Positions 1-64,000 of a stretch of DNA of 64,000 bases are shown piece by piece (positions within the stretch are counted from its first letter, which is position 1; each line of letters opens with the position of its first letter). This DNA comes from Hydrolagus colliei. Taxonomy: Eukaryota. The position numbers and the translations under genes were made by a program. The stretch spans positions 28,396,001-28,460,000 of the forward strand of contig CM068742.1 of NCBI GenBank assembly GCA_035084275.1. The letters are read 5' to 3'. The notes under the pieces are model-generated. The model made no database searches. It was not told the origin of the DNA and was given only the letters and a program-made list of their open reading frames with translations.

Positions 1-1602
1 CTTGCCACTGATTGACCAGCTGGGACCATCCTAACCTCTATAGCATTGGCTTGTGGGAGCTGAGCGGAAGGGTTTCCTGCCACTGAGCCAAGCTGGCTAT
101 GCTGCCATCAGCAGTACCCTGGAATATTCCAGGGCTGTCTGGCTCAGGAACCAATCTACTGAGACTGCCACAAGGGTTAATTTGCCTCCAACCATTCAGT
201 ACCAAGAATGCCACCTTGAAGCCACTTCAGCTCTGAGGACATCTTACTTATTCCTCCACCATTTCCAAAGATTAATTAGGTAATAATGTCTGCCCATCAA
301 GAGAAACATTGGAAAGTTCCACGTCCAGATGGTTTGCACGTTCACTGTTTTGGGACATCCTTTCAACATGAAAGGCGCTGCATAAATGCAATTTGTTGTT
401 GTTTTTGTTGTTGCAAATGTGGTACTCTCAATGTAGTCTGGATATCTTTGGCATGGTGATGGGTCTCTGCATGTGTCAGACACCCGGCTGACCAATACAA
501 ATTATAATAGGGCATTTGTTTCACTGGCCTTTTGGAGATATTTCCCTCCCTTACATTTCTAACTTCTCTTGTGCTCTACCATTTCTCAATTTTTTTTCAG
601 ACTTCAATTTGGATTGGAACAAATGGACCAAGGCACCTTGCTTTACCTCCTGACCTCTTAGGTGCAAATTAAAATTTTCTGCTACAGAAACAGTCGATTA
701 AAATGACAAGATTAATTGTTACTGTGTCGATGAAACCCGGCAGAAGCGCTGTTCAAGTTAAGATGGAGGATTAGAGTGGGGAAGGTCCTAGCTTTAATTA
801 TATAATGCTTAGCATTTAGTGAATATGGATCAAAATAAACTGTGTAATTGGCTGGCACATTTGCCCACAAAATACACAGTGAATCCTGTGAAGTCGTATC
901 AATTATGTGATAAGGCACTAACTGTACATCAAATGCAAGGAATAGTGTTATTATTATTAGAAATGCTAGAGCATCTCAAAGATGAAATTAAACAAAATAA
1001 TTTAGGTACATCCATACAATACAATTTATGTTTGCACAGAGCCTTCTCTATCAGGAGGATGTTGCAATGCACATTTCTTCATTGAGTAAGAGAAAGAAAT
1101 AACTTGCATTTTATAGAGCTTATACTACTGAAACACCTCAAAATACTTTACTGTAATACTGGTCATGTTTAGTGACTGTTTTTCTGCAGGCAAATGTGAC
1201 AGCGGTTTTGACCACAAAAACTTTATATAACACCCCTTGTATAGGGTAGAGTCTCAGAACACAGCAAAAACCTACAAGCAGTCATGTTGAATGACTAATT
1301 AACCAGTGAACATAAACATTGAGGTTGAAAAGCAGTGTAAATAAGGTTCCCCATTATAGTTTGATATTCCCAAAGGTGTTATTTGTAATGCTGAAAGCAA
1401 AAGTTACCCCAATAAGATAAATGAGGATGTAAATTGGCTGCCACATTCATATTCAAATACAGTATTTAAAGTATATCCTGAGAAGGATATACTGCAAATA
1501 CAGCTTTATGGCATGATAAGACGTTACATTAAATGCAAAGATTATTGCTATTAGAACTGAAAATCCTATTATAAATACTAAATGAAACAATGACACCTGT
1601 AT

Positions 1603-2201
1603 ACTACGGAAACTCTCTCCTAGTCGGCCTCCCCAGTTCCTCCATTCATAGGCTGCAGGCCATCCAAAACTCTGCAGCCCGTGTACTATCCCGCACCTGC
1701 CTCCGTGATCACATAACCCCCACCCTCGCCCGTCTCCACTGGCTCCCCATCCTCCAGAGGATCGAATTTAAGATCCTCGTCCTCACCTACAAGGCCTTAC
1801 ACGGCCTTGCCCCATCCTACCTAACCGATCTACTCTCCCCCTACACGCCCACCCGGACCCTCCGTTCAACAGGACTTGGCCTGCTCCAAGCCCCCCGCCC
1901 GAACCGCCCCACCATCGGAGGCTGGGCCTTCAGTTTCTCCGCTCCCACCTTATGGAATGCCATCCCTCAATCCCTCCATTTTGCCTCTTCCCTTTCCTCT
2001 TTCAAGGCCGATTTGAAGACTTTCCTCTTCGATCGTGCCTTTTGTTTCACCCCGAACTCTTTTACCTCCCCTTCGTGTTTCACCCCTTCCCAAACACTCC
2101 CCTCCCAGCTCGGGTCACACGCCTCTTGTTTAGCGCCTTGGGACGTCCTCCCGACGTGAAAGGCGCTATATAAATGTAAATTGTTGTTGTTGTTGTTGTT
2201 G
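1603..2201 (+). mobile_element. L2-clade LINE, 5'-truncated young copy (subfamily A), ORF2 C-terminus and (TTG)n tail
   Basis: ORF 1590..2159 reads YGNSLLVGLP..LQAIQNSAARVL..DHITPTLARLHWLPILQRIEFKIL..LWN, typical L2 ORF2 C-terminus; ends GTGAAAGGCGCTATATAAATGTAAA(TTG)n. Confidence 0.93.
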
Positions 2202-3107
2202 TATTGTTAATCCCCAATAACTGCATGTGTAAGTGACATATTGTTTGCCGGATGCTATTTGTATCAACATGATATTTTTGCAGAACAAATAACTTCCTGA
2301 TGGTGCAGATATATCAATGTGCTACTCAGCAAAGGTTAGCTTTAGGCTAACAGTTGACTGGGTTGGCAATGCACTGGTACAGCAATTGCTGACAGTACAA
2401 CTTTATTGTATTGTTATCTGTAAGCAGTCCACTAGATGGTGATCACAATTCACTGTTGGCCTGCAGAGTACACTCACATTATTAATGTTTTACAAAAACA
2501 TTAATAGACCAAACCTGAGATTTATAACTTAACATGCACTATTCAGTCACCACTTCCATCTGTGAAATATTTGTATCAATATGTGAAGAGGGTTGTTTGC
2601 CTGCAGTTTTAAGTAAAAATACTTTAAAAGTACAGTATGTAGGTTTAGAGGCTACAAAGGACAATTTCACAACAGATACCTGGAGGTTTGTCTTTACTCT
2701 GAGGATAATTGATGACTAGAACAGGTTGCCAGAAAAGGTGGTGAAGGCCAGAACTCTGGATTAATTTGGACCGCAGTTGATGCTGTGATGGGAACATGGT
2801 AGGGAACTGTTCTGGGGGCATGAGATCGGAGGTCAAAGGGACTTTCTCATCTAAACCAATCTTATGATCTCGTGAAAATGTGTTTTTGTGTATTAAACAA
2901 AACTTGTGGGTTTGTAAATGAAAACTGTGTTCAAAATCATGGAAACAAGTAACTATGACATTTTTCTCAAACAATTTTCTCTGCTGAAGGCAGTGCCTTT
3001 ATTATGAAGTACTGTCTTATAAGTACCACATACGTTTGACTTAGAGGTGAAAGTTCCACAAACTGAGTCACACTGACACATGTTGTACCATATGGCAGCA
3101 CAATAAA

Positions 3108-3415
3108 TGGAGTCCTGTAGCTCAGCGGTTAGAGCACTCGCCTTACAAGTGAGAGACCTGGGTTTAATTCCAGGCAGGGCAAAACCTGGGGCAAGTTTCC
3201 TTACTCCATACGCCTAATAATAATCCCTCAAAAAAACAACCAATAATAAATTGGTCAATTCAACTGTTTGTGGGACACTGCTATGTGCAATTGGCTGCTG
3301 CGTTTTGCCCACAAATATACAGTCGATTCACTTTACAGTATATTCTGTGAAACATTTGAGACATCTAGAAGATATGAAAAGCGCTCTATCAAATGCAAGG
3401 AATATTATTATTATT
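3108..3415 (+). mobile_element. tRNA-derived SINE, full length, L2-type tail
   Basis: tRNA-like head TGGAGTCCTGTAGCTCAGCGGTTAGAGCACTCGCCTT (A box, degenerate B box); body GGGCAAGTTTCCTTACTCC..GTGCAATTGGCTGC; tail GAAAAGCGCTCTATCAAATGCAAGG(ATT)n; many copies in window. Confidence 0.92.
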
Positions 3416-5555
3416 AATAATAAACATCAGAAGTGTCTCGATTAACTAAGTTTGGGGAGATGGAAAAGCAAGCTATGGGTGTGTTTGTTAAAATTACTTT
3501 CTCCTACATTGTCAGTGTTTCTGTGACATGCATTAGGAGCTCATCCTGATGTCCTGAATATAAAATTGTTATTGTTGGAAACGGAAAACATATGATCAGA
3601 CATGGTGTGGTCAGAGACAATGTGGTCAGACACGTGACAAGACAAATAACTTCAATCATCAGGTGACCATTGTCAAGACAGTGATGCGCATGAATTATCC
3701 GGGCAGCCTCCCTCATAAAGATATTTATCACCAGCTGAGACATCTCCTCTGTTACTAATGAAGCTGGAGTACTCAAAGCACATTTCAGTTGGTTCTAAGT
3801 CTTGACTAGAAATATATTTTAAATCATTGCATTCCACTTCTCACATTATCCAGAATATTATGTTTTTTGAATTGTAAAAGCAACCAGTGATAATTGATTT
3901 AGTTTACAGAGAATATTACGATTCTTGGAGACATTTACCACAGTAATGTATTCAGTGAAAAAAACCATTAGGGAACATTTTGGCCTTTTGTTTCTGAATT
4001 TGCGAAATACATGCAAGCGCACTGTGCAGAAAGGTTTAGAAAGGCAGAAAGTTGCTTTCAACAATGCACATTGTTGTTTCCACATACTAAATTGTGAAAG
4101 GGTTTCAAAGTGATGACAAGCATCTTGAACTCAATCCTCTGGGAGATGGGGAGCCAGGCAAGGATGGGGTTGATTAGCTTATGGAGCTTAGCGCAAGAGA
4201 GGACATAAGCTGCAGAGTTACTTGTTACTCTTATTTTACTTGTGTAAGCGAAAACACCAAGTCTTTAACCCCTTTATATACCTTAATGGACTGCTATTAG
4301 TAGCACTGCTATGGGATAAATACACTATGAAATAATTTTACAGAAATACCTTTATAAAATTGAATAGAATGATGCCATTATTGATAAGAGTTGACATAAA
4401 TGCTTTGGATACAATAATAATATAATCATCCTTGCATTTGATATAGTGCTTTACCATATCGTCTCAAAGCATTTCACAGAATTTCACTGTGAAATGCAAT
4501 GACTGTATTTGTAGACTAACATGACAGCCAAATTCACTTTTCTTTTTGAATAGTGCCACAGAATCTTTAATGTTCACTTAGACCCGCAGGAGGCAGGAGG
4601 GAACAAGGAGAGATGGCTGAAACAATACAGGTAGAAATGAATGAGAGACCATAAAATACAGTTTGTTATGGTAGGGTAGACGAAGGGAGTGTGCGGTAAT
4701 CATCCTGAAGCAAGTTTCTGGAACTTGCCCTCACAGCAGCAAGAAGTGGGCATTAAAGGATTGATGCTTTTACGAGGATTGAAAGGCAGTGATTCACTCG
4801 AGATTGTACATTGCACATTGCACTGACCTTGTGAAGTAATGATCAGGACCCCCACCCAAACATTGTGATAAAACATCTCTGAGCCTCTTGGACATCTCCT
4901 ATTAATTTTCACTGCAAATCTTCACATTGTGCCACACATGGTCACGTCAGTTTCTGGGGCTGGGTGTGATTACTGTGTGAGGGCCCATCTGCAATGAAAC
5001 ACCATGAATTGGACACCTGTTGGGGTTGTCAATGAAACAAATGTCTTGCAAACACCTCCGGATCTAAACTGGGAATATAATTATGCAGTTGATTAAAATG
5101 CTTATTAGGAAGTGAAAACATACCCAATACCAAGCCTGAATAATGATTGGTCCATAGGGACAGATGCCCGATTCTGTTATAATAAATTCAAGAGAATGCT
5201 CTCTTTGAATTGTTGATGGCTCAGGGGGAAAATAGGAAGATGAGAACTGGTCAGCACATTACACAAATCAAAGTTTTCTGAAATGTAAAGCTGACTTTTT
5301 ATTTAGGTTCATCTATCACATCATCCGTGTCTCTAGATCTCATCTCATTTAAAAGCTGAATGTGCAGCTACTATATTTCTGAGGAACAAGTGAGGGATAC
5401 CACATAGATTCCCCTGGGCTACTACATTTACACATTTTGTGTATGAACATCCCTGACCATATCCATAGACCCAGATGTGATATCACATTAAGACATTCAT
5501 AGGTGTTTTGTGCTTATTCTACCTTTCCATAGCTAAATAACCAAATTCAGACTTC

Positions 5556-5861
5556 TAATAATAATAACAATCCTCGCATTTGATATAGCGCTTTTCGCGC
5601 CTTCTAGACATCTCAAAGTGCATCACAGAATATACTGTAAAGTGAATTGACTGTATATTTTGTGGGCAAAACCTGGTAGCCAATTGTGCACAGCACTGTC
5701 CCACAAACAGTCATGGATTGAAATGACCAGTTTATTATTTTTTTTTGAGAATTATTAGTAGGCGTGTGGAGTAAGGAAACATGCCCAAGGTTTTGCCTTG
5801 TCTGGAATTGAACCCTGGTCTCTCACTGGTGCTGCTCTAACCACTGAGCTACAGGACTCCA
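5556..5861 (-). mobile_element. tRNA-derived SINE, full length
   Basis: Reverse complement of the 3108 family end to end (..CTGAGCTACAGGACTCCA). Confidence 0.92.
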
Positions 5862-5867
5862 CTTATT

Positions 5868-5990
5868 ATAGAAACATAGAAACGTGGGAACAGAAGCAGG
5901 CCATTCAGCTTCTCAAGCTTTTCTGCTATTCTATTAGATCGTGGCTAACCTGTAGCTCAACTCCATTTATTGGCCTTTGCCCCATATCTG
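5868..5990 (-). mobile_element. CR1-clade LINE 3' tail
   Basis: Minus strand ends GAATGGCCTGCTTCTGTTCC..TTTCTATGTTTCTAT, homologous to the 3' end of the CR1 at 51908-52368. Confidence 0.75.
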
Positions 5991-6003
5991 CCTTTGCTCC
6001 ATA

Positions 6004-6152
6004 TTTGCTATGCACAATTGGCAGCTGTGTTTCGTCCACAAAATATACAGTCAATTCACTTTACAGTACATTCTGTGACGTGCTTTGAGACATCTCAAGG
6101 ACGTGATAAGGCAACAATAACAAATTACACTATATCAAATGCAAGGATTATC
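6004..6152 (+). mobile_element. SINE 3' half
   Basis: GCACAATTGGCAGC..AAATATACAGTCAATTCACTTTACAG..TCAAATGCAAGGATTA. Confidence 0.85.
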
Positions 6153-6443
6153 GTTACTTTATTCCTTGATACCCAAACAAAAATGTATCGATCTCAGTCT
6201 TGAAAATTTATTCTCCTGCATGGATCTTTTCCTTATCTATTGCTTGTCTCTCGTTCCCTCCATCACATTGGTGGAGCCAAGCTTCCAGTCACTGTGAAAT
6301 AGAGAATTCACAAGGTTCATGTGCAACCAACATTTCTGCATGGTGCTTACGAAAGAACATCAGCAGAGACTTAAAGTGGCTGTGTTGGGCAAAGTGGCAT
6401 TTGGGAAGAATGAGTATCATCCACCACTCAAATAGTGAGAAGC

Positions 6444-6745
6444 AACAACAACAACAAATTACATTTGTATAATGCCTTTCACATTGTGAGGAACATAGGA
6501 ATAATAATAATCCTTGCATTTGATATAGCGCTTTTCACACGCTTGACAGAATATACTATAAAGTGAATTCATTGTATATTTGTGGGTGAAATATAGGAAC
6601 ATAGGAACAGGAGTAGGCCATTCAACCCTTTGAACCTGTTCCGCCATTTAATTAGATCACGACTGATTTGTAGTTCAACTAAGCCTTTCAATTCCAACTT
6701 CTGTTTTCTCCCCATATTCCTTAATACCCTGATCTACCAAAAATT
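6444..6745 (-). mobile_element. Stack of three retroposon 3' ends: L2 tail, SINE tail, CR1 tail
   Basis: (CAA)n L2 tail ~6444-6497; (AAT)nCCTTGCATTTGATATAGCGC SINE tail ~6500-6591; ATAGGAACATAGGAACAGGAGTAGGCCATTC CR1 tail from ~6592. Confidence 0.8.
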
Positions 6746-8334
6746 TGTTATCCCAAAGATGTAGCAAGGCACTGATCAGACTGTATCCAGGAATGGATTG
6801 TGTTATAGCAAGTAAACTAGAACGAGTGCATCAGATAGAAGTGATAGAATAGGTCAAGATGGGGAAGACTGTGTGGAAGGCCGAAACCCAAACTACACCG
6901 AGAGATTTGAATGGTAAAGTAACACAGACAGGAAAGATCGTCGTGAGAAGAAAGGCATAGTGACTCCGTGTCATATCTACAAGCAGATTGTTTTTGACGA
7001 CTGAATGATTCTGATTTGAAATATAGAAAAAAAGGCTGAACTGTTTGTTTGACTGACCATAATAATATTGGCTATATCAATAGTTTCCAAAGGAATGTGG
7101 AATGTGATCCAGGAATGGATTGACTCAGATGCAACAACCAATTGATGTCCAGTCTTTAGTTAGCTGCAGGAGGAGCAATTCTGGGATATTAGATATGTGT
7201 CAGCTTTTTACAACACCCAGCGCTCCATGCATCAGAATGAGTATGTATGTCCACCAGCCTTCCCAACCACACAGAAATGCGTATGTGTAGTAGAAATGCA
7301 CCTTCCTGTATTTATCGCCGCTGAAGTCAATGTTGTACATTGAGTCAATATAGCTCAATATCTGGGGTGAGAGAGAGACAGGTATTAAAAATATTCCTAT
7401 CTAGGTTTTAACCTCTTCATTTCCAGAATAAAATGGGTTAAAACATGTGAAATATAAAAATATCAAATGCAAGGATTATTATTAGATGATGATGATGATT
7501 ATTATTATTATTATTATTATATTGTTGACCAGAGGTCAGACAGGAACCAAACTGATAGAAATATCTTTGTAAGTGTAAAATCATGAACTTTCCATTCATT
7601 TTTCTTTAAAAAACGGACATCTATGTTCAGAGAGATAAAATGCAGTTTTGCCCAATAGAACCTCTCCCTTGCCCCTCTCCTTATTTACCTGCTGCAGTGC
7701 TGAACTGGTGTCAGAGCAACAAAAAGAGTTTTAAACCACAGATTGTTTTGTTTCTGATTTATCTGAAACCTGACCCAGGGAGAGCTCCACTTGCAGTATT
7801 TATATTCTGAGCTCATTACAGATAAAGACCTAAAGTTCAGGATGTCTTCCTTATAGCGACTCAAATGCCTTAAGCAATGTTCTCCATTAGACCCAAACAA
7901 GTTGACCTCTGATGGAACAGTTGTCTTTGTTGGTAACCTCTATTTCCTTCACTCAATGTTCTGTGTGGCCCTCTTCATCCATCTATTTGAGACTCTCATT
8001 TTTGCTAATTGACAGAGCATAAAATTACCATAAGTACAGCACACACCAGTCACCTGTCCCAAGTACAAAAGCATTTAGCAATCTAACTTGTCATAGAAAA
8101 ATAATACGAAAAGGAAACTTGAGATATTATCAAGCAAAAAGGAAATGGAGAGGCTCATGGTACTTAATGTTACTGTTCCCCTTCCAACAGAATATTAGTC
8201 TTGAATCAACAGTTTTGGAGTGAAACCTCCTTTAAACCCTTCCAAGAGCTGGGGTGATACTGACTCAGGCTAAGTTTATGGAATTTCAACCAAATATTAA
8301 TTTATGTTTTTTTCTATGCTATTTTAATGATCAA

Positions 8335-8490
8335 TTAGGGGATCTTATCACTGTGCAGTAAATTGTAACCGTTGCTTCAAATAATGGGACGCAATCGCAT
8401 AGATGCGATTAAGGCAATTATTAGCAATGAAATATAAAGTTAATGTGCCGCAGCAAGACCATTAATGGTAATGTCAAGAGGGCTTCACCT
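8335..8490. promoter_or_regulatory. Candidate conserved non-coding element
   Basis: Unique sequence with clustered TAAT/ATTA motifs, retained CpGs and the inverted repeat AATCGCAT-AG-ATGCGATT; conservation not tested. Confidence 0.45.
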
Positions 8491-9064
8491 CCTCCGCCCT
8501 CCATATTCCTGTGAGTGGGGAGGGAAGTTTCATCCTGTGGCAGCCGTATATCCATTTATTTTGCCTGACAGTCTGGTATACCAGTGTGGATCTGTTGACT
8601 GGTTCAGGAGAGGGAGTTGTCCACAGCTAAATCTCTGCAGAGTAGAATTGAAAATTCATCCCTTTTTCCCTTGTGCTAGATTTCCACATCATCATCCCTT
8701 TTTTGGCTGAGTCATTAAGTTATGTCCTGTTTGCCTTGTGAGTCATGTATCCTTAGGGGACACTCCTGATTCTATTTAAAATAAGTGGAATATCTTTCTT
8801 GATGATCCCACTTTATATTCAGTCTTGATGCAAGTTCACCCCCTTCAAAATTCTAATGAATTGGCCGCTCATTTCTTTGCTGTTTGTAGGGTGTTGCTGG
8901 TGGAAATCAATTGCTGTGTTTGCCTCCATAACAACTCAACGTTAGCTTCATTTCTGAAAAATCTCATTGTGTAAAGTGTTTAGAGAAGCTTCTTTTTTGT
9001 GAAAGAACCAACATAATAATAATACAGTATGTGAACATACTTTTACATGAAAGAATCAACATAA

Positions 9065-9584
9065 TGGAGTCTTGTAGCTGAATAGCAGAGCATTCGCCTT
9101 GCAAGCGAGAGACCAGGGTTCGATTCCACTCAGGGTGAATCCTTGGCCAACTTTTTTTACACCACACGTCTGATAATAATCCCTCAAAAAAAAGAATTGG
9201 TCCCTCCATCCCACAGTCCCTTCACCTCACTTCCTCCCTTGCCTCCTTCAAGGCCAGTGTCAAGACCCTCCTCTTCGATTGTGCCTTCTGCCACCCTCCC
9301 AATTCTTTCCCTCCCCTCCCCCCTACCCTGTCCCCCCCTCCCCACCCCCTCCCCACCCCCCACCCCCCTCCCTCCCTCCCCCCCTCCCCCCCTTGCTTAG
9401 GTCCCGACCTAACAGGCAGGAAGTCCCAGTGTTTTGGGACTTCCTGCCGACGTGAAAGACGTTCGATAAATGTAATTTTGTTGTTGTTGTTGTTCAATCC
9501 TCGACTGTTTGTGGAACACTGCTGTGCGCAATTGGCTGCTGCGTTTCCCTCACAACTACACAGTTAATTCACTTTACAGTATAT
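9065..9584 (+). mobile_element. tRNA-derived SINE split by an L2 3' fragment
   Basis: SINE head and body 9065-9204; resumes at ~9494 with TCAATCCTCGACTGTTTGTGG, the expected continuation. Confidence 0.88.
9205..9493 (+). mobile_element. L2 3' fragment nested in SINE, with C-rich 3' region
   Basis: CCTTCAAGGCC..AAGACCCTCCTCTTCGATTGTGCCTT..GACGTGAAAG..TAAATGTAATT(TTG)n. Confidence 0.88.
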
Positions 9585-12448
9585 GTAGACATTGGCAATA
9601 CTATTCCATTTATCGGATTGAAGCTGAATCCCTCCTGGAATAAAAATAAACTTCCCACCCTCAGCACTGACACAAACAGCATCTGTTCAGTTTGTGCCAA
9701 GCTGAGCATTTTGCTTACGGTTGTGTAACGAATGACAGTTCCAGGCAAGGCTGGGATATTATTATCAGCCTGATTTGGAAGGTACACCTGGCCAGAGGCT
9801 TAATGAGATGCAGTTTTTTTTCACACATTGCAATCGTTCTGCTTTGTACTTTATATAAACTAAATTGTCTCTGGAAAGGGCAGAACATTCAAGTTTATGT
9901 CCTTGATGAAACTGCCAAAGCTGCTCCACACTTACCTGGCAGGTAAGTAATGGAATTCACAGCAAATTACTACCCCCGTGAGTTATTGTACTCAATTAAT
10001 GGGATGAGGAAGTACAGCTGCATATGTGATATTAGCAGCAGATGGTGGGAGGTGCAACATGACAAGAATTAATGCTTCCATTGAACTGTTTGTTTTTTCA
10101 ACAGTAATTTAGTTGCTTAAATGTAAAATCGTCTCCTAACCAATCATACACACTCACACCAACTGGCCGAAATACTGCATTGCTTCTCAAAACTAAAACT
10201 CTACTCATGGCAAAATGCGAGCTTCAAAGACAATTTTTTTGTATAAAAGCTTTTAAGTTATATACTGAAAATAATTGATTACAACTTTCACCTTGAACAA
10301 CTTGGCTTGTTCTAAGTGTAACTATCCTGGGGATTCAGCTACCAGGATGCTCTTCCTGCCTTAAACACAAGGAAAATAACATAAAGAGTTTGACACAGTG
10401 ATCTGAGAAATCTTGCGCTCCCTCAGGAAATCCAGAAATAGAGATCTTCATTATAAAAATATATTTGTGCTTTTTCTGGGATTTGGCAAGGAGTCTGTTT
10501 TGTCAAGCATGCAAAGACAATAATAGAAAGTCTTTGTACCTAGTAAAGTGTTCTTTAAGGTGGGGCTACTCATGTTCAAGTTAATTGGTCTATGTATTTC
10601 CAATATCTTGGTGATGTGCAGGTTTACTGTTCTCCTGGGGTTGCAGGTAATTGACGTTGACCTATTTCACAATCATTATAATAGTTATTCAGCACCAGGA
10701 TCTCTATTTCGTTCCAGTCCATCTGGTGTACTATACAGGTGAATTATACCGATAGAGAGTGATAATGAGTCCCTAGGGTTATTGAACTGCAGGATTATAT
10801 CATCTGCGTCTGAATAGATATATTCTCCGCTAGAAATCCTGCATCTTCCTTGGCATTTACTTATATTTCAGCCCCAGCATCAACATGATGTGTGGGGGCA
10901 ATGGCCAAGGACGTCTTCTAAGTCTGAATGATAAGCAGTTATTTGCTGAAATTGAGCTGCAGGAGAGATCAACACAGTGCGTATCCAACTTTGAATGTTT
11001 GGACCAAAGCATTTGATCTTTTCAAGACATGATGCCACTCATCCCTGCTGAATACTTTGGATTTAGTGCCAACATCAATGCTGTTCCATGAGCATTGGCA
11101 GATCTCCAATTCTTTACCCAAGATGCTATTATTAATGTGAACTAGACAGTGAGTGTCAATGGCCTATTTGACCATGGGAACCCATCGGTGGAGGGCTGCC
11201 AATTCCTGCTGTGATCCTAGGACTGGGCACTGAGCATCAAGTGGATGCACATGTGTATGAAGAAGGATCAGTACCAATTGTGAAGATCTCACAGTGTAAG
11301 TCACAGACTGTATCTGTGAATAAATATATGCTTGTTCAAGCTTTGTAGCAAGACGTTTTAACAAATAAAATTGCACCTAGTCTTAACCTGCAAAAGCAAT
11401 TTGTCTTAAAAGTTAAATTCAGCCCTAATTTGGAAGCTATTTTCTGCAATCCTTGAAAATAACAATCAGTAAGATTGAATAGAACAATTTATCACAATTA
11501 TTTGCCATATTAAATTTCCAAAACTTTTTTTTTATAGGATAAGTAACATTGGGGGTGTATGTTCAATATAATATTACAGTCGGCATTCAGGCAATGTGGA
11601 TTAAAGACTCTGTGAGTTATTGTTTTTCCATATGGCAGATTTTTTATATTAAATTAATTTACAGTATTGAGTTAGGTCACCAGTTTCAGATCTGGAATAA
11701 AGCATGGCCTGGACAGAGTCAGGGTAGTGAATCAAATGCAGCAACTGGCATCAGTGCTAAATAGAGTAAAGTGCCAAGTTTCTTTCTCAAACATTGATAC
11801 GCAGTGATCACTTACTGCAAAGTGATGATGCCACATGAGGATTTGGCTGTGAATGGGTTCCCATGGACATATAGGCCACTGACACTTGCTGTCTGGAGCT
11901 CCCATTAAATTTCTGTGAGGTGCTGGAGGCCTGCCAATGCCTATGGAACTGAGCCTCAGCTTTCAAGAAAGGACAGAATAAAGCAGGAGGAAATCGGAGG
12001 AGGTGGGAAAAAAGGATAATGAATATGATATCTTCAGGGGAATTGACTTGAGGGAGTTACTGAGCCAGCTAGTCTGTTAAGAATGAGACTGATACCAGTA
12101 AATCTTCAATGGCACATTTATATTGCAGAATACTGTACTTCATAGTGGGTTCAAATCTGTAACATCCTGAGGCTGCTGGTCCAAAGCCCTGGCGACAACA
12201 TTCAAACAACTGCACAAGCCTGAACCAAAGCTTACATCGCAGTTTCTAGGTCATGGATTACATTTTCTTCTCATGGATCTTCTTTGCACCCTTGGGAATG
12301 GCTTTGCTCTGTGGGGTATGAGTTAGTGACATGCCTAGCCAGAAAATAACAGTGTACCTCAAGGCAGAGTCTGTTACTGTAGAATTCTGAACATTTGTTG
12401 TTGAATCAGTAATAATCAGTAATAATAATAATAATGCTGATCTGTATT

Positions 12449-12652
12449 TAAACACAGAAGTTGCTGGGAACATGCAACAAGTCAGGTGACATCTATGGAG
12501 GTAGAAAAATTAGTTAACATTTCTGATGAAAGATCATAGACCTGAAATGTTAACTCATTTTCCTCTTTCCATAGATGCTGCCTGACCTGCTGCATGTTCC
12601 CAGTGACTTCTGTGTTTATACCAGATTTCCAGCATCTGCAGTACTTTCCTTT
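12449..12652. mobile_element. Penelope-type palindromic element with hammerhead core
   Basis: ~75-bp imperfect inverted arms (TAAACACAGAAG..GTTAACATTTC / GAAATGTTAAC..CTTCTGTGTTTA) around CTGATGA-A-AGATC-ATA-GACCT-GAAA. Confidence 0.7.
12518..12556 (+). ncRNA. Minimal hammerhead ribozyme motif (degenerate)
   Basis: CUGAUGA at 12523-12529, stem II with one mismatch, GAAA at 12544-12547; stem I weak. Confidence 0.5.
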
Positions 12653-12659
12653 TTTGGGA

Positions 12660-12830
12660 ATAATAATCCTCATGTTTGGTGTAGCGCCTTACCCTAATGT
12701 GTCCCAAATCACTTCATAGGATATACTGTAAAGTACACTGACTATATATTTTGTGGGAGAAAACGACAGCCAATTTGTGCACAGCAATGTTGCACACACA
12801 GCCATGGACTAAATAATCCATTTTATTGGC
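12660..12830 (-). mobile_element. Diverged SINE 3' half
   Basis: TAATAATCCTCATGTTTG..ATATACTGTAAAGT..CAGCCAATTTGTGCACAGCA. Confidence 0.75.
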
Positions 12831-13759
12831 CGATTGTTGGTCATAATACTGGGAGAAACTTCCTTCACTTGGGAGTGAAGACAATTTGAGATGTAAATGG
12901 AGGTCACAGGGCAGCTTGACTCACATTGCAGCTCAATCACTAAAGGGTATATAAACATGGCATGTAACACAAAGGTGCTTAAGTTGTATTGCCATGTTAA
13001 TCGCGTGTTCCTCTGTATATTCGGCCTCTGGCTGCAAACTGTGCAAGTTTGACATCGTCTATCATAGTGCAGCCCAAGCCTGCATATGTAATAATGTCAT
13101 ATGCTCTGAGTCTATGCTCCTTTGCTGTCATGGAACACCATTATGTATGTCCTACCAATGAGGAGATAGTGCCAGTCATTACAGAAGACCCTAAACTTTC
13201 CTTTTAAAGGCTTGATAGAAAACATAATTGTTTTCCAAAAAGGTACATTTTTGAAAATTGAGCCAATGTGACCCACAGCCTTTTGACCTTGATCCCAGGA
13301 CTGATACAATGCAATGCTCTTCCTTCCAACCCTATCTCATGTCTGATGAATGTCAAGTCCCCAACCTCCTGACCCTGATTAGCAAACACGGTGTTACTTG
13401 AGCTGGTGTTTCAGAAATGAGTTATTTCTATCTGTCTTCTCAGGGAATACAACATGCCTGAAAGTTCTGCACCCCTGCCCAATGGTTGGGGAGTGGGGAG
13501 GAAAATAGGTGAGGGAAAGTTATACCTATTAGAAGCAGCTTACCTACTCTCCCATTTACAGTGTGTTGGAAAACCTTGAGACAACTGAAGTGATGAAGCA
13601 GGAAGATCGCAGGTATTTAAACAGCGACTACCCCGAGGTGATTTCTTTGTCCTTTCATCAGAGGATCAAAATGATCTTCAGTCATCCACTCCCACTGCTG
13701 AAAATGAGACTTGCCGGCCCATCTGTTTCACTCTGGTGTAGCCCTAATGAGGCATGGAA

Positions 13760-14130
13760 ACAAATTCATCACATATCGTGAATCGCATCCTCAGATGTTT
13801 TAATCAAGCGCAAAGGTTGTTTCGAGCAGGGTTAATGCTTTTAACAGATTGAACTGTACAGAAGGCAAAATTAAATCAACAGTGCATCAATCTAATAATG
13901 CACGGTGTAGTGTTCATTAATGGCGTGCTGAGCACACTGTATGCCCCTGTGGGGAAGTTATAGCGACTGATGGAGTGTGACTGGCAGGGCACCCCAAAGC
14001 TCCATTGATGGAATGATGGTCAAGCTTGAGAGAAGGCTGCTGTGAATCATTTGAAAACGTATTTTGCCTCACAGAGACTGTAGCATGCAATCACTTACAA
14101 TCATTTGCATGTCACATGACAGAGAAACCC
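13760..14130. promoter_or_regulatory. Candidate conserved non-coding element
   Basis: Repeat-free, several TAAT/ATTA and ATCAA/TTGAT motifs, elevated CpG; conservation not tested. Confidence 0.4.
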
Positions 14131-15691
14131 TTTCAATTTGTGCTTTTTTAAATTATTCCCTTTAATGTTTGCATATATGACCATTTTCATGAAATTATTT
14201 GGGAGAGGCGTTTTCATTTTTGTTTCACCTACAAACTACACAGTGTCTACACTTTAAAGTGTGTACACTTGAGGAGCTCTGAGACGGTGTGCACAATATA
14301 AATCAAAGTTGTTGTTGTTGTTAAAGGATATCTTGGGAGGTCCTCATGATGTGAAATGTGAGGATTATTATTATTTTTCATTTCTGTCATTACGATCATT
14401 GCATAGTGACCTAGAATAAACAGTCACTACATATGACAGTGGTAAACAATAATCTTTACATTTGACATGCCTGGCAGGCATCTCAAAGAGATTCACAGGA
14501 TTTTACAGGCTGCATTTCGCTGACAATATATACAGTCAAATCGCTTATTTGGTGCAGCCTCGAAGAAGTGATAAGGTGCTAAAGCAAATACAAGGATTAT
14601 TATTTGCTGTAAAGTGTAGTCACTGTGTACTTTTTAAGCACATATCACAGCCAATTTGAACATATTAATGCCCTGCAAACAGCTGTGAAGTGAATGATCA
14701 ATTTTATTTTGGGGGATTGTAGATCAGGACACCAGGAGAAGCTCTTTTCTGTTTTCAAACAATGCCATGCAAGCTTTAACGTCCACCTAAACAGGTGGAT
14801 GGGATCTCATCCAGCATTGCAGAACTCCCCCAGAACTTCACCGGCAAGTCAACCTGGACCAGAAGCTGAAAGTCCTGACAAGAGCCACGTGCTTTTGACT
14901 CACAGCCAAGAATGTCATCAAACCAGAGCCAGGCAAAGAATTATTGGAAAAACGTTCACAATATAGGTACAACAAAAAAGCGGGTTCTTTCATTCCTTGA
15001 TGAGTTTAAAATTGATTGCTCCAATTTTTAATGAATAGTAAATATGAAGATTTCTGCTTCTTTAGTTATATATTATCACCCATCTAGATTTTGTTTTACC
15101 CTCCAATATTATTCTCTCTTCTCTCTGGAGGATTCTGACACATGCTGACATATGGTTGCAGCTGCTTTCAGGTGCTCTGCCCAAGGGGCCATTCTTCATC
15201 TGTGAGTTCAGGCAGTGTCAGCAGCCTATTTCACAGTGGAGGGAATCCCAGCCGAGCTTGATCATGTCTTCACTAGATATCTCGACATGTGCATTTTTCA
15301 ACAGAGACTCCTGAGTAGTGATCTGCCTTTCTAACTCAGGCAGGAACACTGATCTTTTACCTATTATCTTCTGTGGAAGAGAGAGGTAAGTATTGGTGGA
15401 ACACTAACTAATGAGTTTTGCAATCCAACGGAGAGAATGTTTGTTCAATTTTGCTGTGTTTTTGGTAATTGACGTGGCAGACACATGTGGTCTAGGCAGA
15501 CACATTCTTATAATAGTTGTGGTGTCTGTGATTTTACAAATGGTGGATTTACAAACAGCATTATGAAGGCGTGTGAGTATTTTGCTTCCAGTGGATTACC
15601 ACACAGCATGGCAATTCTTAATTCTATTAGTTATTTATTGTGGTTTCTAGGGAAAGGGCAAACATCAGAGAGCAGAGGGCAGAGTGCTGGT

Positions 15692-15915
15692 TTGGTGCAG
15701 CTTGGCTCAACTGATTAGCAGTCACTCTGGGTCAGAAGTTCATAGATTCAGGCCCTCAGGGATTTTAATTGATAGTCTGCACTGACATGCTAGTGCAATA
15801 GTGGGGGTGATTGCAACAGTTTCGAGGTGTTGTCTTTGGATGAATATTAAGTTGAGGTCTCCATTTACTTCTTCAGATGTGTGTTAAAGATCACATGGCA
15901 GTATTTGAAAAGAGA
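15692..15915 (+). mobile_element. Old Deu-domain SINE (SacSINE1/AmnSINE-like), 5' part
   Basis: GTCTTTGGATGAATATTAAGTTGAGG..TAAAGATCACATGGCAGTATTTGAAAAGAG resembles the Deu domain; homologous to 25504-25920. Confidence 0.65.
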
Positions 15916-16239
15916 TGGACTCAATGAGGTAGGGCTTTATAATAATAATAATAATAATCACTGCACCTTTTATTTTGTCGAGATGTCTCAAAATGCTTCA
16001 AAGGATTTGTTTGTTTGAACAAGTAGAACAAATTTGCTTTAGATTTCAGGAAATCATGATTACTGTGGCTCCTTCCATGCTTCCTGGGTACAGTCTTGCT
16101 AACAGGACTCATTCATGAAAATCAACACAAGGAAAGATGGCGCAAGGCCTGAACCACAGAGAATGTGAAGAGTGAATGTGAAGAGCAGTAAAAGTAAAAG
16201 ACATCGAGCACTATCACTGTAGAGAATATAAATGTTCAG

Positions 16240-17200
16240 AATCCATTACAAAATGCATAAAAATATATTCACATCACACGTAACTTAATTTATAACTTAA
16301 TTAACAATTTGGCACTGTTGGCGGCAGAAGCACTAATACTGATTCATTGAATGTCCCCGGATTTTCATTTGTGATGCATTTACAATCCTGAAATTTCAAG
16401 CTGTGCAACAAAAATTGCGCAAATGATATTTTCAAACCTCTGGGTCTATTTCTGTTCAAAATCTGCTCTCTCGCTGCCTCAAGCGCTGCTTACAAACCAA
16501 ATATTTGTTGTAGATTGCTGAGGTGGGACAAAATGAATTAAACAGATTTTAAAGTCCTCTCAAGTTATTAGGTATAAGCAGGGAACAGAATTGCCTGAAT
16601 TACTAACATTCCTAGGTTACATTGTCCCATCTGTTGTGAAGATCACACAGCTGTTATCTCTTGTTTAGCGTATACTATTCCCTTGGAATATGCAGCAAAA
16701 TAAATCCTGAAAACACTTCAGTGCAAATTGCACAGTTTGATTGTAAGAGACTACTGTCTCTCATCGTCCCTTACAATGACACTATGTGACACTGGCTGCT
16801 GTCCAAGCAAAGGGACATTGCAGAATGCACCACTGCCTTACAGTCTCTGCTCAATGGGACTGTCCTAAACACTTCGTCAAGGTTAACTTAGCAATCGTTG
16901 TACATAAAGAGCTGTGCTTGCAGCTGTGAATCAATAGTGATAGTCTAAACCATAGTGGAGTGGGTTGCGCAGGAAGTTAATTGGTGCTATGGAAGTGTAA
17001 CTGATATGTGAATCACTAACATGATGCATGTGAAGCACTAATGTGTTAAGACCGCTAATAGATAATGATTAGCAGTTTGTGTTCACAACGTTGATAAAGT
17101 AGCAGGGTTTCAATGCTGCTGATTGGTGTGTTTTGTACCTTGTCTTGTAATTGGGGCTGAACCTTAATGATAATCTGCATGACATTTGTGGGGGTCGGGA
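16240..17200. promoter_or_regulatory. Candidate conserved non-coding elements (blocks ~16240-16520 and ~16880-17200)
   Basis: Repeat-free, with TTAATTAA, TAATTGG, TAATGATTA and ATTGCGCAA motifs; conservation not tested. Confidence 0.4.
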
Positions 17201-17449
17201 TACATTGTCAAATTCAGACTTGATTTAGAGGTTGGTATGTTTTAAGAACTGTGTAAAAAACAGGAAGCTATCAAATTAAAAAATAGTAATCCTCACATTT
17301 GGTTTAGCACCTTTCATGTTGAAAGGATGTCCCAAGGAGCTTCACAGGATACACTGAAAAGTGCAGTGACTGTGTGTTTTATGGGCGAATTTGTGCAAAT
17401 CAATGTCCCAGAAACATAATGATTAATTTTAATTGGGGAGATTTTTAGC

Positions 17450-17680
17450 TCGCAGTAAGTCAATCGGCAGATCACTTCTGGGGGTAATAATCCCTTAAAA
17501 AAATAATTTGATCACCCAATCCACAACTGTTTGTGGGACACTACTGTGTGCAATTTGCTGCTGTGTTTTTCCCATAAAATATACAGTCAATTCACTTTAT
17601 GGTATATTCTGTGAAGCATTTTGAGATGTCTCAACAACACGATAAGATGCTATTTCAAATGCAAAGATTAGTATTATTAC
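17450..17680 (+). mobile_element. SINE 3' portion (long subfamily)
   Basis: GCAGATCACTTCTGGGGGTAATAATCCC..GGGACACTACTGTGTGCAATT..TCAAATGCAAAGATTA. Confidence 0.82.
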
Positions 17681-18715
17681 TTATGAGTTCCAAGTCCCGA
17701 CCTGGACTTTGATCCCCCAACCTTCTAATGCAAAAGGGCGAGGGCTACCAATTTAGTCAGGGATGTACAAATTAAGAAATTCTCTGTTGAGACTACAATT
17801 TAAGACAAAAAGCTCTTACAGGCTAAGCATGTGTGGAGTTTTCACGTATAAGACCCATGAGGAAGAGGGAGTGAGGCTAATACACCAGCATGGACAAGAT
17901 GGAGAAATTTATGAAAAAAGCTGCACAGTGGCAAAGATTTCACAGTGTTTATCTTCGACTGAAATGAATGAAGCTTCCTTTTTTTTATTTGAAGAGACAT
18001 GTTTCTCAAAACTGCGAATATGTTGAAAAGGAATCTCTAATGCTATGAATTCTTGTAAAAAAAACATGCTTGTGTCCGTGTAGGGGTGGGGGGGGGTAGG
18101 GTGGTGGTGGTGGGGGGTGGAAGGGTGGACAGTGGTGTTGGGATGGCCGTGTGAACCGTTTGTTTGTCTATCCCTGGGAAAGGGGCCATCAGACTTGATG
18201 CACTGCCATCTGGCAGGTAAAAGCAACTTCCAGTTAGTTTAGATTAATCTGAATTGCTTGACATCACCCTTTGCTGGCTCGTCTGCTGTGCCCAGAACTC
18301 ACAGTAGGGGCTGAGGCTCTAGCCCAGGACCTGTCTCAGTGGCAACTCCTGTTTATTTGCTGCTTGTGACAGCTGAGTTTGCCCTCAGTACGTTAACGCT
18401 GATATGAATTACTTTCAGTGAAATCACTTAACCTTATGTTTCTCTGTGTGCAGTTGCAAAGTAGCTCATTGATTTTTGAAGATCTGATGGGAAATGCATT
18501 GCCAACAGTCCTCAGCTCAATGTGAGGACAGGTATGGGATAAGTGTGACTTTCTATCAGTGTGTCCTGGGAAATGATTGGTTTAGTGAGGTGAACTCAGC
18601 CTTGAAGGACTTGCAGTCTCCGTGAACGACAGAATGTTTTGAATTTCGTGTGATATTATAAGGTCATTTTTATTTCTTATTCTTTTTCCAATTTCTTCAC
18701 CCTCTTCTTCTAAAG

Positions 18716-18808
18716 GAGGTAACCTGTCCTGGGGGTACGTTTCCTGTATGTACTGCAAGAGGTTGTCCATGGTGTGTGAGCCCGGCATGGTAATGTCAGG
18801 CTGTTTGA
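18716..18808. other. Candidate small coding exon, strand ambiguous
   Basis: Plus: long pyrimidine tract, AAG acceptor, 18716-18789, GTAATG donor, open frame GNLSWGYVSCMYCKRLSMVCEPGM. Minus: CTCCTTTTCCCCTGCAG acceptor, KQPDITMPGSHTMDNLLQYIQETYPQD. Shared third codon positions are mostly G/C. Confidence 0.35.
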
Positions 18809-18828
18809 CTGCAGGGGAAAAGGAGCAT

Positions 18829-19335
18829 CAACAACAACAACAATTTACATTTATATAGCGCCTTTCACGTCGGGAGGATGTCCCAAGGCGCTAAACAAGA
18901 GGCGTGTGACCCGAGCTGGGAGGGGAGTGTTTGGGAAGGGGTGAAACACGAATGGGAGGTAAAAGAGTTCGGGGTGGAACAGAAGGCACGATCGAAGAGG
19001 AAAGTCTTCAAATCGGCCTTGAAAGAGGAAAGGGAAGAGGCGAAATGGAGGGATTGAGGGATGGCATTCCATAAGGTGGGAGCGGAGAAACTGAAGGCCC
19101 GGCCTCCGATGGTGGGCGGGGGGCTTGGAGCAGGCCAAGTCCTGTTGAACGGAGGGTCCGGGTGGGCGTGTAGGGGGAGAGTAGATCGGTTAGGTAGGAT
19201 GGGGCAAGGCCGTGTAAGGCCTTGTAGGTGAGGACGAGGATCTTAAATTCGATCCTCTGGAGGATGGGGAGCCAGTGGAGACGGGCGAGGGTGGGGGTTA
19301 TGTGGTCACGGAGGCGGGTGCGGGATGGTACACGG
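18829..19335 (-). mobile_element. L2 LINE young copy (subfamily A), near-identical to 1603-2201
   Basis: ORFs 19008..19355 and 18851..19138 repeat the peptides of the 1603 copy; (CAA)n tail; ~10-bp deletion between GGGCGG repeats. Confidence 0.93.
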
Positions 19336-19571
19336 CCTAGCAGTATTTGACTCATTTGACACTGAGTTCAGTGGTAGAAAATGTTTCTTCCTCCTCCACA
19401 TCCCTATGCTCTGACTCAGAGTCAAACGATGAACCTTCCTGCTCTGTGTGACTCAGTCCTAGACCTGATGCTGCATTTAACCACTGAGCTATGTAAAAGA
19501 GAGCCCTGGCATTCTTTAAATAATCAAGAAATCTGAGTGCTGAACTCTGTGAGATTAGGGCACGAGGCAGA

Positions 19572-20100
19572 GGGATGAAAATTGGGTTGGCGTGGACAAA
19601 TTGTGTGATTGGTAGTTTTACCACAGTAAGATGGCGCTTGTATCAAGTGTCAAAGTGATTATGGCAGCGGGGTTGTGTTACCAGCACAAATCGCCGAGAG
19701 GTCCATTACAGGACAAAGGCACAAGATTGAAAGCAGAACAAAGTGAAGTTGTTGCAAGGCCAACATGCAGCCCATGATGATGAGATGCAGGCGCCATATA
19801 ATTAGTCAATAAAATGTTGAACTACCCCCTGATGATTACTACATTTTTGAACTTTACATGACTCTGGGAACAGTTTGCTCTGATTATATAACCACACCCC
19901 AGGGCGAGTGTAATGCTTATTTGTTTGTCTTTTTTTGTGGGATGCATTCCTCGTAATTGTGCAGGCCGAGTCCTCAAGCCTCTGCCAACAGAACAAATCT
20001 CGCGTAAAATTTTTTGTTCGTCAACGATTCCTGCCCAATGCTGAGAGACAGCAAGGTTTGCACAAGTGTGCGCAAGTAAGCTTTTGCCTCAATTATCCTT
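19572..20100. mobile_element. Possible old non-autonomous DNA transposon remnant
   Basis: CpG-elevated block bounded by weakly complementary ends GGGATGAAAATTGGG / CTCAATTATCC. Confidence 0.3.
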
Positions 20101-20670
20101 TCTGAGTCAACTGTAGGAGAGCAAGTTAGGATGTGTGAAATGGGTTTCATTTGTCAGACTTATTATCTCCAGAGCAGCCTGCTCTGATAGTGTGAACTTT
20201 GATAGTGTCAGTTGAAGACTGTTTGCACTGGATGGTTTGTATAACTCCCTCCTGTTGATTTAGGCATGTACTGCTTGCAGTCTGCCTGTTGCCAGACAAG
20301 AATAGTTCAATGAGGGCCATGGCATATAGAGAGAGAAACAAGCAGCTCAAAAAACCAAACAGTTTCCTCCAATGGGGCAATATGATACACACTGCAAATA
20401 TCATTCACCAAATTCCAATACAAAGATTGATTTTTCTTCTATTTCCCAACCTCAGGGGCCAATTGTAGTTTCTGGCTAAGGTCCACTCATTCAGCACAGA
20501 CGAGGGTTTGAACCTGGGTTTTTCCCACTCTGTACGTTTTAGGTTCACACCAGACTGTAGCTATGCCAGTTGAGTCACTGTTGATTCACAGTGAAGCTCC
20601 CATTATAACATGGTATTGGGGACCTATAAAATATTAACACAGTGCTATAGTGAGATGCAATCGTGGATTT

Positions 20671-20783
20671 CATAGAATCATAGAATTTTATGGCACAAAA
20701 GGAGGCCATTCAGCCCATCTAGTCTGTGCCGGCTCTTTGAAAAAAGCAACTCAATCCCATTGCCCAACTCTCTCCCCATAACC
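20671..20783 (-). mobile_element. CR1-clade LINE 3' tail
   Basis: CATAGAATCATAGAAT..GGAGGCCATTCAGCCCATC, the reverse of the (ATTCTATG)n CR1 terminal repeat. Confidence 0.8.
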
Positions 20784-20926
20784 TAACAGACCCAAAAAAT
20801 CCCACTAACCTAATTTGACTGCAAGCGCCCAGCTAGCCAGCTTCCTCCCTGTGCACAAGATGTTTCTTGGGTAAAAAATGGCCAACTAATGTGTTAATGG
20901 GTCATTGCCAACATTGCTTTCCGTTT

Positions 20927-21155
20927 GCAGGAAATTGTGCTGGTAGCAATCTGATGTCACATAAATCTGCCTTCATTTAACAGCAAGACGTTAAATGGTC
21001 AACTTCTGGGTCATTAGGACAACACTGACATCAATTCATGCTTAACTCATTGTGCTTCAAAGCAGGACATTACATGGACAATGACCCAAAAGTTGGGCAT
21101 TTTAGCTTCTCTTGGTAAATGGCAGCAAGAGATTCCCACCAGCATCACTTGCTGC
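20927..21155. repeat. Degenerate palindrome (MITE-like)
   Basis: AAATGGTCAACTTCTGGGTCATT pairs with AATGACCCAAAAGTTGGGCATTT (20/23); outer arms GCAGGAAATTGTGCTGGTAGCAATCT / AGATTCCCACCAGCATCACTTGCTGC. Confidence 0.75.
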
Positions 21156-21389
21156 CAGTTGGACGAACTGCTCAACAGATGTGCAGTAAAATATTAAATT
21201 TTATGCTTCCTACTTTTCCTATTTCTTGCTTTCCAATAGATTATTTCTTAAGTTTATCCAGCCCATAGATTCCTTTAAAAAAATGATCAGTAAAGATGCA
21301 TAGTTTCTAAAGTGGAAAATCTTTGACAAATATCTCAAATAAAATGTAAGAGATCTGGTATTAATTTAGGTAAGATGTTGATTAGCGTA

Positions 21390-21585
21390 AATCTCTGGAA
21401 TCTCTGAAACCTCTCCCACTCTTTCCTTTCCTACCCTCTTTCAAGGCACGTCTCAAAGCTTACCTCTAGACCCTGTTTTCAATCATCGTTCCCCATGTCA
21501 ACTCCTTGGGTTCCCATCCAGCAATGTGAAGTGCTTTGAGACATTTGCCAACAGGAAGGGTGTTATATAAATGTAAATTGTATTC
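21390..21585 (+). mobile_element. Old L2 3' fragment
   Basis: CTCTGGAATCTC..TTCAAGGCACGTCTCAAAGC..GAAGGGTGTTATATAAATGTAAATTG. Confidence 0.7.
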
Positions 21586-21974
21586 TATTCCGATGTTTCA
21601 TTTCTAAAATTCATGGGATTATTGTGGGCAGGTATTCACTATTATGTCTGAAAATCATTTGAATTTGTACATCAAAGTAGATTAACATCTTGAAACTGCT
21701 TGTTGAACAATAATCCCTGTATTTGCATATTCTTTCATCACTTGGCCAATTTGGATACAGCAATGTGTTACCTTGAAGTTAGTGGCCAATTTTATCTGGA
21801 GGATTTTTGGCTGAGACACTGGGAGAAACTCCCTTCATTTTTCTAATATTGGCATAGGATCTTTATCATTCACCTGAACAAGCAGATGGGACCGCATTTA
21901 TTTTGCCTCATCCAATGTGCAATACATTGGGTGGGTGGGGGGAAGAGAAGGTGAAATAGAGAGAAGGTGAGTCA

Positions 21975-22101
21975 GAGAGAGAGATCTCTATATGATGCAC
22001 TTACAGAGAGAGGGAGAGAGAGAGGATTCAGAGAAGCAACAATAAATTCATGTTATTTACCTTAATCCTAAGAGAGAAGCATTGTCGCTGGTTGATTGCA
22101 A
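21975..22101 (+). repeat. Direct repeat copy 1 (partner 23468-23578)
   Basis: ATATGAT.CACTTACAGAGAGAG..CAGAGAAGCAA.AATAA.TTCATG.TATTTA..AGAGAGAAGC.TTGT.GCTGGTTGATTGCAAC shared by both copies. Confidence 0.9.
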
Positions 22102-23467
22102 CATCGCAACTGGGTCCTAGTGCTATACGCTAGCGCGAAGTGACATCGAGGCTGGTTGATGCAACTGGGTCCTAGCGCTAAACGCTAGTGTTAGTGTTAA
22201 AACCCGTGGATAAGCAAGGGTTATAAGCCGTGGTTTGCAAGGGTTGTTGCATTTAGCAAACTGGATATGTGAGTTTTGCAATTGACAAGGCCGCAGTTGG
22301 GGCGGGGTACCTGTACTTACAACAGGGTAGCATTCTGCCAGAATTTTTAAGAAACGGCGAGCAACAGTCCACTTCAGAAACACTCGGTTTCCGATGCAAG
22401 CACTGGAAAACATTTGTGCTTTATCTTTCTAATAATGAAAAGTAGATGTATTATAATTTTCTAATATTATGTTGGCCATTTTATTATTGCACCTCTTTAT
22501 ACAAACATGAACAAATGTCTTGGAAAATTCTTTAGCAATGACGACAATATCCCTGCGGTAATAAAACAAGTCTGTTATTTCTGATTTCTGCAGTTGGGAC
22601 TCAAAGCCCCACAGTTACTTTTATGGTGGGGCTGTGTGGAGGAGGTACCTTGCTTTCATCTCCACTAAAATAAAAAAAATTCAATACATTAAGGAAAGGT
22701 CATGTCTACAGGCTGAAGGCAAAACAAATGCCTGGTTGCCTTCAACATTAGAGGGCAGTGCTGTCTAAGAATTCTGCATCTCTACACTATAAGAACTGGC
22801 AACAGCATTATGAGGCTTTGAACCCACCCCTACCACCTTCACGTGCAAAGCCACTGGATCAGTAAATCAACATCAGTGGATTTTCTTTTGTTCTTAAGGA
22901 AAACAAAAATATTTCTCAGGTTACAATCTAAGTAGGATTGCCGTGAAAAAATAAATCAGTACTTTGAATACAGTCATTGACTTTAATGTGAGCTTGGGAC
23001 AATGACACAATTCAAAAGATTTTACATTATGTACCAGACTCTGTGACAGACTTAATAACCTTGCGTATTTTATAGTGGACAACAGAAGAAACAAAGAGGG
23101 GACGGGGGTTATTCTGCTCTGTGCTCTTGTGTGGTGCATTCACAGTTATGGTCCAAGTGTATTCTTCAATACATTTTGCCACTTTGTTCTGATACACTTA
23201 CAACTCAAATGCAATTTTTACAGCATTTCATTTAATGACTTACGCTTGAAATTCTTCCTTATTTCTCCTTCTGAGTTCCTCTCCAGTGCTTCAAATTGAG
23301 CCATTGAAGGTGAGATGACTCAAATTACTGTACAAACAATATTCCAAATGTGATGTCAATTGAAGGTAGGAATTGCTTATTTTAGCTCTAAGTCCTTTCG
23401 AACAAGAACTCAGATGAAAAGAGTAACAAATGAATCTATGTATTAGGAATTAAAAGCTTTATGCTAA

Positions 23468-23578
23468 GAGGAGAGACTCCTCATATGATACACTTACAGA
23501 GAGAGAAGGAAGATGCAGAGAAGCAATAATAATTTCATGGTATTTAAGAGAGAAGCTTTGTTGCTGGTTGATTGCAAC
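23468..23578 (+). repeat. Direct repeat copy 2 (partner 21975-22101)
   Basis: Same block as copy 1, without its ~13-bp insertion. Confidence 0.9.
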
Positions 23579-24433
23579 GATATGATTGTAAAGGTTTAGA
23601 ATTAAGAAAAAATATAACAATTCATATATGGATAGGCCCCTAACACAACTAATAGATACCGTGTCAATAAGTGCCATTTTCAAATATCCACTTAAGAGCA
23701 GCAGTAAAATAAGAATAGATACAGAATAATATGAATAAATATTCCACATGAGGCCAGAGGAAAATATCGTGTTGATGGCTGCAAAATAAATTAAATACAA
23801 ACTCTTAATAATAAAATGCACAAATGCAACAGTTTCCCAAACTTAAGGGTACAAGTCAAACACCTTTTATTTCACATATGAACAGTGAACTGCCAACCTT
23901 CCTGTACAGGTTATGAAGAAGAGCATTAAAGGTATCATCAACAACAACAAAGTTACATTGGTTTAGTGCCTTTCACGTCGGGAGGACGTCCCAAGGTGCT
24001 GGACAGACAATGTTTCACACCCGAGCTAGGGTTGGGATTTTATGTATCCATGAACTTCATAAAGTTGTCTGGGACTCAATAAAGAAGCAGCAACCCATTG
24101 CCTTCAGGCATCATGCTCTTCAGAATTATCTTTCGTACATTTAAATGGAAGACAGTCATATCACTGTCATGTTTGTAGGCAGATAAAATAATGTCAGTAT
24201 CTCTGTGTTCATTTGGGAACTTTGATATTCATCTGTTGTTAATCTATGGTTTATCATCATGACTCCAGTTCAACATGACTGTTATAAATACGTAACATGA
24301 TCACAACAGACTAAGCCTACCTCATGTTTTTAAAACATCATTTTATGTAGGACTTGCTATAATTTATGTACAGCATGAGTCCTAAACAAAAAGGGGGTGG
24401 GCGGAGGAAATACGGTATGTGATATGTAATAAA

Positions 24434-24778
24434 TGGAGCTCTTGTGGCTCAGTGGTTAGAGCACTTGTCTTGCAAGCTGGGGAAACCAAGCTAGGGAGAC
24501 CTGTGTTCGAATCCAGGCAGGTCAGGGCGAAACCTTGGGCAAGTTTCCTTACTCCACATGCCTAATAATAATCCCTCCCAAAAAAAACACAATAATAAGA
24601 TTGGTCATTTCAATCCATGACTGTGTGTGGGACACTGCTTTGCGCAATTGGCTGCCGCGATTCGGCCACAAATATATACAGTCAATTCACTTTACAGTAT
24701 ATTCTGTGAGGCGCTTTAGGATAACGATAAGATGTGAAAAGCGCTATATCAAATGCAAGGATTATTATTATTATTATT
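24434..24778 (+). mobile_element. tRNA-derived SINE, full length
   Basis: A box TGGCTCAGTGG, B box GTTCGAATCC, small internal duplication CAAGCT.GGGA.AC, (ATT)n tail. Confidence 0.93.
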
Positions 24779-25503
24779 AAATATCACAAATGATTATCAC
24801 CAAATACCTTTTCCAACCTGCAAGTTTTGAAAATGACACAATCAACTTATTCAGAAACTTCAGCTGAGATTTTTTGGGTGCATTTGGTGCAGAAGTTCAG
24901 TATAGGAGGTAATTTAAGCAATAAATGGTTAGTAACATTTGACAGGTATTTAGAACCTGTACGAGATGCAGCTGATATATCTGCTAGCTCTGGGGAACTG
25001 TTAATCATTCACAGTTTTCTCAGATTTAATTTGTGATGAAAAATGAAGCATAGGCAGACATCAAAACGCTTCTCAAGATGACGGATCTCTCCTTATTTTT
25101 CATGCACCAATAGCGATCTCTAATGCACTATGTTTAGCATAAGATTTCCTGTGTGAAATACCCATTCCAGCACACTTCATTAAAATACATTTTGCATAGC
25201 CTCAAAAACAGCCTAATGACCGGCAAAAAACATTTTGTTTTGCCAGCTTTAGTCTAATTTAGGAATTCTTCCTGTTGAAAATATGAAGGAATAATATCCT
25301 GCTTTATAAATGCACATTGTCGAACTCACTACATTTAACTACAAGGAGAATATCTAACCAGGGTATTATTAACAAAAACTCCAGCCCGACATGGGGTCTC
25401 TATGTTATGTGTTAAGTCCGTGTGATATAATTACTAAGTACAGTACTGTGTAGTTCTGCAGCCTAAAATGTCTCCCATGCACTGTTTACATGATACATAC
25501 TAT

Positions 25504-25920
25504 GGTGTCAGCCAGGCTCAGTTGCTAGCACTTCCATCTCTGAGTCACAAAGATGTGGGCTCAAATCTCTGGGCTGACATTCCAATGCAGTGCTTGGATG
25601 GTGCTGTATTATTGGAGGCGCCATCTATCGTATGACACAATAAAGTGAGGTACCGATTACTTGTTCAGGTACATATTAAAGGTATCATGGAGGTAATTTA
25701 AAAGAGAAGAAAATTTCTCCCAATGTCCTGGCCAACAATCCCCCAAATAAAATCGATCATTCACCACATGACTATTTGTGCACAATTGTGTGGACAAATT
25801 GGCTACCATGTTTGCCTACAAATTCACAGTCACTACACTTCACAGTAGAATCCCGTGAAGCACTTTGAGACATGTTCATTACCTGATAAGGACTATACCA
25901 TTTGCAAGGATTATTATTAT
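25504..25920 (+). mobile_element. Old Deu-domain SINE, near full length
   Basis: tRNA-like head GGCTCAGTTGCTAGCAC, Deu-like TGTCCTGGCCAACA..AAATTGGCTACC, L2-type tail GCAAGG(ATT)n. Confidence 0.72.
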
Positions 25921-26188
25921 AATAAACGGAATAATTTGATGAGAATTTTTGATCAATACATATTTCCTTCCCAATATCAGACCAGAAATTTCTGTTTAAT
26001 TGCAAACAATGGAAGATGAATATTTGAAGAGATGTTATACCAAGAGTCCACATTTACTACTAAGACTCATGCACCTTCATGTAACACACCAATACTCCAT
26101 TCTTCTCAGTTTCTGTGCACTTTGGCTGCCAGCACTAACCAAACCACTTTCACACTTGTTTTTACGTCAGCCCAGAATTGGCAGAACT

Positions 26189-26615
26189 CAACAACAACAA
26201 CAACTTCGATTTATATAGCGCCCTCCATGCCGGATGGCGTCTCAGAGTGCTTCACAGTATCCCGGGACCGAGCCAGGGGCAGGGGCAGGAAGGTGACCAA
26301 AAGCTCGGTCGAAGAGAAAGGTCTTCAACTGTGACCTGAAACTGGGAAGAGAGGGGGCGAGGCGAAGTGAGTGAGGAAGGAAGTTCCAGAGCCTCGGGGC
26401 ATAGTGGCTAAAGGCACGGCCGCCGAGGGTGGAGCAGAGGACTCGGGGGACATGGAGGAGGTCTGACCCAGAGGAGCGAAGGCAGCGGGTGCTGGGTTGG
26501 GGGGAGAGGAGATCAGAGATATAGGGGGGTGCAGAGGAGTGGAGGGATTTGAAAACAAGGGTGAGGAACTTGAAGTCGATCCTCTCTGGGATAGGGAGCC
26601 AGTGAAGTCTGGCAA
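26189..26615 (-). mobile_element. L2 LINE young copy (subfamily B)
   Basis: Highly similar to 28246-28675; (CAA)n tail; AACTCA present at both junctions. Confidence 0.92.
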
Positions 26616-27549
26616 CTCAGACTTATTGGCCTCCAACAAGGGCTTCACAAGCTGAATTGGCTTTCTGGTATTTCTTTTGCCAAACTTTTAATCCATTATA
26701 TGTGAGGAAGGCAAGTTGGACGAGAAGCAAATTACAGTATTTCATGATTTTGATCACTCTTTTCTAAATATTTGCTGCCAACACCAGACAACACAAACCT
26801 GCTTCTGGAGTTAAATGCTTTAACTCCTCTGGCACATTTTCAGTGTTTGTCACTGTTCTACATCGTAAGATTTTCAGGTTCAGAGTGGAAAGCATTGTTC
26901 ATTTTATTAGAAAGGTCTCTCACACAACAGTATTTTTGTGAGTACTGTACTGTTTTCTAAACAATTGTTTTCTGAGCCTTTTTATTGCTGCACAGACTAA
27001 TCAGAAAGGCCTTTCAGTTGCTGCCACTATGCTCCAGAGTATGGAGACAATGTAAAAGCAATAGAAACTCAAAATGACCTCCAGTTTGGCACTGCATTTA
27101 CATTTAAGCTCTGAGTCTTTAGAACGCCAATGTAATAAGTGGCATAAATGAACACACTGTACCATAAACCTGCCCGTTTAAAGTCATCTAAGTGTCTAAT
27201 TACGGTAACTTTTCTTTTGCAGTAATTAATCAACCTTTCCACAATGTTCTGTCAGCCATGACCTGATAGCATCTTACTGTTGCTATAGAGACGCAAACTT
27301 AATAGGGATATTGTTCCTGTTCTCTGGGTGGTCTGTGTCTTGTGGAAATCTGAGGACAGAAACTCCAGATTTAAACCTTTCAACTTCCAGTGGGCAGAAC
27401 AGACACAAAGACAGTTTAACCACAAACATCCTACATCACATTTCCATTTTTAATTGAAGTAATATACAACTAGAAGACGTGAAAAGCGCTATATCAAATG
27501 AAGGATTATTATTATTATATTATAAGAGCTACTACTTGCACTTACATAG

Positions 27550-27815
27550 TGGAGTCCTGTAGATTAGTGATTAGAGCACTGGCCTCGCAATCGAGAAGAT
27601 CTGGGTTTGTTTCCTGGGGAGGGTCAACTTTAGGCAAATTTCCTTACTCCACATGCCCCCGTTTACCAAGCAGTATGTAGAAACCTGGTAGTTAGTTGTT
27701 TGACGGATCACTTTTCCTGGGGTATTAATTCCTTAAATAAACATAATGATTGTTTGTGGGACACTGCTGTATGCAATTGGCTGCCACATTTCATCCACAT
27801 AATATACAGTCAATT
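27550..27815 (+). mobile_element. tRNA-derived SINE, long subfamily, 3'-truncated by L2
   Basis: Standard head plus extra segment GTTTACCAAGCAGTATGTAGAAACCTG..GGATCACTT; stops at CAGTCAATTC. Confidence 0.85.
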
Positions 27816-28245
27816 CTCCATTCTCAAAATTCAATTAATTCATAACTCCACCACCCAGTCCGCTAACCCGCACAAAACTATGGACCTCCATCACACCTGC
27901 CTTTGCCAGGCTGCACTGGCTCCCAATCACTGAAAAGGTCGACTTGAAGATATTTTCCACAATTTTTAAATTGCTTTATGCCCTCACACCTCCCTACCTA
28001 TCCAATTTGCTTACCTCCCCCCACTCACTCCACTACCTGCTATTTCCACTTGGCCAGCTCCCTTGTTTGTCCCTCGCCCACCCCACTCCACTATCGGCCA
28101 CTTCATCCCGAAGCTCTGGACTTCCTTCTCTCAATCCCTCCACCTTGTTCCTTCCCGCCCCACTTTCAAATCGTACCTAAAGACCTTCCTTTTTGATTGT
28201 GCTTATGGTCACCTCCGCCTCTCACTCCTCCTAGCTCAGTGTCAG
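27816..28245 (+). mobile_element. Older L2 3' fragment (resumes 29199-29243)
   Basis: CTGCACTGGCTCCCAATC..; ORF 28063 KLWTSFSQSLHL..FKSYLKTFLFDCAYGH. Confidence 0.85.
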
Positions 28246-29198
28246 ACAACAACAACAACTTCGATTTATATAGCGTCCTCCATGCTGGATGGTGTCTCAG
28301 AGCGCTTTACTATAGCGGATCCCGGGACCGAGCTAGGGGCAGGGGCAGAAAGGTGACCAAAAGCGCAGTTGAAAAGAAAGGTCTTCAGCTGTGACCTGAA
28401 ACTGGGAAGAGAGGGGGAGAGGCGAAGGGAGTGAGGAAGGGAGTTCCAGAGCCTCGGGGCGTGGTGGCTGAAGGCACGGCCGCCGAGGGTTGAGCAGAGG
28501 ATTTGGGGGACATGGAGGAGGCCAGACCCAGAGCAGCGAAGGCAGCGGGTGCTGGGTTGGGGGGAGAGGAGATCAGAGAGATAGGGGGGTGCAGAGGAGT
28601 GGAGGGATTTAAAAACAAGGGTGAGGATCTTGAAGTCGATCCTCTCTGGGATAGGGAGCCAGTGAAATCTGGCAAGGACTGGGGTAATGGGGGAGCGAAG
28701 CTTGGAGCGGATGAGTATGCGGGCGGTAGAATTTGGGATTAGCTTGATTTTGTGGATTGTGGTGGAGGGGAGACTGGCGAGGAGGGCGTTGCAATAGTCC
28801 AGCCGAGAGGTGACAAAGGCGTGGACCAAGGTTTCAGCGGCTTTTGGGGTGAGGTATTGCCGGAGACGGGCGATCCATCGGAGGTGGTAGAAGGCAGTGC
28901 TGGTGACGGACCGGATGTGGGGGAGGAAGGACAGTTGGGGGTCGAACCTGATGCCTAGGTTGTGCACAGGTTCGGAGAGTTTTAGGGGCAGGCCGAGAAG
29001 GTGGAGGAGGTGAGAGCCATGTGAATGGAGATGTTGATGAGAGCCAAGGAGTATGGCCTCTATCTTATCAACATTCAGCTGCAAGAAATTTGCGCTCATC
29101 CAGCACCTAATGTCTGAAAGGCAGGCTGACAGAACATCAGGGGTCTGGGGGTCGCAAAGTGAAGTGGAGAAATAGAGTTGTGTGTCATCTGCGTACAT
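28246..29198 (-). mobile_element. L2 LINE (subfamily B), uninterrupted RT C-terminal ORF
   Basis: ORF 28266..29327: MYADDTQLY..WMSANFLQLN..NLGIRFD..LVHAFVTSRLDYCNALL..HWLPIPERIDFKI; 5'-truncated at the YADD motif. Confidence 0.95.
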
Positions 29199-30197
29199 CA
29201 CTGTCAAGCACTCTGGGACTCTACCCCACCCTGTTGTTGTTGTAAGTGTAAATGAGGATTTCGGATGTATTGGGGTGAGATAGGATTGAGGGGGAGGGGC
29301 ATTGTTGTGGAGTACTAATTTACACATTGTTTGAAGAATGTAGTGTACACCATTCTGATAACCTAGCCCTGTTATAGTAAGAAAATCTTTACTCTACTCT
29401 CACACTCCTCTGATTAATGGGCAGTCCTCCCATGCTATCCATAAGATGTGCTAATAGAAAGCTTTCTAATCTCCAGAGCTATAAGTGAATCTTCCAGGCT
29501 TTACTGCAACATGAAGGTAGCTAGGAGACATAAATATTCTGAGTTGAATGGTTTTATATTAAGGTGCTAATTTTATTTCAGGAATCAGGTTTTGAATTAA
29601 TTTAAGCTTCTCAATTACATTTGACTTTGAAGGTTGCATTTGTTATTGATATAAGAACAATGATGGCAGATATGCCACGGCAGCAGGATAAGAGGGCACA
29701 AGTTTGGGGCTTTGAAATGTAGTTATAAGACTGACACCAGGAAGTATTTTCTTTCACTGAAGGAAAAAGCAGCAGGAAAAGGCTGCCTAGAAGGATGATG
29801 GAAAAATACAAACATCTTTTATGTTCTTGTGATTTTGAAACTTAAAGTGTGCGTGTATACTATGATGATAATACTGTACTTTGTTGCACTTCCATGTTAG
29901 GTGGTAGGAGGGGAAGATTGGGAATCACTCTGCTGGATTAATTTGAGTGGAGTTGGCTAAGGCTGTGAAGTGGCCAATCTAGGAACAGGTGGGATGAGGA
30001 ACACTTTGTCACTATACAAGGTGTGGAGTAGGTGGCAGATGATGGGAGGGCTGACGGTTAATTGAATCTCCAACACAACGCCTTCCAATACAACAACAAC
30101 AAAATTACATTTGTATTGCACATTTCACGTCAGGAGGACGTCCCAAGGTGCTGGATAGTCAGGGATTCAAAATAGGCAGGAGCAATGCTCTCCCAAT

Positions 30198-30443
30198 CGA
30201 AACATTGGGCAAGTTTCCTTACTCCACATGCCTAATAATAATCCCTCCCCCAAAAAAACACAAAAATAAAAATTGGTCATTTCAATCCACGATTGTTTGT
30301 GGGAACACTGCTGTACGCAATTGGTTGCTGTGTTTTGCCCACAAAATATACAGTCAATTCACTTTTCAGTATATTCTGGGAAGCACTTTGAGACGTCAAT
30401 AAGATGTGAAAAGCGCTTTATCAAATGCAAGGATTATTATTAT
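30198..30443 (+). mobile_element. SINE lacking head
   Basis: TTGGGCAAGTTTCCTTACTCCACATGCC..TCAAATGCAAGG(ATT)n. Confidence 0.9.
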
Positions 30444-31849
30444 ATCATATATTTTGTGGGTGTCCTCTTACACATGTTTTACATCAATGGCCAACTATAC
30501 AGTTTTAGCTGGTTAGATGCCAGCAGTACCCAAACACACTCTTTGGGATCCCCAAACCTTGGATATTGCCAACCTGTGTCTTATACTTTTCAGAATTCGG
30601 TAAGCATGATGTGTACCTCCATGGAGAGAGTCCATATTCTATTCCAACAATCTATTTCTGAAATATCCATGTGTCTCCATGACCAAAAAATAGGTTTTCG
30701 TGATCTGTTGGCGTTGGGCCTAATTAAGTTGATTTACATATTTGTTCACCAACGGCTGTCATGTATTGATTCCTTTATAACACCTCCATGCCCTCTAGGG
30801 TATCATGTGGTTAAACACAAAGATCAAAGATTTTAAAAGGAAGACTTCAACCCTGTGTGTTTTCAAACAGAAGAGATGGTAAACAACAAACAGTGAGCAT
30901 GCTTTGTATCTCAGGAGAGTGAATCTCAAATGAGAACATTTTTCTTCTATTGTTTGCACGTTTTTTCTTGCTCTTGGAGCATCCATAATTTTTATAGACT
31001 GGGCAGGAGTTATTTTTTTTTCCTTTTTACACTATTCCTGGCAAGATATGGCATTCAGAGAGTAAAATTCAGAGAGTTAAATATCATTTGTGACCCTTAA
31101 GAAAAGAAAATCCACTTAGTTTTATCTATCCAAATTGCTCTTTATCAAAGGCATTGGAAAGAAAGACTAAAAGAAGATTAACAGATGGAACCAGAGCATT
31201 ATTAATGGTTCATATTCTCTATACTATGCATCCATTTGATTAAAATGTGCTGCTATCTTTATACTAGCATACCATGTGTTTATCTGGTAAACTACCACAG
31301 GAATGGTAGATAATAAATACATTGTAATCTATCACCCAAAGTATTTGGCTATTTCCTAGCTATTACATGATCCCACCTAACACCTTGGCATTAAGGTTTG
31401 AATGAGGATAAGAGCATTTTTATTGCCTATTGGATTTATCTTTGAAATATATGTAAAGCAAGAACTGGGGTGCCTGAGCAATGGTGGCCAACATGTGGTC
31501 AGTAGGCTGCCAAGAATCCATATCAGGTTGGATGACAAGTGCCATGCTGCTCAGTTACTGTTCCCTTTGCACTCCGCCTGCTTTTTATTGGTTAACTAAC
31601 ACTTCAGCACAAACACTTAACATTTAAGTGGAAAGCTTGGATTTACCCAAGTGGTAATCTTTACAGTTTAAACAATTCACTTGAAGCACTTTGAGACATC
31701 TCAATGACATGATAAGGCGATGTATCAAATGCAAGGATTATTATTATTAATTTCTGTGAACAGACATGTAACTTGTCTGCCCTTAATTTTCCTTTTTTTA
31801 AATAAAAGTGTACTAAATGTATTTAACAAAATGTATTTTACTCTATTAG

Positions 31850-31981
31850 GTCTTCAGCACATGGGCTTTATATAACTAATGCTTAGGGGTCTGTTGTCTA
31901 CCTTATTGTGAACAGCAACAAACAAGCACACTGTGCAATATCTGCAGTGTTTGCTGGTTCTCAGCCTTGCCCAGTGAACAG
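31850..31981 (+). other. Candidate non-coding exon
   Basis: Branch-like TACTAAA at 31811, acceptor TTTTACTCTATTAG, donor CAG|GTAAGT; stops in all three frames. Confidence 0.3.
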
Positions 31982-33249
31982 GTAAGTCATTGTTAGTTTT
32001 TATTTTCATTGGCCACGGTTGGATGATTCAGACAATCATGTTGTAGGGATTGTTTATGCTACGCTTCAGTAACTGGAAAGCATTTATCCCAGGAACAGTG
32101 TGACCTCCTGCTTCAATGATTATCTAACCCACATGCTTCAGTGGGTACAGACACAGATGAGAAATCACTCTGCCTGTCTTATTTTGTATGAGTGTGTTTT
32201 TAAGAAAAATCAATAATATTCAGTGGACCAAGAAAGATACAGTGCTATAAAAGCCCCTGATGTTTTCCCCCAATGCAAAACAAAACAACCCCTTCTGAAA
32301 ATAGCACGTCAGCCTCTCCATTATTTGCGTTTGAGTAATATTATTTATATTTTGCAATCTGTTCCTCATTGTAATATCAAATTATCACAATACCTTAGAT
32401 ACAACTAGAGGCAAATGGTATTGCATGTAAATGCTCCACCCAGAATGCACACTTGTTATCCCTGGGAGTTTGGAAAAATAATTTAAGAAAAAATGATAAC
32501 CCATTCTGACTGTTCCCCATTTTTACGAAAAATATTGTCAGGTAAAGTGATTGCAAATGTAATGGCACTCGAACTCAGTGAATGCATATTTTGTTTTGAT
32601 GTAGATTTGCAATGATAAACTCTGGTATCTTTTCTAGATAGTCATGCTTGATAATTAATGAATTATGTTAATTGTTAATATTATTTATTAATAATATTAA
32701 TTATTAATTAATAATAATAAGTCTCTACTTGACTACTTGACTATGGATGAGTCACAGCAAAGTCAAATAGGTTTTTCACATGAATTATACACATACAGTA
32801 CATGTCTCTGCACATATCAAGCAAGAATCCAGGCTAATATTTCCTGCCTCTGATCCAAAGGTTCTGAGACCAATTAAGTACCTCTTCCACCACCCTGGTC
32901 TGAGATTCACTAACTCAGCAAAGACTAGGAATCGAACTTGGGACCATCTTTCATTTTGAAGCTCAGTATCTTACTTATCACTGAACACCATAGTCAAAGA
33001 ATTGAGCAATGTGGTGTTAGAGAACTGTGGAAGGGGGGTGGTGGTTGGGGGAGCATTGGTTTGTTGGACCAATCATCTTTTTCTTTTCTAGGTATTCCTA
33101 TCTTTTCAACTACACTTTTAAAAAACCCCCTCTATTTCTGCTTTATTACAGTTTTGATTTTACTAAGGCTCACCTGCAACAGGTTATTACTTGCTATACA
33201 AATGTCATTTTGTTGTTATTGTTTGAATATTTCACGATTTCCGCTCCTC

Positions 33250-33568
33250 ATAATAATAATAAATAATTCTTGCATTTGATAAAGCGCTTTTCTTCTAGAC
33301 ATCTCAAAGCGCTTCATAGAATATACTGTAAAGTGAATTCACTATATATTTGTGGGTGGAATGCAGTAGCCAAATGGGCACAGCAGCATCCCCACAAACA
33401 GTCGTGGAATGAAATGACAAATGTTATTATTGTGTTTTTTGGAGGGATTATTATTAGGCGTGAGGAGTAAGGAAACTTGCCCAAGGTTTCGCCCTGACCT
33501 GCTTGGATTCGAACACAGGTATCATGCTTGTAAGGCGAGTGCTCTAACCACTGAGCTACAGGACTCCA
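33250..33568 (-). mobile_element. tRNA-derived SINE, full length
   Basis: GGATTCGAAC (B box, reverse) ..CCACTGAGCTACAGGACTCCA. Confidence 0.93.
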
Positions 33569-34585
33569 CAAGATTACACAGGTTACAGAGAAGGAATTGA
33601 CAATTTGTATGACAGGCCCTCAATATGTGTGGTACTGACCTTAACCTTGACTTTTGTAGGGAGTGGGGGTGGGGTGGGGGGGGGGGGAGAGGGGAATTAT
33701 TATTATTTCATGCTAATTAGAATACCACATCCTGCTCATCTTCTTTCATAATGCTGTCTTTGCTTTGATTCAAGAATATTACAGCACCATTTTGGAATCT
33801 CAGATGCCAAGGCCAAGGTAAGAAGTACTAAGCTGGAGGCAGATTTTGAGTCCAGCAGAAGAGGATATTGGTTTAATTTAGTCCAAACTCTTTTTGCACT
33901 CAAATGCCAATATTTGACTTTGGGACAGCAATCTAGCATTGCGATTCCCAGAAACTGTACACTGTGCCAAGAACACCATAAAATGAGAGTAATTTCATAA
34001 CATTTCCTAATGAAATGCAGCCAATGTCATCCGACTGTGGCATTGCTCTCCTCGTAATGCTGCGATTTGATGTATCATTAGTCAGTTCCCATTTTTTATA
34101 CTCAATTAACCACAACTATAGAAGTCGGTACCTGCTGACTAAAACACCAGTTAGGAGAATCAGGGGGTGGGACTGACCAGCAACTGGCTTAGGTCAAATG
34201 TGAAAATGCATAAAGTGCCTCCAGTGATAGAACTATAGTACTTACAAGTGTACAGTACCTACATTCTCAGAAAAATCTCATACCCCATTGGAAGAAAATC
34301 TGAGGTCAGTAAATGCTTCTCACAATGAATATTAGAAATGTTGTTCCGATATTGCAGATGTTTAGTTTTTTTTTGTGTGTGAATTTCATTCCTCCCATTT
34401 CTTGGCTCTCAAAACACTTCCTGTTCCAGGTCACTGGAGCTATCTGCTTTCTGCTTCTTCACTTTAACTGACAGCAGGTTTCTATCTCCAGTGACTTTGA
34501 GGCTCTGACTCTGAATTATTTTAGTTGAATGAAGTCAATTGGAGATGCTTTACTGCAAGCTTTTCTGTATCTGTGTTAAAAACAG

Positions 34586-34835
34586 AACTTGCATTTTTGG
34601 ACAACTTACCACTTCAAAAGATCTCAAAGTGCTTCTTGGTGATTACTGTCCAATGTGGTGACTCAGTGACTATTTGTAGACAAACACCAGAGGAGCTATT
34701 TTGCATTGATTAATTTGGCAGATTGTTGGACAACTCAGAAAATTCCTGTTCTTTTCAAGTAGTGTCATGGGATCGTTAATGTTCACCTGAAAAGGCAGAC
34801 AGTACATTAGTTTTAAAGTCTCATCCGTTAAAGAA
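34586..34835 (-). mobile_element. Old Deu-domain SINE fragment
   Basis: TAGTGTCATGGGATCGTTAATGTTCACCTGA..GTCTCATCCG, reverse Deu motif. Confidence 0.65.
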
Positions 34836-34999
34836 GGTAAACCAAGATCTGACAGATGAAATTGACCTTCCTTAAAATCCTTCACAATACGATTTAACAA
34901 CCAGCACAGAGATACAGCAAAATGCCTTTCGGTATTTTTCCATATCAGTGCTTGCATTCTCCATTGTAAAATCCCAGAGGTTCCTAAGTATGAAACAGT

Positions 35000-35640
35000 T
35001 GACAGTGTAATAGTGGCACAGTGCATTCCTACTCCCTTGTGACAGGACATGGCTTTGAGGGGTACATTGGCTGAGTTGACAACTTGCACTGTGCCACCAC
35101 ATTGGACAGATGCTCCTTATCCTCCTGGGGGGAGGCATATCTTTGGGATACATTGCCTGCGAGATAACATGCCTGACAATGGAATACTGGAACCCTCTCT
35201 AATGGTCGTGCAATCCAGTTCCTGAGCCAGACAAGTCGACAAGACTCCAAATTGATAAATGAACATGGCAGATTGGCTCATTAGCAGGACTTGGAGGAAT
35301 GTATCAGTCATCGGGTCAGGGATTGTACTCAGCTCCTGATACCATGCAAGCAAAACTCTAATGGATAGGTTGATTTTAATTGGATAAGCAATGGTAACTT
35401 GCCAATGTGTAGAAGCGTGGTATACCTGCTTAAACTTTTTAATACCCCAATGTGCATTATCGGGTCCTCAAGCCTCTACTCTTGCCAACCTGTGTTTAAA
35501 TTCTCAAGGATTAAATAAACCGAATGCATCCCTCCGCAATCCATACCAGACACATGATTAGTGAAACCACATATTTATGTAACCTCCAGTAGTTTGGTTT
35601 GGAGACTCAGATGGGTTCATCCAGCTGAACAAAATACATC
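35000..35640. repeat. Unclassified old interspersed repeat (also ~100-260, 430-495, 30518-30675, 39800-40215, 45186-45427)
   Basis: Shared blocks such as AAACTCTA.TGGATAG.T..TTGGATAAGCA.TG..AACTTGCCA (35353 and 40075) and TTGCCAACCTGTGT (30566 and 35482). Confidence 0.65.
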
Positions 35641-37434
35641 CTTGCCCAGAGAGGGGGAATACCAGATTCATCCACATTCAAGTAACGTTGTCATGCTTTG
35701 GTTTTAGTAGGGGAGTCTAGGATAGAATGAATATCCAGTTATTCATCACTTGTCATTGTAAACAATTAGTCATCCATCAACTAGACAAAGGCAGCAGTCA
35801 ATGCATTTGGAATAACACAATTTGCAGCTATTTCATGTGAATAGATTTTTTTTTCTGTCGTCTCTCCCAATAATGTAAATAGAAACCATTAATGCAATGT
35901 GTCACCCACTAAACCCTATTAATTAGTGAGATATTGGTTGCACCTTCCTCAGTAAGTACTGTAATCCAGTCTATCATATGGTTCAGTGCCAATGGAAATA
36001 CATCTGTGGGTAGAAATTCCTCCTGGATCTAGATCTACACTATGCTTTACCGTCTTTTTTTGTTCATCTACCAAACACAGAGTCACTCCACCTTACAGTG
36101 TATCCTGTGAAGCAGTTTGTGACATCTTCCCGAAGTAGAAGGTACTACACCAAATAAAATGCTTATTATTATTATTATTGTAGGACATTGCTGTGTGGAA
36201 ATTGGCTGCCACATTTGGTTGCAAAGCTTAAATTCAAAGTTAAAACTGAATTCAACAATTTGGCATCTTCTGCACAATCTTAAATGCTATATTAATAGAA
36301 TAGATCAACACCCAGATGGAATTTCTACCCACAAAAGCATTTGGAATCGCTGGTGGGTGAAAATGGTAAGACGTTATGATGCACCAGATTGTAATGTGAG
36401 TCACTTGATTTAAAACCTTACACATGATTTAGTTTTACTAAGGTTAAGATAAACTCGAGCAAAAGTGACAGAATTTTTATGTGTACCATACATAAGAGGT
36501 ACAGTTCTAATATTAGTCTCAGGTAACACTCAGAGAGGAATGTTGGGGAGCTCTATGCTGTTCCATTTGCTATTAAGTTTGAGTAGTCAGGTTATATTGT
36601 ACTATGATTTAGAGATGGGAAAACAGAATAACTCAATTGCCTTGCCAATGAGTTTATCTCAGCTTTAATTTTTCACATTTTTCAATTCTCATTTATACTA
36701 CTGCTATTTTCAAGCTCTGTGCCTTTTTGTAGTTCTTCCCTACTCTGTTATCAAACACTTTCAATTATCTTTGCATTCACTTCCTCTGGTCAACATTCCA
36801 CTAGAAAAACATATATAATTTGATAAAACATTTCAACTTTGAAGCAGGCCATTCAACCCAAATAGTCTGTATTGGTGCTTGTGTTCCACATGAAGCTTCC
36901 CCCAATCCCTTCTCCAATATCCTCTATTTCCTTCTTCCTCCAATAAAAAAATACATTAGCTTAATGGAAAGTATCATATAGAAAGTGGTTTCAAATATTG
37001 TTCTGATCAATCCAACACAAATGTCCTGAAAAAAATGACTAAATAATATTTCCTCTGCTCAGCACTGACATTCCATTCTTTATTATAAAATGTACATGAA
37101 ATAAAATTAATTCACTGTGACTCCCTTTCTGACAAATAAATTTTCTGGGTCATTTCCATGCCTAGTGCACAGTAGGAGGTCATTTTGGTTCATATATTCC
37201 CATCATTGGTATGAAGAGTTTTAAACACTTCTGAGGGTTGTGCCGGTGACTGACAATTCAAAATGAATGGCAATCTGTATGGAGACTATTAAGAGAAAGG
37301 AATGATCTCATGTGATTGAGAGTGAGTAGCAGTGAAGGAGACACTAATAATTCTACATGAAGTTAAAAATCACAGCAAAGAAGGTGGCTATACAGCCCAT
37401 GAAAGCATCAGTATTAGTTCCTGAAACTTGCTGG

Positions 37435-37593
37435 TAAAAATAATAATTTGGTCCCTCAATCCATGGTTATGGTGCTTTGCTGTGCCCAATTGGCCTGCTG
37501 CATTTTGCCCATAAAATATACAGTCAATTCACTTTCATATATATTCTGGGAAGTACTTTGAGATGTCTCAATTATATCAAATGCAAGGATTAT
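37435..37593 (+). mobile_element. SINE 3' half
   Basis: AAAATATACAGTCAATTCACTT..TATATCAAATGCAAGGATTATT. Confidence 0.82.
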
Positions 37594-38562
37594 TGTGGAT
37601 GGGAAATGCGGATGGTGTTTTTGTTCACTCTCCCAGTTTAACCAATGCCAGCTGAGCCTTCAGTCAATCACCCAACCTCTGGAACCCTTCCTTAATCATT
37701 TTGCCTTCCTATCTGACTCACTGATTTTTTTTGAAAATTTGTTCAACAGTGCTTTGGTCATTTGTAAATGTCTCCAACTTCTTGCCTGGTACCCACGACT
37801 CCCATTGTTAAGTACTTAGAGATGTTCTTTGACACTAGGTGCAGTGTAACTGAGAGTTGTAATGTCCGGTCCCACCATCCTTCACCTTAAAATTACAACA
37901 ACAACAACACCTTAAACTTGTACTTATATAGCGCCCTCCACACTGGAGGCGTCCGGTGAGCACTTCAAGATGTGGTACAGTCCCCTGATGGAGCAGTAGG
38001 TTCATTGCAGGACTGGGAATGCATTAATGTGTGAGATGACAGCCAATCATTTCAATGGTTCAAAGACACAACTTGGTTAGAAGAAACTATATGACATTAT
38101 CCTGTGCTCCACTTTGTACTAGTATTATCATCAGTTTTATTTTTGGGGGAGGGGGGTGGGGGGGGTGGGGGGTTGTTGGGTGTAGAGAGGTGGGGAACAG
38201 AGTCATATTTATGTGACATTATTACGGCCTAAAGTACAGAAAGTGATTGTCATTATTTGCTTCATGGTTATTTGTGGGATGTTGGTTGCTGTATTTGCCT
38301 ACAGTCCTGCAGCTATTACACATTACAGTGAATTGATGGCATGATAATATGTATATCAAATGCATGCAGGAATGTTTATTTTAAGTAATTATTAGTGATC
38401 AATAAGAGTGCCAACATTTAGAAATATCTTCACACCAACCAGAACTCTATTCCCTTGTTCCATAATAAGTATCTCATGAAGGGTTCGGTCACCTGGAGAT
38501 CTCTTTTGGCTCCGTCAATAATGGTAGTGATACAATAATTCGCATTTAGGTATATGAATAAG

Positions 38563-38857
38563 AATAATAATCATCCTTGCATTTCATATAGCGCTTTTCA
38601 TGTCTTCTAGATGTATCGAAACGCTTCACGGAATATACCGTAAAGTGAATTGACTGTATATTTTGTGGGCCAAATGCAGCAGCCAATTGTGCACAGCAGT
38701 GTCCCACAAACAGTCATGAATTAAGTAACCAAATTATTGTTTTTTTTTTCTTGAGGGATTACTATTAGGCATGTGGATTAAGGAAACCTGCCGGAAATCA
38801 AATCCAGGTCACTCGCATGCGAGATGAGTGCTCTAACCGCTGATTTCCCGGACTCCA
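38563..38857 (-). mobile_element. tRNA-derived SINE, near full length
   Basis: Reverse complement of the family, ending GAGTGCTCTAACCGCTGA..GGACTCCA. Confidence 0.9.
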
Positions 38858-39284
38858 TGAAAAATGTAGGTATTACAACAACAACTTCAACAACAACTTT
38901 GATTTATATAGTGCTCTCCACGCCGGATGGCATCTCAGAGCACATATTAATAGGTATTAATAGGTATAATACAGATGAAATATCTTTCTTTAAGTTTTAT
39001 AATAATATTTATTCTTACATTTGATATAACACCTAATCAGATCATCAAAACAATTGAAAGTACTTTCATGGGATCCACTGTAAAATGTAGTGACTGTATA
39101 TTTAGAGGTAAACATGACAGCTAATTTGCCTACATCATTATCCAAAAGCTGCCATCAGGTGACTGCCAATTTTCATCTGCGGAATATTATCCAGAAAAGA
39201 GAGAGAAACTCTATTCTCTTTTTATTTTACTGTCAGTTCAAATAATTTACGTTTGTTCACTTTATTTCTGTTGATTTTCTCATA

Positions 39285-39620
39285 CAGTAAATAGTGCGGT
39301 TGAACAGTTGAATGCTGATAAGGCAATTGGAGGAACTGAATTGGAGGAGTTATTGAGCCTGATAACGCAAGGGAGTTGAATTAACATACACTAGACATAA
39401 TTGACATAATTTACTGAAGGACCCTGGGTTAATGATTATTGAGCCTAAACGCTGCGTATCAGTGACTTTTACGCTGATGTACAATCATGTGGAAATGGCT
39501 GTCCAGGCATTAAGGGTACCTTAGGCAGTATTAATGCCAGTATGCATATTTCAGTGCAACTTTAACACAAAATAGCTTAAATCTCCTTTAATTGAATACA
39601 CAGATTGAGTCAATTACTTG
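39285..39620. promoter_or_regulatory. Candidate conserved non-coding element
   Basis: Unique, dense TAAT/GATAA motifs, duplicated TTATTGAGCCT and GACATAATT; conservation not tested. Confidence 0.45.
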
Positions 39621-40399
39621 GGGGGGTGGGGGGAACATCCAACTAATTGAAGCAATACCCTTCTAAGCCCTACAAGGCACACTTAAATTTGACTTTTTTT
39701 ATGCTGACAGACTTGTGCCAGCGTGATTCAGGGCAGTGCGACTGTTTTGTATTGTACTGCTTTGATATCTTGTTCAGGATGAACATTTTGGACGTGGGAG
39801 TAAGTGTAAGGTATATCTAGAGGAAATAGCCTGTCTGTTGCAACTGGCAACAAACTGGAAAGTGAGATCTCCTTGGGATTCCGCGACTCCACGGTGACAC
39901 CCCGGCAATGGAATGTCGTCATTGAGCCACCCCTCTTTGGCGGTCTTGGGAGTCTGGTTGTTGAGCCGGATGAGTCCACAGTATCCAGGATATTGCTGAT
40001 CACAGACCAGGCAGTTTGGCTTGTAGATAGGACTTGGTGGGACAATACTCATCTCAAGTTAACCCTATAAGTCCAAACTCTATTGGATAGATTAGTCCTG
40101 GTTGGATAAGCAGTGAGAAACTTGCCAGGCATTGTTGTGAATGGCAAGCTATGAATCTTTGCTGGTTAAATTCCAGCAGTACATGAAAATACACTTTGGG
40201 AAGCCAAAGTCTTCACTCTCAATAGCCTAATATTTCCTGGATTAGATAGGTAGGGTGCATTTGAATGCGAGGACAAGGATCTTGAATTCAATCCACTAAG
40301 GCCAGTGGAGTTGATTGAGAATGAGGTGATTGACTCATACTGTCTGGTGTGGCAGAGGACACACCTGCAGAGTTCTGGATGATTATCACAATCCTTGCC

Positions 40400-40803
40400 A
40401 GCTCTACTGGCTCCGTCACAGAGTGCTTGATTTCAAGATCTCACATTTACCCTATAAATCACTTCATCCTCTGGCGTCATCTCCACATCTCTTACCTCAC
40501 CCCCTATTCATCTCCCAGACCCATCTCCCTTCTTCCCATCCCTCATCCCCTCTGCTCTAAGATCATCCACCAAATTTTCAGCCACTGCACCAAACTTCTA
40601 GAACTCCCTGCCTCATTCCCTCTGTTTTTCCCCCACTTTACCTTTCTTCAGATCGCACATGAATACTTTCCTCTTCAATGTGTCCATGGTCATGACATCT
40701 TTCTTCCTGGCTCAGCATCACGCTGCACCATTGTTAAGCGCTCTGAGGCGCTATCTCGGCTTGGAGTGAAGGGTGCTATATAAATGTAAGATATTGTTGT
40801 TGA
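40400..40803 (+). mobile_element. Old L2 3' fragment (an antisense L2 piece precedes it at ~40240-40400)
   Basis: CTCTACTGGCTCC..GATTTCAAGATC..GTGAAGGGTGCTATATAAATGTAAG..(TTG)n. Confidence 0.8.
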
Positions 40804-41049
40804 TCTGCAACTTGTGTATAGTAAAACTATTCCAGCTTCATTGGTGGCATTCCATAGGTGAGTAACATACAATCTGAATGTGTGGCTGTCAAAGGCACAG
40901 GAATTCACTCTGCTGACTACATTGCAAGTAGAACGAGACAAATCAGAGCAGTGACATCCAGATCCCTTCTCCAGTTTATCTTGAAAAGGATTTGTTCATA
41001 CATAGCACTTCTCTGCAGCTATAGCCTCATGTTACTCTGTATGGTAACT

Positions 41050-41345
41050 GAAACTGTGCCCAGAAGGCTGTATCGCCTCTTTGCATGCGTGGCGTTTCAA
41101 TGATAAACGTGCACTTAAAGTTACTGAGGTATGACTGAAGGTTCATTTGATATCCAGTGGAATGTAGTTGTTCTGTGGGGCTCTGGGACACCGCATGAAC
41201 ACAATTTCTAACATCCTGTGAATGCAAACAATAACACATTTCATTAGAGCCCTCGAGTGCGAAGCATCCATTAGTGCTGTGAAGGTATTAATGGTGCTAT
41301 GCTTTAAACTGACATGCGGAGTATGACAGGAACTGCAAGGTCTGA
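41050..41345. promoter_or_regulatory. Candidate conserved non-coding element
   Basis: Unique, CpG-retaining, with AACAAT, CATTA and TGACA motifs; conservation not tested. Confidence 0.38.
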
Positions 41346-42299
41346 TGAGAACAGTTGACAAGATAGGCAAATGGCTTCATTTGCCTGCAGGTCATGTGAT
41401 GGCTAGATTTCAAACTGGGAAAGGCTAAAACCTTGGAGAGCATCTGTGAACCGGCTGAGTGAACGAAACATGTCATCGCTAAATTGGGGACAGCAGCAGG
41501 CAAGTTACTTTACTGAAATAACCGACCCCTGCCCACCTATTCCGAGCAATGAATTACTGTTGGGCTTTCAGTCGGGGACAATAAGTAAAGAGATGCGACC
41601 TCTTTAACAAGGCCTCAAGCTGATCTCTCATAAAACGTAATGTGCCAAACTTCAGGCATGCATTAGCTTAACCTGCTGAAGGGTACCAACCTTTCATTTA
41701 AGCAAGGTGGATTCTCCACCTAATACTTCATCCTCAGGGTTTACAATGAGGGATTTATAATGCATTATCACATTTAGGGTTAAAGTGATTCAGTGCAGGA
41801 TTCACTTACATTTCTCACCCAAAGCCCCAATGGGCTGAGGAGATCTCTGCGGGAATCTGTTCTATGGACAAAGGCAATCACTTCAAAGTCTGCATGAAAA
41901 ACATTTCACAGTCAGAAAAGTTAAAGCAGTTCTTCACACAGCATTCTTCTACAACCTGAGGCTTTTAAAAGCCATCCTTAGCACTATATTGTTGCTTGAT
42001 TTATTTCTCCTACTCTTCGCAAGCATTGCTGGTGTCCTGCACTGTGGTCCTTGGTCCTTTCACCTGAGTTTCTCAGTTTAAGAAGCAATGCTGCTTCACA
42101 CTCTTGTCTGTCATGATAAATTTCTTGTGTCTCCAGCATTTGGGAGTTATCAGTCTTTCACATTCTTACAGGAAATATCAGATCCACTGATGCAGGTTGG
42201 GCAACGCATCCTCTATATAATTTAAATCAAGAAAAATAACTTGATTTTTAATAGCAAGTTTTTGTTCAATGATAATCAATCTACATCAATTCCAGACTT

Positions 42300-42505
42300 A
42301 TTTGCTGTGCACAATTGGCTGCCGAGTTTCACCCACAAAATATAACAACAATAATAACTTTGATTTATATAGCGCCCTCCACGCCGGACAGCATCTCAGA
42401 GCGCTATATAGAGTCAATTCACTTCACAGTACATTCTGTGAAGTATTTTGAGACATCTTGAAGGTGTGATAAGACACTATATCAAATGCAATGATTATTA
42501 TTATA
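42300..42505 (+). mobile_element. SINE 3' half interrupted by a ~63-bp antisense L2 tail (42345-42407)
   Basis: SINE AAAATATA, then insert ACAACAATAA..TTTATATAGCGCCC..CAGAGCGC, then TATATAGAGTCAATTCAC. Confidence 0.85.
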
Positions 42506-42571
42506 TATATTTTTTTGTCTGTTGGACCAGATGGTAAACCAAGGTCCCATCTGCCTGTGCAGGTGACTGTT

Positions 42572-42855
42572 AAACAACAACAATAAATTACATTTGTATA
42601 GCACCCTTCACATTGGAAAGACATCCCAAGGTAATGGCAATCAGGGGTTTTGGATCCGAGCTGGGAGTTGGAGTTAGAAGGGGAGGAGGGCAGGGGATGT
42701 TGAGGTGAGAGAGTGGCCAAAAGCATGGTCGAAGATGAAGGTCTTCAGATGGGACTTGAAGGAGGCAAGAGAGGGGTTGAGGTGGAGGGATTCCAGGATA
42801 GAGTTCCAGAGTGTGAGGACAGAGTTACTGAATGCATGACCACCAATGGTGTTGC
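42572..42855 (-). mobile_element. Old L2 3' fragment
   Basis: (CAA)n..CCTTCACATTGG..GTCTTCAG..TTGAAGGAGG..GAGTTCCAGAG. Confidence 0.8.
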
Positions 42856-45554
42856 CAAAGATTCCACGGCACTATTTGAAATGAGAAGGGAGTTTCTCTT
42901 GGTGTCCTTGGTGTGGTCTCTGACACATACAGAAACTCGATGCTTAAGAGTGCCAAACCAGACTGAGAAGTACACGTATGAGAATTTCACACAAGCCACC
43001 CACACGTGGAAATTTCTCTCAAATCTGGAATTAAGTATGCACTTTGTTCCCAGTGTCAGCCTCTACTTACCTAATTCTGGAGTATATTAGGCGCGTGTTG
43101 GCAAATCTAACCTGCTAAAACGACATTGTTTGCCATTGGTATTGCTGTCTGGGAAACCTTCCTGTTGCTTGTCCAACTAGGAACACTCTACCAGTTAGGA
43201 CTGTGGCTTACAGGAGCTGAGTGGAAAGAATCTCTGCTCCTGGTAACAAGTTTTACTGTGTCAGGCTGGCTGATCTATCATTAGAGGTTTTGTGGTACTG
43301 AAGCATCACAGAAACCTGCTGTTTCAGGAACTGGTGACCGAGCAGAGATTGGAATAGAGGATTGATTTGATTATGAATAATCAGTCTTATAGTCAGTGCT
43401 CATTAAACCAAATGGAAGTACCACTTTCAAGGTCAAACAGTCACTACTATCCATTTGTATTGGACAGGTCCAGATAATGAAGAACTCATCAAGCACATGG
43501 AGAAGGACGAATTGTAGAAGCTCAATTTATGTACTGAAAAGAGTGACCACTGGAGGAGGAAAACCAAATCAATAGACTCTCACATTAATACAACAGTAAC
43601 AACAACAACAACAACAACAAAAGATGACTGAAGAAGGGAGATGACTGAAGGAATACCGATTTGTTACTGTTGTTATTATTATTATTATTACAATTGTATG
43701 AACGTCTGAAGGCAAAACCCACAAGTGATGAGGAAGTTTTGTTTGCCAAAATGCTGTTGGGAAATACGATAAGCAATTCACCGAACAAATACCATCACTC
43801 AGGGTGTAAGGGGATTTTCAGTGCCCTGTTGTGATGGCTTCAGTCTCGACAATGATAAATGCATTCACCATTTAATTGGGCTCTGTGGAAGTGGTTGTCA
43901 TTTTGAAGGTCTTGGAAGATCAAACATTTGTCGTGGGTTCAGTAGAACCTACTTATTATCCCACACTTTCGCTGTAATCTGCTTATTACCATAACCTTTC
44001 AAACCATCAAACCACTTCTTATTCATTTCAGTCAGTTTTGTAGCATAATGGAGGTCACTATATGTCAGATTTAATTTCTGGGTTACAGCAGCTGACCAGA
44101 GCTGGAGTTGAACCTTTGCGATGTTCTGTGCTGAAGCCAGACATGAATTCACCAACCTCTTCTATGGTTTAATCTTTAAGGGCCTTTCTGGATCTTGCTT
44201 TAATCTGGAAATTGCTTGTGTCTCATTATTTCTTGCTCATTACCTCCTTGTCTGCATCTTGTTGGCATTGTGCAACCTTCCACTCCTCTCTGTGACTGCT
44301 TTGTCTTATACAACCTGAAAACTGTTCAGCACATTGCAACAGTGGTCAGATGATGTACAAAATGCACATGATGTAGAAACCTTTAGTGACAGGATCAGGT
44401 TGGAAATATTATACACCTGAATTCTAACAAATGGGGCATTCCCTGTTTTAAAGATTCATTATGTCTGCTCAGGTTTTTGACTGTTCTTTTTTTATTAATA
44501 TTATTGATTGTAATAATATTTGTGTTTGATATTTGATCTGTAATAGTGAACCATATCAAAATGCTTCCCAGCTAATTGCTGTCAAATGTAGTAACTGTGT
44601 ATTTCAGGACATATAGGGCAGCAAATTTTACTGCGAAAATCTTACTGTTGGCTTGGTGCTGAAGAAAGCATTTTGCAATGTAAATTGCATTTTGTCCCAT
44701 ACATGACCAACCATTGATACTTCTGTTCTGAACCTTAGAGATTGCCCTGCACTAAGTAGTTTACGTCGCAAAGATCTTTCTTTGTTTGTGAGAAAGCAGC
44801 AGCACTGTTTATGTCATAAGAAGTGAGTTCGCTTACAAAACATACAGTTATTGCACTTTACATTGTGTCTTGTGAAGTGCTTTGGGACACTCTCACAATG
44901 TGAACGGTGATGAACTAAATGTAACAAGTATTATTATTATTTTAATGGTGATGAAGCACAGATGCTGCTATTGCTTTCCTGAGGAGTGTCCCCCAACCTC
45001 GAGACAGGGGCTGGTGTATTTTAATGCAACATTGATGCTGAGAGAGTGGTGTGTAGTTATTACAATAAAATTGCGAAACCAGGGATTTTGTGTTAACACA
45101 AATGAAGCTTCCATGACAAGCAGCAGGAAAGCTTGCTGGAAAACGATATCAATGGCAAGCTATGTGGGTTTAGCTGTTTAGACTTCAGCAGTACCCCAGT
45201 GCACACACTCTGGTTCCCAAGCCTTGGTTCTTACCAACTTGTACCTAATACTTTCTGAAATTAGGTCAAACAGGATGTTTCCCTCCAGGGAGAGTATGCG
45301 TTCCATGCCAACAATCTATCTTTGGGATTTCCATGTATAGGTGGGATACATGGAATTCTCAGTTTGATTTGGACATTCATAAGCATGGTGATAGGTGTCC
45401 ACATGTGTCAGAATCACAGCTGACCCTCACAAAAAACTTGCAAATCGTTGAGGCCTCCTAAAGTTTCAGTATGGTACTGAACCGTGATGTACTGCAAGGC
45501 AATATGTCATATCATTGGAAGGATTTTCATAGACTTAAAAACAGAACCAAGAGA

Positions 45555-45810
45555 GTTGGAACTGAGGTCAAGAAACATTTCTGCACACAAAAAGTTGCGA
45601 AGATGTGGAACAGTCTGCCCCAGAAATGTATAGAGGTAGAATTAATAGGGATACTTAAAAGAGAGATAGACAACTACAGTACTTGGAAAGTAAAAATATT
45701 TAGTGGTATGTGATGGGAGAGGACATTGGGACCAAGCAATTTATCAAGATCTAATAAACTAGTGGAACTAGCTTGTCGGACTGAACAAACTCCTCTATTC
45801 CTGTTTCTCT
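45555..45810 (+). mobile_element. Old CR1 3' fragment
   Basis: ORF 45471 KKHFCTQKVAKMWNSLPQKCIE..LKREIDNY resembles the CR1 ORF2 end. Confidence 0.78.
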
Positions 45811-46299
45811 TTATTCCTCAATGTAGCCTACAGTTTTTAGGCTGAGGAGTAAATCCTGCCTCTTCGTAAGTGACTTTTGCTAGGTGTGATGGTTAGTTGA
45901 ATGATAAGATATATATTTTCTTTAAAGATTATACTCAATTCTTCAGTGTGTTATAGATTTCAGGTATAAACTCTCATGTCTGTTCAGACAGAAAGCACGC
46001 AACAATCCAGAAACCATCTGCTGGTGGTTCCTATCAGCTTTATCCTGTCCCTCCTGAGAAGGTTTCACATTCTAGTCACAAAACAAAATGGCAAGAACGT
46101 AGCGAACACAAGCAGTGTGCATTAGATGGTCTGAGTTCAACCTGCTCCCGCAACCCCACAGATGGAAAATCTCTGAACACTGGAGAATGGGCCCATGGAA
46201 TCCCACCGGATACCCTCTTTAATTCAGTAATGAATTTAACACACATCAACTGTGGTGTCCCGGCTCCCGCCCTCCCCCCCACTCCTCCCAACAAAAAAA

Positions 46300-46612
46300 A
46301 TCTATTAATTACTAACTATTCCCAACATGTCAGTTGATGTTAATTCTCCCCCCATTGCAGGAGGAAAAATGAATAATGTGCTTCTTTACACATGCATGCC
46401 ATAAGGTTAATCAAGCGCTTCTATTGGTTTCGATTGAATTGAAATTGCTAAATGCAGTCTGGCCGTTTATGCGGAAGAATGCTACTATCTCCAGCAGTAA
46501 CATGGTTAGCAAATTTTGTGATCGAATTCCCCAAATTGTGTCTTAATTACTTAGACAGCTGTGCACTTTACATAACAATGGAGCATTGCCAAGTTTGACA
46601 TTTCCCTCCAGC
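46300..46612. promoter_or_regulatory. Candidate conserved non-coding element
   Basis: Unique, with ATTAATTA, TTAATCA, TTTATG and AACAATGG motifs, flanked by C-tracts; conservation not tested. Confidence 0.45.
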
Positions 46613-47574
46613 TTTTTTTAAGCTATACATTCATATGCATGAAAGACCTTCCTCTCTCTCTCCCCCCACTCCCCACCCCCCCACCCCCCACTCCCTCCTT
46701 GGCTCCTTCATCACTTGATAGCAAATCATCATTCATTGCTGCCCAAATTTATGGAAGGACATTGCTCCCTGAGGTGTCGTATCCTTTCAGGTCTGTAACC
46801 AAACATGACTGATGGTTCCAGTATAACAGTTGCTTATTACGGTGTTCACTGAGCTATGATTGCTTCAATACTTTATGTTGGCAGATGTGGTTTTCTCAGA
46901 ACAACATCCCTGAGACACAGGTCATTGATCAAACCCCTCTGGCTGTTCCATTATTTGCAAATTATTGCTTAATTGCTAAAAGCTAGGGGCCATCAGAATG
47001 TGGACTTTCTTAGTGACTGGGGGGAAAAATAACCAATGGATTTTCTCAGGCTGAACAAACTCAGAAAGTACCTGCGTAACAAAAGAGTCAAATGCCCTCA
47101 GAGTCTGTGTCAGAAATCCCTCAATCACCATCAAGGCCATCTCTCAACTGACACTGTGCTATATGACAGGCTGTACCTCAGGGTTAAAGGGAAGTAAGAC
47201 AGAACCTAGGTGCAAAGCTCTGTTGTTTCAAGGGGGTTTGGTTTTGCCTGGGTTTTGAACTCACTAGGGTGTAATTTACGGTACCTCTTAACAGATTTCA
47301 GCAATAAGAAGTGTGTAATTCCCGAGTATCTAAAACATAGAACATATTAAAGAATGCTGATGTTTTAGAAAGTTGAACATTATTAATAACTAGGTGTACC
47401 TATTGCAGCTAGGTTTGCAACCAATTTCATTTAATTGGCCGACTCTCCTTTGCCTGGCATTTTTATTTGTCCTGGAAAAGGCTTAATCTTAGGCATCTTG
47501 ATCCCTCAAGATTAAATTAATGTGCTATTGAGCTCATTATCATCTCTTGTTCACATATTTGCACACATATCTTT

Positions 47575-47691
47575 GGATGGACTCATGTGGGAGGACTCCT
47601 GTTAGGAGGACTCAGTGGGAGGACTCCAGTTGGGGAGCGTCAGTTGGAGGAGTCCTGTGGAAGGACTCCTGGTTGGGAAGTTTCCTGTTGG
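47575..47691 (+). repeat. Degenerate minisatellite, ~14-nt unit TGGGAGGACTCCWG, about 8 copies
   Basis: GGGAGGACTCCTGTTAGGAGGACTCAGTGGGAGGACTCCAGTT.. visible directly. Confidence 0.85.
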
Positions 47692-49120
47692 TGTCTTTAC
47701 ATCAATTGGTTAGACAGACACACAGGCAGAAATTTCGTCTTTTTAATATGGATAATCCTTGCATTTGATAAGATAACAATTGATAACAATCCCCCCAATT
47801 AATTGGTCACTCACTCATAGTTGTTTGTGAAACATTATTGTGCGCACCTGGCTGATGCGTTTCTTAATTAACAATCTATCTCTGGGATTTACATGTATAG
47901 GTGGGATGCATGGAATTCACAAAATACAGTCGATCCATTTCCTGTGAGAGATGTCTCGATAACGTATAAGGCACTATATCAATGAATTATTTTTTTTACA
48001 TTTTGTCATTGCCATAGTCTAATAAAAAGGCCCGACAAGCTCAATGAGTTCAATGGTCTATTGCTGCTCCTATGTTAATAAAAAAAGGAAACTTTGTGCA
48101 ATGTGATGCAATGTTGTGGTGTCTGATTTAGAAGCTAGAAGTTGGCAGTTAGACTCAAGGCCGTACGCAGGGGGGGTGCGACGGGTGCGTACGCACCCCC
48201 CCCAAATTATAAAAGGTCCACATTTTCCGGGGTAGAGAATTGCATTTTTTATCAAATTTAAATACCAAGTAAATTTATTGAACATTTGTGTAACAATCAG
48301 TTCTTCAAAACTATGTATAAATTATAAACACGCATCTTTGAATGATTTAGTATTAATATAAAATTATCGAGTCGCACACCAGAATCGGCGTCTACCCCAA
48401 AACATACCGCGTCGATAGACCAGTCCATGACGCGGCGAGTCTGTGACTCGTGATTGGATAAACATTGGCGCCAAGACTCAAATCCTCGTTTGGAAATCAT
48501 CCCGTAAACAGCCACAAGGGACAGCACCAATTCTGGAGTTAAAATCATCTTTTCATCTGATCACCGTAAGTACAAATTACTCAAGTGTTGAGAGGTGTGA
48601 CTGTAATGCTAGCAAACAATGACAACATATTTACAAGCTTCTGAGAACTTAAAGCTTTTGAGAACCCAACAAAAAAGTTATATGTGTCTGGACGGGAATG
48701 CCTATCTTTAACAAAAATACTCATGGACATAGACCTATGCTTTAGCGCCTATTCCACATGGTGTGTCAATCGGAAATCATCCCGTATACAGTCACTACAT
48801 AAAAAGGTAGCACCACTTTGTGGAAGCTGAAATCGTATTTTAATCTGATAAATGTAAGTAAAAATGACTTAAGTTTTGATAGGCGTGTTTCTGAAATATC
48901 ATGTTTCTTGTTTTGTCTTGATTATCACATTTGATTTATATTATTAAAAATGTATTCCAGTAATTAAAAATTGCTTTTAGAGACGTCCACTGGCGTGCAA
49001 AAAACATATGACCGCAAAGATAAACAGTGCTACTTTATTTCACTTTCAGTTTTGTACCCAGAGTGAAAAAACATCAATGTCGCACGAATTTGGCATAACA
49101 AAAGCTGATCGAGCGAACTC

Positions 49121-49370
49121 TGGCATTGTCCATAGCACTATGGACAGTTTCCTCCCGGCTTCTCCAGCTGTGTCCGCTAAACCTAAGACGCCTCTGCGGT
49201 AATGTCTGTGATACCAGTGTGGTAGTGTACCATATAGCTCACTATTTGTCAGATGCTGTCGCCAGTAAACGTTCAGGGCGTCTCTTACAAGCCTGGTATA
49301 TACCTCACGAGTCACCTAATCTCCTGGTCGAGGTTTGCCTAAGTGTCCAGCATTCTGCTCCGTATAGGAG
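49121..49370 (-). pseudogene. RTE-clade retrotransposon ORF C-terminal fragment, frameshifted
   Basis: Across frameshifts reads LLYGAECWTL..YTRLVRDALNVYWRQHLTNSELYGTLP..QRRLRFSGHSWRS..VLW, characteristic post-RT motifs of RTE elements. Confidence 0.82.
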
Positions 49371-49490
49371 CGACTTTCAGCCCTCGCGTTAATGCACATT
49401 CATTATAATATGGAAATCGATATTGGTAGAGCGGTTGACGTATTCGCTTCAAAGCGACCGAGGCGTCTCGAATACGGAACGCTATTAAAT
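49368..49490 (+). pseudogene. hAT transposase C-terminal dimerisation-region remnant
   Basis: ERLSALALMHIHYNMEIDIGRAVDVFASKRPRRLE matches the RLsxLALxxIhxxxxIDxxxxxxxFaxxxxRR end of Tip100/THAP12/ZMYM1-type hAT transposases. Confidence 0.85.
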
Positions 49491-50582
49491 AATGAATTTC
49501 CCCTCCCTTATTTTTTCAAGTATTTTTTCGTCAGATCAGTATTGCTCGATGGGTCACTTCCTTTAATTTTGATTCTAAATAAATAAATAAAAACTAACTG
49601 CACTATTGCTCACAGTTCAACGATATTTTCAGGATAATGCTGATAACAGGCTTGTAACACGTGTGAATTAACTGTTTGACACTGATTTTCAGTTTCTGTA
49701 TATTTTCTTGTCTTTTATAAAATTTGCTTTGCTGGAATATCTGAGCACAATATTCATACTTTACTCTTACATTATTGTTCATTACAGTCCGAAAGAAATT
49801 TAGTCTTAGGATAACAATGCAGAACAACTTATTAATTACCGTCAATCTGTAGTTTATGATCATTTTCTCTATACGCATACATTTATCAAGCATTCGTCAT
49901 TGTACTGTGTTAATTGGATTGTAATTTACTTTATCGTTCGCATTCCTTACATCATCGAGTCAACAATCGTGTTGGCTTTTATCGGCGAACACATTCTACC
50001 TTCCCAATTAGACACGGACTACCGGGGAAAATAAAAACACTGAATAAATAATGATGCTCTTAAACACCAAGGGCATGAAACATTTACCGTTCATATTGGA
50101 TCTTCTGAATCGATTAAATAAGACCTCAAACTGTGTAAAACGTCGGAGCCTCGAGGGGGCCTCGGGGGCAGCCCCCAAGCCGCCGGCCATTGTTGGTCCC
50201 ATCACTAGCAATTCGCACCCCCCCAAAAAAAATCCTGCGTACGGCCCTGAGACTTTACCTAGAACACTGCAAATCCCTTCTAACCCATTGGCCTTGCAGT
50301 AGACCTCTGTGACAGAATGAGGCTGCCATTTATTATAGTGCAATATAGGGTCCGTCGATATGGAAATTTTCTGATTTAGATATATCGATGGGCTCATATC
50401 GAGATATACCGATATATCGATATTTTCGGGGATTTTATACTGCGCATGCGCGCACGTTGCGAGGTGTGCACGCATTTGGGGTCTATCTCCTCAGGAAGTA
50501 AATATCTCTCTCTCTCTCTCTGTGTCTCTCACACTCACGCTCTCCATCTCTGTGTTTTTCTGTCTGTGTCTCTATGTCTCTC

Positions 50583-50760
50583 NNNNNNNNNNNNNNNNNN
50601 NNNNNNNNNNNNNNNNNNNNNNNNNNNNNNNNNNNNNNNNNNNNNNNNNNNNNNNNNNNNNNNNNNNNNNNNNNNNNNNNNNNNNNNNNNNNNNNNNNNN
50701 NNNNNNNNNNNNNNNNNNNNNNNNNNNNNNNNNNNNNNNNNNNNNNNNNNNNNNNNNNNN
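50583..50760. other. Assembly gap (178 N)
   Basis: Run of N. Confidence 1.
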
Positions 50761-51088
50761 ACATCCCCCCCGTCTCTCCCCCCCCCGTCTCTTCACCCTC
50801 CCCCGTCTCTCCCCCTGTCTCCCTCCCCCCCCAGCCATCTATCCCCCTCCTCCCCGCCGTCTCTCCCCCCCACCGTCTCTCCCCCTCCCCCGCCGTCCCT
50901 CCCACCCCCTCCGCCATCTCTCCCCCTCCCCCGCCGTCCCTCCCACCCCCTCCGCTGTCTCTCCCCACCCCGCCGTCTCACCCCCCCCCGCCATCTCACC
51001 CCACCACCCTCTCTCCCCCCCCACCTTCTCTCCGCCCCCCCCACCGCCGTCTCTTCCCCCTCCCCTGCTGTCTCTACCCCCCACCGCC
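50761..51088 (+). repeat. C-rich minisatellite (CCCCGCCGTCTCTCCCCCT-like) inside the hAT element
   Basis: Degenerate ~17-nt repeats; G-quadruplex-prone opposite strand. Confidence 0.9.
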
Positions 51089-51907
51089 TTGGTCTGTGCA
51101 TTGTGTATAGAGATGACCATTCTGGGTCTTGTAATTCAGTGCGTGCGCATTCCGATTTTTTCGATATATCGATTTTTCGATACTTTGAAAATGCCTATAT
51201 TGGCATATCAATATGTAAAATATATCGGATATAACTGATATATCGATATATCGCCAGACCCTAGTCCAATACATATCCTACTTTGACAATAAGGTAAGAC
51301 ATAAACAGTTGAATTCCATTAGGATAAACCCATTCCAAATTGAAAATAAATCCAACCCTGGTACAAATAGGACACCAGATTTCTTATGGAAATGCTTCCA
51401 GACAGTTAGCTTTACTTGTGTTAAGGATGAGTGAACAGGCTTGCATCAAATTCAGGCCAAATCTGCTGAACTGCTACCAATTCTCCTCGGGCTCAAAGAC
51501 AGGCTAAAGATTTGGCTCAGCTCCAACCTCTAGTTTACTTCTGGGAAAACAGATGTGAAACAAATGACACAAAATAAGTGTCCACACCTTGCAGAATTTT
51601 CATCAAATGTGTACCCAAACCACCAACCAATGTCTGGAGACCTTGACATTTCATTAGCTGACTTACACTCAACCAGTTTTTAATCTCTCTTCTGCTCTTT
51701 TCCTTTCTATTTCATTCCAGTGTTCCCATCTCCCCCCTTTCCTCTCTTCTCTTCACTTCTCCTCTCTAGCTCTCTTCTCTGCAGTCCTCTCCTCTCTTCT
51801 CTCTTGTTCCATTGAATCCAACTGCTTTTTCCTGGCCCATTCTATAATCTCAGTCAATGAATATCAACAAGTTATTTGATCACTGCTAAACATGTAATCT
51901 ATGCATA

Positions 51908-52368
51908 TGGATAAAAGGATTAAGTTACAAGGAATGTTGCGTAAACTTGGATTATATTCCCTTAACGTTAGACGGTTGAGGGGTGATTTGATTGAGTTAT
52001 TTAAGATGGTAAAGAGATTTGATGGGGTAGATACAGAGAAGCTATTTCCTCTGGTGGGAGTCCAAAACAAGGGGACATAGTCTTAAAATTAGAACCAGGC
52101 CATTTAAGAATGAAATCAGAAAGCATTTTTTCACTCAAAGGGTGGTAGAAATCTAGTATCAGCTCCCCCAGAAGACTATGCATACTGGATCCATCCAGAC
52201 CACAAGGGAGAGGTTGATAGATTTTTTGGTAGGTCAGGATATGAAGGGATGGGGAGAAAGTGTAAAATTGGAATTGAAAGGATTATTTGAGGTACAGATC
52301 AGCCGTGATCTAATTAAATGGAGGAACAGGCTTGAAGGGTTGAAGGCCTACTCCTGTTTCTATGATTT
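51908..52368 (+). mobile_element. CR1-clade LINE 3' fragment
   Basis: Reads KLGLYSL..RRLRGDLIELFKMVK..TRGHSLK..RKHFFTQRVVEI; tail GGCCTACTCCTGTTTCTATG. Confidence 0.9.
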
Positions 52369-53073
52369 TCAATAGTTTGGTTCACTGGAAAGCAATCAGA
52401 CCTGGGAGCCCAGATCCATTCTCCTCTTCCTATCCCTGGAGACCTAAAACTTTGTATATTACCCTGATTGCTGTCTTGCCTGAAATCAGCTGCAAGGGCC
52501 AATGAAATGTTCCCGGAGTGCAAGTATCAAAATTTAACTATGCAGCGAAATGTGAATACCTTTCAAACAGTCCAAGCTGAGAAAATAGACATTTGACAGC
52601 TTGGCTTCCCAGCTCAGACTCACTCACTGGGAGAATAGTTATGAGGGGACTGCAGACAGCTTCAATTGATTTTATGGTGTGAATGTAACGTCAACGGACT
52701 CAATTCGCATCTTCAGCCAATATTTAACTTGTGTAAATCACACTTTTTTTTTTTTCAATTTCACTGAGCCAACGGATCATACTTACCATACTCATGATGC
52801 TAATTCATCCACGTATTTGAGGACAGAGAGACAGTCAAAGTTGCCTGAGGCTGAAAGGACACTTGATGGGAACTGATGACATATCGACCATATCGATGCT
52901 TGTGAAGCAGTCAATAAAAACAGCAAAGCCACCCGCACCAATGTAATCTAACCTCCTCAGACACCACTGATTGTACTCAGTACAGTGGAAGAGGAATTAT
53001 TCCAGATACAGTATTTTAAAATTGACAAGCCTAAATGAATCGGAGCCCAGAGTGCAGGATACCATCAAGGGTA

Positions 53074-54290
53074 AACAACAACAACAACAAATTAGACTTA
53101 TAGAGCGCCTTTCACGTCGGGAGGACGTCCCAAGGTGCTGCACAGGAGGCGTGTGACCCGAGCTGGGAGGGGAGTGTTCGGGAGGGGGTAAGAGACGTGG
53201 GGGAGGTCGAGAAATTAGGGGGGGAACAAAAGGCACGGTCAAAAAGGAAAGTCTTCATACCGGCCTTGAAAGAGGAAAGGGAAGAAACAAGGTGGAGGGA
53301 TTGGGGGATGGAATTCCATAGGGTGGGAGCGGAGAAGCTGAAGGCCAGGCCTCCGATGGTGGGGCGGTTCGGGCGGGGGGCTTGGAGCAAACCAAGTCCT
53401 GCTGAATGGAGGGTCCAGGTGGGCTTATAGGGGGAGAGTAGATCGGATATGTAGGGCGGGACAAGGCTTTGAAAATGAGGACAAGGATCTTGAACTCGAT
53501 CCTCTGGGGGATGGGGAGCCAGTGGAGACGGGCGAGGGTGGGGGTTATGTGGTCACGGAAGCGGGTGCGGGATAATACACGGGCTGCAGAGTTTTGGATG
53601 ACCTGCAGCCTGTGAATGGAGGAAGTGGGGAGGCCGACGAGGAGAGAGTTTCCGTAGTCCAGCCGTGAGGTGATGTACGCGTGCACGAGTGTTTCGGCAG
53701 CGTGGCGGGTGAGATAGTTGCGGAGCCTGGCAATGTTACACAGGTGGAAATAAGCGGTGTCGGTCAAGGCACGGATGTAGGGGAGGAAGGAGAGTTTATG
53801 GTCGAACGTGATGCCGAGGTTCCTGACTGGCTTTGTGAGGTGGAGAGTACAGCCTTGGATGTGGAGGCTGGCAGCGCCCGATGTGCAGAGGCACTGGCTT
53901 GAGCCAATCTTGAGGGCCTCGATCTTGCACACGTTCAGTTGGAGGAAGTTGTCCCTCGTCCAGGACTCGATGTCGGACAGACATGCTGTCAGAACATCGA
54001 TGGTCTGGGGGTAGAGGGATGAGGCTGAGAGGTACAGTTGGGTGTCATCCGCATACATGTGGAAATTTACCCCATGTTTGCGGATGACATCGCCCAGAGG
54101 GAGCGTGTAAATGGTGAAAAGGAGGGGGCTGAGGACAGAGCCCTGGGGAATGCCATGAAAAACTGTGCGGGGGTTTGAGGAAAAACCGTTAGAAGATACA
54201 AAATGTAGGCGGTGGGTCAGGTAGGAATGGAACCAGTCAAGGACTGTGCCTTGAAGATTGAGGTGGGAGGAAAGACGTTGAAAGAGCATG
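53074..54290 (-). mobile_element. L2 LINE (subfamily A), 1.2 kb with RT core
   Basis: ORF 53255..54532: GIPQGSVLSPLLFTIY..HMYADDTQLY..SRLDYGNSLL; frameshift near 53460; (CAA)n tail. Confidence 0.95.
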
Positions 54291-54539
54291 AGAGATGCTG
54301 AGTTAAACAAGAAGTGATGATTAGATTCTCTGGCACTCAAAACTAATTTGAACATATTAATTATATATTTTATGTGTCCTTTATTAAAAAAAATTAAAGA
54401 GCAATTTATTTTGAAGGTCAGACAAAGCATTAAAAAAACCCTCATAAGTGCAGAGACATAATTTGGAGAAAGGTTCTTTTTGTACAAAGAAACACAAATG
54501 CAATGTGATGGGTGATGTGGTGAGTCTGGCACCTTTAGG

Positions 54540-54900
54540 AACCTCTGTCAAGTTTTAATTGAACACGGATGGAGGTAAATGATACTTGGTAATTCAGCGT
54601 GAGGAGGAATTAATTAAATGTACTGGTCCGTAATGACCACTTGAACATTCATTCAAGAAACTGTTACTGACCTGTGTGCTCAAGAAATCAATGAGTGGCA
54701 GGAACAAACCGAAAAGGAAGCTCACACTTTATTTCACCTTGTGCTAAAAACTGAGACCCGATAATTGAATGTAACAAAATAAAATTAAAAACATCCTAAG
54801 CGGGAACTGACGTTTTTATTGCAAAACGGTGTAGATTTTCTTTATTGTGTATGGAAATATTTACCAAACCAAGCCCAGGGAGTGACATCAGTAGAGCATT
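54540..54900. promoter_or_regulatory. Candidate conserved non-coding element
   Basis: Unique, with TTAATTG, AATTAATTAAA, TTTTATTG and TGTCA motifs; conservation not tested. Confidence 0.42.
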
Positions 54901-54994
54901 GAAGGAACTACGGAGAGAGAGAAAAAAAAAGTAGGAACAAATTATTCGTCCTTTGGATGTGGCAATGAACCATAGTTCCAACTCACTGTTCAGG

Positions 54995-55490
54995 TAAACA
55001 ATAAATATCTAATGGCACTATTTGCAAAGGGAAAGTTGTTGGCCTGTACAGGAGGACGGACGTTCCAAGGTGCAGGACAGTCAGTATTTCAGACCCGAGC
55101 TGGGGTCAGGATCAGAGAAGGTGGAAGGAAAGGAGAAGAGGGGCTGGTGCCTGATGAGACCATTGAAAAGGGGGGTCTTGAGGCAGGAATTGAAGGAGGC
55201 TAGGGAGGGGATGAGGTGGAGGGATTGTGAGATGGAACTCCAGAGGTTGGGGGCAGAGTGGTTGAAGGCTCGCCCGCTGATGGTGGGGTGGGTAAGTCAG
55301 AGTCTTAGAGCATAGAGCAGGCCGGAGCCCACGGAGAAGTGGTTGGTAGGGGGTTAGGAGGTCGCAAAGATAAGGTGGGGCAAAGCCGTGGAGGATTGTA
55401 AAGGTGAAGACCAGGATCTTGAATTTAATTCATGGAGCTTGGTGCAAAAGAGGACACGGGCTACAAAATTCTGGATGAACCTCCACCTGA
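54995..55490 (-). mobile_element. Old L2 3' fragment
   Basis: TTGAAGGAGG..GGAACTCCAGAG..AAAGCCGTGGAG..CAGGATCTTGAA. Confidence 0.8.
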
Positions 55491-55796
55491 ACAGGCTCTG
55501 AAGGACAACAGCTCCAACAAACACAGCAAATCCTCCCAGCACTACATGGGTCACTTTATTAGCTGTATATTAGCCAAGACTATGAGTCTCAAACCTGGCA
55601 TAGGGCTTGAAACCACAACCTTCTGACACTGAGTTGGGAGTGCTACCAAGTGAGCCTGCTCACTGACTAGATGATAGTAGGTCATAAAATATGTACACTG
55701 TGCTACTTTGTAATAATTCCTCTCTCAAGACAACAACCAAAGGAGCAAATACTTTCTAGTCTTTCTAAAGGCATTATTGTGGCTAATTCTTCTTAA

Positions 55797-56170
55797 GAAC
55801 AACAACTTGCACTTAGGTAGCACCCTGAATGCAGGGCAGCATGTCATGGTAGCGGGTGGTGGGTGGGGTATGTTTGGGTTGGGGAAAATGGTTTTAAAAA
55901 CGGTCCAAGAGGAAGGTTTTCAGCCGGGACTTCAAAAGGGATGAGAAAGGGCAAGGTGGTGGGATTGAGGGAGAATGTTCCAAAGTTTTGGGGCCTAGTG
56001 GCTGAAAGTGGGGTGGAGGGTACGAAGGACGAAGTGGGGTGGAGAGTACGAAGGATGAGGAGGCCGGTGCCAGTCAAGCGGAGGCTCCGGGTGGTGGATT
56101 AGGTAGTAAAGAGGTCGGAGAGGTATGGAGGTGTCCGACAATTAAGGGATTTGAACACGACAAGATGACA
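55797..56170 (-). mobile_element. Old L2 3' fragment
   Basis: (AAC)nTTGCAC..GGAAGGTTTTCAG..GTTCCAAAG..GTGGCTGAAAG..GATTTGAA. Confidence 0.75.
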
Positions 56171-57179
56171 GTTGAAGGCGCCTGAAACCGTTCTTTGGAA
56201 AACACATTGGATCTGAAGTGCTATCTTTTGGGCAAGTCCTTTTCAGCCATTTAAACAGAATGCGTGCTTGTGGGAAGAGTTTTACAATGTGTCATATTTG
56301 CAATTGTTTCAATTATAATTGTTACAATACACCTGTCAGCCAGTGGGAAAATAATTTGGTGTTATTTATTTCAATATGATTCAAAGTTAATCGTCAAACA
56401 TCCCACTGCTCTTGAGGGTTAAGCAATTGTATTCATCTGACTTCTGTAGTGGTGTTAATTTTGTGATCTAATATGTAATTGATCTAATATGTAATTGTTT
56501 CTGGAGACCTGTTTTTCCCCTGTTCCCAAATGAGGAAATGAGTGAAGAGTTCTACCCTTGTGTTAGAGCTGAAGAGATTTCATCACTGATCCCCATTGAT
56601 TTGAATTGTTGAGATGACATTACTCAGTGTGGACGGGCTCCAGAGTCTGGCATGACCTGCTGTCTAGGGCTTTGCGGTACATGGAGGTGGAAACAATACT
56701 TTTTTCCCCCTTTTGCTGAAGATTTGATTTATGTGCATTTTGAATTTCCAAATCAAAAGGTCCCAAATTTCACCTAGTCTTAGCTTGTGAGACAGCGTTC
56801 TTTTTTGAAACCTATGAATGTTTCAGCCGTTCTTTTCACAAGTTTCTTCAATTTTAAGAAAATATGGTCTCATGATCAAGCTTGAACTTGGTGAAATGTC
56901 ACCAAGCCACCTGAAAGTCTGTTGCCTGGGCTCCCCAGAATTGCAGTGGTCATCTTATTTTTTAAATCTTTTAAGATTCTATGCAGAATATATTTCAAAT
57001 TCAAGAGAGAATTGGGTAGCCGTTCAACAACCAAAGTGCCTCAGGAGTTTGAGAGATGCAGTACTGTATGATATTTTCATTTGGTAAATGCCAGATAGGC
57101 ACAATCCTGTGTGTTGCTATGCAATGTGCAGCAGCAGCATCTCACATTCCTGTAAGTAGAGCCATAAAAATTGATCTCA

Positions 57180-57452
57180 TGTTTGTTTGGGATTCATGGG
57201 ACTGACCAGTCTGATGGCGTAAAATGCATGGTTCTTTGCAGAATCTGTTAAATTCTGAAACCTGGACGACAAGCATGTCATTGATCATCTGCCATCAAAA
57301 ACTTACACTTTCTCCATCCACTTTGTTGACAAATGATGGAATCAGTCGTTAAACTCATCGACACGGTTTACTGCAGGCCGACACTTGCTGATATGTTTTC
57401 AGGGTTCAACAGATGTTGAGATGTCCCAGAACCTGTCAATACGTCAACAAAC
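57180..57452. repeat. Old degenerate palindrome
   Basis: Central hairpin TCCATC-CACTTTGTTGACAAAT-GATGGA; arms AATCTGTTAAATTCTGAAAC (57242) / GTTTTCAGGGTTCAACAGAT (57395) symmetric about ~57328. Confidence 0.6.
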
Positions 57453-58200
57453 ATTTCGCTGATGCAAACATAATTGACAAGACAGCAAGCTGTTTGTATG
57501 GGCTATAAAGTGGATTGTTTTTCTAAATTATTGGCACACACACTAATTATCAACTCTTGAGAGGAACTGATAGTCAGACAGTGTTCTTTACAAGAGTTAT
57601 TTCAAGCACTGTAGTGGATGTCCAGTCTATTTAACATTATACGAGGTAGCAGCAGTGGTTCCACACGTTAGTAAATCCTGCTTATTTGCTTGTGTGCACC
57701 TGAGACAATTTCCTCCTCCCACTCTCTACCCCCCACCCCCCTCCCACATTGTTCCTGCCACTTCTCGGAAGCCACCCATGCACATAGCCCCAATCCCATC
57801 CTGCTTTAATGAATTTTCCTGTCCATGGATGTTTCATGGGTTGTTGAGTTGATGAATTTCACAAGAATAAAGCAGCACCTGCTGACAGGCAGCCTGTGAT
57901 GTGGTTGGCTCAGACGGTGCCATGTTAGGAATTGCCTGTATTTGGTGACAGATGCATGCAGGGCACCAGTTTGTTGTGTGTTCAGGCAATAAATTCTCAA
58001 TGTTTCCACTCAGTCTCTTCTCTACCCAAACATGATCCTCCTTCATCTTGTGAAAAAGTGATTTGAATATGTATTTTGTCCTGGTCTGAGCTGCAAATCT
58101 GAGGAAACAATCGACAGCACAGCCCTTTGATCATAGATTCAATGTTATGATGATTGTAACTCCTAGCTTATTTTGATTCTGAGTTGCTCCAAAAGTCTGA

Positions 58201-58465
58201 TGGAGTCCTGTAGCGTATTGGTTAGAGCACTCGCCTTGCAAGCAAGAGGACTTAGGTTCTTAGCCAAGTTTTCTTACCCCACACACCTCTGTTTACCTGG
58301 CAGTGGGTAGAAACCTGATTGTTGGTCAATTGGCGGATACTTTCTGGGGGTATTAAGCCTGTTGATAAATAAACAAACAAATAAATAAATATTCTGTGAA
58401 GCACTTTGAGACATCTCAAACATCTGATAAGACACAAAATCACTTGAAATACTTATTATTATTGA
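58201..58465 (+). mobile_element. tRNA-derived SINE, long subfamily, internally deleted
   Basis: TGGAGTCCTGTAGCG..CCTCTGTTTACCTGGCAGTGGGTAGAAACCTG..TTCTGTGAAGCACTTTGAGACATC. Confidence 0.85.
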
Positions 58466-60244
58466 TATAAGATTACTGGTTAACTGATCATTATATTATA
58501 CATTTTCACTCAGTGACAACAACAACAAAACTTAGTTATGTTACACCTTTCATGACTCAAAGTGCTTGCATGCCATTATTACTAACATTGTGTAGTGAAG
58601 ATAAAAGTCAACTTATTTTAAAATCAAAAGTATTTGTTTTTATTTACCGCATTGGGTGTTTATGGTTTTACTTTTTCACCAAAATATTGATACCTGCTAG
58701 CTAAACAAACAACCTTTTAATTAACTTCATTACCAGTCCTTCCAATCAATGCACTCTTCACTTTAGTTGGGAAGGTGGCTGGGGATCTGTCATTGACAGA
58801 AGTGAAAATGAGCAAGCTTTTAATCTCATCTAAACAGAAAATGTAGGGTTAAGTTCTTCAACCAGAAACTAAACATTCACCTACAAAATGCACCACAGTC
58901 ACCAGATACTAGAGTACCGTAAATCCTGTAAAGTAATTTGAGACATTATCCTGAGTGAAGGGCACTACACAAATGTAAATTCTTGTTGCTGTTGAGACAG
59001 TCTCCTAAAATGAAAGGTGCAGTATTATATGCAAGCAGTATTTTTATTTATTTTAATCAGCTAAGAGCTGTTCAAAGTCAACCAAACCCCTGAGTTTGAA
59101 TGCTTGACTTCACTGACACGCAAAGTGCTGAACTCTGTCAACTACAGAATGCTACTTTGGCCTTCTTTGTCTTTCAGTCCCTGATATCCACTGCTCATCA
59201 GCTCATTGCTACTCCTGTAATATTCCTTAATTGTGGAGACCAGTAATTGAGATGTAATAAGTGGTAAAAGGGGTAAAGGTGTGGAGCGCAATTGAGAGGG
59301 AAATGGCAAGAGTTTCACGAGCATCACTGGGGGTAAATCTCAGTGATAGCTTAATAGAAGTGACTCTGACCAATTCCCAGGCTCCATCCCGGCATATTAT
59401 TTATTCCATAATGTGGCAATCATAGCAGAATACAGGAGAACCCCGGGTTATTTATTTTGGTGGGTGGGGTGGGGGTTGCATTTAATAAATTATTTTTTGC
59501 CTGAACACCCAACAAACTGATGCCCTGGATTCATCTGTCACCAATTTTTAAATTTGTTAATTTGTTCTGTGGCTTTCGTATTTGGATGTCATTCTTTTTC
59601 AATCTCAAACATTTGCAAGATGTGCTTTTTCAGGAGATTACCACTTGGGGTCCTCAGAGTCATGTGACTTTGCCAACCTCTCTTACAAGGTTCCTGCAGC
59701 TTTTGCAGCTGTAATAACTGAACATTGTGAGATGGAAATCTGATCTAAATCTTGGGTTCCATGCAGTTAATGAGTGTCCAGTCAATTCTGGCATAATCCA
59801 TTTTAGATATTGGGATCTACTTTGTAATATTTCTTGGAAGATTTCTTAATAAGAAAGTATTGAACTTGAACATCAAATGTGCTGAACAATGTATAATTGA
59901 ATTTTTATGATATTATTTAATACGTTCTTCTGCACATTCCACGTTTTGCAAATGTGAGTTACACATTTCTTATAGAACAGTGGTGACCAACCATTTTGAT
60001 TGGCCAACACAATATATTTTCTTGATTAAATTGTTAAGAAATACCACAAATTGAATCATTGATTGGAACAAAGAATATCAAATTACCAGCAAAGTGACTA
60101 ATTGATATTTAAGCATGATTTTCCAATAATTTTATTCTGATAAAAATGAAGAAATATTATTTCTTGCAGCATTAATATTTCTCACACGATCATGAGATCA
60201 CCAGAGAGCTTTGGATAATGAAATCCCTTTGGCCCAGTTTTTAA

Positions 60245-60430
60245 TTATCCTTTGGATAAAGAAATATTTCTTGGTGTCTGTCCTGAAATTACCCTTTGCA
60301 ACTCAAAACCTGTGTCCTCTTGTCCTGGTGTTTTGACACATCTGAAAGTATTGTTCTTTATTTTTTCAATCCCATTTGAACTCTTATATACCTCTATAGG
60401 GTCCCCTCTGAAATGCCTTCTTTTAAGACT
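60245..60430 (-). mobile_element. Old CR1 fragment
   Basis: ORF 60245..60487 SLKRRHFRGDPIEVYK..NGIEK, plus TRGH motif in an adjacent frame. Confidence 0.75.
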
Positions 60431-60749
60431 TGCCGATAATTGTTCAAAATACATCTTTATCTTGGTAATTGTACAGTCAGTCTGCATTTAATGAAATTTA
60501 TTTACTGTTTTACCTTAATGTTGGTAAAAAATTTCAATGGACAAATATAAATTTACAGTTTGATTAAAATTAAACCATGCCACATACTGGGATTAACAAT
60601 AAAATGCAAAATTCCATGTACTTTTCATCTCAAAATGTTATTAATATTATCATAATCCTTGTAGTAAATAGGAATTCAGTGGGAGGACGATTGCCAGATC
60701 GCTTTCCAAGGTAAATAATTGCTTAATAAATAATTAGATAAACATAGTA

Positions 60750-61067
60750 TAATAATAATCCTTGCATTTGATTTAGCGCTTTTCACATCTTATCGATGTC
60801 TCAAAGCGCTTCACAGAATATCCTGTAAAGTAAATTAACTCTATATTTGTGAGCGAAACACGGCAGCAGATTGCACACAGCAGTGTCCCACAAACAGTTG
60901 TGGATTGAAATGACCAATTTTTATGATTGTGTTTTTTTGGACGGATTATTATTAGGTGTGTGGAATAAGGAAACTTGCCCAAGGTTTCGTCCTGACCTGC
61001 CTGGATTTGAACACAAGTCTCATGTTTGTAAGGCAAATGTTCTAACCACTGAGCTACAGGAGCTCCA
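60750..61067 (-). mobile_element. tRNA-derived SINE, full length
   Basis: Reverse complement of the family, ending CCACTGAGCTACAGGAGCTCCA. Confidence 0.93.
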
Positions 61068-61068
61068 C

Positions 61069-61070
61069 AA

Positions 61071-61102
<32 letters not shown>

Positions 61103-61123
61103 CAGGCAGACAGGCAGGCAGGC

Positions 61124-61158
<35 letters not shown>

Positions 61159-61159
61159 T
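61069..61159 (+). repeat. Compound tetranucleotide microsatellite (AAAG)n(GCAG)n(ACAG)n
   Basis: Visible directly. Confidence 0.97.
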
Positions 61160-61269
61160 AAAAGCACTATCTATCTGTGAAGCACTTTGAGACGTCTCAG
61201 TGATGTGATTGAGCATAATATCAAATTTCAAATATCAAAAGTATTATTGTATATTATTATTATGACCCC

Positions 61270-61662
61270 TACATTTAGCATCTAAGTATTTCATAGGATA
61301 TACTGTAAATTATAGTGACAATGGATTTTGAGGATGAATGAGGCAGCCCCTTTGCACACAGCAATGCTCCACAAACAGCCAAAGAGACAGCAATCAATTT
61401 TATCTGGGTGACAGTTGGTAAAGTCACTGGGACAAACCTCCTTCTCTTTTCGAATACAGCCATGGGATCTTTAACATTCACGTTGACAGGCAGACAGAAT
61501 CTCTGTTTAATGTTTCATCCAAAGGCTGGTGCAACACTGCAGCACATCCCCAGCACTGCATTGGAGTGTCAGCAAGGATCTTTTGGGTTCCAAGTTGCAA
61601 CGTAGAGCTTGAACTCACAGCCGTCCGACTCGTGGGTGAGAGTTCTACCAACTGAATCAGTC
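61270..61662 (-). mobile_element. Old Deu-domain SINE, near full length
   Basis: GCCATGGGATCTTTAACATTCAC..GTTTAATGTTTCATCCAAAG..GCACTGCATTGGAGTGTCAGC..CTTGAACTC..CTACCAACTGA. Confidence 0.72.
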
Positions 61663-61849
61663 TATCACAATATTCTTCTGGTGTTATGAACTTGATCATT
61701 GATGCCGGGTTTTTCAATATGTGCTCAGTCTTGTCCACCAGCGAGAGTGCAGAGTTTATAATAACCTTTTTGAACATCTTTGAATGACAATCCTGTGCTT
61801 TTTTTTAATAAGTAATCCTTTCCTGGGAAGCTCATGACTGACTGAGTCT

Positions 61850-62200
61850 GGAGTGGTGATTACTTCTAGCAAATTGTCTCCGAATTCTGGTTACGCTCAA
61901 CGGAGTTGTCATCTCTCGCCTAAAATTTGTCTGAAAGATAACGGTTCAGGAGACAAACTGCAATTAAAACTGCCATCCCTTGAAGTAGTGCTAACATTTC
62001 CATATCTTATTACAACACTGCAGAATTCTCTTGAATTTTCAATTTTTTACTGTTTAATAAATGCTTATCAGCCGCAATGTGTCCTGATGAATTGAAAACA
62101 GTTTGCGTTTCTCGCAGTAGGCTGCCTCCAATTACCTCTCACATTACTGTCACCATCCTTTTCATTACCTTAATTACAAATAATTGAACAGATTCTGAAA
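61850..62200. promoter_or_regulatory. Candidate conserved non-coding element
   Basis: Unique, CpG-retaining, with CAATTA, TTAATTA and CTTATC motifs; conservation not tested. Confidence 0.4.
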
Positions 62201-64000
62201 TAATGAGGGACAGGCTCAGGATGGTTCAGCGGGAGATTACAAGACATCTTTCCCTGTCTCTGAATCAGGTAGACAAGTAGAAAAATGGTTTGCTTAATAT
62301 TTTGCAACAGCAGATGAAAGCATGATACATTCTCAGTTCATCATTTTTAAGTAAAAATGAAAGCCTAATTCTGTGACCTGTGGATACGATTAGCATATCA
62401 TTTTTTAAACACCCGAAAACTGCTCAGGAACTGATCTCATTAGCTTTTGTGTCAAAGCTGGTGTCAGATATGCTACTGTGTCAGACAGTTATACTCTATA
62501 ACTAAAGAACTCTTACTGTTTGAGTTTAAATCTGGATTTTGGACTTCCTCCTTTCAGTGGTCTAGTGGGTAAACACACCAAATAGTGCAGTGATAAGCAT
62601 ACAGGTGCAGCCTGTTGCATATAGCTATGATGTGACATGAAGAATGGCTCACTTGGATGAGGTTCAGGGAGCCAGTTTGTGTATCCCAGCAAGTATAAAT
62701 GCCTCCATGAGAGAAGGGGAGGCAGGGAAGGTGAGTGGGGGAATGGGATGGGAGTAGGGAGCCTGGCATGTTTGCTGCAGGCCCGGAAAAGTAAATGACA
62801 GCATCTGCCTGCCTTAGGAGACATCACCGGGGATGCCAAATGGAGCCACTCATTTGCTTCAGTACATTGGTGTTCAACACAAGACTCTGGTGTCTGACTC
62901 TGCGTGAGGATCTGATACATATTAAAGTCACCCCCCACCCCACCCACCCCCTCCCACTGATACACTGTTAGTTGACTTCCATGGAGTGAAAATGACAGCC
63001 TTCCAGAAAAGATGGCCTTTTCTGGTTCTAGGATGACTTGAGAGACTCCTCGTTTGATGAATGAAGTCTTTTAAAACATGAAATAAATAATGTGACACCA
63101 AATGAAAGAATGTGACACCAAATTAAAATTTGCATAAATTGTAATACCAGTTATTAAAACATTAAATAATCAGATTGCACTGTGCAGTTTTCATGATCAG
63201 ACAATGGATTAAAGCATAAAATTTGAATAAATTAAATGAATATAAGATAAAATAACTGAATTACATCTTTACCTCTTCATCATACCTACAGCTTGCATGT
63301 TCCTTAGCTGCAGTGTATATAAATGGTGTGTTGTAACATTTACAACTCAATCCTAGATATAGCCATGCAGAGAAGCTTTAGCATAAGCTGTTTGACTAGA
63401 TGGGGGAAATGGAAGAACATTCTGCTCTTCCCAGCAGTAACGCAATTGCAAAGTATCACATGAAGTTTGTTGGTACTTTTTGTGTTACTATTTGCAGTTT
63501 CCTTTAGCCCCTGCCCTTTGTTGAGAATCCTCAGTCTCCAAATCAAGTCACTCTCATATAATCAGTTTGTAACAGTTTTGAAGAGTAGGTGGGGGAGAAG
63601 TAAATGGAATGTCTTTAAAACTGAGTTGGCTCCATGGTGATTTGCCTTTCAATTGAATATTAAAATGAAGCTGATCCTCTGTGGCAATGTTAGGAGATCT
63701 GAGCCAGTTGGGTTAACTTCCACATGTATATGAATCACACTCAAAACCCCTTCTCCTCCTCCAGCTATGACCCCCAGCCGTCTGATGTTCAATCAGCTTG
63801 TTAAAGGTCAACAAGATGGCAGCCATACTCTTTGGCTCCTGTCAACATCTTCTGTCCTGCAGTTCCAACCTCCTCAATCTGTCCTTAAAATTCTCTGAAC
63901 CCATGCATAGGTATCAGGTTCGATCCCCAGTTTTCCTTCCTTCCCACATCCAGTCCCCGACTTGGGACTCCACCTCCATCACATTGTCCATCTCTGACAA

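Follow-up and report, generated by a model that had tools for sequence, protein, structure and literature searches.

The window, a stretch of 64,000 nt whose own positions are used as coordinates throughout, contains a non-autonomous transposon that arose by deletion from a hAT parent of 4.6-4.9 kb. Both ends were kept, the transposase was deleted and the family was amplified. The element duplicates 5 bp of its target instead of the 8 bp canonical for hATs, and the family is young. We consider it quite probable that this young 5-bp hAT derivative, likely moved in trans, belongs to a family that likely reached its host from invertebrates by horizontal transfer with a piece of a LINE retrotransposon aboard. 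With less assurance, we also lean towards a more specific scenario, in which a 5-bp hAT recently crossed from a marine invertebrate into the cartilaginous-fish lineage, where it would still be polymorphic, together with a dead LINE that never spread there.

Target-site duplications of the window copy and of its family

The features of the window copy are collected in Table 1. Its two terminal inverted repeats (TIRs), 16 bp each, are identical at 15 of 16 positions. The sequence AGACT lies on either side of the element, and the 8-bp flanks on the two sides differ. The TIRs, the 5-bp target-site duplication (TSD) and the mismatched 8-bp flanks described in the initial annotation were thus confirmed, at the same coordinates. 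However, AGACT differs from its reverse complement at a single position, and a 21-nt arm is given by the repeat finder. The window copy alone is therefore ambiguous, as AGACT could be read as a TSD or as part of a 21-bp TIR, and for this reason other copies were examined.

Table 1. Features of the transposon copy in the window
Feature	Position	Strand	Remarks
Left TSD, AGACT	48151..48155	+	single AGACT at empty site
Whole non-autonomous hAT element (2.1-kb subfamily)	48156..50249	+	2,094 bp; empty site omits exactly the element + 5 bp
Left TIR, CAAGGCCGTACGCAGG	48156..48171	+	16 bp; 20-bp left end matched in host genome
5' non-coding part	48156..49128	+	bases 1-988 of full-length L093, 94.5%
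Internal direct repeat, ~110 bp	48492-48599 and 48772-48887		~74%; inside 5' non-coding part
Final codons of captured LINE ORF	49105..49128	-	LINE tail and one copy of 9-bp duplication deleted here
Middle piece, captured 5'-truncated LINE	49133..49379	-	frameshifted C-terminal ORF
3' end	49368..50249	+	bases 3695-4577 of L093, 96.8%
Last 41 transposase codons	49368..49490	+	residues 810-850 of P0002
ACTTTCA microhomology	49373..49379	+	junction of ~2.6-kb deletion including transposase codons 1-809
Right TIR, CCTGCGTACGGCCCTG as read on +	50234..50249	-	reads CAGGGCCGTACGCAGG on minus strand
Right TSD, AGACT	50250..50254	+	single AGACT at empty site

The exact left 20-bp end occurs 629 times in the host genome, as compared to 0 for the reversed control. 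A first copy search, in which the best 40 of 1,674 candidates were scored, gave at least 36 near-full-length copies with 94-100% identity. Among 30 fetched copies, two of which (L007 and L008) have common flanks, an exact TSD of 5 bp was observed in 26 cases, of 7 bp in one and of 8 bp in none. A larger set was then drawn from 202 pooled host-genome loci, many of them unrelated or lacking one end, which left 115 distinct two-ended insertions. An exact 5-bp TSD surrounds 88 of these, with 81 different 5-mers among the 88; randomly paired flanks matched over 5 bp in 45 of 19,839 trials. Exact duplications of 6 bp and of 7 bp were each found at 4/115 insertions. Three more insertions show 5 bp with one mismatch and two show 7 bp with one mismatch; one TSD is ambiguous within a microsatellite, and 13 insertions have no TSD. 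An exact 8-bp TSD, the canonical mark of hATs such as Ac, Buster and Tip100, was found at 0 of the 115 two-ended insertions. At positions 2 and 4 of the target there is a weak preference for A/T. The 5-bp length proposed from the window copy thus holds over many copies.

Contigs from three of the four public runs connect position 48150 directly to position 50250. They omit 2,099 bases (2,094 + 5) and leave one AGACT, as the proposed duplication predicts. The contig from run X2 shows 0 differences from the window over 403 bases and is read as coming from the same species; the same site is also empty in runs of two other organisms. Because the X2 empty site has identical flanks, the window insertion is polymorphic or heterozygous, and therefore recent. 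The other copies and the empty site also refute the reading of AGACT as part of the element or as a chance repeat, with a true TSD of 8 bp or none: in spite of the near-palindrome and the 21-nt arm, this is practically dismissed by the diversity of the 5-mers (81 in 88 copies), the count of 0/115 at 8 bp and the one AGACT at the empty site.

Some of the copies without TSD form pairs (L038/L100 and L253/L273) in which one flank is common and the other is not, and the flanks of L245 appear inverted. The common flanks suggest recombination between copies; for these five loci, inter-copy recombination or rearrangements made by the transposase are possible. A very abundant repeat, whose inverted ends are rich in GATATATCGAT, starts 92 bp past the window element and occupies positions 50346-51253. 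Its depth is high in all four runs and it is partly N-masked.

The full-length parent and its transposase

Full-length copies with both ends in common were found at L093 and L107 (both 4.57 kb), L096 (4.87 kb), L095 and L097. The open-frame parent L093 is flanked by a GCCTC duplication. The transposase frame has 850-851 codons from stop to stop, or ~846 aa from the first ATG. Out of 64 transposase matches in the host genome, two are full-length without stops. An autonomous-type partner, whose existence had been anticipated from the window copy, is thus present in the genome.

The parent proteins P0001 and P0002 match PF05699 (hAT dimerisation) at 35-36 bits, for a cut-off of 21.4, and PF14291 (DUF4371) is also over its Pfam cut-off. 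A BED finger gave no Pfam match in the parent transposase. Searching the PDB with the P0002 sequence gave nothing below E 0.1, and Hermes surfaced by fold search alone. With the structure model of the transposase (pLDDT 78), the ten top Foldseek matches listed are all Hermes (4d1q, 8edg, 8sjd); the 12 fold matches at E<=0.001 all rank before any non-Hermes row, ten of them being the listed Hermes entries. Residues D353, E790 and R513-W514 are found in 29/29 aligned relatives, E790 sitting within a low-confidence stretch of the model, and D418 in 28/29 with one gap. The transposase also has C446-x-x-H449. By comparison with Hermes, D353/D418/E790 would be the catalytic triad, R513-W514 the RW motif and C446-x-x-H449 the CxxH motif. 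Among five long copies, picked for their open or near-open frames, dS is 0.026-0.047 and dN/dS is 0.51-0.87 over 10 pairs, below the neutral value.

Copies fall into size classes of ~2.1, 2.25, 2.6 and 4.6-4.9 kb. The three shorter subfamilies stem from internal deletions at microhomologies. In the amplified families, the sequence between a point within the LINE and codon 810 has been deleted at an ACTTTCA microhomology, and a further ~150 bp is missing from the 2.1-kb subfamily; the mean distance within this subfamily is 1.7%. The window copy accordingly reads from parent bases 1-988 through LINE sequence, in two pieces separated by the ~150-bp deletion, to parent bases 3695-4577. The hAT transposase C-terminus noticed in the initial annotation is real. 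It comprises the last 41 codons only and was recognised via the full-length parent; Pfam gave no match on the window copy's own fragments, including this C-terminus alone. The transposase stop codon is mutated, with G at 49494 where other copies have T. Elsewhere in the window, a scan of 23 of the 33 long ORFs for host genes returned only an RT fragment and one match below cut-off. A 375-codon frame at 28269-29393 on the minus strand, with a weak RVT_1 match, is a LINE fragment.

Window-type copies would be mobilised in trans by the parent's transposase through the ends they retain. By analogy with Hermes chemistry, the transposase would bind the TIRs and subterminal DNA and excise the element. 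Strand transfer would then join the element ends to the target in the Hermes manner, at points on the two strands that are 5 nt apart or now and then 6 or 7 nt, and gap repair would make the duplication.

Copies L091 and L098 are interrupted by a host LINE distinct from the captured one, which is abundant and has long open frames, and the 5' part of L056 is inverted. Near-identical long copies lie ~130 kb apart at G000:C3:104.1-104.86 Mb and short ones 1.4-2.9 kb apart at C28:8.63-8.64 Mb; both clusters are probably segmental or tandem duplications. The summed contig depth of the element as compared to unique flank was ~1e5 against ~21 in run X2 and ~13 against 3 in run X11. This depth, not taken as copy number, hints that a single species underwent the large amplification.

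Relation to the hAT5 group

The hAT5 group reportedly goes back to Kapitonov and Jurka in 2007. In PMC12730594, the names hAT5, hAT6 and hAT7 are given to hAT families according to their TSDs of 5, 6 and 7 bp, and hAT5 is placed in a lineage that includes Blackjack. According to PMC9004415, hAT5 was previously known from some invertebrates and fish, a single ancient hAT5 fragment occurs in four tetrapod genomes, and the Hydra protein hAT-13_HM is the hAT5 reference. Expression of hAT5 in Hydra is described in PMC12220107. The element 'hAT5_DR' of PMC3517528 was discarded as a member, being a Buster element with a clashing name.

The family has the characters of the hAT superfamily: a dimerisation domain and a Hermes-like fold with its motifs, both in the parent transposase, and short TIRs. 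A hAT transposase associated with a 5-bp TSD fits the operational definition of hAT5; the assignment is by definition, not by sequence kinship with Repbase hAT5. The non-autonomous hAT5-type label of the initial annotation agrees in this sense with the definition in PMC12730594 and PMC9004415. The antisense LINE, the minority of 6- and 7-bp duplications and the signs of horizontal transfer are additions to that annotation.

In order to survey the clade, 80 metagenome loci were kept from 571, of which 16 have a gene flanked by a pair of CAG-type TIRs. The TSD is 5 bp for ten of these pairs, 6 bp for one and 8 bp for one, with no exact TSD for four; 13 of the 16 come from one record series, so that few families are represented. 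These 16 loci have 32-46% identity to P0002. In the FastTree phylogeny, the 6- and 8-bp cases nest in otherwise 5-bp families, and the 5-bp trait reaches relatives at 35-40% identity. When other DUF4371 elements of the host genome were considered as 8-bp controls, no convincing TIR/TSD pair was found at 17 loci. A separate 8-bp hAT does lie at L227:963-7747 (G000:C3, ~78.25 Mb), with the exact TSD TGTGCTGG and CAGGGCC-type ends. Its transposase remnant is 36% identical, and the 5-bp family has a full-length copy, with TSD TAGTA, nested inside this element. L216 and L217 (G000:C6, 30.81-30.83 Mb) are THAP12-like ORFs, nearly identical and ~16 kb apart; the frame of one continues to 1,467 codons, with a long repetitive tail rich in Ser, Val and Pro.

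An origin of the 5-bp lineage within the DUF4371/THAP12-like hATs, separate from that of Repbase hAT5, is conceivable. Such an origin, which we hold to be unlikely, would affect classification only and would be compatible with our preferred explanation. Host THAP12-like genes are indeed among the wider relatives in FastTree, and the close relatives are all named 'THAP12/P52rIPK-like' or 'ZMYM1-like', names that are assigned to the Tip100/Zaphod group. Such names contrast with the Blackjack lineage in which PMC12730594 places hAT5. However, the 5-bp trait spans relatives at 35-40% identity, and a clade with such a wide range of marine invertebrates is what one would expect of hAT5. The reference hAT-13_HM is moreover a Hydra protein (PMC9004415), and a Hydra cluster is the third-nearest here, possibly of another family.

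The LINE cargo, the origin of the family and its known counterparts

Upstream of the transposase, the longest parents carry in antisense the 473-bp 3' end of a LINE. It has a CATCATCAT tail and its own 9-bp duplication, AAATAGTTT, with copies 482 bp apart. The cargo is an ordinary 5'-truncated retrotransposition. Its reading as a tail-less captured fragment absent from the parent was rejected, since the longer copies show tail and duplication. Parents of the L093 type have lost 303 bp of LINE between CCT repeats. A LINE protein match is found in 114 of the 115 copies and the remaining one has a 71-bp remnant.

The middle piece, as read from copy L096, is 89% identical over 85 aa to P0170, an intact relative known as an 11-member cluster from metagenome contigs. 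Another metagenome protein, P0180 (345 aa), reaches into the RT domain and matches RVT_1. Longer relatives carry endonuclease and RT, those with names coming from a ctenophore and a sea urchin (51-53%). By its C-terminal motifs, the cargo may be an RTE/RTEX-clade LINE. The part of this LINE not carried by the transposon gave no match in the host genome in one search and 34% at best in another. With the whole of P0180 as query, the best 117 of 2,427 host-genome candidates all start at residue 193 or beyond, residue 193 being the truncation point of the cargo, and no free LINE copy was found among these 117. The 18 LINE matches that were inspected are all within the transposon. Four further runs also contain the element, LINE included, at ~96-99%. 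In runs X11 and X9, the depth over the LINE equals that over the rest of the element, with no loose end at the LINE 5' junction among those shown. Insertion of the LINE likely took place in a previous host, after which the transposon would have carried it along as a stowaway. RT frames of 1,058 codons are repeated on the small G000 contigs C7, C8, C9, C12, C60 and C188, and a tandem array of RT frames with ~3.3-kb spacing occupies C6:81.49-81.53 Mb.

The nearest transposases are P0003 (80.5% identity) and two proteins of the vent snail Gigantopelta aegis (83.8% and 79.4%; XP_041364202.1 and XP_041374266.1), which lie on 82- and 42-Mb contigs. They are followed by a cluster with Hydra vulgaris members (65%), by coral, sponge, lancelet, urchin and brachiopod proteins (~44-55%) and by three teleosts (44-46%). 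No relative was found among viral contigs. Phylogenies were built with FastTree (89 rows) and, for a 24-row subset, with IQ-TREE. With SH-aLRT 100, the host copies cluster with P0003 and the snail proteins, inside a Hydra/Stylophora clade (100) surrounded by cnidarian, sponge, brachiopod, lancelet and urchin branches; P0003, host and snail are an unresolved trio in IQ-TREE. The teleost transposases are a separate clade in both trees. A joint vertebrate clade of host and teleosts, a group chosen for the AU test after the FastTree result had been viewed, was rejected (p-AU 3.7e-7). Two genes of the host itself were placed in chordate clusters. As snail and Hydra proteins are nearest, teleosts reach only 44-46% and the joint vertebrate clade is rejected, the family likely entered the fish lineage by horizontal transfer. 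The invertebrate context of the tree, together with the orphan LINE, points to a marine invertebrate as donor and a fish as recipient. The LINE would have inserted into the transposon in an earlier host, and the transposon would have reached the fish lineage horizontally from a marine invertebrate with the fragment on board. No earlier report of the family or of its transfer was found in the open-access text searched or in passages of PMC7895826.

It is unlikely that the same 5-bp hAT descended vertically in the fish lineage or came from another vertebrate, with a fish as source for the snail, or a third host as source for both, and with a LINE that inserted in the fish lineage and later died out. 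The trio in the IQ-TREE phylogeny does leave the direction unfixed, the element with its LINE occurs at ~96-99% in three other organisms, and the metagenomes of P0170 and P0180 could contain fish DNA; P0003, P0170 and P0180 themselves could derive from other fishes. However, the neighbouring branches run from cnidarians to lancelet and urchin, and a LINE active recently enough to have an 89%-identical relative should leave free copies, of which none was found. The equal depths in X11 and X9, and the lack of a loose 5'-junction end among those shown, also argue for arrival of the LINE inside the transposon. It is very improbable that the closeness to the snail proteins comes from DNA of one species contaminating the assembly of the other: 79-84% is unusually high between chordate and gastropod transposases, but it is far below 100%, contigs are chromosome-scale on both sides, at least 629 left ends are present in the host genome, and its flanks there are shared with empty sites in independent runs.

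Already known are 5-bp hATs as a type and marine transfers into vertebrates. What is likely new here is a young hAT5-type family that has open-frame parents and a leaky TSD length, with an orphan LINE as the marker of its likely origin in an invertebrate. The literature searched gave no structure or assay of hAT5, which is named in few papers. Two open-frame transposases with a 5/6/7-bp spread offer a way to test, against Hermes, what sets the hAT target stagger; if an open-frame transposase does cut with staggers of 5, 6 and 7 nt, it would be a live model for change in hAT duplication length. The spread is also a warning that TSD length alone does not separate hAT5, hAT6 and hAT7 cleanly. The orphan LINE would bring independent, internal evidence for invertebrate-to-vertebrate transfer and a precise donor probe; if its history is read correctly, it is a passport stamp naming the donor lineage.

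As compared to known systems, the 6- and 7-bp lengths that define hAT6 and hAT7 occur here within one family, in ~8/115 copies. Hermes, which makes 8-bp TSDs, has the same fold (Foldseek E 2e-7) and, by the motif assignment given above, the same acidic triad, RW and CxxH motifs; it differs by an identity of 13-16% and by the BED finger, for which Pfam gives no match in the present transposase. With the DUF4371/THAP12 (P52rIPK)- and ZMYM1-like hATs, the family has PF14291, PF05699 and CAGGGCC-type ends in common, as in the L227 element, whereas the TSD is 8 bp there and 5 bp here, and host THAP12-like genes are ~26% identical. The hAT5 group, reported from invertebrates and fish, has the same combination of hAT transposase and 5-bp TSD. 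In contrast to its ancient tetrapod relic (PMC9004415), the present family is young, numbers hundreds of copies and includes both open-frame parents and an insertion that is polymorphic. As in marine transposon transfers into vertebrates described in PMC7070016 and PMC7846101, a transposable element is closer to those of distant marine animals than to those of other vertebrates. Those transfers took place between vertebrates (93.7% with ray-finned fishes) or brought LINEs into sea snakes, whereas the present case is a DNA transposon with a dead LINE fragment, an internal marker of the likely earlier host.

Follow-up and report, generated by a model that had tools for sequence, protein, structure and literature searches.

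We found that the two coding remnants described by the first-pass annotation, one from an RTE-type retrotransposon and one from the tail of a transposase, both lie inside a single 2,094-bp non-autonomous hAT element at 48156-50249 of the window (the whole 64,000-nucleotide stretch of Hydrolagus colliei DNA analysed here). The element is bounded by terminal inverted repeats (TIRs) of 16 bp and by a 5-bp target site duplication (TSD) of the hAT5 type, which the annotation had overlooked. It is quite probably a deletion derivative of a longer parent that already carried a 5'-truncated RTE-like insertion, likely acquired in an earlier host and kept as a neutral passenger. The reported peptide motifs are indeed there: LLYGAECWTL and RRLRFSGH occur in one frame of the minus strand and YTRLVRDALNVYWRQHLTNSELYGTLP in another, and the plus frame from 49368 encodes ERLSALALMHIH followed by 30 further transposase-like residues. 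The RTE piece starts at 49105 and not at 49121, and it lacks 144-148 bp between 49128 and 49133 (table 1).

Table 1. Features of the hAT element and its flanking duplication, in window coordinates.
Feature	Position	Strand	Basis
Left TSD copy, 5 bp (AGACT)	48151..48155	+	flank comparison
Left TIR, 16 bp; 15/16 complementary to right TIR	48156..48171	+	
Non-coding left arm, in common with the 4.9-kb parent; at its end, the RTE's left duplication survives in degenerate form	48172..49104	+	
Direct repeat no. 1, ~110 bp; GTAAGT donor-like site at 48566 as predicted 5'-UTR exon end	48492..48599	+	inferred
Direct repeat no. 2, ~110 bp; donor-like site at 48854, where the RTE-holding intron is predicted to begin	48772..48887	+	inferred
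RTE-like LINE remnant, ORF C-terminus, frameshifted, from the 473-bp 5'-truncated insertion	49105..49370	-	
Breakpoint of the 2,637-bp deletion	49370..49371	.	alignment to parent; 591 exact junction copies
Final ~41 codons of hAT transposase; the parent's stop position is a sense codon in the window copy	49371..49496	+	
Right arm, comprising 3' UTR and subterminal region, with AATAAA at 49578 and 49586	49497..50233	+	
Right TIR	50234..50249	+	
Right TSD copy, 5 bp	50250..50254	+	

The family to which this element belongs is large and young. A DNA search of the genome (1.0 Gb; best 40 of 1,674 candidates scored) returned 36 near-full-length matches at 94-100% identity, counting the window copy. 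To the annotation's question whether other genomic copies share the junction between RTE and transposase, the answer is yes. The junction is present in all 30 copies that we fetched (L007 and L008 have common flanks and represent one insertion), and a 25-nt sequence spanning it has 591 exact matches in the genome, against none for the reversed control. Hence, the junction is not a product of chance, and the RTE piece, far from being unique to the window copy, is carried by hundreds of copies. Differing flanks and TSDs proper to each copy show that these are separate insertions made after the deletion. The notion of a class I/class II composite that moves as one unit is borne out by these hundreds of copies with their own 5-bp TSDs, and the ends that they have in common with the parent indicate that they were almost certainly mobilised in trans by its transposase. 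Four RTE-bearing copies stand at ~15.4-kb spacing at G000 C62:119994-166199, probably within a tandem array.

An exact duplication of 5 bp or more flanks 27 of the 30 fetched copies, and one of 8 bp flanks none. We rejected the 8-bp TSD of classical hAT elements, as every copy has at least four mismatches in the 8 positions. The 5-bp TSD of the hAT5 kind occurs in 27/30 derivatives and in the long copies L093, L096 and L092/L171, and the TIRs have the short length of the hAT superfamily. By its 5-bp TSD, short TIRs and hAT transposase, the window element is of the hAT5 type. In the available text of PMC12730594, which cites Kapitonov and Jurka 2007, hAT families with 5-bp duplications are termed hAT5; our family resembles this group in its hAT transposase, short TIRs and 5-bp target duplications, a likeness of features rather than a lineage placement by phylogeny. 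No account of the family was found in the literature covered; Repbase Reports, where it may be annotated, and most subscription journals lay outside that coverage.

The transposase tail of the window led us to an 835-aa metagenome protein (P0005, 76% identity), which passes the Pfam cut-offs for DUF4371 and Dimer_Tnp_hAT. P0005 is 80.5% identical to the transposase of the genomic copy L094, which matches such hAT clusters at 0.97. Core motifs, which we take to be catalytic, are present, and the combination of a dimerisation domain with a putative catalytic core is that of a hAT-superfamily transposase. Against the genome, P0005 gave 65 matches (best 54 of 1,151 candidates scored), six of which cover the whole protein at 82-84%. 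The long copies matched by P0005 have both arms in common with the window element. In the longest form (L092/L171) the parent measures 4,923 bp and has TIRs and a 5-bp TSD; L093 and L096 also show both TIRs and 5-bp TSDs. Its transposase ORF spans ~846 codons. Open frames persist in L094 (846 codons) and L096 (845 codons), both of which carry an internally shortened RTE piece. As L096 (753-5329) combines its open frame with both TIRs and a 5-bp TSD, an autonomous copy may persist in the family. Among six long copies, the dN/dS of the transposase is 0.52-1.01 at 2-4% synonymous divergence, which fits the expectation for copies that decay after insertion. Window copy and L171 are 92-95% identical on both arms, with gaps in the window copy only. 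The window element is thus a derivative in the usual sense, sharing its ends with a longer coding element of the same genome and lacking the middle. A 142-bp left-arm segment beside the RTE tail, missing in the window lineage, occurs in L099-L105, in L112 and in organism B (run X11); it may mark an older form of the element.

In the parent, the RTE piece is 473 bp long, antisense, and flanked by two copies of a 9-bp sequence, the second of which ends 159 bp before the start of the transposase ORF. It begins abruptly in mid-ORF and ends at the ORF stop and a short ATG-repeat tail. It has the 5' truncation, 3' repeat tail and flanking duplication of insertion by target-primed reverse transcription, and is an ordinary 5'-truncated LINE insertion. 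The piece is found at least in part in 29/30 long-copy loci and whole in 7/30; both halves of the 9-bp duplication are seen in 10/30, and the pattern of tail plus duplication occurs 482 times. The first-pass annotation had seen neither an RTE tail nor a TSD, which is accurate for the window copy, where a 12-bp deletion between 49104 and 49105 removed the tail and part of the duplication, but not for the parent and many other copies, in which both are present.

We assign the piece to the RTE type on the basis of its homologues and their ORF layout, rather than of Pfam or of a reverse transcriptase (RT) phylogeny, so that the name is to be read as putative. The annotation had made the assignment depend on a match to RTE profiles. 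A Pfam scan of the three short peptides matched no family, and P0001, a protein recovered as a homologue, gave a sub-threshold match to DUF6451 alone; the identity is instead carried by the homologues. The RTE C-terminus, taken from the sister copy L077, which retains it, matches P0001 at 88% over 82 aa. The P0001 cluster has 11 members from metagenome assemblies, and its longer relatives (44-60% identity to P0001) include single frames of ~1,000 aa with AP-endonuclease (PF03372/PF14529) and RT (PF00078) domains on contigs of ~3.2-3.6 kb. LINEs of the RTE clade have tandem-repeat tails. Their endonuclease and RT are encoded in a single frame (in the available text of PMC3391268), and this is the layout of the P0001 relatives; in the hAT-borne piece, the ORF stop is directly followed by the short repeat tail. 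Unlike those LINEs, the piece is a dead 473-bp 3' fragment, which cannot retrotranspose and is copied as DNA. Per segment, it is 26/28 to 50/59 identical to the free family. Divergence among the 22 copies that retain every segment (of 120 loci) is 2.4-2.6% in the RTE piece and 2.8-3.4% in the arms, values near enough to give no clear sign of constraint on the piece. In 34/36 loci the frame is interrupted by the same short piece of additional sequence, which suggests that the RTE began to decay before the family spread.

Relative to the parent, the window copy shows losses only: 23 bp, the 12 bp just mentioned, 75 and 69 bp on either side of 4 surviving bp, and, at the junction, 2,637 bp. With the last of these went 54 bp at the 5' end of the RTE piece, the second duplication, an acceptor-like splice site and almost the whole transposase ORF. 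The overlap of 3-4 nt at 49367-49370 that the annotation reported between the two remnants proved largely illusory. The glutamate codon of ERLSAL is GAA in 16/16 parent tails (of 17 loci) and GAG in the window, so the final letter of the window codon derives from the RTE and the break between 49370 and 49371 occurred without exact overlap. The junction ends have an interrupted similarity instead, with GA in common before the break and ACTTTCA just after it. A genome pattern with guessed parent codons before ERLSAL had no match because the parent uses GAA, and is no evidence of absence. Different deletions are seen in the other subfamilies, with eight types or more among 30 position-ordered loci, and the junction is one of many later internal deletions. 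In a tree of the right arm (57/77 distinct sequences, at most nine per structural class), copies bearing the junction fall on both sides of the deepest split. The order of the subfamilies is therefore read from their nested structure, and not from this tree.

One subfamily with the same junction (L061, L062, L065 and L087) has lost the 3' end of the RTE and some of the left arm, in whose place stand ~770 bp of other DNA. This insert (about 1735-2510 in L065) occurs at 12 or more loci, is in part SINE-like, has short matches in the window and gave no match in Rfam; it is probably a second passenger, from this host.

The left arm contains two repeats of ~110 bp, each with a GTAAGT donor-like site, and the long copies have a long pyrimidine run and an AG ~35 nt before the transposase start codon, with in-frame stops between. 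Their RTE piece stands between the second donor-like site and this acceptor-like site. Going by these consensus sites, the piece probably lies within a predicted 5'-UTR intron and would be spliced out. Such a location would explain why the insertion was tolerated.

The annotation also raised the question of whether the RTE family exists in this genome outside the hAT element, and had missed that it was not found elsewhere. Protein queries recovered no free copy among the candidates scored. The upstream part of P0001 had no match in the genome, and the RT part of the family (P0015, all 95 candidates scored) reached 33-34% at best, in an ORF that we presume from its motifs to be R2-like. With P0019, a 345-aa member of the RTE's own family (best 117 of 2,427 candidates scored), none of the scored matches extended upstream of residue 193, which is the truncation point, and the 36 matches inspected (the top 30 and the six picked as likeliest to be free) were all borne by hAT copies. 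A 29-mer from the RTE 3' end has 474 genome matches, and 100/100 of those listed are borne by hAT copies (97 overlap the pattern of tail plus duplication, and three are placed by their locus); the 29-mer represents the hAT-borne version, so free copies that differ there could be missed. The predicted empty-site pattern, searched with two mismatches allowed and no positive control, had no match in the genome. The RTE family was thus not found in the host and is seemingly absent, although a few short, old free copies may exist. The R2-like element is itself represented by several near-identical copies with an open 1,058-aa frame (L121-L129 and L177), on small contigs that are possibly rDNA arrays, and on contig C6 a related RT piece is repeated in tandem over ~3.3 kb.

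Parts of the long element are present in 14 of the 16 sequencing runs listed, which come from five organisms and from metagenomes; the fish-gut runs X6-X10 form no part of the comparison. Contigs of organism B span both edges of the RTE insertion, those of C and D also cover RTE sequence, and most contigs from these three are at least 95% alike. Organisms B, C and D may be close relatives that inherited the element together with the RTE piece. Loose ends at the 5' edge of the RTE in organism C did not read as upstream RTE sequence. Organism E has a more distant hAT; its contigs do not reach the RTE stretch and none joins across, and it was not counted as an empty site. We found no transposase relatives with flanks in metagenome or viral contigs, no RTE relatives in viral contigs and no P0005 relatives in prokaryote genomes. 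The RTE has three distant loci in metagenome contigs (27-49%), which we left aside. No empty-site relative was recovered from the host genome, the metagenome and viral contigs or the prokaryote genomes.

The history that we propose starts with a single antisense insertion of an RTE-type LINE into the non-coding left part of the parent, of which 473 bp with an ATG-repeat tail and a duplication of 9 bp remained. As this insertion would lie in the predicted 5'-UTR intron, it would have left the transposase intact. The piece would then have gained the frame breaks that the copies have in common, its decay preceding the spread, and the parent would have entered this lineage horizontally, already carrying the piece. 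Finally, many internal deletions produced non-autonomous subfamilies, including that of 2,637 bp, which joined RTE to transposase tail and now stands at 591 copies or more with their own 5-bp duplications. We regard it as moderately probable that the piece inserted in an earlier host and then travelled here by horizontal transfer together with the hAT. Horizontal arrival is suggested by the failure to find either an empty parent or a free RTE copy, and insertion in another host is likely because the best RT match in this host is 33% (R2-like) whereas metagenome proteins are 88% identical to the piece. The RTE might instead have inserted within the present host lineage, from a source family of low copy number or short life that has since been lost or is too decayed or too short to detect, with one marked hAT founding all copies; the composite itself would then not have to be transferred. 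This is rather unlikely, even if our searches scored the best candidates (117 of 2,427; 150 of 1,130), organisms B-D may be relatives and horizontal movement is known for RTEs themselves (PMC5381603, in the text available). Nothing longer than the captured piece was recovered with three protein queries, though the RT search reached as far as an R2-like ORF at 33%, and a piece that is 26/28 to 50/59 identical to the free family implies that sister copies should be recognisable. An active LINE, moreover, usually leaves many truncated copies.

That the antisense piece serves the transposon, as a promoter, an extra splice donor or a source of regulatory antisense RNA, seems improbable to us. Its partial retention in 29/30 long copies would fit such a role, as would a further GTAAGT on its antisense strand ~215 nt before the acceptor-like site. 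Yet subfamilies have lost different parts of it: most of the piece is gone from L094 and L096, the copies with open ORFs, and its 3' end from the window and SINE-bearing subfamilies. Its divergence is just slightly below that of the arms, within the range of short stretches. The least credible course, to which we give hardly any weight, is the one closest to the annotation's proposal that an RTE insertion plus a deletion removed most of the transposase: in one copy the RTE would have entered the transposase gene, and a deletion coupled to this event would have made the chimera in a single step. Taken alone, the window copy does look like this, with abutting coding remnants and neither tail nor duplication in sight. 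However, the parent has the same piece outside its ORF, complete with tail and duplication, and spread while carrying it, and the window copy aligns to the parent with simple deletions only.

Composites of a DNA transposon and a retroelement scrap are a known kind. The available text on hobo_AC of Anolis carolinensis (Novick et al., PMC3014272) describes a young hAT family that spreads fragments of RTE Bov-B, CR1, Penelope and SINE elements. As in our family, both autonomous and non-autonomous hAT copies carry class I fragments and partial deletions mark the subfamilies. Its authors, however, read the fragments as host DNA captured from older families of the same genome and not as insertions, whereas here a true insertion is apparent from tail and 9-bp duplication, no source family turned up in the host and the TSD is 5 bp. 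For MER6/MER6A, the accessible portion of Luchetti et al. (PMC6887750) reports a Tc1/mariner MITE that spread a piece of the fish V-SINE in mammals lacking that SINE; according to the paper, a single genome must have brought the two parts together, and horizontal transfer is considered. The likeness lies in a non-autonomous DNA transposon spreading a piece of a retroposon that has no source family in the host genomes. MER6 itself is very old (>12% diverged), its parent is not found in mammals and the insertion is placed after MITE formation, whereas the present hAT holds a LINE piece, is 2-4% diverged, has its parent in the genome and received the insertion before the deletion.

The value of this family lies in the clean record that it offers, as one dated insertion marks every copy of a young family, the host seems to lack the source family, and public metagenome data contain near relatives of the RTE part as well as of the transposase part. 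Were the transfer real, the 473-bp passenger would serve as a fingerprint of the donor: a holder of the free RTE would mark the previous host, and the passenger would give the direction of transfer, which such studies rarely obtain. More generally, what appears in repeat annotation as an RTE family of hundreds can stem from one insertion that a transposase has copied. In addition, the complete-looking L096, with its open ORF, makes the transposition of hAT elements with 5-bp TSDs testable.

The window holds further repeats. A second TIR element lies 96 bp to the right (50346-51263), with imperfect 16-bp inverted ends and an 8-bp duplication with one mismatch, as in classical hAT elements; it is filled with CT-rich and C-rich simple repeat and a masked stretch. 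No long host coding frame was seen among the 17 frames of at least 130 aa in the window. Reverse transcriptase remnants occur at 28266-29393, 53255-54547 and 1575-2159, which from their motifs we take to be L2/CR1-like, and the SINE-like and L2/CR1-like repeats presumably resemble those of cartilaginous fish.
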